DNA of 64,000 nt from the human T2T-CHM13v2.0 reference genome, Homo sapiens. The stretch is from assembly GCF_009914755.1 (NCBI RefSeq), contig NC_060926.1; one strand, written 5' to 3'. The first letter of the stretch is position 1, and the number at the start of each line of letters is the position of its first letter. The notes below the pieces were generated by a model, which worked only from the letters and a program-made list of their open reading frames with translations, was not told the origin of the DNA and searched no databases. The position numbers and the translations under genes are program-made. Shown in pieces: positions 1 to 64,000 of the stretch.

Positions 1-2420
1 ATGAAAATGTGGATCCATATGTTTACTTTCATTTCTTCCAAAAACCCCCAGGAAAAAAAATGGTATAAAGAAATTTTTTTCCCAAGCATTAACTCAAACC
101 AACAGAAATAAAGAGGAGGCAATCGCACTGGAAGCTGCAGAGAAAATGTGTGAGGGGGATGTGATTCGGCAGACTCAAGGCAGCAAGTGGAGCAGCAGAG
201 AAGCACCTGATGCATCCCACAGACGCCTGATAGAGGGCAGAACCAGCAGCCCCACTTTGGGAGGGAAGGCAAAGGGGAAGCTCAAAACCAGAAGATGGGT
301 GGGAAGTCGGCTTCAGCAGCGGTCAGAGCCCATCCCTGATCCACACAGACAGGCACCTGCCCTGCCACACCCTGGTAGAATATGTAAGAGGTAAAACACA
401 AGGTGTCTGGGCTGGGGAATATGGACACAGCTGAGGGCTGGGGTGAGTAATGAAAAGAGAGGAATTAAAAGAACATTTATATTGACAATCTAAACGTTGA
501 GATTTTTTCAGCCCTTTTGTGCAACTCAGCTTCTAAAACACTGGCAGTGGTGTCTCCACTCGAGGCTGGACACTGGAAGATCCTCCTCTGGGGAACCTGA
601 ACAGCTCAAGAGGAAAGACCAAAAAAATACTGAAGTATGAGTTCCCCAAAGAAATGACCCAGCCATGTCAGCCTACAGTTGACAAACCCCACCTGCACAC
701 TTGGAGTGTCCATTCAGCCTTCCAGCATCCACTCAGAATAAGCAGCCAACACGGCATTATCAAACATTTAAGGAAAGCCTTTAAAAAAAAAAATACAGGC
801 AAAAGCAACAGGGTGAAGGGGACAAGGTGAGGGGAGATTATACAGGAAGAAGAAACCGAAATGATCCATTAATGATACGTTCATGAAATAAAACCAGGAT
901 GTTCTCTTGAAAAGTAAAATAAAAGGAACATTTACAGAGTAAATGAAAGCACTTGGAAATTAATATAGAAGCCATAAAAACTTATGGAAGGCTGGGACAG
1001 CAAGTAGACGAAATTCACCAGAAAGTGTTATAAAAATAGAGTGATGGAAAATAAGAAAGAAAGTAAATGTAGAGGACCAGTAAAAGAGTTCTAATCTCCA
1101 AATAATGGGGCTTTTAGAAAGAACTGAGAAAATGGAAGAAATCATCAATGGAATAATTCAAAAGAATTGTCCAGCACTGATGGACAAAGTTTCAAAGAAT
1201 AAAAGGACTCACCAAGTATCCAGCATAAGGGATGGAAACAGACCCATACAAAAGCACTTCAGGGAAATTTCAGAACACTGGGAACCAAGCAAAGACCTCA
1301 CAAGCCTCCAGAGAGAAATGAAAGGTCACATACAAAAAATAAGGAGTCATAATGGTTTCAGAAGTCTCAATAGCAATGTGGAAACAAGAACTCAGTGACA
1401 CAACATCTTTAAATTAAAGTTATTTCTAACCTGGAATTCTATAGCAAGACAAACTAACAATTCAGTGTGAAGGTAGAATAATGGCACTTTCCGATATGCA
1501 AAGGGTCACCAATGTACTTCATTTTTTTTCAGAAAGCTACTAAAGGATGTGTTCCACCAAAACGACACCATAAACCAAGCAAGTCAAAAAAGAAAAAGAG
1601 AAGACATGGGATTCAGGTTGAGGACCAGGGCATCCAACATGGAGAAAGATGAAAGTCATGATGATGGCTGAGGGGGATCCTATGAAGACAGTTATCCTCA
1701 ACACACTGAGGGCAGCTAGTCCTAACTGGAACAGGTCAGAGTATTCTAGAAGATACTTCTTTAAGAAGATGGAATTGATAGAACCCTCAATGAATGCATG
1801 AAGTGTTCTATCTGAATGCATGGAGAGATGTAACTATTGACAGAATTTGGAGCTAAACCAGTGGTAAGTATATAAAACTCTAAGCAAACAAATTATCAAA
1901 AAGATAATGACCAACTCCAGCAAAAGTATAAAGTTATGCAGAAAAGGTAAAATAATAATAATGTTCTAAATGATTCATTGTGAACAATGTTTACATAGTT
2001 ATAATAATGTAACCACTAACTATTGACCCAAATTTTGATATAAATATGTTGAGAGGTTGGAAGATTGGGAAGTGTGAGTGGTGTGTGTCTGTGTTTGTGT
2101 GAGTGTGTGTGTGTTAGAGATGAGAGGTGGGGTAAGGGGAAGCTAAATTTTCATATTCCACAGTGAGAAGTCAATAGATAATGCCTAAAACTGAAAGACC
2201 AAGACGTACCAGTGTTTAAGTGTGATATTTCGATATCTAGAGTTAAATCAATAAGGTAAAAGAGTAGAAAGTACTCAGCTGGCTCTGAGGAGAAGGAAAT
2301 TGAAGTGTGTGTATGGTAGGAGGTAAAGGGGGTTAGATAGGTACTTAGAATTTTTAGAATAAACCCCCCTACAGTATGTGATTTTTAGCTACATGCCTGT
2401 ATCATTTTGATAAAAACAAA
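1..2420 (+). mobile_element. Ancient HAL1/L1M-type element, near full length, with decayed ORF1
   Basis: ORF 1105-1398 resembles L1 ORF1 (..EEIINGIIQKNCPAL..RTHQV..NRPIQKH). The 3' part has HAL1-typical text (aatgtttacatag.tataataatgtaa..actaactattga). No ORF2 remnant. Confidence 0.6.
1945..2060 (+). repeat. Left arm of 116-bp inverted repeat (partner 3127-3242)
   Basis: 109/116 identical to the reverse complement of 3127-3242 by manual alignment. Confidence 0.9.
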
Positions 2421-2491
2421 TAGAAAGAGAGGGAAGGAAGGAAGAAAAAAGAAAGAGAGAGAAGGAGGAAAGGAAATAATTTTAGAGACCT

Positions 2492-2784
2492 GGCTAGGGG
2501 CAGTAGCTCATGCCTGTAATACCAGCACTTTGAGAGGCTGAGGTGGGGATTGCTTAAGCCTAGGAATTCAAGACCCACCTGGGCAACATGACAAGACCCT
2601 GTCTCTATAAAAAATACAAAAATGAGCCAGGTGTGGTGGCATGCACCTGTGATCACAGCTACTCAGCAGGCTGAGGTGGGAAGATTGTTTGAACTAGAGA
2701 GGCAGAGGTTGCAGTGAGCCGGGATCATGCCACTGCACTCCAGCCTGGCCAACCCAGCGAGATCCTGTCTTAAAAAAAAAAAAA
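2492..2784 (+). mobile_element. AluJ-like SINE
   Basis: Dimeric Alu with A tail and TSD tttagagacct. Confidence 0.9.
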
Positions 2785-2860
2785 TTTAGAGACCTAATAG
2801 TGATAAAAATGGGATGTAGCCTAATAGATCAATTGTGAGTTTTTATAGAAAATGAAAACC

Positions 2861-3033
2861 AGCCAGATGCAGTGGCTCACACCTGTAATCCCAGCTACTG
2901 GGAAGGCTGAGACAGGAGAATCGCTTGAACACAGGAGGCGGGGTTTGCAGTGAGCCGAGATCGTGCACTGCACTCCAGCCTGGGTGACACAGCGAGACTC
3001 TGTCTCAAAAAATAAATAAATAAATAAATAAAT
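2861..3033 (+). mobile_element. Monomeric Alu (left-arm start fused to right-arm body)
   Basis: gcagtggctcacacctgtaatcccagc runs directly into right-arm tactgggaaggctgagacaggagaatcgc; (AAAT)n tail. Confidence 0.8.
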
Positions 3034-3126
3034 ACCAATGTCCAAAATATTGGGGAAAAACCTGTATGCTTTAAATAAATATAGACTAGATCTACATCTC
3101 ACCTGAGCTCTAAACTGTATAACCAA

Positions 3127-3242
3127 CCATCCCCTCAATATATTTATATCAAAATTTGGACCAATAGTTAGTGGTTACATTATTATACCTATGTAAACAT
3201 TGTTCACGATGAATCATTTAGAACATTATTATTATTTTACCT
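3127..3242 (-). repeat. Right arm of 116-bp inverted repeat, embedded in an L2 fragment
   Basis: Reverse complement of 1945-2060 with 7 substitutions and no indels. Confidence 0.9.
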
Positions 3243-3251
3243 CTGCCAACC

Positions 3252-3283
3252 TTTTACATGCTGTCAAATGACAGCATGTAAAA
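3252..3283. repeat. Perfect 15-bp-arm palindrome with 2-nt loop
   Basis: ttttacatgctgtca-aa-tgacagcatgtaaaa. Confidence 0.95.
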
Positions 3284-3597
3284 AAAATGTATTCATGCTC
3301 TTTCCCTCAAACCTCCTTTCTTCTGCCATTTTAAGTTATAACATTACCACACCACTGCTCTGTCCCTCACCAGCAACAGCCCATGGAATCTGTCCATTGT
3401 CTATTCTCTTAGGCCAATATCATCCTTCCAAACTGGTCAGCCTGCTTCCTGTCCATTCTCTATCATGCAGGCAGAGTGATCTTTCTAAAACTTAAAGCCA
3501 ATCATTTAATTTTCTTGCTTAAAACACTTCAGTGGTTACCACTGCCTTTAGCACAAGATTTGAACCCTTCAACCTAACATCTAAAACTTCATAATCT

Positions 3598-3910
3598 AGC
3601 CAAGTGCGGTGGCTCATGCCTGTAATCCCAGCACTTTGGGAGGCCGAGGCCGGCAGATTGCTTGAGGTCAGGAGTTCAAGACTAGCCTGGCTAACATGGC
3701 AAAACCCCATTTCTACTAAAAATACAAAAAAAAAAACAATTAGCTGGGTATGGCAGTGCACACCTATAGTCCCAGCTACCTGGGAGGCTGAGGCATGAGA
3801 ATCACTTGAGTCTGGGAGGCGGAGGTTGTAGTGAGCTGAGATTGCACCACTGTACTCCACCCTGGGCGACAGAGCAAGACTCCATCTCAAAAAATTTAAA
3901 AAAAATAAAA
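3598..3910 (+). mobile_element. AluS
   Basis: Full dimer with 16-bp TSD taaaacttcataatct (3582-3597, 3906-3921). Confidence 0.95.
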
Positions 3911-4217
3911 CTTCATAATCTGGCCTCTGATTACCTCTTGAGACTCATTTCATAACATTCCCAGGAATGTGTTTCCCATTCCACACCTCTAAGTTCCATG
4001 CAGCCATACTGAAGTCCTTTGCAGGTGCTCAAGTTCAGGCTGCCCTCACCTCTGGGCCTCTGCATCACTGTTCCCTTTATTCTAAAAGTCCTCAAACTAA
4101 AATGATATGCAAAATTATGTGTGAGTGTATGTCTCTATGTATATATACACAATGCACATGCGTAAAAACTTGCAAAAATTGTTGACAGTTATTTATAAAT
4201 CCTCTGAATACCAACTT

Positions 4218-4268
4218 TGGACCCACTTTAAGAACCTCATCCTGGACCCACCTTAAGAACCTCTTCCT
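4218..4268. repeat. 25-bp tandem duplication
   Basis: tggacccactttaagaacctcatcc / tggacccaccttaagaacctcttcc. Confidence 0.8.
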
Positions 4269-6000
4269 GAAGCTATAAGCAAACTTACAGCTGATATTAA
4301 AAAGTTCTGAAATACGTTATTCAGCATTTTTGCATACAAAGTATACATAAATTACACATATCAGTATCAACTCTTTTATGTCACTGGGATGCTATTTATT
4401 GCCCTTTGTCCAGAGAAAGTTAGCTGATTATTATGTTAAAGCTGGTTTCTCTGGGAAAGCCTTATTCTAGGGAAAAACATCCTTTCACTGTTCTAAGAAC
4501 AGCGGGATCCTAGAATGCGAATACTTCTGCCTCATAAGAATGCCTGAGCATGCTGTTACAAAAAAAAAAAAAAAAACTTAAAAAAAATTTGGATGATATT
4601 AGATGAACAGCTGTGTAGAAAAGGGGATGTAAAAATAAAAACTGCATGTTAGAGCATCAAAATAGTAACCATGTACAGTATAGGACTGTTTTTAATCAGA
4701 TGAAGATTGAAGCTATTACATTTCAAATCAAATGTTATAAATTAGTTCAAGAATGCAGCTGAGCTCTCATTTAATTAGAAATGTCCATGTTTAAATCATG
4801 AGGTACAGTAGCTGCCAATGAAGCAAAGGGCAAGGGAAGGGAGAAATCCTGTGTCCAGACTCACTGATTCTCAACTGTCTCCTACACAGGATGAACATCT
4901 GGGGTGGACCAGTCCTGATGTAATGAAGAACTTCATGTACTAGCTAATTTGAGATTTAATGTAATTGTCCATAATTGTTTTGAAGACAATTAAAATCATT
5001 ATTCTGGTCTGGACAATTCTGAACTCTTCATTTTTGTGTGGAACATATTTCCCCACCCCCCCATGCTGAATTTTAACTCTTTCTTGGATAAAACGTAAAG
5101 CAAGTCTGGAGCCAAGATTTCCCTTGGATAACCCTTCAACTGTCAGGTCACATAAAATGCAGCATAAGTAGTGAGGTACTCCTTTGGAAGCAAGTCTCAT
5201 TTCCTATTTCTGGTGCTTAATGTAGCTCAGCTAAAGTCCAAATCTACATCCCAAATGTTAGACAATTCACCATTAATTAAAAATGAGGCAACATCATAGA
5301 GGGATTTCTGAGGTCATACAGAAAAGAATGCAATTATCCTAAGGCGGCTTTTTTTCCCCGAAGATTATAAGCCTCTGCATCTTGTAATTAACCGTGGTAC
5401 AGTTAGACAGTCCAGGCAAAAGGTCTTTCTTTTCTCCCAATTTGCCTAATTCAAAAACACCTCAAGTGACATAGCTCAAATTTTTCCAAATTAACCTTAC
5501 CCCTGGGGCTGAAATCATTCAAGTGGCAGTTCAGCTCTAAAGAAAATCTTAGAGTTGTGCACAGGGAAAAAAGGAAAAAAAAAAGTCAAAGGAAAAAGGG
5601 GTAAGAGTTAACATTTAAGTGGATTTTCAACCTCATCATTACCCCTGCTCAAGAAAATAGGACACAGATAGATAGGCAAAACACACCATCATTCTGCCCT
5701 GAAGAGCCTAAAAGACTTACTAGAAACTGCTATTGTTTCCTCAAGATCTACTGTGAATTTGTGAGGGATAAAATTATAGATTTTTTTTTTTTTGCCATAT
5801 CCCACAACATTTAGTGTTCCATAATGTCATGGGGTAGGAAGTGGAGGGGTGTGTCACAAACACACAGTGTATTGTTGATACAGTTCTTCAAGATCAACTT
5901 TTCCCGGGGGCTGAGGAGTGATTTGATTCTCACAAGCTATTTCAGTTTGTAAAAATGGTTTCCAGTAAGAAAGAACACATAACCCCAAACTTTCTCTTAC

Positions 6001-6153
6001 TTCTGGCCACCACTCCACACTATTCCACTGTGACACCAGAGAGAGGGTAAATCGGAATCAAGTCCACTGCTCCCAGGCAAGGGTGGATTCCCTCTTGAAC
6101 TTCCATATCGATAGCCTGGAAGGCCTCTAGGCAGGCAGCCAGAACAGAACTGC
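6001..6153 (-). CDS. FTCDNL1: FTCDNL1 exon (153 nt, phase 1-1) carrying the catalytic-His motif and an in-frame premature TAG at 6022-6020: (G)SSVLAACLEAFQAIDMEVQEGIHPCLGAVDLIPIYPLSGVTVE*CGVVAR
   Basis: ttttgcatttttag|GC AGT TCT ... GTG GAA TAG TGT GGA GTG GTG GCC AGA A|gtaaga. The translation aligns with FTCD [36 protein letters not shown] on both sides of the stop. Confidence 0.9.
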
Positions 6154-6531
6154 CTAAAAATGCAAAATTGTGAAAAACAATCATTCAGCTTTCAACTGCA
6201 TCTAAAGAAAAAGCTATGATTTTGTTGGTCCCCTAGTTGTTTTTCTTCTGTAATCTGTGTAGAAGATTTTTTGTCCAAAATAATGAAAAATACAAAATCT
6301 AACCTTTCCCCTCACCCCACCTCCCAATAGTCATAAAACTTGACATTTCTTCCAGCTTTTTCCTCCCCAAAGTGGGAGAATTATACAAGATTTATTGGTC
6401 TTATACTATTTGATTTTTTTTTACAATTGTTTACTTTAAATTTTTTCAATTGTCTCCAATTAATTTAATCAAATTCCTTATTTTCAGAATGCCTTATGAG
6501 TAATTATATTAAAATAGATACACAAACATAA

Positions 6532-6735
<204 letters not shown>

Positions 6736-6905
6736 TAATTATATTTTTCATTGAATTATTATAGCTAAATGCATATTATAGACACCTAAGAGTTTTGTGA
6801 TATTACTCTGAGTTTTCATTAGTAATACAGTATGACCATTTTAGCAATAGAGGAAAAAGCAGATTTTTATCCTGTATTAAGACAACATTCAAGATAATCT
6901 GTCCA

Positions 6906-7214
<309 letters not shown>

Positions 7215-7645
7215 CTATGCTTGCTGAAGTTATCTGTAAGCTCTCTACTAAACCTTACAATGTCCCTATAAGACATGTCAACTCATGGCCCAACTCCAGA
7301 TCTCAAGCTCCCAACCCAGAATGCACTGCTTAGCATGTTTCATTCTATGCCAGCTTAGCAGTGAAATGAAAGCTGACTTCAACACTATTACTTCACAGGC
7401 TAAAACCTGAAGATGTCTTTTCTTAACCCCAAAGGATATGTGATCACCTTCAGCAAAAAAAAAAAAAAAAAGTTATGAAATCTTGGACCCCAAGGTTCAC
7501 TGTAACAAAGAGGAAATGGAGACTCTTTGAGATTTACATGTTCAGAAAAATGATTAAGTGTAGCTTTGTGGTAGACTCTTTACTTAATAGAGGGGAGTAT
7601 TCAGATTTACAGAGGAAATCAATGATTAGAGAATGTTCAGGTCTA

Positions 7646-7843
<198 letters not shown>

Positions 7844-9859
7844 TTAATAGTTAATTTCTTCTGGTATATTTAAATTTAGCTTAGTGGAAAAATTCTGGGA
7901 TGTGACTTTTGGAAGTGACATTGAATAAACATGAAATTCATGAGAGGCAATGTCCACTTTTCTTACAGCATCTTATTGTATAACCAGATGGCTCAGCTCA
8001 GACACAAGCTTTTGATGTCTATAAGAGACACTCTTTTGGACTTGCTACTGAATTTGCCAAAATTCCCTTAACTCAGTCTAAGATGGTAGCTCCTTTCTTC
8101 AATAGCCAAATCATATGGCTCTAAATCCTGTTCCTTATCAATCTCATCACCTAGGCCTTGTCAATATTTCCTTCCAAAATCCAGAAACTAAACTGTTTGG
8201 GTCAAGATCTGACATCTGGTAAAACTAGAATAGACCAATTAGTGCCCAGAGCAGAGGTTTTTGAGACGCATGCACCTGTCCATTAGAAACTGTTCTGAGT
8301 CCACCATCTCCTTTTCGGAGGCCACCAACAGCCTTCAGATGTTAACAACTTCCAGCTTTTGGTGGTTTGTGACTCTCTTGAATATGTGTAACCTGGAGGA
8401 GAAAGCTGACATTCCCTTGTGTGGCAGCCATACATAACCCTAGAGTTATTTTTGAAGTTTACAAGCATGGTCCAGGCTTCTTAAAAGTCCCCCTTAAGCC
8501 TACAAAAGCAAATTCAAAGTGAAGGACAAAAGTTTTCAGGCGGTAATTAAACCTTTGGTTATGCTATTATACCTTGTCTCCTTGTCCCCTGGCAGCTTAA
8601 CAATTAATCTTTTCAGAGGAAAGGAAAAACAAGTTACACCCAGGAACTACAGAGCTTAGAACAGCCCTACACTATTAATTTTAATAATGTGAGAAGATAA
8701 ACATATGTCACTCACTCATGGCCAAACGAGCATCTGTAGAGTCCTGCCCTGGTGTAGGTCTAAAATTTATTACTCAGATTCCTTTACCTAAGACCTTTCT
8801 AGGCCATTTAAATGTGCTCACATTGCTTAATTAGAAAAAAAAAATACAGTTTATATGGTTTTATTCCACTCACTTAAAAATAAATGCCTTTAAAATATTT
8901 GTAAAAAAAAAAGGTTCATTTTCTTAACTAGTGCTACCTTCCTTGCATTTTGAAAACTACAAAAGATGAAGTAAGAAGAAGATCATGCAACTTCCTATTT
9001 TATATAGTTTTTCAACATACTCTAACTCCTGGAAGAAAAGAGATATGATGTAATTTTTTTCATCCTAAATCTTCTCCTGAAAAGCTTTTATTCTCAGTTT
9101 CATATGATTCAATTGAATCAAATGCTGAAAGAATAAAACACTCTCCTGCAATTTCTTAAGCATGCATATAGAAAAGAAATTACTGCTGGCAAGAGGAGCT
9201 GTCAGTGTGAATCTCAGCAGAAGTAAATTGTTTGGTATTTGTAATGGAGTATAATAGCTATAATTCCATTTGAGCTGCTGCCACTAATAAGCTGATAAAA
9301 ACTGTGAGTTGAGACCCAGGCATCCATCAGTGTGTGTCTTCCACAAATGTCTCTGCACATTCACTTAATCACAGAGACAGGCAACCCAATCCCATTAGAT
9401 GTACTGTTTCTGACAATGAAGAGCCCGAGCTGGCTCTTTCCACAAAAAGCATGCAAAATCACAGCTGCATACCAACTCCAAAGAAGTTTTCTTATCAGCA
9501 ATTATCAGGAATTTTCATAGACATTTCTAGCTCCTGCAAAGTTGCAAGACAGTAACTTAAATGTGCTCACAGTTAAGATGGGTTGGGGGAAAACACTTCT
9601 TTCTTATGAAAAGCAGTAACCACATTAAAAATGACAATCGGAAATTAAAATTTACTGTCTGAAATGCTTTAGGGTTGGTTTCACCTGTTGCCAAAAAGTT
9701 ATTGATTTAATAACAGCATTCTATTTAAATGATTGTATACACTGTTGTGTGTATTAGTGTGTGTGTCAAAGTAAAGACAAATAATACCTAACCATGTGTC
9801 ACCACAGGAACATTTTAAAAAATGAAATGTTTTTTAAAGAGCAGTATCTTTCATAGTAA

Positions 9860-10010
9860 TACTGGCCGAGGGAATAAGGAGGCATGAGTTCCAGTCTTCT
9901 GTCACCAAATTGCTGAGTGATCTTAAGCGCATCATTTAAATGCACTTGCCTAACAGTGTCTATACAGAGAAAAGAGGGTAGAAATAATAATACTGTAATG
10001 ATTGCATGGG
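9860..10010 (+). mobile_element. MIR fragment
   Basis: MIR core-like text (tgagttccagtc..gtcacc..tgctgagtgatcttaagc...aataataatact). Confidence 0.5.
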
Positions 10011-10427
10011 CTTTGCTGGCAGGAGTGCTGGGAAAAGTAGTTGGTATTTGGCAAGTTTATTTTTCATTTAATCTGCTCAATAAAAAGCATAAGGTACGAT
10101 TATGCTCATTCTATTAATGATCAAATAAACGACCCATGAGGGAAACATTATACTTTTATGTAAATACATCCTCCCCAGGAGCCTGTCAATATCCTGAACA
10201 ACACGCATCTCAGAGATTCACACGCAAATGTTAAGAGCTGCGCTGCTGAGCGTATGCAGACATTTGGAAAAGAGCATATGTGCACATCTGAGTAACTGAG
10301 CTATCTCAGTATCCTGGAGTTGCGCAGAGCTGCAACAGCTCAAGAGCAAGGAGGAAAATTCAGGAAGAAAGAAAGAAAAGTGTTCTGTAGATACAGTGTG
10401 CACAGTACAAAAATTACTAAATTATCA

Positions 10428-10610
<183 letters not shown>

Positions 10611-11531
10611 TTATGTGTCTCTAGAGTTGATTCATATTTTCATGTTTTAACTATAAAAAAATCATAACTTTTTGGAAACGAAGCAGTCATAATATGAGCA
10701 CTTTACTATTTCATTCCTAGAAAAATTCTAAAGCATAAAATCTCCAGATTGACTAAAATAAGAAACCATGTGTACATGGTCACATACATATAAACCTTGT
10801 AACGACACTGGAAAATACCTGGCAGGGTCCTCAGCGTGAATTTCATCATGTAAGTGAAAGTTTTTCATTAAAGTATGTTATCCCATTTTAAGCATAGTTT
10901 TCCTTAGCCTTATCCCTGTTTTCAAGGTCTGTACTATTTTACAAACAGGTATGTTTTTTTTGTTGTTAAACTAGACTTAGTGGGGAAATGCAGAAAAAGA
11001 AAATGAGGAAGATTATTTAATATGTGGATTCTTATAAAAGAAATTCTTGCAGCAAAAATGAAAGTGTCTACAGGCCATGCCATGGACATTATACAAATAA
11101 ATAAGGAAGCCATTTGGATGGTTTACATGACAATTGTCTAAGTTCCTCCTTGTTCCACCAAAGTTTCTAAATCAGTTTAAAGTCTTTTTACAAAATTCTG
11201 TAACTTGAAAGATGATACATATTCTGATACATATTATTCAATAATATCAAAAATGTGATTTTTGTTGAAAATTAATTATACAGGTTTTGGAGGTTGCTTT
11301 GATACTTTTTAGTACTCTAGAATAGCATTTTTGACACATCTTTCCATACTTCAAATGATATTCATGATCTAAAGGAATTAAAACATCTTAAAATAATAAG
11401 AAAATAATTTCCCTCTTCAAGTTCAGGACCTCATAACTTTGGTCTCTTTTAAATACCATAACTAAAAATAGATGAGGCCCTCATGAATTCATTCAACAAA
11501 TATTTAATGAGGGTCTTTTTCTGACAGGTAA

Positions 11532-11587
11532 TGTTCCCTGTGTGAGGGATACCAACCACTGTTCCCTGTGTGAGGGATACCAACCAC
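11532..11587. repeat. Perfect 28-bp tandem duplication next to an L2 3' end
   Basis: tgttccctgtgtgagggataccaaccac twice with no mismatch. Confidence 0.95.
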
Positions 11588-12360
11588 AGTGGTCTAACTC
11601 TGAGACACGCGTTAAACTTTAGAGTTTAAGCTAAAAGTGCTCTGGTGCAAATAATGGTGCTCTTCCTCAATAAATCCACTGGCTTGTTCGCCAGGATCAT
11701 TCGTTGGCCTAATCATCTTAACCTAGAGAGAGCTCAGGCTTCGTAGCTAGCTCAGGTTTGCAGGCAGGTTTTCATATCATGTCCATCATCTCATCACTGA
11801 AAATTCATAAAAATTCTGTCATTAGGTTTTTCTAGATATTAATAACATTGTTGTAATAAAGCAACCCAGACCTCTCGTTTCTATGTAAACAAAAAATTGC
11901 TTTACACAAGGGGTGTGGGCGTCTTCTGGTTTTCATTTGTTTTCAGTGTGTTTATGCAGCTTAATTGTCTCATCAGGCACTTTCCCAACATAATTATGCT
12001 TTTTAACAAATGGTGTTTATGGCAACCCCTAACAGTGCAAAAGAAAGGATTAGTTTCATCCTCTCATTCCACATTTTGATTCCCTGTGGACAGCTAAATC
12101 ACACAAAGATGGTGTTAGAAAAATTCACCTTCACAGCGAAGCTGAAATGAGCGGCAGTACCAGGCTCAGAAAGTGACCCAAACGCAAGCCCCCCAAAACA
12201 CTCTGTGTTTGGGACAGGGAGATCCTAGTCCTCCCAGCTCATCCTTCAATTACCATTGGATGACCTCTGGTGATAGATTAAACACGCGGCCGTCCCCCGC
12301 CCCCGCGCCTCCCCACCCGCGGAGAACCTAGCCTAGCAAGTGCAAAGTGCAGCAGTTCAC

Positions 12361-12830
12361 CTGCCCCCTGCGCACGCACCCCACCGGCACTTGGAGGCCG
12401 CAAGGACGCTCGCCAGGCTGCCGCAACGCGTGCTGGGGCCAGAACCCCGCTGCTGGGATTCCCTGCGCGGTGCCGACTAGGTTCCTGGGTGGAGTGTCCC
12501 AGGACCACGTGGGCTGAAAGGGAACCCGAAGTGACTCCCGGCCTCCCCACAGGTCTCGCGGGACGCAGCAGCGGCGAGGGCGCGGGGTTGTGGCGCCTGG
12601 GAGCGAGGGGCAGCCGGCGGCTGCGCTGCCCCGGCCGAGCTCTCGAACCAGCGGCCGCGCCTGCCGCTCTGCGGTTTGGGAGGGGAGCGGACCTGCGAGC
12701 GCCGAAGGGCGGTGGGGCAGGGCGACCGCCCAGCCCAAGTCGCCGCCGCGCGTGGCCCGCGCGCAGCCTCCGCCGCCGCGCGTGGCCCGCGCGCAGCGTC
12801 TGCCGCCGGCTCCGCCTCCCGGACGCCCGG
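12361..12830 (-). other. FTCDNL1: Putative non-coding exon 1 / 5'UTR of FTCDNL1
   Basis: Lies in the CpG island. Minus-strand donor GGGCAG|gtgaac at 12361/12360. No ATG seen in the segment. A TAG at 12479-12477 is in frame with the downstream ATG, so ATG 10583 is the first in-frame start. The TSS position is approximate. Confidence 0.65.
12741..12808. repeat. 30-bp GC-rich tandem repeat (about 2.3 copies)
   Basis: cgccgccgcgcgtggcccgcgcgcagcctc / cgccgccgcgcgtggcccgcgcgcagcgtc / tgccgccg. Confidence 0.95.
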
Positions 12831-13048
12831 AGCGCGCCCCACCCCAGCCGCACACCGACCGGGCTGGCTCTGCCTCTCCCTCCCTGACCCGGCACCACGT
12901 GCCTGGCGTCCTTGAACGCTTCAGATTTTTATCAGTGTTGCCTTTTCGTTTGCTCTTCCGTATCGCCAGACCCTCCACAATTCTCTAGTCAATTAATGAC
13001 TTTAAAGGGGCATTGGAATCTAATGATCAGGTCTTTGCCTATTGATCA

Positions 13049-13067
13049 TGCACCAGCAGGGGGCTCT
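13049..13067 (+). promoter_or_regulatory. CTCF motif
   Basis: CCAGCAGGGGGCTC at 13053-13066 matches the core consensus CCASYAGRKGGCRS with one mismatch. Confidence 0.7.
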
Positions 13068-15599
13068 TCTCTCGTTTCCTTGGAAGGGACACACGCACTC
13101 ACACACACCCTTCTGGTAAATCCCCTCCTGGAGGATTAGTGCCCCCCGTGACTGTGAACTGGACCCACCCCGGGACAAAAGCAGTCCTTGCGCATACCCA
13201 TTTAGTCAAAGTTACAACGAATATGAATCAGGCTTCCGCATTTCCTTTTTTTCTAGGCCACTCAACCTTGAAAACACATTTCGCTTCCAAAAAATCAGGA
13301 CCTGCTTTTTTTTTTTTCGTGTAGCAAGGATTAAATGTCACCATTTTGATCCAATTTTGTTCCTGTAGTGAAATAATCACTAAATAACTACTTTGACGGA
13401 ATAAATTAATTTTTAAATCTATTTTTTATTTTCTAATTATAATTTTTAAACACAGATTTGAGGAAATTAACATTTATGTGGACATTTGGTTTCTAGCCTA
13501 ATGTGGCATAAAAATAAGTAACATAATGAGTGTTAAAAAAAATCAGGTTCATGATGCTTCTCACATCATCATCATTGTACTTAGATGTCACAACAGTATT
13601 ATGTGCGATTATGTCAGATCCAGCCTTCTCCATCTCGGAGTGTTGGCAGGTAGGAGGGTTGTTGGCAAGAGGAGGGGTGTTAACCTCAGGATCCTGGATC
13701 CATTCCAAGGCTGGTAATTACATTCTGCCAGCCAAAATTCATCCCATAATTTTAATTGGATAAATCCTTTCTGGCCTAAGCTACTGCTATGCCTGTCAAA
13801 CTGTTGCCACATTTCACCCCAGAGGTGTCTGTGTTTTAGTTGCAAGAATCAGTCCCTTTGAGGTTGGCTTATCTGTTTAAATCCTCAAAATGCACTGGGA
13901 TCCTATGGAATTAAATATATATTTAGGTATTTTTTTCTACTAAATCTGCATAGAAGTGCATAAAGTAGATACATACCCATGTTATTACCTAAAGACCAAT
14001 ACCTATCTAATGTCAGCATTCACTAGATAATTTTGAGAGCTTTTTAATCAGACCAATATTCCTAACTTTCTTCATCTTCTCTTTTGAGAGCTTTTTTGGC
14101 CTCTAGCTTTAGCTTCCGTTTTCCAAAAAAAGTAATGTGGTGTCCAAATGTTCCTTCCATGGTAGGGCAAAGAACCAGAATCCCCTGTATTTCACCTTTC
14201 CAAACAATCGGATAATGATACTACTTGCCAAATGAGACAGCGTAATAACATTACATCTAATCTTATAATATTTCTCCAGAGAAAACAGTGTGACACCTGG
14301 GGGCTTCATGGTTCTAGCTGTAGAAACTGCCAGAAGGAAAGCTTTTCCCCCCACAGCTCCTAATCCTCTCTTTCTCCCGAGAGACTGTTCCTTACGGAGC
14401 TACAGGCTATGGGGGCATTAAGTAAGATAACATTTCTGAAAGCATCCCTTTCTCCACTCTACTCACTTCAAACCCAAATGGAGAGAAAGCAGGGCCCCAG
14501 TGTTCTTTGTGGGGGGCAGCATCCGGCCCCTGCCTGAGAAGGGTAAGCATGTATTTTTGGAAAATACAAGGAGACACATACCAACCTGTCCCATGAGAAG
14601 TTTAGCGATACGATTGAAAGTATTATTTTGTTCTCTTCAAGAATGGAAAGTTACCATCGGTTACTTTAGGTGTACCGCATGTACTCCTGCCCATTTCACT
14701 ACATAAAAGAGCTTTATGTCACATTTCTGTGTGCATCTTAAGTCTCTCATTTTTATTTAACTTAGCATTCTTTGGAGGGAGTCTTCCTACTTTTTGAATT
14801 AATGTATTATTCTGACTCCTTGATTCTTCTGCTAAATTCACCTTGTGGGCATTAGTTCTTTTGCTCATTATGGTTCCTGTCCAGAAAGATATAAGCCCTG
14901 GAATAGAGCAACTGAAACTCCCATGGGTCAGTTCTATCTACGACAACTGCTGTTCTGTAACACTCCCATTGGCTTCCTGTTAGACAAAGAGGACACTTTT
15001 CTTTACCCTTTGTTTTCGTTTTTGCAAGCAGGGAGAACTTAGTTCTTGTAGGAGACTTTCCTGACCCAACTGAGCTGAAGAGGGTAAAAGGGAGAGGCTG
15101 TGCTCACTGTGGCCTCACAGATCTACCTGAGCCCACAGCCCAGGTGTTGGTTGAGCAGGGCCAGGATGAAGGTAAGGTCAGTGAGGCGTTCACCCTGGGC
15201 ACAAAATGTAAGTAGGTGCCAAAAAACTCAGGGATGCGACATTTTTTAAAATAAAAATTAATGCAGAAAAGAAATGTGGTGAACAAAATATCAAAATCTT
15301 AAGTAAAGACAGGATCCGACCCTGCACTTGCCTCTCAACTCAGCCTCACTGACCTCACCCTGATCCTGGCCCTGGGATTGTCCGCTTGTGCCAACCTGTT
15401 TCTGATTGTAGGCCTGAGAGGAAACTGTGCCACTCCGCCCTGCCTGCATCCTTTCTTCTGCCCCACAAAATGGGCAACAAAACCAACAATGTCAAGGATA
15501 GAAATTTCCAGGCCAGTGGAGACATATAATTCATACTCTGTTCAAGAGTTTCTAGACCTCCATAGATAGGAGACAGCCAATTTATTTCAAAAGAAGGCA

Positions 15600-15893
15600 A
15601 GCCAGGCGCAGTGGCTCACACCTGTAATCCCAGCACTTTAAGGAGGCCAAGGCAGGCAGATCACTTGAGGTCAGGAGTTTGAGCCCAGCCTGGCCACCAT
15701 GGTGAAACCCTGTCTCTACTAAAAATACAAAACTTGGCCAGGTATGGTGCTGCATGCCTGTGATCCCAGCTACTCAGGAGGCTGAAGCATGAGAATCACT
15801 TGAACCTGGGAGGTGGAGGTTGCAGTGAGCCAAGATTGTGCCACTGCCCTCCAGCCTGGGTGACAGAGCAAGACTCTGTCTCAAAAAAAAAAA
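15600..15893 (+). mobile_element. AluS
   Basis: Full dimer; outer TSD aaaagaaggcaa spans this element and the following AluY. Confidence 0.93.
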
Positions 15894-15894
15894 G

Positions 15895-16210
15895 AGCTGG
15901 GCGCAGTGGCTCACGCCTGTAATCCCAGCACTTTGGGAGGCCGAGGTGAGCAGATCACAAGGTCAGGAGATCGAGACCATCCTGGCTAACACAGTGAAAC
16001 CCTGTCTCTACTAAATATACAAAAAATTAGCCAGGCATGGTGGCGGGCGCCTGTAGTCCCAGCTACTCAGGAGGCTGAGGCAGGAGAATGGCGTGAACCC
16101 AGGAGGTGGAGCTTTGCAGTGAGCCAAGATTACACCACTGTACTCCAGCCTGGGCAACAGAGCGAGACTCCATCTCAAAAAAAAAAGAAAAGAAAAGAAA
16201 AAGAAAAAGA
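15895..16210 (+). mobile_element. AluY inserted in the tail of the preceding AluS
   Basis: Y diagnostics: gagatcgagaccatcctggctaacac, gaatggcgtgaaccc, gagctt. Confidence 0.9.
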
Positions 16211-18029
16211 AGGCAAAACCTTCTTGGAACTAGGAAAAGAATCAACTTTACGTACCTGATACATTTCAGAGTATGAAAATTAGGTTTCCTATTGTGCAGC
16301 AGAATTTTGAAATGTTTTTAAAGAACCTCCTAATTAATACTATCTATATTATGGGTTGTTTTTTTTTGGTGTAGCATTTGTTTGTGTTCAGGAAAACATG
16401 AATAGAGAATTATCCTTAGAAAGACAGAAGTCTAATTCTTATTGCAACTTGTTTCACTTTAATCACATTTTTGCACTACGTCAGACTTCATTCTATCTTC
16501 TTCCCTCATGGAACGTGAAAAGATTTTATTTCTCCTTGCATATAAATGTGGTCTGATAAATGAGGGATTTTTTAAAGTGATCTTAGTTGTCACTATAGGA
16601 CAGTGAAGTGTTTTTAATTACCTGTGAATTTTAAATTGTTTTATCATGTGATGTTATGAAATATGTGTTCTACTAGTCATTTTTCTAAAATAGCAAATAG
16701 GTTTCACTGCTGCCATTATTAGTTTGGAGTGACAGAAGCTGTGCTATTAATTTAAGCGAAGAAAAGGAGGTTGATGTCCAGAAAAAAGTGACAGCAACTA
16801 ACAGAAACACCTCCATTCCCCACACACCTGTGTATTAATTACATAAAATGATCACTAGCCATTTTTGTCTGGATGAAGGAAGGGTGTGGGGAACCATAGA
16901 ATTTTGAAAATTAACAATTTATTTTTCACCTTAATATTTTTGAAATCACTTTCTCTTTACACAATATGGATTGGGTTCTTTCTCTTTAGTCTGCCAATGT
17001 CTCTTTCAAGAAAGACCAGTAGGCTAAAATGTAAGCATAGTTATTAGCTTAAAATGGAATCACTTGCTATGCATTCACAGCTGGAGTATCTCATGTAACT
17101 AGCCAAAAGTTAAAAGTCTATGATCCACCTGCCCCTTAATTCATTCTTTGCCTTTTTATACCTTCCATGTAGTCATTCAGTTGTGCTTTCCTTTATTAAG
17201 GAACCTGGGCATAATGCAGATGAAATGAAGTGTTTTCTAGAGCCTCTCTCCAAAGCTGCTTCTTCATAACTCTTAGTTATATTGCAGATGAAAAACAATT
17301 CCTAAAACAGACTTTGAATTTCTGCTGAAAATTTGTTTTAACTTTTGGGACAACATTAAGGTTATTTCCAAAGCTACTAAAATTCACAAAATGTATCATT
17401 ACATTCAAAAAATGCTGGGAATGCTTAGACACATTTTCCCCTAAGTAACGTGAATTTTTGTTGTTTTATGAGGTTTTTATCAATAAATATTTACTTAAAA
17501 ATGCCAACCAGTGAACGGTAACTGCCAACATCTTGTGTCAGTCCAGCAATGGCCAGTCATGCTCTCCACACCTTCACAGGGCTGTTGTTGTTTAATGTCC
17601 CTATGTATATGCAAATGAATGGCAACTCTTACGGACACCAAGAGGGGAAGGTCCTACATGCACAGAAATCAGAGACCCAAAACAAAAGCCTGCATGTCGT
17701 GTTTGCCACATCCTAATTCAGGTGGGTGTTCAGAGGCACCCCTTGTTTTTGAAAAGGAGCTCCTTGTGGAGAGAACCAGTTCTCCTGCATTTGGGTAGAT
17801 CTCCAAGCCCTGTCTCTGCAGGACACTCAAACTGAGGGTTTCATGCTAGTTTGTTTGGTTTTTACTATATAGCTCAGCGTTGGAAGGAATTTAACTTTTA
17901 TGAATGTATCTTTTCATTACATTTAAATAGAAAATTTTTGATTTCTTAGGAAGAAGGGGAAAAAATTAATTTGTTGGTGCTTTTTCTTTTTTTTAAATTT
18001 TATTTTGGTGCCTTTTTTTTTTAACATGG

Positions 18030-18369
18030 TTTTTTGTGTTTATTTTTGTTTTGAGACAGACTCTCACTCTTGCCCAGGATGGAATGCAGTGGTTGATCAT
18101 GGGTCACTGCAGCCTCTACTTCCCAGGCTCAGGTGATTCTCCCACCTAGGCCTCCTGAGTAGCTGAGGCTACAGGCACGTGCCACCACACCTGGCTAATA
18201 GCTGGGGCTACAGACATGTGCTCCCACACCTTGCTAATTTTTGTATTTTTTGTAGACACGGGGTTTGCTATGATGCCCAGGCTGGTCTTGAACTCCAGAA
18301 CTCAAGCAGTCTGCCTGCCTCAGCCTCCCAAAGTGCTGTGATTACAGGAATGAGCCACCGTGCCTAGCC
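18030..18369 (-). mobile_element. AluJ with internal ~39-bp duplication (18160-18237)
   Basis: Reverse-complement Alu; tagctgaggctacaggcacgtgccaccacacctggctaa is repeated in diverged form. Confidence 0.88.
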
Positions 18370-18546
18370 TACAAGTTTTCTTTATCCTATCCTGTGTCTC
18401 TCAGTTATTATTCAACTCTTTTAGCTTAAAGGTCTATGCTCATGTCAAAGATTTGAAAACAAAAATTCCCTGCCACTACAGGGCAGAAGGGACCTTAGAG
18501 ATCATCTGGCATCTCCTCATAACCCTTTGTTCAAATTCTGCCTCCA

Positions 18547-18696
18547 CCTGGTACAGTGGCTTACATCTGTAACCTCAGAGCTTTGGAGAGGCTGAGGCAG
18601 GAGGATGGCTTCAGGCCAGGAGGTCAAGGTTGCAGTGAGCTGTGATCACGCTACTGCACTCCAGCCTGGGAGAGCGAGACCCTGTCTCAAAAAAAA
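18547..18696 (+). mobile_element. Alu monomer (FRAM/FLAM-like)
   Basis: Single-arm Alu with A tail. Confidence 0.75.
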
Positions 18697-18995
18697 TTAC
18701 ACCTCACCTGAAATAAGACAATAGAGACGAAAGCAGAGTGGCTGATGGAAGCAGGGGGTTGGGGTGGAGAGTTGGGTGTCCCACTGTCCTGCACTTTTCG
18801 CCCCCCACCCACCCTGTATCTACTTCTTCCACAGCCTGTGCCTAACCCTAAGGTCCCTTCAAAACCACGAACTAGTTCAAACACTTTTCTTGGGCTTGAA
18901 CCCCTTTTTTATAACATCATACAATGTTCTTATCTTTTGAAAATTAGCCCTCTCTCGAAAAGAGATCTATGATGTGGTCTCAAAATGCGAGTGCT

Positions 18996-19235
18996 GCTGG
19001 GCACGGTGACTCACACCTGTAACCCCAGCACTTCGGGAGGCCAAGGCGGGCAAATTGCTTGAGCTCAGGAGTTCAAGACCAGCCTGGGCAACATACGGAG
19101 ACCCTCATCTCTACCAAAAAAAAAAAAAATCCAAAAATTAGCCAGGCATGGTCATGCTCACCTGTAGTCCCAGCTACTCGGGAGGTGAAGTGGGAGGATA
19201 GTTTGAGCCCAGGAGTGAGACCTTGTCTAAGAAAA
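18996..19235 (+). mobile_element. AluJ with right-arm deletion
   Basis: Left arm plus partial right arm. Confidence 0.85.
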
Positions 19236-19858
19236 GCAAGTGCTGTGGAAAATCCACATTGCTTTGTAAATTATTGGATGGGTCTTAATTTCTGCAGAGG
19301 AAATAAATATGGATGAATATTCAAATCTGAAATGTTCCATCAAAGACTTGAATTAATACTGGAGGAAATGTGGTATAGAAACCATAACGATCAAGATTTG
19401 GGGGAAGGAGGAAGGAGGATTCCAAAAGATGCAATCAAATAGGGCAGGTAATTATAGTTCAAACAACAGGCAAGAATGAAAGTGGCTCAGTTACTGTATC
19501 ATTAACCAGTTCTGAAGACTGTAATACAGCCCTGCCCTTCCCAATACCTCTGTGACTTTAAACATCAGTATTTTCATTTCTCTATTTTGGGCAAAAGGAT
19601 GGACGTGTTCCTTATAGGAGATTTCTGGGTTTTCTGTATTTTATTTAGATATGGGGGCCATTTTTGTTCTCTGCACCCTCACCTTTTTGGTTTTTTTTTT
19701 TTTTAACTTATATCTCATGTTACTCCATTTGATCTATTCTGTGACCTTAAGTTCTGAATGACTACAGAACTGTGTGCAGCAGTGGCTTCAGCCACCCATA
19801 TTTTAAAGCCAAATTTAAATTACAAATATAAAAACATATAAAAACATATATTTTGTAA

Positions 19859-20233
<375 letters not shown>

Positions 20234-20485
20234 CACACAACTTTTCATATCAGGTTTTCTTTATTTATTAATGTAAGACACAAAGGACTCGCCACAGTTT
20301 TATTTCTGTAAAACACTAATACTTTTGAAGTAATTTTTCAAACTATAAAACTTGCTAAACTAGTTGTATCTAATTAGACTGTCTAAAATGTATTGATAAA
20401 AATACAAGAGTAGAGAAGTTGGAGGGGAAAATATTTTTAAAATTTATTCTGGTGCAACCTCAATTAGCTATTGACGTAGTAATAA

Positions 20486-20809
<324 letters not shown>

Positions 20810-21085
20810 TGGAAGACTCTATTCTGCAGAATAACTTGATCTACTCAAGTATGTCCAGCCTTAAAACAAACACCAAACATTTTAATAGGAATATATAATA
20901 TTTTGCTCATCATAATGAAAGTAAATGTCTGTGACAACACAGTTTTTATATATTAAAAAATGTTCTTTATAGATGTGATTTTATTGCAAGTTGTAATATA
21001 AATCTAATAGTATACAGTATGTAATATATCTAATGGATTGACTGTCTAATTATAAAACATGGTTTAAAAGCTAGAGGAAACCTGA

Positions 21086-22340
<1,255 letters not shown>

Positions 22341-22360
22341 ACAAGGAAGTGAATGAATAG

Positions 22361-22588
22361 GTCAATTTCTCAACCTTGGCACTGTTATATTTTGAGCAGT
22401 GTAATTCTTTGTTGTGGGAGGCTGTCCTGTGCACTAAAGGACGCTTAGCAGCATCCCTGGCCTCTACCCACTAGATGCCAGCAGCAGTTCCCTCCACCCC
22501 CACCCATGCAGCTGGAAAAACCAAAAATGTCTCCAGACATTGCCAAAGACCTGCCAAGGGCAAAATTGCCCTTGGTTGAGAACCACTG
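22361..22588. mobile_element. MER20 (hAT-Charlie MITE)
   Basis: ttctcaaccttggcact...gcagcatccctggcctctacccactagatgccag...aaaatgtctccagacattgcca...ggttgagaaccactg. Confidence 0.88.
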
Positions 22589-24514
22589 GAAGAGATGGAA
22601 AGAAGACTGGTTACAGCAATTCAGGTGGAGAGCAGGGATTGGTCTCCAATTCAGTTCAGTACTTTCTCTAATATGATTTAGCCTTGTTGAGATCCAAATC
22701 AATTCTTAATCTTCTCACAAAATAGTCTTAAAACCCGAGATTGAAAACAGAGTCAACAAAAATATAATTTATGAGACAGAATATTTAAAAACAACATTAA
22801 GAGTAAAGGTATACTTCCTTTATTTTAACGAATTTAGTTTACTATTGCCTTTTAAAAATACCATTTATCTGTAGCTGATATTGTTAAATTATAATTATTT
22901 GACCGTGCCTAATAAGTATTTGCTCCTGGAAGTCATATGGTTTGTCAAAATTTTCTAAATGCCACTTTATAGCACCATCTTGTGGATCTCAGAGGAATTC
23001 ATGGATTTCAGTTTAAAATGTCTAGTCATTTCTTCAGAAAAGGATGAAAAGAATAAACTATAAAGAAAAAATAAGTTGTGTTTATTGAAATGTTCCACCA
23101 AACTCTGAATTAGAGACATAGTGAAGTTTGACTTCAATTTTTATATTCGGCCAAGATTTACTGTTTGGTTTCAACTACAGCTTCCTCTTTGGCCTTTGGA
23201 AAGTCAAATAGCCACAAACCTACATCACTGTCATCATCATGTGTGTCTTTTATAGGTTACTACCATGTACAATCAGCAAAGAAGGGATGTGCCAACAAGA
23301 AAGGTCATCCTAATGTACTGTTTAATATTTGAATATTCATTTTGAATGTACAGATATAACTTAGAATTAAAATTTCCTTATGTGCTGTAAGTATTGGAAG
23401 AGCAGTGTTGCAAAATTAGGGAAGATTGTGAAAGCTAGTAAGCTTACACAGAAAACAAATAAGAATCTTTAAGCTGTTAAATTGAGAAATAGGGATATAG
23501 ATTGACAATAATATGAATATTCATTCCTGTACCATGATGTCAAACTTTTAAAATCTGATTACTAAATTTTTTATTATATAAGCATAATTGCAGTTACAGT
23601 TCACATTTTGTATTATATCTAAGGAGTTCATTCTATGATGGTATCTAGCATCAGCCTCCAAAAAATGTTGATCCAATACTTAGCCATTGGGAATTTGGCC
23701 TAAAAATGTATTCGATATACACTTATTCTAAACCTAAAAGAAGAATTAAATAGAAAGAAAATGATGTAAAACATAATGGATTTGAAGTACCTTCCTCTTT
23801 TTTTAAATATGTGAGTTTTTTCTTTCTAACTTGAAAGTAAATATTTATCACGAAATACCAGGAGCATTAAAGGCTAAGGACCATACGAGTACCCTGCATG
23901 GGATTACTGTATGGAAAAAAGCATTTCTATTAATGGATGTGTCAATAATTACAGTCCAATTTTATAGGCAAAATGTTTAATTGATTAACATTCTAATTTG
24001 TTATTTTCCATCCTGATAGACAATCTCCTTCTCTTCTTCATGACATAAACTAAGCATAGCCATATACTAGAAGATTCTATTCCTTGATTATCTCCTCATC
24101 TCTCCACATGGAAACATCAAGAATGGCCAACTGAGTTCAGCCCAGCGTATGTGGGTATCTAAGCTCCATTTTTCTCTAAGATAAGGTACCATTATTTAGG
24201 GAAATGGTAAGAATACAAGGGTGTCTAAAAGATAACTTTTCTTGCAAGAACTTTCACATAATTGTTTTGACCCCAAAGTAACAATATTACGTTACAGGAC
24301 AGTGGACTCCTTTGCAGGTCTTTGTGGTTGAAGATAGATCCCCAGCAGGTAGATCAAGTCAGCCAGCTCGAATAATCACAATAGTTGTAATGGCATTTAG
24401 CTCTATTTAACCCACTTACCTGTGTAAGAAGGCAATCCACATTATGAATAACATAGTTTTTGGCTTTGAGTAAGCATAGAGATGCCCCCGATTAGTCAAT
24501 ATTCCATAGTGGAA

Positions 24515-24692
24515 AAAACTTCAGACCAGGGATTAAGAAACCATATTTCTATTCCAGCCTGTCACCAAGTGCATAACATTGGACAAATGACTCAGCCCCT
24601 CTGCATCTCAGTTCCCGTATCTGTCAAATGAGGCGGCTGGACTGGGTGTTCTTTAATGTCCTTTCCAGCTTAACAGATTAAGATTCTATGAA
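24515..24692 (+). mobile_element. MIR
   Basis: ctctgcatctcagttcccgtatctgtcaaatgagg...ggact...tttccagct...gattctatga. Confidence 0.75.
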
Positions 24693-26364
24693 TTGTTCTG
24701 CTGGGTAGGAGCCTAGCCCAACTTTAATATTCTCTTTCTGCTAGTGGCCCTAGGGAATGATTTGAGTAGTGTCACCCTGCACATTTAAGGACTTAACAAA
24801 ACCATCTCTAACTTTCCCTCCTAGTGATCAAAGGTAGAAGTACCCTTTAAGTTTTTAAACTTTTCTTTATACCATTTATTTTCAATATATACCACATCAG
24901 AAAGACTTCCATTTTATTTGTGAATATTTTCTTCAAATTTCAGAGAATATTCACCTAATCTTACTTTTCTAAAATCAGCTTCTAATTCTCTGAAACTTTT
25001 GTATCTTACATATTTTACAGACTGTAATCATACATCTTTTATCTTTTCCTGAAGAGAGCCTGCAGAACATTTACCCTGTTAAGGGTTCCACAATCAAAAT
25101 AACTTTCGGTCTCACTTCATGGTATATGTCTTATTGGATATTCACAATGGCTGTTATAACTTCAACAATTCTGAAACATTACCTTTGTTTTCTGATTGTT
25201 TTTGTTTTGAGTTTGTTTTATTTTGTCTTGGTTAGTCAATTTATTTTTGGCAGGATTTTTGGGGGCTATCACTTCAGAAATTGGCTTTACCATTCTAAGC
25301 CTATTGTTTTAGCCTGTCCTGACACAAAGTTACTTCTCAGAAAATTTTATGCTTCTCTGAATATTTTTTCCAGCTCCTTTTAAAAAATGTATTTAATTAT
25401 TTCCTTCTAGAAATGAATAAGAACCTCTGAACTTAACATTAGGATGGCCATTTAAAAGACAAATGAACTTTCAGTCCAATATCTGAGATACCTCAAAGAT
25501 TCAGATGTCTCCAGTTTCCATTTCTGTATTTGATATATTTAATTCAAAGGTAAGCTCAAAATATATTGAGACTAACTCAGTGTGTTCCCTTGTGCTACCT
25601 CAGTCGAATATGATTTTGGTGATGAAAGTCCATGTTCAATAATCCCTGGAATCAAAAGTAGGTGTGAGAACCTTAAAAAAAAAAAACTATGTATATATAC
25701 GCAATGCAAAGAAAAGAGTTATGTGTTTACAAGGAGTGAGAAAATTAAAGTTTGGAACCTGCTGTGATGAGGAGTAAGAAGCAATGACATTTCCACTGAA
25801 TGCGCTACCCTAACCTCTCATCTACTGAAATATTATACTAACTTTGTAAAACTGGATACCTAACATGTCTTATGTTGAATGTTAGCCAATAGTTGCAGCA
25901 AAGGTGATTAGTCAGTTAATCTCAAAGTTAGTTAGGATTTTAAGTTTAACCTATACATACACCATAATAACAGGATTGGGGCAACTAACATAATTTATTT
26001 GTTGAAATTAAAGTTATTATGAAGTTATAATATCAAATATTCTGACAAAAATAGTCAAAAATACTTTTGGTCACTAAATTTCATACCATTACTACATTTG
26101 TATTAATTATATGATATGGACCCTTATATTTCAGTATTTCATGGCATTTACTGATAACTTTGTTTCTCCTTAATATTTAGAGAAAGGATTTTATATTACT
26201 GTTTTTCTCTTAAAGTTATCTTATACGCGTTTTTGCTATTTTTATCTTATTTACAAATTAAGCACATTTAAGTTACTAATCTACTTTAAATTTTAAATGA
26301 GAAATGCTTTAAAAAATAGGAATTAGACATCTTGTGCCCAAAATATTGAAAACATAATCCCTTT

Positions 26365-26402
26365 AAAAATATCCACCATCAAAAAAAAAAAAATCCACCA
26401 TC
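26365..26402 (+). mobile_element. Poly(A)-only retro-insertion with TSD
   Basis: atccaccatc-A12-atccaccatc directly after a TT|AAAA L1 endonuclease site. Confidence 0.6.
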
Positions 26403-27734
26403 TCTCTCCTCCCTTTCCTTTTAATTCAAACTAGTTAGTTTCCTTTGAAGATGTCTTTTGCCAATGTTTCTGAAAACTATTTTTGTTTGAAAATTTCAGG
26501 GTGGAATGGTTTTTTAGATGAAGGAAACTGTATTTGCAATTACAGCTTATAAAGTAGAGAAAACCATAAACTCCCTTTGGCATCAGTTTGACTCAAGGTC
26601 AAAATTAGATTTCCTCCTTCTATAGCATTTGAATCATAAACCCCTCTTTTTGTAAGTAGATAGATTTGGGGTGGAGGGTCAGCTGGGTTCTACAAAATAT
26701 ACTGTATGAATATGAGTCAAAGTATAATTTTAAGTAAACAGCTCACTTAATTTTGACCTTTTCTATTAAAGGGTTTTTTTGGCCTTAGTATTGATGTCAT
26801 TTTATATTTTCTTAATTCAATAACAACTTAGCTTTTAAAATTTCAGATTTACACTATTAAAGGTTAGAACCGTGTATTTTCATATCAGAATGTCTGGTGG
26901 TAGTGATGGTAATTATTACAGAGAAAAGCATTGAGGCCTGCTATGCTACAGAACTATTAGGTGTTGTGAGAAAATGAAAAAGGTACTTACAGAGAAATAA
27001 TTCCTGGCCTTTAGGACCCTATAATATGTAGCTGTCTTTTTTAAGCTTTCATGCCAAACATTCACAAATCAATCTTGAAGTTATCATTTGAGTGGGAAAG
27101 TGTGGGGATTGGACTAGAAAAATCACCTCCTTTACTCCGTTTGATCAACTCTTATTTGAATGCATCACCACACTAATGATTGTGCCTAAAGATAATTGAC
27201 AATTCAAAGTCAAACTCATTTTACACTAATTATCTAATATTCATTTAACTAGTATTTATTTATGAGGTCACAAATCACCAAGCTAAAGGAGTCCCAAAAA
27301 TGTTTCTAAAGAGGCAGGAAAATACACAATCCCATGTTAAGGAACAAGACTTTAAGAGAACTAGAAAATCATTAAAAGGTTGTTAAGCCAGGATCCAAGA
27401 TTAATTTTAGATGATAAATAAATCTGACTTGTGATCAAACAATGAGAATCACATAAAAACATTATGAAATGATAAATTCTACCACCTGACAAGAGGACGG
27501 CACTTAAGTCTTTTTGGCAGATGGTTGGCGGCAGGTGAGTTACTGAGATACATGGTGGTTATTTGGTCTCTTTTTCAATGACTTTCCTTGACTTACTCAG
27601 CCCTTGTCCAAGTGAGTACAAAAATGTGCTGAGAATCATGCAGACTTTGCGTAAAGATAAGTAATATGCATAGCTCCTTAGTTTCCCCCAAGATCATTAA
27701 AAACCTGATATTAATGATGTATAGTGACGTCAGT

Positions 27735-28104
<370 letters not shown>

Positions 28105-30231
28105 TGAGGCACGGCACCCAGCCTAGTACCAATTTCTATCATGATTTGTTGCATCTAGAGCTGAAAGCAATTTTTTTTTGTCATGAAGAAAAACTTTTTT
28201 TAAATTTTCTTAATCTATGTAAGAAGTGCTTTCTAAGATTAGACTATATTTACACATTAAGCAGTGTAAATGTTTATTATGTCAGGCTCTTAAGTGGAGA
28301 TGTGTATGTTTGTTGACTTTTTATTATAGAAAATTTCAGACACCAAAGTGAATCCCACATGCCTAATCTTAACAATTATTAACACAAAGCCAATTTTATT
28401 GCATCTCTAATTCATCTAATTTTCCTGTCCTCTCTACCCTGCTCTTCAAAGTATAATTTTAAAGGAAGCCCAGCTATCATATTTCACGCACATTCAAGGG
28501 GAGGTTTCTGAAGTGAATAGAGCACTGTTCTTTCCATGACTTATGTCCATTTTGGAAAAGTTCAGATTACCCAAGTGGCCACTGTCAGAGAGCCATTTCC
28601 CCAGCCATGACTTTGTTCTCTCAAGTATTATACCTTCCATGTGTAGACTTCCTACGTCACTCACTGATCCGTGACAACACTTTCAGTCTATCTATGAGTA
28701 TTAATGTTAACTTGGTAACATGATTTAAAAGGTATCCAAAGGAATCATTATTCTTTATTATTCATCCATTCCTTCATTTCTTGCTCTAGATGATAGAGGT
28801 ACAGTGTTGAGCAAATTAGACAAAGGGCCTGCCTTCCAATGTGTGTGCTAGAGTTGAGATCAAGAGGCAGGGGCTTACTACTTGGAAGACTCCCCCTTTG
28901 TATGTGGGCAGTGTTGTTCCTGATTCTACCTTAGTTTCCCTCTGGGAAACCCCAACAAAAAGCCCATAGTAGTGAACTAAATAAATATGTAAAACAATGA
29001 TAAACTGGTTTTGTGATTGTTATTGTCATTTTTAAAGCACATGCTTCTTGTATAGCAATTAACAAGTTTTGTGTGTGTCTATTACCACCTCCCCTCTACT
29101 CCCAAATCTCACCCCCACCCTGCAGATTGCTCCACGCAGGTCTGTGAAAATGTGAATGACCACATTTTCATCTCAAAATAAAGTACAATATTTTTCAAAG
29201 CTCTATGTCCAAAATCCAAGGTTCTGAAAATGAAATTTCTAAATAATTAGATGATGTGATGATGGCAATCAGAAAATATGTATAAATCTCTACACAAAAC
29301 TACTATATAATTTAGTACCTATCATATATTATTATCTTAAAATGAATAATGATTATGCAAACTTAGCTCCTTTATAGATCAATCTCTAATTTAAAAACTG
29401 ATGTTTAGAGCTATAAAAGATGTCATTGTTTTTTGCAACATCAAATGATGTCTAATTCAAATTCCTTTGAAAGCCATCTGTAGAACTTTGAGCTTCTGCT
29501 GTTTCAGAATTGACTTTCTTTCTTGACAGGTATTTGATAAAAATAAACTCAATATTTAAGTCACACAGTACATACCTGTAATGAAAAAACATAAAACAAT
29601 GAGCAGACACATAAAAGCTTTCTTTTTTAATTTAAATTTAACTAGTTTTAACTGTTTATTTTTATTTCCCCAATCAAAAGTATTGTAATTTATATGCTCT
29701 GATACAAAGCACTTTCTGTCATTTCTCCTTTGGGAACTGAGAATATAAATGGTTTCTAATTTTGAAGATTCAAAAGATTGAATAGCTGGATGAATTATAA
29801 CTTAAAATTCCCATTAATTTATTTTCAAATGAGGAAAACCCACAACTTTGAGAAACTGATTATTATGGGGAAAAAAGGCCTTGATTTGTAATTGCACCCA
29901 AATATGAAAGCCTACATTTTGTAAGCATAAAGATTACATTCTCTTCAAAAGATTTGCAAATTCTCATAGGCACATAACTTAGAGAATGAGAGAATTGTAA
30001 TTTGAAAAATTACAGATTTCATTGTTTTTGATGTGTGAAACCTATAAACAAATATCAGGAGATTGTATTGCAAAACTGAAAATCCCTTGTTTAGTTTTGT
30101 AAAGGACAGTGCCCTATGTGGCTTACAATCCTGACTTAAAAGAAAAATGCAGAGTAATGCAAAAGACACTCTAATCACTGCATCTAATTACAAAGAAGAA
30201 TAGCTTAGTAAAAATTTTAAGTATCTTTGGG

Positions 30232-30420
30232 CAGGCGTGTGGTCTCGTGGTCAGAGCATGGGATTTCAAGTCAGTAGTCTAAATTTCTATTTTAAACACC
30301 ACTTCTAAATTTCTCCATGACTTTGGGCATGACATTAACTTTATTTTTAAATGAGAACTTGAGATCTGTTCTCGATAATTACAAAGCAGTTTTGAAATCC
30401 TTTAATAGAGGTATAAATCT
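30232..30420 (+). mobile_element. MIR-like fragment
   Basis: tRNA-derived head gcgtgtggtctcgtggtcagagcatgggatttcaagtcag ... tgactttgggca. Confidence 0.6.
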
Positions 30421-30998
30421 AATACTGTAAAAAAATTAACAGAGGGACAGGTGCTTTCTTGACTTCTTGATGAAAAAAATGAAAAACTTACTTGACAAAA
30501 AAAGAAAAGGTAAGGTAAATTAAAACGAATTCAGAAGGTGTTTCTTTACCATTTGCCCTACATAGTAACATTGCTATACCCATGTGTTATTTCAAAGTCA
30601 GTTCAGGACATTATTTAACAATCAACTCACTGATACAGTGACTAATTTTGATAGCTTTCCTCTAAATTGCTCCTTTGCTTTTAAAGAAATGGTAGTCCTC
30701 AGTGGAGCCAACGCTGCTCTTTTCATACTAATTGTTATTGTCACTCTAAGGAACTTGTACTCCACAGTGATGTGCCTGCTTTGTTTTTGTTTATGTGTAG
30801 TGTTTTTTAAGTGTTCCTCCAAGTGCAATAAGTACAGACAAATTACCATGTAAGTTTTCTTTAAACTATTGCTAGATTTCTAGGGATAAATGTAGGTGAT
30901 TCAAATTCTAACATACCTCTATAAATCAATTACCACAGTAATTGTCATTGGGAATAATTAACATTTGAATTCAAGGAATGTGACCTGACTTATAGAAC

Positions 30999-31064
30999 TC
31001 TTCCCTCCCTCCCTCCCTCCCTCCCTTCCTTCCTTCCTTCCTTTTTCTCTTTCTTCTTTCTTTC
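30999..31064. repeat. (CCCT)n(CCTT)n polypyrimidine microsatellite
   Basis: Read directly from the sequence. Confidence 0.9.
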
Positions 31065-32697
31065 AACAGTTTCCGTACTCTACAGATTTTTTTGGATTAT
31101 GATAATCTTGTATGATTTTTAGTACTAGTTTAGCTACTGAATATGCCTTATTGTTGGAAGAATCCACCCAGTCAAATTTGCTAAAATATACAGTATACAA
31201 ACTAGAAACAAAGAGGAAATTCAGGAATAGCATGGTATATTAATACAGCAGGCAATGGGGTTATACAAAATTTGACCAAAATCTCAGCCTCCACACAGAC
31301 CCTCATCATGCCTGATCTATTGCACACTTTCCAGGCAAAAGGTGATCTTTAAAAACAGCAATTCATCAAGATAATGCTGCATGAAAGGAAATGGAGACCA
31401 TTATAAGGCAAAGTAAAACAGCTTAAGGACAGATCTTGTTGTATGTTTTCCTGATTAGAAACACAGTGTATGAATGCCTTGCTAAAGTACTTAAAGCACT
31501 ATTTAATGGTCCAAAGCTCAGGTGAGAAATCACTGAGCTAAAGGATCGAATTCAGACAGAGTCAGTTTGGTCTTCTGGCATTATTCAGGAGGCAAATTAT
31601 AAACTGAACTTTCACTAAATTTGTCCTCTAGGGAAGATTTTTAAATGGAATCTTTGTGAGGTGGTTTGCAGTAGCCCTGATAACTTCAGAGACTGCCTCT
31701 AGATTCCCTGGTGAATTTATGTGAAATAAAAAAGGCAGGAAATCCAACTTATTAAGTTCATAAAATTAAAGTTATACCTATATATTTTTAGAAACCTGAA
31801 CATTTAGGAAAATGTAGATAGTATTTTTTTCTGTATGCAGCAGTTTAATCCTGCATTTATTTCACTAAATTACACCACTCAATTTCCTGTTTAGGTCTGT
31901 TCAATGCATCTTACATTAAAACGTAGTGACAAGAAAGAGAGGAACACTTTAAAACTGGTTATCTAGTTATGAAAAACTAAATTTTCCTTTTTTTTTTTTT
32001 TTTAACAAAACCCTGTGTGATTCTTCATTGTCTTTTTGGGTTCCCAAATCTAACCCTTCTTTACTTCCCCCACCCCCTAAACGTATAATGGAAATAGATT
32101 AAAGACAACAGCAGCTCCTACACCTGTGATGCTGTCCCTCTGAGAAGGAAAAGAAGGAAAAAACATTTAAAACCTGGGAATACATTCTGTCACAACAGAA
32201 CTAGGTACAGTAGTTCAACTTCTAGAATAGGGAATGTAGGATTTTTCACCTTCATTCTTCAGAAGACATTTTTTTCTAAGTATCTATTATAATAACAAAC
32301 TGCAATTCCATGACTACTTTCGTTGATGCTTGAACTTCCTCCAAGAGTTCATATTTCCTCACATTAGCCCCAGTTTTATTCAGTATTACAATGTAATTTT
32401 TGCATTCCAATCCTAAATCTGCTGGAGTACTTTATACAGACATGGGACATTTAACTTGCTGCAATAGGGTCAGAGACTTGGTTGGAAATGTTGGAAAAAA
32501 AAGTCCCTCTGTTGTCTCAATGTATTATTCATCCTGTAAAGCTCTAATTTTATTTTTGACATAGCAAAGCTGTCTCTAAAATGTTACCATGGAACCAGAA
32601 ATAATTATTTTAGTAATGGACCTATGTCCTTTTCATCTTCTTTAGTTTATTTTAAATTTAAAAAATTTTTGCTTTTTTTAAATTTTAAATTAGAACA

Positions 32698-32965
32698 GGC
32701 AAGGCACAGTGGCTCATGCCCGTAATCCTGGCACTTTGGGAGGCCGAGGCAGGCAGATCACTTGAGCCCAGGAGTTCGAGACCAGCCTGGGCAACATGGT
32801 AAAAACCCCTTCTCTACAAAAAGTAGCTGGGCGTGGTGGCGCCTCAGCTACTCAGAAGGCTAAGGCAGGAGGAGATTTTGAGCCCGGGAGGTGAAGGTTT
32901 CAGTGAGCCATGATCGTGCCACCGCACTCCAGCCTTGGTGACAAAGTGAGTCTCTGTCTCTAAAA
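32698..32965 (+). mobile_element. AluJ/S with small deletions
   Basis: Alu dimer with shortened linker. Confidence 0.88.
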
Positions 32966-32989
32966 TATATTTATATTTTATTTATTTAT

Positions 32990-33056
32990 ATGTGGATTTT
33001 CTACGGAGAGGTGAGTCAGTATCCTTAACCCCTACACTGTTCAAGGGTCAACTGTA
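32990..33056. mobile_element. Tigger1 terminal fragment
   Basis: Ends in tgttcaagggtcaactg-ta (Tigger1 TIR plus TA). Confidence 0.7.
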
Positions 33057-33130
33057 TTTCTCCGAAACTATTGCTCCGAGGTAGTCTCATTTATATACGT
33101 TAATTATAATTTTTAACCTAAGTAATTTCT

Positions 33131-33452
<322 letters not shown>

Positions 33453-33714
33453 GTAATTTCTATTTTCATAGAAAATTGGGGAGTGGGAGGGAAAAGAGGT
33501 GGACAACCATGTTACACACCAGCATCCTTGCAGTCCTGCAGAGTTCATGAAAACGTTTAACACAACTTTCTACAGCCATACTTTATACCAATTTTCAAGG
33601 TGGCAAAAATGAACACAGTAAGAAACCCCAAGTTTGTCCTTCTGTGGCATATAAAAATAAGAAGCAAAAGCACAATCTTAAAAGTATGCTTAGTAGGTGC
33701 TGTTCATTTCTCTA

Positions 33715-34135
33715 TCAGCCAGGAAGGATACTGGTTTTGAGGCTGATGTACTTATCAAGGACAATAACTGCCATGGCTTGTCAGTGCTTTGATGAAACCT
33801 CAGATGCATGACCTTCTGGTCAAACATCTGCAATTTCATATTGTTGGAGCATTGTGTTCCTGGAGGTTGTGGCTCTCTATAAGTTTGCTGTGGTTGAACC
33901 AAGAAGGGAAACGTGCAGATTTCTACAAAAATTATGATTCCATGAAAGATTTTAAGGAGATAAGGAAGGCTGGTATCTTTTATAATACAAAATAATTCTG
34001 GAATATGAAGAATTTCTTTGAGTTAAATTGCCTAGAAGTTTGTCACTGACTTGTGTTCCTGAACTATGAAACATGACTATGTGGGCTAAGAAATAATTTC
34101 TCTCTTGACAAATAAACAATTAACAAGTAAAAAAA
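33715..34135 (+). pseudogene. COX6C: Processed pseudogene of cytochrome c oxidase subunit 6C (symbol given is the parent gene)
   Basis: Intronless. COX6C-like 5'UTR (caggaaggatactggttttgagg...tatcaaggacaataactgccATGG, ATG 33773). Peptides KPQM..LL...L.FHIVGA, LEVVALYKFAVVEPR (other frame) and ADFYKNYDSMKDFKEIRKAGIF. Stop at 33993-33995, AATAAA at 34111 and an A-rich remnant. About three frameshifts. Confidence 0.93.
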
Positions 34136-34566
34136 TAGATAATAATCAATGTTATAGTAACTTACAAATTATCTAGGCATTCAATGAATAGCCATTAATT
34201 AATTCAATTTAACATCAGCCTAAGGTTTTAAGTTATCAATAGATCTTGGAAATTATCTCCAAGTTGACATACTATGAAACATAATCACTGCTAAAATAAA
34301 ATTTTGTTAGAGCAATGAGTCAATTTGGTTGAATACATATATAATTTTTATAACTTTAAATATTAAGTAGAAGTAGTGCTAGCTTATTTGATCAGTAAAC
34401 CTGTACAAGTTTAGAAAGAATACACCCAAGTAGAATAAAAATTGATGCTTATATTGTACTTAACACTGATAAATCATAGAAGATAGCTGTTTTGTTATTA
34501 AACCAAAAATATTAAACTAGCCTTGCTTAGCAAAGACTTACCTAAATTATGTGACTTTGACTTGGT

Positions 34567-34863
34567 TTTTTTTTTTTTTTGAGACGGAGTTTCACTCGTT
34601 AGCCAGGCTGACTGGAGTGCAGTGGCACAATCTCTGCTCACCGCAACCTCCGCCTCCTGGGTTCAAGGAATTCTCCTGCCTCAGCCTCCTGAGTAGCTGA
34701 GATTACAGGCATGCACCACCACGCCCGGCTAATTTTTATATTTCTAGAAGAGATGGGGTTTCACCATGTTGGCCAGGATGGTCTCCATCTCTTGACCTCA
34801 TGATCCACCTGCCTCGGCCTCCCAAAGTGCTGGGATTATGGGTGTGAGCCACTGCGCCCAGCC
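34567..34863 (-). mobile_element. AluS
   Basis: Poly-T plus reverse-complement dimer; flanks share tgactt. Confidence 0.92.
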
Positions 34864-35068
34864 AAATTTGACTTCTTAAAACATTTCCTAGTTAGTTGCA
34901 GTAAAAAATACTTCTTAAATCTAGCATACTAAAAGTATTAGAAGTTCAATTTCTTTATTTTCTGGAATTTTAGGAATATTCAATTTATATAATAACTTAG
35001 TTATTTCTATAAGCCAGTCAGAATAGAGCTCCTTACAGAGATTTTATTTTTTTAAAGCGATGAGGTCT

Positions 35069-36088
35069 TGCAAAAATTATGACAGAGATATCTAACATAG
35101 CTGACTCCATCTTGCTTCTAAGCTCACAAGCTAACTGTCCTTGCTCATTTCGGGGCATAGGCCAAGCTAACTATGGGAAGAATTCAGTTTACAGTTTAAC
35201 TTTAAAACAAAGGTGATAACAGTCTTTTACCAAGACTAACCCTTTTGGCTGGGTGTAGTGTCTCACACCTGTAATCCCGGCACTTTGGGAGGCTGAGGTG
35301 GAAGGTTCCCTTGAGCCCGGGAATTTGAGACCAGCCTGGGCAACATGGCAAGACCCTGTCTCTACCTGAAAAAAAAATAATAATAACAATAATAATAAAA
35401 AAGAAAGTAACCCCCTCCTTGCTTGGGGACCAAAACTGCCTTTGTAAAACTAAAATTAGCCACAAGGTTAGAATTATGGTAGAGGCCTGAATTCTATTAG
35501 GATGTAGGCATAGTTAAACTCCAACCAGGCATTGTTTCCTCTGCTAAGATGTATGTAGAGTTTTACTCTAACAAGGCATTGTTTCATAATTTGTCTTTTC
35601 ATAACTGCTTACTGCTCAGGAGTCATGTAGCTGGAGGTCACAAGATTTGTAACTTCCCCAATTATTCCTATAGATAACGTCACTAAGGTAAAATCTAAGA
35701 TTGGTGTTTGAGGCATTTTTCAGAACTTACACTGTGATGGACCAACTGGTGCCACCCAGATCGATAACCCATACCAATAAACTGACTCAACTGGTTTTGT
35801 GACTCCCACCCAGGAACCGACTCAGCACAAGAAGATAGTTTTTACACTCCTGCAATTTCATCCCCAACACAACAATTCAGCGTTCCCCATTCCCTAGCCC
35901 CCTGCCTGCCAAACCATCCTTGAAAAACCATAGCCCACAAATTCTCAGAGGCAAACTTGAAAATTATCTCCCATTCTTTTGTTTGGCTGCCTTGTGGTAA
36001 TTAAACTCTTTCTCTGCTGCAACACCACTGTCTCAGTGTATTGGCTTTACTTGTGCACTGGGCAAGAAGAACCCATTAGGCTTTAACA
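35069..36088 (+). mobile_element. LTR8-family ERV1 LTR interrupted by an Alu monomer (35247-35405)
   Basis: gcaaaaattatgac...gactccatcttgcttctaa...ggtcacaagatttgtaacttcccca...attaaactctttctctgctgcaa...CA. Confidence 0.8.
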
Positions 36089-36572
36089 GATTCTGTTTTT
36101 CTCATTTAAATTTTGCTCTAGGGTGACTTTAGTTTTGGTTTCTATATGGCCAATAAATTATTTCCCATTGGGAATTTGGTTTTATTGTCAGATTATTTGG
36201 TGATCTCTGTAAACAAATAAAAAGTTTATGGAGATCTTGTCTCTGTTGGGTAGGAGGCGACAGAATATCTGGTTTGTTAGTCTTTTCTGTTTGTTTGTCT
36301 ACTTTTATTTCAAATCAATAATTTGTACCCACTGGGAAGAGAACAGCACTTTGACTTGAACTGGTACGTTTTAAGTCAGTTTTCAATTTTAAAATTTCAG
36401 CCATGGTCACTAGCAGACAGGACAGATATACAAACCTATGAATAACAGGCTACAGAGAGCTGCAAAACAACTCAATGAAAATGAACAAGGCTAGAATCCA
36501 ATAGTAACCCAGAAGGGCATGCTAAGAGACAGTGCAGTTTTCCACTGAAACACAGAATGTTTTCTATAATCC

Positions 36573-37086
36573 TGTAGGGGCAAAGGGAACACTTCTTTGA
36601 CCTTAAAAGATTTGCTTAAAAATAAACTGACAAAAGGCAGATTGATTGGAGAAAAGGCCTACAAATTTATTAATGTTCACATGGAGGAGAACCACAGAGT
36701 AATTACCCCATATTCCAGTGGAACCCAAATACCTATATAGCCTTATTTTAAAGGAGAGAGGGAAGATGGGGAATATAGGAAATTCTGTTGAGGGATGATA
36801 ACTGATTATTAGGGAGAATGAATGATCTAGGAGTAGAGATTGAGAGACAGGTATTATGAAAAAATGTGTTCAGGTGTGGTTACATTCTTGGTCGTCTTTT
36901 TGGCAATAAAGAAATAATGGGGAGAGAAAGAAAAAACAATTGTTCTCCTTAGTGAGTCCCTCTGGTCTTCATGTAGATAGGAGAAAAGTCTTTTCCAGAG
37001 TCTGTTGATTTCTGAGGCACTTTAATTCAAAATACTCATCATACCAGGGTGCCATATTTTAGGATAAAGTTCCCTGTGCTCCTGCA
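36573..37086 (-). mobile_element. ERV1 (MER4-group-like) solo LTR
   Basis: TG...CA ends; aaaaggcagatt..ggagaaaaggc.tacaaatttatt (reverse-complement AATAAA); tttaattcaaaata..ca..atacca...gccatatttt. Confidence 0.6.
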
Positions 37087-37112
37087 ATATTTATATTTTT
37101 TATTGCAATGAA

Positions 37113-37812
<700 letters not shown>

Positions 37813-37914
37813 ATAATATGCATATGTAAGAATAAAATGGAGCACTATATTAGACACATTGTATATGCACAGAAAGGATCAGTTCCTCAGCTATCTTAGG
37901 AGGCAGAGCTAGAT

Positions 37915-38080
37915 CAGTGGCTTAATTTTTTTTTTAACTTTACTGTGCCTAAGAATAACCCTGGAAATTCTTTTAAAAATAGAGATTCCGGGGCCCAAAT
38001 CTGTAAATCTGTGAGTTTGGAGTAGAAAGGCACAAAGGACAACTTTTAATGAAGATGGTCCCTGGACCCAGGTGATGGGG
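37915..38080. mobile_element. MER5-like hAT fragment
   Basis: cagtgg...aagaataaccctggaaa..tttaaaaatagagattccggggccc. Confidence 0.45.
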
Positions 38081-38148
38081 CACCAGGTTGTAATAGATGT
38101 GGGGGTAGGAGTTCTCTGCTCTAGTTTGCCTTTCTAAAAGATTTAACA

Positions 38149-38587
<439 letters not shown>

Positions 38588-39634
38588 CTATTGCTTTTGT
38601 CCCAGACGAAACTTTTGTAAGTCGTGACCAACAAAAAGAGAGTCAAAGCTTAAAAAGGAGTAACACCAAGATAAAATGTTTGGTAAAAGGGATAAATTAT
38701 GTTTGAGATGAGAAAGGTATGAACAAACAAACTGAAAAGGGCTGGAGACAAGCAAAACAAAGATGCAGCAGAAATGTGGGGGCAGAAAAGCAACCAAATA
38801 TTATACTAAATGTCATGCGTTTACTTTGGGAATCAGGGAATGAACATTTACACACAGAGAAAAGGAGTCAAAATGAAAAGTAGCAAAAGGTACAGGGACA
38901 CAATGAATGAATAAATAGGAGAGGAAAATTGAATGTCAAATGCAGGAAAAGAACGGTAAAGAGGTTCTGGAATTTATATCATGCCTAATTATTCCCTTAA
39001 GATCCATGAAAAAAGAAAATTCTGCTGAAGGAAAAACACTAAACAATTTATGAAGGGAAGAGCACAGAACCCAGAACCTAAAGGGCAATTCACAATTGGG
39101 AAATTTTTAAGTCAGCAAATGCCCACACAAGGATTTGGTTGAAGGGAATTTGATTATAAAGTCACTAGGGATGACTTAAGGCTTTTTCATGGACTCAGAT
39201 GCCAGGATGAAAGACTGACTTTCAGGGATAGACCAATTTTAAGCAAATTAAAAAAAAAAAAAATTGTGAGAGAAGAAAATCTTCTGGCTATGAATGCTAT
39301 TAAGACAGGATATGGGGTTTTTAAATGAATGTGTTATTTACTATATGCTGATAGAAAGAGATTACATAAACGCTAAAAATCCTGAAAAAAAAATTGAATG
39401 TGGAAAAATTATAAAAGTATAAAACATCTATAGAAAGTTAATTTATCAGTTTGTGCCTGTCCTCCCTATATTTCCTCGTTTTCTCTCCCCCCACATTTCA
39501 AGCAAGAAGCCATGCTGTGTATTCCCTTTGTCAGAAGAGTTGTGTAGCTGTTTAGTTTAGTTTAAAAGCAAAAGTCACTTATATTCAACAAGCTCTTTCT
39601 GTCTTTTGTAAAAGCCAAAATTCATCTAAGATAT

Positions 39635-40511
39635 TGAAGCAGGAAATTTTCCCTGATCCCTTCACAGGCAGGATCTGGAGTATGGGCTCTGGAGTCAGCC
39701 AGCCACTTTGGTGTTCACAGGGGCAAACTCCACTTACTCAAACTGTGAGGGGTTGTGCTCAACCCCTCAAAGGAGGGCGCACACAGGTGAGTGGGTGCAG
39801 GAGCTGGTGTGAGTGCTTTTGGGCACCAGCAGGAGCAAAACTCCGTGTGGTTCCTGAAGCAGCATCCAGGCAAGGGGAACTGGTGACCCCTGAAGCCCCA
39901 GGAGTGTTACAGTCAGCTCTCTTTTACCTTTGCCATCTGCAGATGGCTTACGTGTTGACAGCTCAGTGGCCCTCTGCCTTTTTGCATGAGGCAGCTGCTT
40001 TCTGCCAGCAAGGGCACAGGGTCAGTGTGACAGCCTTTTGCATCTGCACCCATGGTACCTGAGCTCATGTTCAGCATCCAGAAAAAAATCAGGTTGCATG
40101 AATGAATTGAAGGGTGGTGAATGCAGAGGATTTTATTGCCTGTGTAAGTGGCTCTCAGTGGGAAAGGGAGCTGGAAAGGGGACGGAGCAGGAAGGTGATC
40201 TTCTCCTCTCTGAATCCATGCTGTCAAGCTGTCCCTCTGAAGTCAAGCTGCTTTTCTCCAACGTCAAACTGCAGTCTCTGACATCCAGCTGCTTCTCCTC
40301 TTCTCTGCTCTCTGCTGGTGGAGACTGGGGTTTTTATGGGCACAGGATGGGGGTGGGGCAGGCCATGGGTGGTTTTGGAAAAGGCAACATTTGAGCAGGA
40401 AAACAGGAATGCATGTTCACACTTTGGGCCAGGTTCCAGGCTTGAGAGTGGGGCCCTCACCAGATACCCACCCTCTTCTGCTAAGAATTTCCCTGTCTCC
40501 TGACTCTATCA
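39635..40511 (-). mobile_element. Complete ERV1 solo LTR (LTR1/MER52-like)
   Basis: TG...CA termini and 4-bp TSD ATAT (39631-34, 40512-15). Reverse complement starts tgatagagtcaggagacagggaaattcttagcagaagagggtgg. Confidence 0.8.
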
Positions 40512-40778
40512 ATATTATGGTAGGTGCTCCCAATGGGGAGTGGGAAAAGACAGCCAGAAAGGTATCAACTATGCCAGTGGAGTTTTCAAATGTTCTAAAG
40601 GGCTTTCAAAGATGAAAAGGTACTGCAGTACTTAACAATTGTGGTGCTTTTAATAATATCTAATATATTCAAGTTGCAAATGTAAAACTAGTTTTTCTTA
40701 AACCATTAAACACCACTTTGAAATCTAATGAATGTATTTTATTTTATTGTAGATTAAAAAAAATAAAATAGTTCATAC

Positions 40779-41872
<1,094 letters not shown>

Positions 41873-41915
41873 CTATAAAACTGTATACATATATGATTTA
41901 AAGAATAATACAGTT

Positions 41916-42920
<1,005 letters not shown>

Positions 42921-43327
42921 CTTTCATTTATTCTTGATTAATGTTCAATTAATTTATAAGTTCAATACTAAAATTCCTTAAACAGTTAATCCCCCACTTA
43001 CAAAAAAATTATCTTAACCATTGTAAACTATATTGACAAATTTAAGATATATGTTTATCTGAGCCACTTCAAACAACTAACAAGGCAGACTTGTTTCAAT
43101 AAGCAAAATCTAAGATTTATAACTATTATTAGTCTAATGAATGAAACTCATTCATGTGTTCAATCAGGGCTATCTTAAACATTCAAGCACTATTTAAACA
43201 TTTAATTATCTTACATATTTCAAATTAAAATCTTAAGTCTAGCATCAAATTGTCTTAAAGTTTCCTAATTTAAACCACAAGCTAATATATCAAATCCTCT
43301 TTAACTTTTTAAATACTTAAAATAACA

Positions 43328-43674
<347 letters not shown>

Positions 43675-43734
43675 TTATTATTATGAATTCGATTTACTTC
43701 ATCATTGTAAATTGACTTACCTAACTATGGGGCA

Positions 43735-43802
43735 CATACATGCATATATATGTTTATATATATGTTATATATGTTTATGTGTGTGTGTGTATATATATAT
43801 AT
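43735..43802. repeat. (TA)n/(TG)n simple repeat
   Basis: Read directly from the sequence. Confidence 0.85.
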
Positions 43803-43959
43803 GATCACGGGCAGGCTAGAGATCCCAAACTGCTTTATAGATCACTGGTTAGAGATGATACCTCAGTCAAAATTAGATGTTACTTCCAAGACCATTCTAT
43901 CAAAGAAATAAATGAAACCATGGAGTTCTTATTGGGACTTCAGCTTGTTCTATTTATTT

Positions 43960-44480
43960 TCAAAATTATCTATTGCTTTATAATAAACTCCCCCAAGACT
44001 TAGTGGCTTAAAAAAACCATCATTTTATACCTGATGTATTTTGAGTCAGAAATTCAAGCAGATATTGAATAGGTGATTCGTTTGCTCCATAAACCTTTAA
44101 CTAGAAGGTAATTTGGTGGCATTCAGCCGGTGGCTGGGTTGTGTTGGGGAGTCCAAAACAGTGTAACTCATTTGTCTGGTGTCTTCCTGTGGATGACAAG
44201 GAGGCTGGGCTTAGGTAGGTTCCTTTTCACATACTCTCTCCTGCAGAGTAGTTAAACTCACATGGCTGCTCAGGGATCCAAAAGGGAGCATTTCAGGAAG
44301 CCCAATAGAAGCCCTTCAGCTTTTTATGACAGTCTCAGAAATTCCAAAATGTTATTTGAGTGTATTCCATTGATGAAGCAAGTCACTAAATCCAGTCTAG
44401 ATTAAAGGATTAAGGAATTAGACCCCATTTCTCCATGGGAGGAATGTCAAAGAATTTGCAGCCATCCTTAATCCACTGCA
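43960..44480 (-). mobile_element. MLT1 (MaLR) LTR
   Basis: tattgct...aaactcccccaagacttagtggcttaaaa...aagcaagtcactaa..ccagtctagattaaagg...agaatttgcagccatc. Confidence 0.75.
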
Positions 44481-45412
44481 GCTGAGCTCTGCTTGCTGTG
44501 TCAACTGCTGAGACTATACTCAAGCTGATCCTCTAGAATTTAGTTTCCCAGGAAATTTGTTGCTAACATATTTCAAATTGCACATTTTATAAAGTTTTAC
44601 AGTAAATGTTTTCAAAACTTAATTACCTGATTTGGCAAAATAGGATTCTGTACTTCCCACTAGCTTGCAGCTCATCTCTTAGCGAATTATTAGAGTTAAG
44701 TATATGCTCCACGACTCTCTCCAATCTGGCTTAGAACACTATTTAAATTTTTCTTTTTATCTGCTTCTCCAGGCACAGTTATAACCATGATATTACATCT
44801 TTTGTTGGGAAAGGTCAGAAGTTGTCAGATCCCAGAATGTTAGTACCAGAGATGTGGTAAGACATCAGAGGATATGTAGGAAAGCTGGACTAGAGGCACA
44901 GGAACTACTAACTAGAAACATATTTCTACACCCCAAGCAGGCAGCAGAGTTATTGGATCTAAAGGGCTGGTCAAGGGTTGGTAGCAATGGTTATTTCAGC
45001 AGTAAGCATTATGAGCTGATTGATAATTTATATCTGAATGTCAAAAGGGGGCTCCACAATACCTGTGGCTTTTGGACAACTCTGGGAGTCCCAATAATGA
45101 CTGAGAATGGATTACCCTCCACCCTCATTAACTTGAGGTTTAGAATTAATTTTAAATTGCCTTTAAAAAAATAACGTGGTATTTTTTGCACACCTGAGCT
45201 TGTGGAAAAAATTCACACTGGTCTCAGCTGGAGCCTTAATACTCTGCCAATTCTCTTACACAATACTCTGCCAATTATTTGGTGAAAATGCCCTATCTCA
45301 CCTCACCTCTCACCCCAAGTAGCTATTACAAAGTTCTACCATTCTCAAGGCCCCTACTCTCAATTGATAGCCCTGTTTCCTTCTTCGCAGGAAACTCAAT
45401 ATCTTGTCTATC

Positions 45413-45768
45413 TGATGTGGTTTGCTGTGTCCCCACCCAAATCTCATCTTCAATTGTAGCTCCCATAATTCCCACATTCTGTTGGAGGGACCCTGTGGGA
45501 GGTAGTTGAATCATGGGGGCAGGTCTTTCCCGTGCTGTTCTTGTGATAGTTCGCATGAGATATGATGGTTTTGTAAAGGGGAGTTCCCCTGCACAGGCTC
45601 TCTTGCCTGCTGCCATGTAAGACGTGACTTTGCTTCTCATTCACCTTCAGCCATGATTATGAGTCATCCCCAGCCATGTGGAACTGTGAATCAATTAAAC
45701 CTCTTTCCTTTATAAATTACCCAGTCTTGGGTATGTCTTTATTGGCAGTGTGAGAACAGACGAATACA
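45413..45768 (+). mobile_element. THE1 (B/C-like) solo LTR
   Basis: tgatgtggtttgctgtgtccccacccaaatctcatctt...gtgagaacagacgaataca; 5-bp TSD ctatc/ccatc. Confidence 0.92.
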
Positions 45769-46475
45769 CCATCTGTTCCCTAAATTTACCTATGCCCATG
45801 TGCATTCTTCCCTAATTAGTACATGTCTTCTTCTTTGAGTTTTAGATCAATACATTCAAGTTAAACTCCATAAAAGGCTGAGATAAGAATATAGTAGTGG
45901 GAAGAGGATAACCTACCTTAAATAGAAAAGTCAGGAAAGACTTTAGACAGGTGCAAATTGAGACCTGAAAAAATAAGGACCTAGCCAAAAAACAGCAGAA
46001 GAGTGAATCAGGCAGAGAAAGGCAAAAGCCCTAAAGCTGCAGAGGCGGGTTGTTCTAGGCAATCAAAGACCAGTATGGCTGAAACACCATGGGCAAAAGG
46101 GAAAATGGAAAGAGATGACATTGGAAATATGGATAACACGTAGGTCATACAATGTTTAGGTCATGGTAAGAAGTGTGGATTTTATTTTAAGTACATATCA
46201 CACCAAGATTTATGGGTAATCTTGGTAATCAGAATTTGGGAGGATGCTGGATTGGTTGACTGAGACAAGGAAGTTTGAAGGTAGTAGGGACAGGTTTAAG
46301 GGAAAACAAAGATATCCATTTTGGACATATTGAGTGTCTGTGAGACACCCAAGTGGATATGTCAGTTAAAATTTAAATCTTACATTAGGAAGAGCGTTCA
46401 AAGTCAGCATGTAAATTAAATGCTTGTATGATGCAACTCTACCTAAATAACAGAATATGTGAAAAGAAAAGTTCT

Positions 46476-46769
46476 GGGCTGGGCATGGTGACTCACACCT
46501 GTAATCCCAGTGCTTTGGGCTTAGGTGGGAGGATCACTTGAGGCCAGGAGTTCAAGACCAGCCTGGGCAACATCTGTAGCAACACCCTGTCTTTATTTAA
46601 AAACAAAAATACAAAAATTAGCTGGACATGAACCTGTAGTCCTCGCTACTCAGGAGGCTAAGGTGGGAGGATCACTTAAGCCCAGGAGTTTCAGGCTGCA
46701 GTGAGCTATGATCATGCTACTGCATTCAGCCTGGAAAACAGAGTGAGACTCTGTCTCAAAAAAAAAAAA
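46476..46769 (+). mobile_element. AluJ
   Basis: Diverged dimer with A tail. Confidence 0.9.
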
Positions 46770-46841
46770 GATATTCTGAGTTGGAGATATAAATTTTGGA
46801 CTTATCAGTCTATAGATGGGAATTAAAAGCACTGGTAATAA

Positions 46842-47137
46842 AGCTGGGCACAGTGGCTCACACCTGTAATCTCAGCACTTTGGGCAGCTGAGGTGGGCAG
46901 ATGGCTTGAATCCAGGAGTTTGAGACTAGCCTGGGCAACATGATGAAACCCTGGCTCTACAAAAAATACAAAAGTAGCCAGGCGTGGTGGTGCGTGCTTG
47001 TGGTCCCAGCTACTTGGGAGGCTAAGGCAGGACAATTACCTGAGACCCGGGAAGGGGGAGGCTGCCATGAGCTATGATCGTACCAATGCACTCCAGCCTG
47101 GGCAACACAGATCCTGTCTCAAAAAAAAAAAAAAAAA
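46842..47137 (+). mobile_element. AluJ
   Basis: Dimer; TSD-like ctggtaat on both sides. Confidence 0.9.
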
Positions 47138-49356
47138 GAACTCTGGTAATTAATGAGATTACTTAGGAAGAAAATGTATAAAAAATGTATGAAGAAGAGT
47201 GAGCCTAGAACTGAACTGTAATTTACTTCAGTATTTAGAGAAAAGGTAAAGAAAGATAAACAGACTGAGAAGGAACAGGTAGTGAAGTAGTTGAGAAACC
47301 AAGAGAATATGGTTTCTGCAATTTCTCTGAAGACAGCCAAGAAGAGTGTTCAAGGAAAAAGTCTTTAAGTATTTTAAAAGGTGCTAAGAAGCTGGGCTAA
47401 ATGAAGACACAGACATATCTTTTACATCTGACAGCGTGTACATCGTTGATGACTCTAATAAGAGAAGTGCCAGTGAAGTGATGAGTATAGTAACCAGTCA
47501 GGACTGAGTTGAAGAATTGATAAGAAGTGAGAAATAAAGCTAATTTTCCAGAAGTTTTACTGTGAAAGGATTCATAGAAATGGTGGTAGCTAGAGGATAA
47601 CCAATAGTGAAAGGCTTTAAAAAGCATTCTTTTTAAATGTGGATGGGAAAGAGTGGTGATACAGGACAGGGAAGGCGTAACTGAAAAGATGAAGGGCTTG
47701 AGGAAAGTAGAAGTAGGATCCAGAACACAAATGGTGGGAGAAGGAACACATCCTTCATTGCTAGGGAAGGAAAGAAAAGATGGCATACATAGTTAAGTTT
47801 ACAAATTTTGATAGTGGGAAGATGAGAGTGCTCCTGTCTGATGAATTCCCTCAAATTAAATATAAAATATTGTCATCAGGTGAGTGGGAAGGAAGGTATA
47901 AAATAATTGACTCAAAGTGGAAAACTGCACTTACTTGGTAAATAAAATAATATTTCCAGGTCATGTTAACTGTCTCAATTGAAGTTTATAATTATGAATT
48001 TAGTGTGAAACCTCTCCTAAAGTGCACACAGAAAAACCTCTCCTCTCATGCACACAGAAAATGTATATATAGTAATTTCAGTTGTAGCACTTTGTATTAT
48101 CAAATGACAGAAAACCAAAATGTTCATCAATAGCAACACTGTCTCAATAAATGATACATTTTTGGGGTACTACTACATATTGAAATACCATGTATCTATT
48201 AAAAGAAATAAGTAAATTTGTCTGTGATGATAGAGAAAGAATTCTAGGATATATAATTAAGCGAAAACAATAAAGTGCAGAATAATTCATAAAATACTGC
48301 TCATGTTTATATTAACAATATAGAGAAGAGAGAAGGGAGATATGAATTTGAGGACTTTGAGGAAATTAAATTAACCAAAATCTTCCCTGCTAGAGTTCTG
48401 AACAACTGAGAAAGGAGACAAAGAAATAAGATAGAAGAAGCCAAATTATCACCTTTATTAAGCTGATATATTAATGAATATACTTTACATGTGTGGGCAA
48501 ATGAGTTTCCTAATACCAAACCCCAGAATTAGCACATTCACCCACCCACAGTGCAGCACTGCACCAGGGCAGACCTCTTCCCATCTTGGCACAAGGTCAG
48601 AGGATTACAGAGAAATTTATGGGTTTATTACCCACCTTCAGAGAACAGGTAAAAGGAATGAATTGAGCTAACCATGCCCAGTATATTCTTCCCAAATTTT
48701 CCAATCAGACAAGTTTCTCTACCTCTCCAAGCGGAATGAATAAAGAAGTAAAGCTAGGTATTAACAAAAGAGTCATAATAATCACCCATAGAATTTAAGC
48801 TAGTCAAATAGGAAGGTAGAATAAAGAAGAGGTTGATTGATAATGAAAATCAGTGGGTTAAGGTATTGAGAGTCTGCATTAAATCAACAAATTGTGGCTA
48901 TAGGAGTTCTACAGAAAAAAAAAGCACAAAATAAAAGGATATTAATCAAAAAGTCGAATATTTCAGCCAAGATTTCAGAGATAGTGCAGACTTTGGTTCT
49001 GATAAATTTGGGAAATGGCTATGGGAGTGTGCCCAGAGTGAAATGCAAGAAAAGGTGTTGGAGGTGAGATCAGGGAACTGAGAAAGCAGGTGTAGAATGG
49101 GTTAACTGCAAGGAAAAAATTTTAAGCAGAAGGAGGTGAAACGTGAACTATGAACCAAAAGCTAAAATTTCCAGTGGATGAAAGGGGAGGGAGGACATTA
49201 AATATTAGCAATAAGGGGGGAAGAAGAGGGAATGAATTTTGAGGGAAGAGATAACCTATAGGAAGGTGGCAGTAAAATGGTTTCAAAGCAACAATGGGAC
49301 ACAAAGACATCTATTCCAACTCTTAGCCCTAAGATACTCAGGGGCAGAGAAAAAAC

Positions 49357-54325
<4,969 letters not shown>

Positions 54326-54327
54326 TG

Positions 54328-54635
<308 letters not shown>

Positions 54636-55344
54636 TTAAAAACCCTTATTCCATTGATACCCTTTTCTGAGGAGGTTGGAATCAACCCAACTGAGAGAAT
54701 GAACTGTGGAGATTGCCAGTTGTGTAGAATGAACAGTTTGTCAAGGTGAATCAAATATCTCATAGCTAGTTTGAAAGGAAGGCAGATGTAATCTTGAATG
54801 ATTCACACAAATTCATAAGGTGTTAAAGGCATGAAAATAAATTTTAAAATACTTAAAAAAAAGGTGAAGGAAAAAACCGCTTCGACGTGGGAGGGCTGCA
54901 AGAGAAGCAAGGACATCAGAGCTCAGGGCAACTTCCATTAATGCAAGAAACCTCAGGAAAGAGGTTGAGGTCATACGGTGTTTTGTTGATCGCAGAGTTA
55001 GACATGCTGGGTGGCATTTTGGAGATCATGATGAAAGAATTTGGAAGCTAAGGAAAAGGTAAATAGGGCATTATGCACCTTGTACCCGATTTACAATTCA
55101 CATAGAATCCAACTCCGTGAGTTCTGCAACATGAAGACCCTGGAGGTTGTAATTGGAGGAATATGAGAATAGGCATGTTGAGGATGCTTGGCCCAAATGG
55201 AGATTAACAGAGGTAGAGATGTGAGACAAGATAGAACTATGTCTTACAGTCTCTAAAAGGAGGGTGGGACTTTAACTTTAAGGTATCAATATTTTTGTTT
55301 GTTGATAATGCAGCTTGAGAGCCAGCATTCACGATGGCTTCCCC

Positions 55345-55890
55345 AAGAAGTACTAAATCCTGAGATTCTTAGTTTCTAAATATTTCTCTAGTTAATCCTC
55401 TTTTCCCACTCCCCTCTGTTACTGCCATAGTTCAGGATCTCATTTTCTTTCCCCTGGGGTTTTGCCGAAACCAGAGTCATTATTTGCTATGCCCCCATAC
55501 ACTAAACTCGTTATTTTCCCACAATGTCAATTTAACTGGCATTTTCTACCCATGCCATGCCTTCCTACCCCCACATGCCTTTGTACTTGTTCTCTTCTCC
55601 TGCCTTGTCCTTTCTCTCCTTGTTTTCCAGGTAACAACCAGTCTGATTTCTGCCTTCAGGCCCATTTTGAATACCATTCTGTAAACACTTTTTTGACTAC
55701 TCCCACCACTTTGATTTTACAAACATTACAATTCCTCATCTGTGTCTCTGCTACTTTGCAGAAGTGATTTGTATTTGTTTCCTCAATTATACTATAAATT
55801 CCTTGGGCCAAAAATTATTTCTTATATATGTTTCAGTCCAGTCTTTCATACACAGTAAGTTCTCACTAAGAGTTTGTTGAATAAATAATG
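55345..55890 (+). mobile_element. L2 3' fragment
   Basis: cacagtaagttctcactaagagtttgttgaataaat terminal motif. Confidence 0.6.
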
Positions 55891-57496
55891 TGATGCATCA
55901 AATGACACATCCATTTCTGTTTTTCACCAAAGGGTATCTCTAAATATGTTTCCTCTTTACTTTCTCGTTAACATCAAAGGTAGGTGGTCCCTCAATTCTC
56001 TCTTAAGTTCAATCATAAACAAAGCCCTTACTCCCAGGTTTTTTAATCCAAGTGACTTTATCAGTTCTTTCATTTTCTTATTTATCTCCACACTCTCTCC
56101 TTTTCAATTTGCTTTATATTTTCTGCTGTCAAGTATATCAGGTTTCAGTTATTCATCCACAGGATCACCACCTTGACTCTGCTGCTCCTTATAGATACTT
56201 CATTTGTGCCAGATCTTCCCGCCAAGGCGAGCTGTAAAAGCATCTGTTTATTCTTCTTGTCCATCAGGTAATTGTGAGATTGCACATACAAAAACATGCA
56301 CAGAAACAAAAAGTACAAATCTTAAAGAAGAAAGGAAATATTTTCCTAATATTCAGTAATTTTGAAAGATTGCTGTACAAAAGCTAAGCCAAATTTTAGA
56401 GATTACTATTTATTTGGGCCCATTTAACATTTAGACAAAGGCCATCTTCCTTCTCAAGCTGCGACTAATAAGCTGTAATGAATCTTTGGTCTTCTAGTCA
56501 AACATATAAAATCTAGAGAATGGAGAGTTATTAATTTTTATGATAGACCCTTGAGAACCTGATGAAAGGTATATACAGTCTCACCCCAGGAAAAAACATA
56601 CTGTAATTTTTTAGTTAGTTCAGAGGTTCACAGATCCTGTGAAGCCTAACCATAGATCCAGATGTAAAATCCTCTCATCTAAAAAGTTAGCAGTTATTAG
56701 AGATGGTTTAAAGGTTTCCTTTTTGCTAATTTTTATTTTCTAAGTTTCATAAAACAAAAATTATTTGTGTTAAAATATATATATATATTTTAAAAATAAG
56801 CCCATGCTATATGATATGCATAAAGGATCTTGTAAAATAAATTCATCATGTAGTGAACTTGTCAAAGACTGACAGGTTTTGAATGAGGCATGACTATAAT
56901 ACAAGGCACTTAGTTTTACCATCTGTAAAATGGAGTAATTAATATTAATCAGTCATTATGTCATATAGGTTAATACTTGCAAAATTCTAATAATTGTGAT
57001 TTTTCTATGCTCTCCCTGGGTAGTCTCTCTGTCATTTAGATTGTAATTTTCTTCCCTAGTCTTGAAGCAGATATAATGCCACAGCTGTTTCTTCAGCTAT
57101 TCTGTTTTCTGTGAACAAACACCTGCTTAGACTGTACCTAAGGAGTTATTTGTTTTTTGATAATTAAAGCACTGCTATGGTGATGGCCGACATCTGGATT
57201 CACTTTTAAAGACTTTGTTGTGTTTTTCTGGCTCCTGGGAGACTCATGAAGTATAACGCATTAGATGGAAATGTGGTGATGTGCTTCATTTTGCAACAGC
57301 AGTTTTACTCTCGCTTTGTTATTTCCCTACTGCAATGAGAGAGAGCTGCCACTCTGCTTGTTGCTGCTAAGAGATTAGGGGAGCTGAGCTGAGCTCTAGA
57401 AATTTAATATGCTATATAATGCCTGATTCATTTTGATTCTGGCTTTGACTTGATAAACTCACTTGGGACTGCTATAAAGAATCAATATTGGCCCAC

Positions 57497-57810
57497 TGCC
57501 ACAGTGGCTCATGTCTTAATCCCAGCACTTTGGGGGGCTGAGGTAGGCGGATCACTTGAGGCCAGGAGTTTAAGATCAGCTTGGCCCACATGGTGAAACC
57601 CCATCTCTACTAAAAATACAAAAATTAGCTGGGGGTGGTGGTGCATTCCTGTAATCTCAGCTACTCAGGAGCCTGAGGCACGAGGATTGCATGAACCCGA
57701 GAGGCGGAGGTTGCAGTGAGCTGAGATTGTACCACTGCACTCCAGCCTGGGTGACAGACAAGAGAGGGTGCATAAAAAAAAACAAACAAAAAAAACCCCA
57801 GAAACAAAAT
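57497..57810 (+). mobile_element. AluS
   Basis: Dimer; TSD-like aatcaatat. Confidence 0.9.
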
Positions 57811-58147
57811 AATCAATATCCAGGGATTGAAAATTTGTATACATTTGTATTTGTATAAACTGGTTTTAAGATAATTTCTTTTGGAGGACAAAAAACGTCT
57901 AAGGTCTCCAACTATTTCCAACAGTAATAGAGAAACTTGGCAAAAATATCCCCATATTATGTATAATTTCCTTAAAAGATACATTCTTCAATTTCTGCTC
58001 AATAATAGTTCACTAAACTTTTCTAGAGTTTGTTTTCCAGCATTATGCACCTTTGTTTACAGTGATTATAAATTATATAATTACTCCCTCTACCTTAATA
58101 TTCTTCTTAGCCTGTTACAGGTAACAGTTCTTCAAAGGAAGAAATAT

Positions 58148-58690
58148 GTTTTCAGTCAGGACTCACAGTTGTAAGTAACAGAAGCTAATTCTGGCTGAGT
58201 GAGCAGAAAAGAATTTGTTAAAAGGAGATGGGAAGACTCAGAGAATCAATGGGAGGCTAGAGGAACAGGTATGGAATTAGGCTTCCAGGAACAATGCTTA
58301 AAACTATCCCATAAAACTGGTCCAATGACAAAGTCACCGCCACAACTTATTAATGCCCTACCAAACACTAAATGTAACTGCTGCCACTCCCACTGCCCAG
58401 CAAGGCCACTACTGCACTAGTTGTGGCCTTGCAAGCACTGCCATCCCAAATGTCATATGCCTTTATCAGCAAATTGTTTTCAAAGCAGAATTTTTCCTTT
58501 CTCAAGCTGCTAACTTCCAAATCAGTCTTCTGCAGGCGTGCTGGCCCTAGCTTTGAGAGTCTGGAAAAATTTTCAGAGCTTACCTTGGGGAAGCAACACT
58601 TATATTAAGATTGGAAATTCCCTAAACATAGCAAATATATTCAAAACATCCTGAGCTACCAGAAAATATGAAAATGTTTACTACAGGAGA
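58148..58690 (-). mobile_element. Old MLT1 (K/L/N-like) LTR
   Basis: tcagtcaggact..cagttgtaagtaacagaa...ctggctg..tgagcagaaaagaattt. Confidence 0.6.
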
Positions 58691-58787
58691 AAATCAATTT
58701 TAGTTAAGAGTATATGCTAAGTGTCAGATGCTTTAAATCACATTACTTAATGCTCACAAAAATAGATATTTAACTCTATTTTAGTGA

Positions 58788-59218
<431 letters not shown>

Positions 59219-59280
59219 TATTTTATTTTTTTACAACAGAACTCTAATTTCCACTTCCCAGCTTCTAATGCACATATAAG

Positions 59281-59512
59281 CAGTGGTGTACAAAGTAGTG
59301 GGGCCGTGGGGAGAGTAAAATCATCAGCTCTTGGGAGCAGGCAACCAAAGATGCCTTATGTGGGAGAAAATTTAAAAACAATAGTAAAACAGACTAAAAA
59401 TAGATCTGCTTTTCAATGATAATCATCATGTGATATCAATTCTAAACAATGTCAGCAATAAAATATTCCTTCTTGCTGAGGTGAACTGTTCCCCACTCCT
59501 TGGTAACCAGTA
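59281..59512. mobile_element. MER63A-like hAT MITE
   Basis: cagtggtgtac...aatttaaaaacaatagtaaaac.gactaaaa...tctgctttt...aattctaaacaatgtcag..ataaaata. Confidence 0.6.
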
Positions 59513-60026
59513 CATATAGGAAGCCCCCAAGTTAATTTGCAAGATTTTTCCAAAGAGAAGTTTGTTTAGAACTTGTAATAAAAGTGCCATAAACAGTCTT
59601 ATTTTCCTAGAGTAGACCATAAAGAAGCCATTTAATACATGATGTACTAAGTACCTATCTTTTAACATTGTTTCTAAGAATAAATAAATTCCAATTTTCA
59701 TTTTGGAAGCACATCTCTCCCAATTTTGGCAGTGTGAGAAGGGGCTGTTTATCTTCTAGTAGCATCAGACCCTCTGGTAATATGACAGAACCTCCTGGGA
59801 GAGCTCCTTGGGCAGCAGAGGCTCTCTTGGCAAGATGGCTGTTGCAGATGAGGAGAAAGATGGGTCTTGGTAATTTATACAGTAGAAGAGGAAAGGGCAC
59901 CTCTTTAAACTGGCAAGAGAAAGTAACTATTTAGGTTAATAGGTTTAGAGAGTTTGAGATCTTGAAACATTACTTTGCACCACCACCAAATTATATGCTG
60001 AATTCATTCATAAATAGGGAAACTTG

Positions 60027-60075
60027 GCTGGGCACGGTGGCTCACGCCTGTAATCCCAGCACTTTGGGAGGATCG
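60027..60075 (+). mobile_element. Alu 5' head only (3'-truncated)
   Basis: ggctgggcacggtggctcacgcctgtaatcccagcactttgggagg, then an abrupt switch to L1 sequence. Confidence 0.85.
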
Positions 60076-60094
60076 AAATTATTAAAAGACTACT

Positions 60095-61618
60095 GACTAG
60101 ATCAATGAAACAGAATAGAAAGCCCAGAAATAGACCCACTCAAATATACTCAACTAATCTTTGACAAAGGAGCAAGGGCAATACAATGGAGCAAAGATAG
60201 TTCAACAAATGGTGCTGAAACAACTGTCCATCCACAAGCAAAATAAAAAATAAATGTAGACACAAATTTTACATCTTTCATAAAAACTAACTCAAAATGT
60301 ATCACAGATCTAAATGTAAAATGAAAAGCTATAAAAGTTCCAGTAGAAAACAGGGAAAAATCTAGGTGACCTTGGGTTTGGTGATGTCTTTTTGGATACA
60401 ATACTTAAAGCACAATCCATAAGAGAAAACACTGATAGTTGGACTTCCTTATAATGAAAACTTCTGCTTTGTGAAATTCACTGTTAAGAGAATAAAAAAG
60501 GCTGAGCATGGTGGCTCACGCTTGTACCAGCACTTTGGGGGGCTGAGGTGGGAGGATTGCCTGGGCCCAGTTCAAGACCAGCCTGGGCAACAAAGTGAGA
60601 CCTAGTCATAGAGACAGAGAGAGATAGAGATAGATATAGAGAGAGAGAAGACAAGTTACAGATTAGAAAAAAAATTTGCAAAACATATGTCTGACAAAGG
60701 CCTGATATCCAAAATGATTAAAGAACTCTTAAAAGCTAAGCAGTGAGAAAACAAACAGCCCAATTAACAAATAAACCAAAGATCTAAGCAGACACCTCAC
60801 CAAAGAAAATATTCACATGGAAATAAGCATATAAAAAGACACTCAACATTATACATCATCAGGGAATTACAAAATGAAACGATGAGTTATTATCACACAC
60901 CTATTAGAATGGCCCAAATCCAAAACATTCACAACACCAAATGTTGGTAAGGATGTAGAGCAACAGAGTCTTTCATTTAATGATGGTGAGAATGCAAAAT
61001 GGTATAGCCATTTTGGAAGATAGTTTGAGTTTTTTAGAAAACTAAACATACTTTTACCATTCAATCCAGCAGTTGCACTTTTTGGTATTTACCCAGACGA
61101 CCTAAAAACTTATGTTCAAACAAAAGCCTGCACACAAATGCTTATAACAGCTTTATTCATAATTGCTGAAAACTTGGAGGCAACCAAGATATCCTCCAAT
61201 AAGTGAAAGAATACATTAACTCTGATTCATAAATTCAATGGAATATTATTCAGCAATAAAAAAATGAGCTGTCATGCCAAAAAGGTATGAAGGAAACTTA
61301 AATGCATATTGCTAAGTGAAAGAAGCCAATCTGAAAAGGCTGGTTACTACCTAATTCTATCTGCGTGACATCCTGGAGAAAGTAAACTATGGAGACAGTG
61401 AAAAGATCAGAGGTCTCCAGGGGAGCAATGACTAGGTGGAACAAAGGGGATATTTAGTGTAGTGAAACTATTCAGTATGATACTGTAATGGTGGATTCAT
61501 GGCAGTACACATTTGTCAAAATCCATAGAATGTAAATATTAGATGGTGCAAAAGTAATTGCGGTCTTTGCCATTTTTAATGGCACCAACCTAATACAAAC
61601 AGTGAGCCCTAATGTAAA
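60095..61618 (+). mobile_element. L1MB/MC-like 3' ORF2 and 3'UTR remnant (contains Alu monomer 60500-60650 and MADE1)
   Basis: agatcaatgaaacagaatagaaagcccagaaatagaccc...ttgacaaaggagcaa...atgcatattgctaagtgaaagaagccaatctgaaaaggct. Confidence 0.85.
61539..61593. mobile_element. MADE1 mariner MITE, internally deleted
   Basis: ta-ttagatggtgcaaaagtaattgcgg...gcaccaacctaa-ta (TIRs plus TA TSD). Confidence 0.85.
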
Positions 61619-61677
61619 TCCCCCTGCCTCAACCTCCCAAAATGCCGGGATTACAGGAGTGAGCCACTGCTTCCAGC
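61619..61677 (-). mobile_element. Alu 5' head only
   Basis: cctgcctcaacctcccaaaatgccgggattacaggagtgagccactgc. Confidence 0.8.
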
Positions 61678-61688
61678 TTTCCTAGTTC

Positions 61689-61962
61689 CTTTTTATAGAT
61701 GGAGTTTCACTCTGTCACCCAGGCTAGAGTGCAGTGGCACGATCTCAGCTCACTGCTACCTCCACCCACCAGGCCCACCTCAGCCTCCCGAGTAGCTGGG
61801 ACCACAGACGTATGCCACCATGCCCAACTGATTTTTTAATTTTTTTGGTAGAGACATGATTTCACAATGTTGCCCAGGGTGGTCTTGAACTCCTGAGCTC
61901 AAGCAATCTGCCCGCCTCAGCATCCCAAAGTGCTGGGATTACAGGAGCCACTGTGCCTGGCT
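61689..61962 (-). mobile_element. AluJ
   Basis: Reverse-complement dimer with internal deletion. Confidence 0.88.
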
Positions 61963-62669
61963 TACAAGCTCTTTTTGAGGATTTTCTTTTTCTTTCTGTT
62001 TTTGGTCTATGCCTAGTGGCATTTCTGAGTTGCTGGCTTCTTCAGCTCCAATTCTGCAATATATGACGCAAAAAGAATACCCAAGGTATCACTACCATTT
62101 TGTTCCTTGAGTCCTGAGGTCCCTAGGTGGTCTGCTTTCTCCTCTCTATCTTTCAGAGTCTTCTTCAGTTTGTTTTATAAATAATGTCCAGGGTTTTTAG
62201 TTGTACTTATCAGGAGGAATACAGAAATTCCTATTTATTCCATCTTCTCACAAGCATTTTATGAACTTCCCTATTTCACTAAGGAGTTCTTCAGTAAGAA
62301 TGCTGATGGTATCAGCTCCTAGTTGTGTATGAAAAGATACAGAAAGAAAGAGACAAGAGTTAAAAATGGCCAGTAGTCAAACCAAATATAAAGGGAGTAT
62401 TAAGGGCCCAGGACTTCTTATGTTGGAAAATAAAACTTTCTATCTCCAGTCTCTCCAATTAAAATATAGCCTGGTAGCCACAGATAAGATCAAGGGTATA
62501 AATACAAGATCCTTCATACAGGTCTTTGAAAGAACTAAAGTATAACTATTAGACCTTATCAGCAGGGCAGAGGGGTTTTGGAATTTTAGGGTCATGGTCT
62601 TACAGAAACCTTTTCCCAAAGTAAAAATCTCTATATACAGAAGTATGCTTTATTATTATTATTTGTTTA

Positions 62670-62966
62670 AGAGATGGGATCTCACTATGTTGCCCAAGCT
62701 GGAATGCAGCGGCTATTCACAGGTGCAATCCCGTTACTGATCAGCACTGGAGTTGTGACCTGCTGTTTCTGACCTGGATTGGTTTACCCCTCCTTAGGCA
62801 ACCTGGTGGTCCTCTGCTCCTTGGAGGTTACCATATTGATGCTGAAGTTAGTGCAGACACAAAATTGACATAGCACATTACAGTCCAGAACTCTTGAACT
62901 CAAGTGATCCTCCTGCCTCAGCATCCAGAGCAGCTGGGACTATAGGCACACACCACCATGTCTGGT
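62670..62966 (-). pseudogene. RN7SL717P: Full-length 7SL (SRP RNA) retro-pseudogene
   Basis: The reverse complement contains the S-domain that Alu lacks (GCACTAACTTCAGCATCAATATGGTAACC...GACCACCAGGTTGCCTAAGGAGGGGTAAACC...GTGCTGATCAGTAACGGGATTGCACCTGTGAATAGCC). It has Alu-domain ends, an (AAT)n tail at 62649-62669 and a degraded TSD. The locus number is recalled from context and not verified. Confidence 0.9.
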
Positions 62967-62991
62967 GAGAGGCATGTCTTAAAAACAATTA

Positions 62992-63306
<315 letters not shown>

Positions 63307-63309
63307 TTA

Positions 63310-64000
63310 TGATTGTGAGCTTTGGAGCATGACATAGACTATAATCAAATACATAGCACACACAATTTTTAAGTAAATTTTATAGGTAAAAAAGCTATTA
63401 GCATGCCCTTAAAAGGACTGAGAGTATTCGAATATGCAAAAAGACCTCTGGATCCCTAATTTGCCATTGGCAGAAAGCAGGTTAAGAAAGTTAGTCAGCT
63501 GCCAACATGAGCTACTTAAGATGTATCCAAAGGACGATGGAGAAGAAAAGGTGTCTCATAATATATTGCTCAGAATCTAGAGCCAAAACTCACAGGACAC
63601 AATGGAATACAGAGCCACTCCCAGAGACCTAAGCTGGGCCCCAATCAAGGAATATTCCCTTTCCCAGGAATAGAGGGATCTGATAACATGTGTCTAGAAG
63701 AATTTCAAAACTGCTCGGAACCAAGGACTGAAGTGTGCTAACTTTTCTCTTTTTGAATGGAAGTATTTATGTGATTTTCCACTCCTTATTTCACCACTAA
63801 ATATTGAGTGTATGAGGGACAGGTAACCTTTTTCACTTTATAGATTTGCATATCAGGACGTGCTGCCACATTGGTACCTGATACAGAACATGAAATTCTG
63901 AAGTATGAAACCATGACTGGACGAGAATTAGGGTGTCTTGCGGTAGAAGTGAATGTATTTGTATGTGAGTGTATGGGAAAAGACATTTATTTTCTCATCA
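63310..64000 (+). mobile_element. Old MaLR internal-like (MLT-int) remnant
   Basis: Resemblance to MLT1-int 3' text (gggtgtcttg.ggtagaagtgaatgtatttgtatgtgag); family uncertain. Confidence 0.4.

What the first reader, a model, noticed from the sequence alone, without database searches (positions are those of the whole stretch)
6001..6153. Active-site exon of FTCDNL1 carries an in-frame nonsense codon: an enzyme gene caught mid-pseudogenisation
Seen: a 153-nt exon with clean splice sites (ttttgcatttttag| and |gtaaga) continues the frame of the two upstream coding exons, but codon 115 is TAG (6022-6020; GTG GAA TAG TGT). Homology continues past the stop (CGVVAR vs FTCD CVLCAQ). Established: in FTCD the His of HPRMG (His82) is the proposed catalytic residue of the formiminotransferase domain; here it is His94 in IHPCLG. 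FTCD has DEC at the stop position. Inference: the ancestral codon was GAG (Glu), changed by one G>T. Inclusion gives a 114-aa stub, probably an NMD target if further junctions follow. A functional stand-alone formiminotransferase-like enzyme of unknown substrate may survive in other vertebrates, or in carriers of the GAG allele.
Basis: partly seen in the sequence, partly recalled or inferred. Interest (0 to 1): 0.88.

Follow-up and report, generated by a model that had tools for sequence, protein, structure and literature searches.

The report
Human FTCDNL1 exon 3 stop codon
The stop codon is real and sits in the third coding exon of FTCDNL1, a formiminotransferase-like gene that is intact in most vertebrates but already broken in humans, and this has been described in print.

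Summary
Window 6001-6153 (minus strand) is coding exon 3 of FTCDNL1. It has good splice sites and stays in frame with coding exons 1 and 2. It carries TAG at 6022-6020, which is codon 115. The exon matches Pfam FTCD_N on its own (E 3.4e-15), and the match continues past the stop. Named orthologues (gorilla, bonobo, orangutan and others) have Glu at this position: 96 of 104 listed relatives that contain the exon.

The "mid-pseudogenisation" reading is only partly right, because the decay is further along. The segment that forms the second lobe of the fold (final coding exon, 145 aa in orangutan) was not found anywhere in this human genome. The same tool did find exons 1-4. Human also has Lys57 where 116 of 116 relatives have Asn. 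A Glu allele at codon 115 would therefore not restore an enzyme. Intact proteins of about 328 aa exist from sharks to orangutan.

All the main points are already published (Database 2025, PMC12462614): a human-specific stop in exon 3, the final exon lost in human, chimpanzee and gorilla, and no peptide evidence. Verdict: real, correctly read, already known, low interest.

The parts
6001..6153 (-). FTCDNL1 coding exon 3 (153 nt, phase 1 to 1), encoding codons 72-121 plus split codons. It holds the conserved His94.
   Evidence: Splice sites; frame; Pfam FTCD_N E 3.4e-15; 98% identical to gorilla and orangutan proteins, the stop being the only difference.
6020..6022 (-). In-frame TAG, codon 115. 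Orthologues have Glu here.
   Evidence: Glu in 96 of the 104 listed relatives that have a residue at this position. Glu in gorilla, bonobo, orangutan, siamang and colobus.
6083..6085 (-). CAC, His94, equivalent to His82 of the pig formiminotransferase domain (a proposed base catalyst).
   Evidence: Alignment to 1qd1 and 1tt9. His in 147 of 149 aligned hits. The His82 role comes from a passage in PMC12622545.
7696..7791 (-). FTCDNL1 coding exon 2. It contains Lys57 (AAG, 7738-7736), where all relatives have Asn.
   Evidence: Asn in 116 of 116 relatives with a residue there. N57K is the only exon-2 difference from gorilla, bonobo and orangutan.
10469..10583 (-). FTCDNL1 coding exon 1 (start codon to the split codon 39). 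It contains Gly21, where non-African-ape relatives have Arg.
   Evidence: Arg in 109 of 120; Gly only in the 5 gorilla, bonobo and chimpanzee entries, plus one alignment artefact.
4984..6000 (-). Extension of exon 3 used as a terminal exon in some annotated transcripts. The donor is read through; the frame would close 19 codons after codon 121 even without the TAG.
   Evidence: Hub annotation (exon 4984-6153). Read-through translation. A colobus protein model of 140 aa uses the same read-through. No canonical AATAAA just upstream of 4984, only AATAAT.

Best explanation
The exon is coding exon 3 of human FTCDNL1 (FONG). The gene descends from an old vertebrate gene for a stand-alone, two-lobed formiminotransferase-like protein of about 328 aa. 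That gene is now a transcribed unitary pseudogene in humans.

Shown: on the lineage leading to this genome, codon 115 reads TAG where gorilla, bonobo, orangutan and most vertebrates have Glu.

Inferred: the change was GAG to TAG, one G>T on the coding strand (C>A on the plus strand at 6022).

Consequences, computed from coordinates. Transcripts that include exon 3 encode a 114-aa stub that ends about 100 positions into the 176-position N-subdomain. If they go on to exon 4 and a further exon, the stop lies 19 nt before the exon 3/4 junction. With the 186 nt of exon 4, that puts it about 205 nt before the next junction, so they are predicted NMD targets. Transcripts that skip exon 3 stay in frame, because 153 nt is 51 codons. 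They lose His94 and the core of the fold, and they end in non-conserved sequence.

The stop is a late lesion, not the first. The final coding exon, which encodes the second lobe, was not found in this genome. The paper reports it also lost in chimpanzee and gorilla.
For: Exon, frame and stop.

Family: Pfam FTCD_N for each of the three exons, and FTCD structures 1qd1 and 1tt9.

Ancestral Glu:
- 24 of the 26 best library hits have Glu (the other 2 have Gln). Among 149 aligned hits, 79 have Glu and 42 Asp.
- In the 120 named or listed relatives the counts are E 96, Q 4, K 2, D 1, H 1, and 16 isoforms without the exon.
- Within exons 1-3, gorilla differs from human only at N57K and E115stop.

Intact relatives:
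- 64 of the 120 listed are 300 aa or longer, including orangutan (328 aa), lemurs, many mammals, reptiles, Xenopus and sharks.
- A profile of full-length relatives aligns to pig FT chain residues 2-289, E 3.7e-71.

Missing last exon:
- The whole-genome search with the orangutan protein found exons 1-4 only.
- The 145-aa exon-5 part alone gave 0 matches at E <= 10.
- tblastn with 5 full-length relatives against the 180 kb downstream of the window found only exon 4.

Exon 4 is 186 nt, open, and identical to bonobo.

Print: PMC12462614 section 21 states the same conclusions and reports no PeptideAtlas evidence.
Against: No ape DNA was available, so the ancestral codon and the branch of the change rest on predicted protein models and on the paper.

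I could not check whether the TAG is fixed in humans. One assembly was examined here. That the paper's annotation-based statement rests on a different assembly is my inference.

The absence of exon 5 is 'not found with these queries' in one genome. The positive control is only that the same tool found exons 1-4.

RNA is widely expressed and RefSeq still calls the gene protein-coding. According to the paper, Human Protein Atlas reports antibody signal for the MANE isoform in cell-line vesicles.

NMD sensitivity was computed from the coordinates only and has not been measured.
Confidence: 0.9

Rival explanations
1. The gene is still functional in humans through exon-3-skipping isoforms. These are the MANE transcript and the 147-aa FONG protein, made from exons 1, 2 and 4 plus a novel tail. 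They would act as a small non-enzymatic protein, or the locus would act as a regulatory RNA.
For: Skipping exon 3 keeps the frame (153 nt). Exon 4 is open and identical to bonobo. I could derive the 147-aa ORF ending in five Phe from exon 4 read-through, and it matches the length reported in PMC3089633 (passages). Exon-3-less isoforms are modelled in 16 of the 120 listed relatives. The paper mentions antibody signal in vesicles and broad RNA expression. Many GWAS papers name the locus (listing).
Against: These products lack His94 and about 51 core residues of the N-subdomain, and all of the second lobe. The tails are non-conserved; one is a poly-T tract read as Phe. There are no peptides in PeptideAtlas, and the paper predicts degradation of the hydrophobic tail. 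Kou et al. could not demonstrate the protein.
Confidence: 0.07
2. The TAG is an assembly error or a private or rare variant of the sequenced genome, and most humans carry Glu.
For: Only one human assembly was examined here, and no population data were available.
Against: The paper calls the exon-3 stop a feature of human FTCDNL1 and describes isoforms shortened by it. The RefSeq selected transcript in the hub table avoids the exon. Even with Glu, exon 5 is not found.
Confidence: 0.02
3. The stop is read through or recoded, so a longer protein is made from exon-3-containing mRNAs.
For: Homology continues in frame after the stop.
Against: Continued homology is expected for a recent nonsense mutation. 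The codon after the stop is TGT, which is not a read-through context I know of (recalled knowledge). Downstream there is only exon 4 plus non-conserved tails. The paper reports no peptide evidence.
Confidence: 0.01

Closest known systems
Human FTCDNL1 (FONG) as described in 'The state of the human coding gene catalogues' (Database 2025, PMC12462614; preprint PMC11661123 seen in the listing only)
   Same: It is the same object. [quoted passage not shown]
   Different: Nothing essential differs.
Formiminotransferase domain of FTCD (pig 1QD1, rat 1TT9/2PFD)
   Same: Intact FTCDNL1 relatives share the N-subdomain (Pfam FTCD_N, full length), the conserved H-P-x-x-G His and a second lobe. The profile aligns to 1qd1 residues 2-289.
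   Different: There is no cyclodeaminase domain. The motif is H-P-C in vertebrate FTCDNL1 and H-P-R in FTCD. The second lobe is below Pfam's cut-off for PF02971 (19.1 against 24 bits). No enzymatic activity has been shown. The human copy is truncated.
Human-lineage unitary pseudogenes that are still transcribed, such as GULOP or CASP12 (examples recalled, not tested here)
   Same: A single-copy gene that is intact in relatives is disabled by point and deletion lesions in humans, and the transcripts persist.
   Different: FTCDNL1 is still annotated as protein-coding in the reference gene sets, and its ancestral function is unknown.

Membership tests
Pfam FTCD_N (PF07837), formiminotransferase N-terminal subdomain | Score above the curated cut-off (27 bits) | tested here: met
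   Exon 3 alone scores 56.7 bits, E 3.4e-15. Exons 2 and 1 give 22.7 and 14.5 bits on their own, in colinear profile positions 26-54 and 2-25.
Pfam FTCD_N (PF07837), formiminotransferase N-terminal subdomain | Conserved His of the H-P-x-x-G motif (His82 of pig FT) | tested here: met
   His94 (CAC, 6085-6083) aligns with the FTCD His. His is present in 147 of 149 hits.
Functional formiminotransferase domain (two lobes, as in 1QD1) | Complete N-subdomain in one open frame | tested here: not met
   The stop at codon 115 ends the frame at about profile position 100 of 176. Isoforms that skip exon 3 lack profile positions 58-106.
Functional formiminotransferase domain (two lobes, as in 1QD1) | C-terminal subdomain (second lobe) encoded at the locus | tested here: not met
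   The orangutan exon-5 segment (145 aa) gave 0 matches at E <= 10 in the whole genome. There was no match in the 180 kb downstream. Exons 1-4 were found by the same tool.
Functional formiminotransferase domain (two lobes, as in 1QD1) | Formimino-group transfer to tetrahydrofolate | not testable with these tools
   I found no assay of any FTCDNL1 protein in the papers read.
Unitary pseudogene | Intact orthologues in related species | tested here: met
   64 of the 120 listed relatives are 300 aa or longer, including orangutan at 328 aa.
Unitary pseudogene | Disabling lesions in the species in question | tested here: met
   TAG at codon 115. Exon 5 not found. Lys at the invariant Asn57.
Unitary pseudogene | No second copy of the gene in the genome | tested here: met
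   With the orangutan protein, all 4 matches at E <= 0.01 lie at this one locus. The tool scores only the best candidates, so this is a lower bound.
Unitary pseudogene | No protein product | not testable with these tools
   This rests on the paper's statement about PeptideAtlas.
NMD substrate (50-55 nt rule, recalled) | Stop more than about 55 nt upstream of the last exon-exon junction | tested here: met
   The stop lies 19 nt before the exon 3 donor. Exon 4 is 186 nt. In transcripts with exon 3, exon 4 and a further exon, the last junction is therefore about 205 nt downstream. This does not hold for transcripts that end in the 4984-6153 exon. Actual decay was not measured.

The most novel reading that the evidence does not exclude
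The exon-3-skipping products of African-ape and human FTCDNL1 (exons 1, 2 and 4 plus new tails, such as the 147-aa FONG protein) are translated. They would have taken on a non-enzymatic role that contributes to the bone, schizophrenia or cluster-headache GWAS signals at 2q33.1. In that case the exon-3 stop simply locks in an isoform switch that had already happened.
Probability: 0.06. Interest if true: 0.5.

Novelty: already known. Interest (0 to 1): 0.12.

Why it matters
For annotation, it is one more case for reclassifying FTCDNL1 as a transcribed unitary pseudogene. GWAS papers that name it as a candidate protein-coding gene should then look to RNA-level or neighbouring-gene effects. The open biological question lies elsewhere: what the intact 328-aa formiminotransferase-like protein does in other vertebrates, and why African apes could lose it. 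The stop codon itself adds nothing beyond the published account.

Tried and rejected
I went on with single-exon references.

tblastn of six relatives against the window found no exon 4 or exon 5 in the window. Other hits were chance-level: for example 37760-37786 at E 2.2, and several Alu-like matches at E > 3.

A weak match in L019 (9835-9921, 38% identity, E 0.03-0.18) to part of exon 4 was judged to be chance.

A six-term literature search with min_terms 2 returned unrelated pseudogene papers. The two-term search 'FTCDNL1' + 'pseudogene' found 4 papers, of which 3 were listed. Only the Database paper and its preprint deal with the gene's coding status.

A first regex tally of residues mis-assigned some positions. 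It was replaced by a MAFFT-based tally. Two earlier column counts were off by insert columns or by one position and were corrected.

No poly(A) signal of the canonical form was seen at the 4984 end.

Full report
**Observation.** On the minus strand, window 6153-6001 is a 153-nt exon. Its acceptor is ...ttttgcatttttag and its donor is gtaaga.
- The two annotated coding stretches upstream (10583-10469 and 7791-7696) add up to 211 nt, so the exon is entered in phase 1.
- In that frame the sequence reads GTG GAA TAG TGT. TAG lies at 6022-6020 and is codon 115.
- The His of the I-H-P-C-L-G motif is codon 94, CAC at 6085-6083.

**Homology.**
- Read with X at the stop, the 50-residue exon matches Pfam FTCD_N (PF07837) on its own: E 3.4e-15, 56.7 bits against a cut-off of 27, profile positions 58-106 of 176. 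The match runs through the stop to the end of the exon.
- Exons 1 and 2 match the colinear positions 2-25 and 26-54.
- Against solved structures, the exon aligns to pig (1qd1) and rat (1tt9, 2pfd) FTCD. The stop lies opposite the Glu of D-E-C, and the alignment continues to the Cys and beyond.
- The role of pig His82 as the proposed base catalyst is taken from one passage of PMC12622545.

**What relatives have at the stop.**
- A search of 1.84 billion representatives with the exon gave 259 hits at E <= 0.001, 26 of them at E <= 1e-10.
- Of the 150 best hits, 149 could be aligned; a 2448-aa protein could not. At the stop position they have E 79, D 42, Q 10, A 4, N 3, S 3, T 2, H 1, R 1, K 1 and a gap in 3. 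Among the 26 best, 24 have Glu and 2 have Gln. His94 is His in 147 of 149.
- A second search, with the bonobo-like hit P0006, returned 348 proteins at E <= 1e-10 and listed 120, most of them named by their sources.
- I aligned the 120 with MAFFT and numbered them on the gorilla protein, which is colinear with human codons 1-121:

| Codon (human state) | Residues in the 120 relatives |
|---|---|
| 115 (TAG) | E 96, Q 4, K 2, D 1, H 1; 16 isoforms lack the exon |
| 57 (Lys) | N 116, gap 4 |
| 94 (His) | H 102; Y 2 (both Hylobates moloch models); gap 16 |
| 101 (Asp) | D 101; V 2 (both Pan paniscus models); N 1; gap 16 |
| 21 (Gly) | R 109, G 6, E 1, K 1, gap 3 |

- Of the six Gly21 entries, five are gorilla, bonobo or chimpanzee. 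The sixth (P0198) has a non-homologous N-terminus and is an alignment artefact.
- tblastn of named ape proteins against the window shows these differences within the exon bounds:

| Compared with | Differences from human in exons 1-3 |
|---|---|
| Gorilla | N57K, E115stop |
| Bonobo | N57K, E115stop, plus bonobo's own Val101 |
| Orangutan | I17V, R21G, N57K, E115stop |

- The stop and Lys57 (AAG, 7738-7736) are therefore changes on the human side of these comparisons.
- That the ancestral codon was GAG is an inference, because TAG is one step from GAG. No ape DNA was available.

**The intact gene.**
- 64 of the 120 listed relatives are 300 aa or longer. They include orangutan (328 aa), galago, mouse lemur, many other mammals, turtles, lizards, Xenopus and sharks.
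- Full-length relatives carry a complete FTCD_N (positions 2-175 of 176). Their second lobe reaches only 19.1 bits against the 24-bit cut-off of Pfam FTCD (PF02971).
- The second lobe is nonetheless homologous. A profile of 16 relatives aligns to pig FT residues 2-289 at E 3.7e-71. That alignment includes four H-P-R-type sequences, which probably raise the score. A single lizard protein aligns to residues 2-240 at E 1.1e-17.
- The ancestral product is therefore a stand-alone formiminotransferase-like domain without the cyclodeaminase half. In vertebrates its motif is H-P-C, where FTCD has H-P-R.
- I found no assay of its activity.

**The rest of the human locus.**
- Within the window, only coding exons 1-3 match relatives.
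- The whole assembly is held. The orangutan protein matched it in four places, all at this locus: exons 1-3, and exon 4 at chr2:200303187-200303387 (E 1.7e-33). Nothing matched residues 187-328.
- The 145-aa exon-5 segment searched alone gave no match at E <= 10; two candidates were scored.
- I fetched the 180 kb downstream of the window and ran tblastn with five full-length relatives and three short isoforms. The hits were:
  - exon 4 (E 1e-32 to 3e-42);
  - the far terminal exon used by the bonobo X3 model (L005 5737-5787, about 174 kb from the window, 17 of 17 residues identical);
  - chance-level matches only.
- Exon 4 is 186 nt with AG and GT boundaries. It is open and identical to bonobo.
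- Reading through its donor gives a short tail that ends in five Phe encoded by a poly-T tract, and an ORF of 147 aa. This matches the length of FONG in PMC3089633 (passages) and the five-Phe strand mentioned in PMC12462614.
- The absence of exon 5 is 'not found with these queries'. The recovery of exons 1-4 serves as the positive control. [quoted passage not shown]

**Consequences.** These are computed, not measured.
- Exon-3-containing mRNAs encode 114 residues.
- If exon 4 and a further exon follow, the stop lies 19 nt before the first junction and about 205 nt before the next. By the 50-55 nt rule (recalled), that predicts NMD.
- Transcripts that end in the extended exon 4984-6153 would escape NMD and encode the stub.
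- Skipping exon 3 keeps the frame (51 codons) but removes His94 and profile positions 58-106.
- Exon-3-less isoforms are modelled in 16 of the 120 relatives, so skipping is not obviously a response to the human stop. Some of those models may, however, be projections of the human annotation.

**Literature.**
- 'FTCDNL1' occurs in 74 papers of the library; most are GWAS or eQTL reports.
- Section 21 of PMC12462614 (Database 2025), read in full, states the following:
  - FTCDNL1 is an ancient five-exon gene conserved across mammals but patchy in primates.
  - It is clearly non-coding in New World monkeys.
[quoted passage not shown] - Human isoforms are either shortened by that stop or skip exon 3, and there is no PeptideAtlas evidence.
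- The preprint version (PMC11661123) was seen only in listings.
- The search 'FTCDNL1' + 'pseudogene' found 4 papers, with 3 listed.
- The finding is therefore already in print.

**Verdict.**
- It is wrong to call the gene merely half-way lost, and wrong to suggest that a Glu allele could give a working enzyme.
  - the human Lys57 at an invariant Asn;
  - Gly21 shared by African apes;
  - lineage-specific hits at invariant sites in bonobo and gibbon models, in line with the patchy primate conservation the paper reports;
  - a direct check on the T2T assembly that the last exon is not found.
- Not done, for lack of data: population frequency of the stop, DNA-level ape alignment, dN/dS and any expression test.

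Noticed in passing
window 7736-7738 (minus strand): Codon 57 of FTCDNL1 is AAG (Lys). All 116 relatives with a residue there have Asn, as do both solved FTCD chains. It is a second human-side change at an invariant site and is not mentioned in the paper section I read.
   Followed up: yes
L021 1195-1380 (chr2:200303195-200303380, about 18.7 kb beyond the low end of the window): FTCDNL1 coding exon 4 is 186 nt, open and identical to bonobo. Read-through of its donor runs into a 16-T tract that encodes five Phe and then TAA. This gives the 147-aa 'FONG' ORF.
   Followed up: yes
L005 5737-5787 (chr2:200147737-200147787): A far terminal exon matches the non-conserved tail of the bonobo X3 model at 17 of 17 residues. 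It is probably the last exon of the selected human transcript, about 174 kb from the window.
   Followed up: partly
proteins P0007/P0252 and P0005/P0006: The Hylobates moloch models have Tyr in place of the conserved His94. The Pan paniscus models have Val in place of Asp101, which is Asp in 101 of 104 relatives. This suggests relaxed constraint in several ape lineages.
   Followed up: partly
window 62669-62966 (minus strand): A full-length match to Rfam Metazoa_SRP (299 of 299 positions, 164.6 bits). It corresponds to the annotated 7SL pseudogene RN7SL717P.
   Followed up: no
window 3606-3659, 38145-38210, 60025-60069: Weak tblastn matches (E > 3) to the tails of some predicted primate and bat isoforms. 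They look like translated Alu sequence (recognised from memory), which suggests those model tails come from exonised repeats.
   Followed up: no
window 4984-5010 (minus strand): The annotated end of the extended exon 4984-6153 has no canonical AATAAA within about 30 nt upstream. Only AATAAT is present.
   Followed up: no
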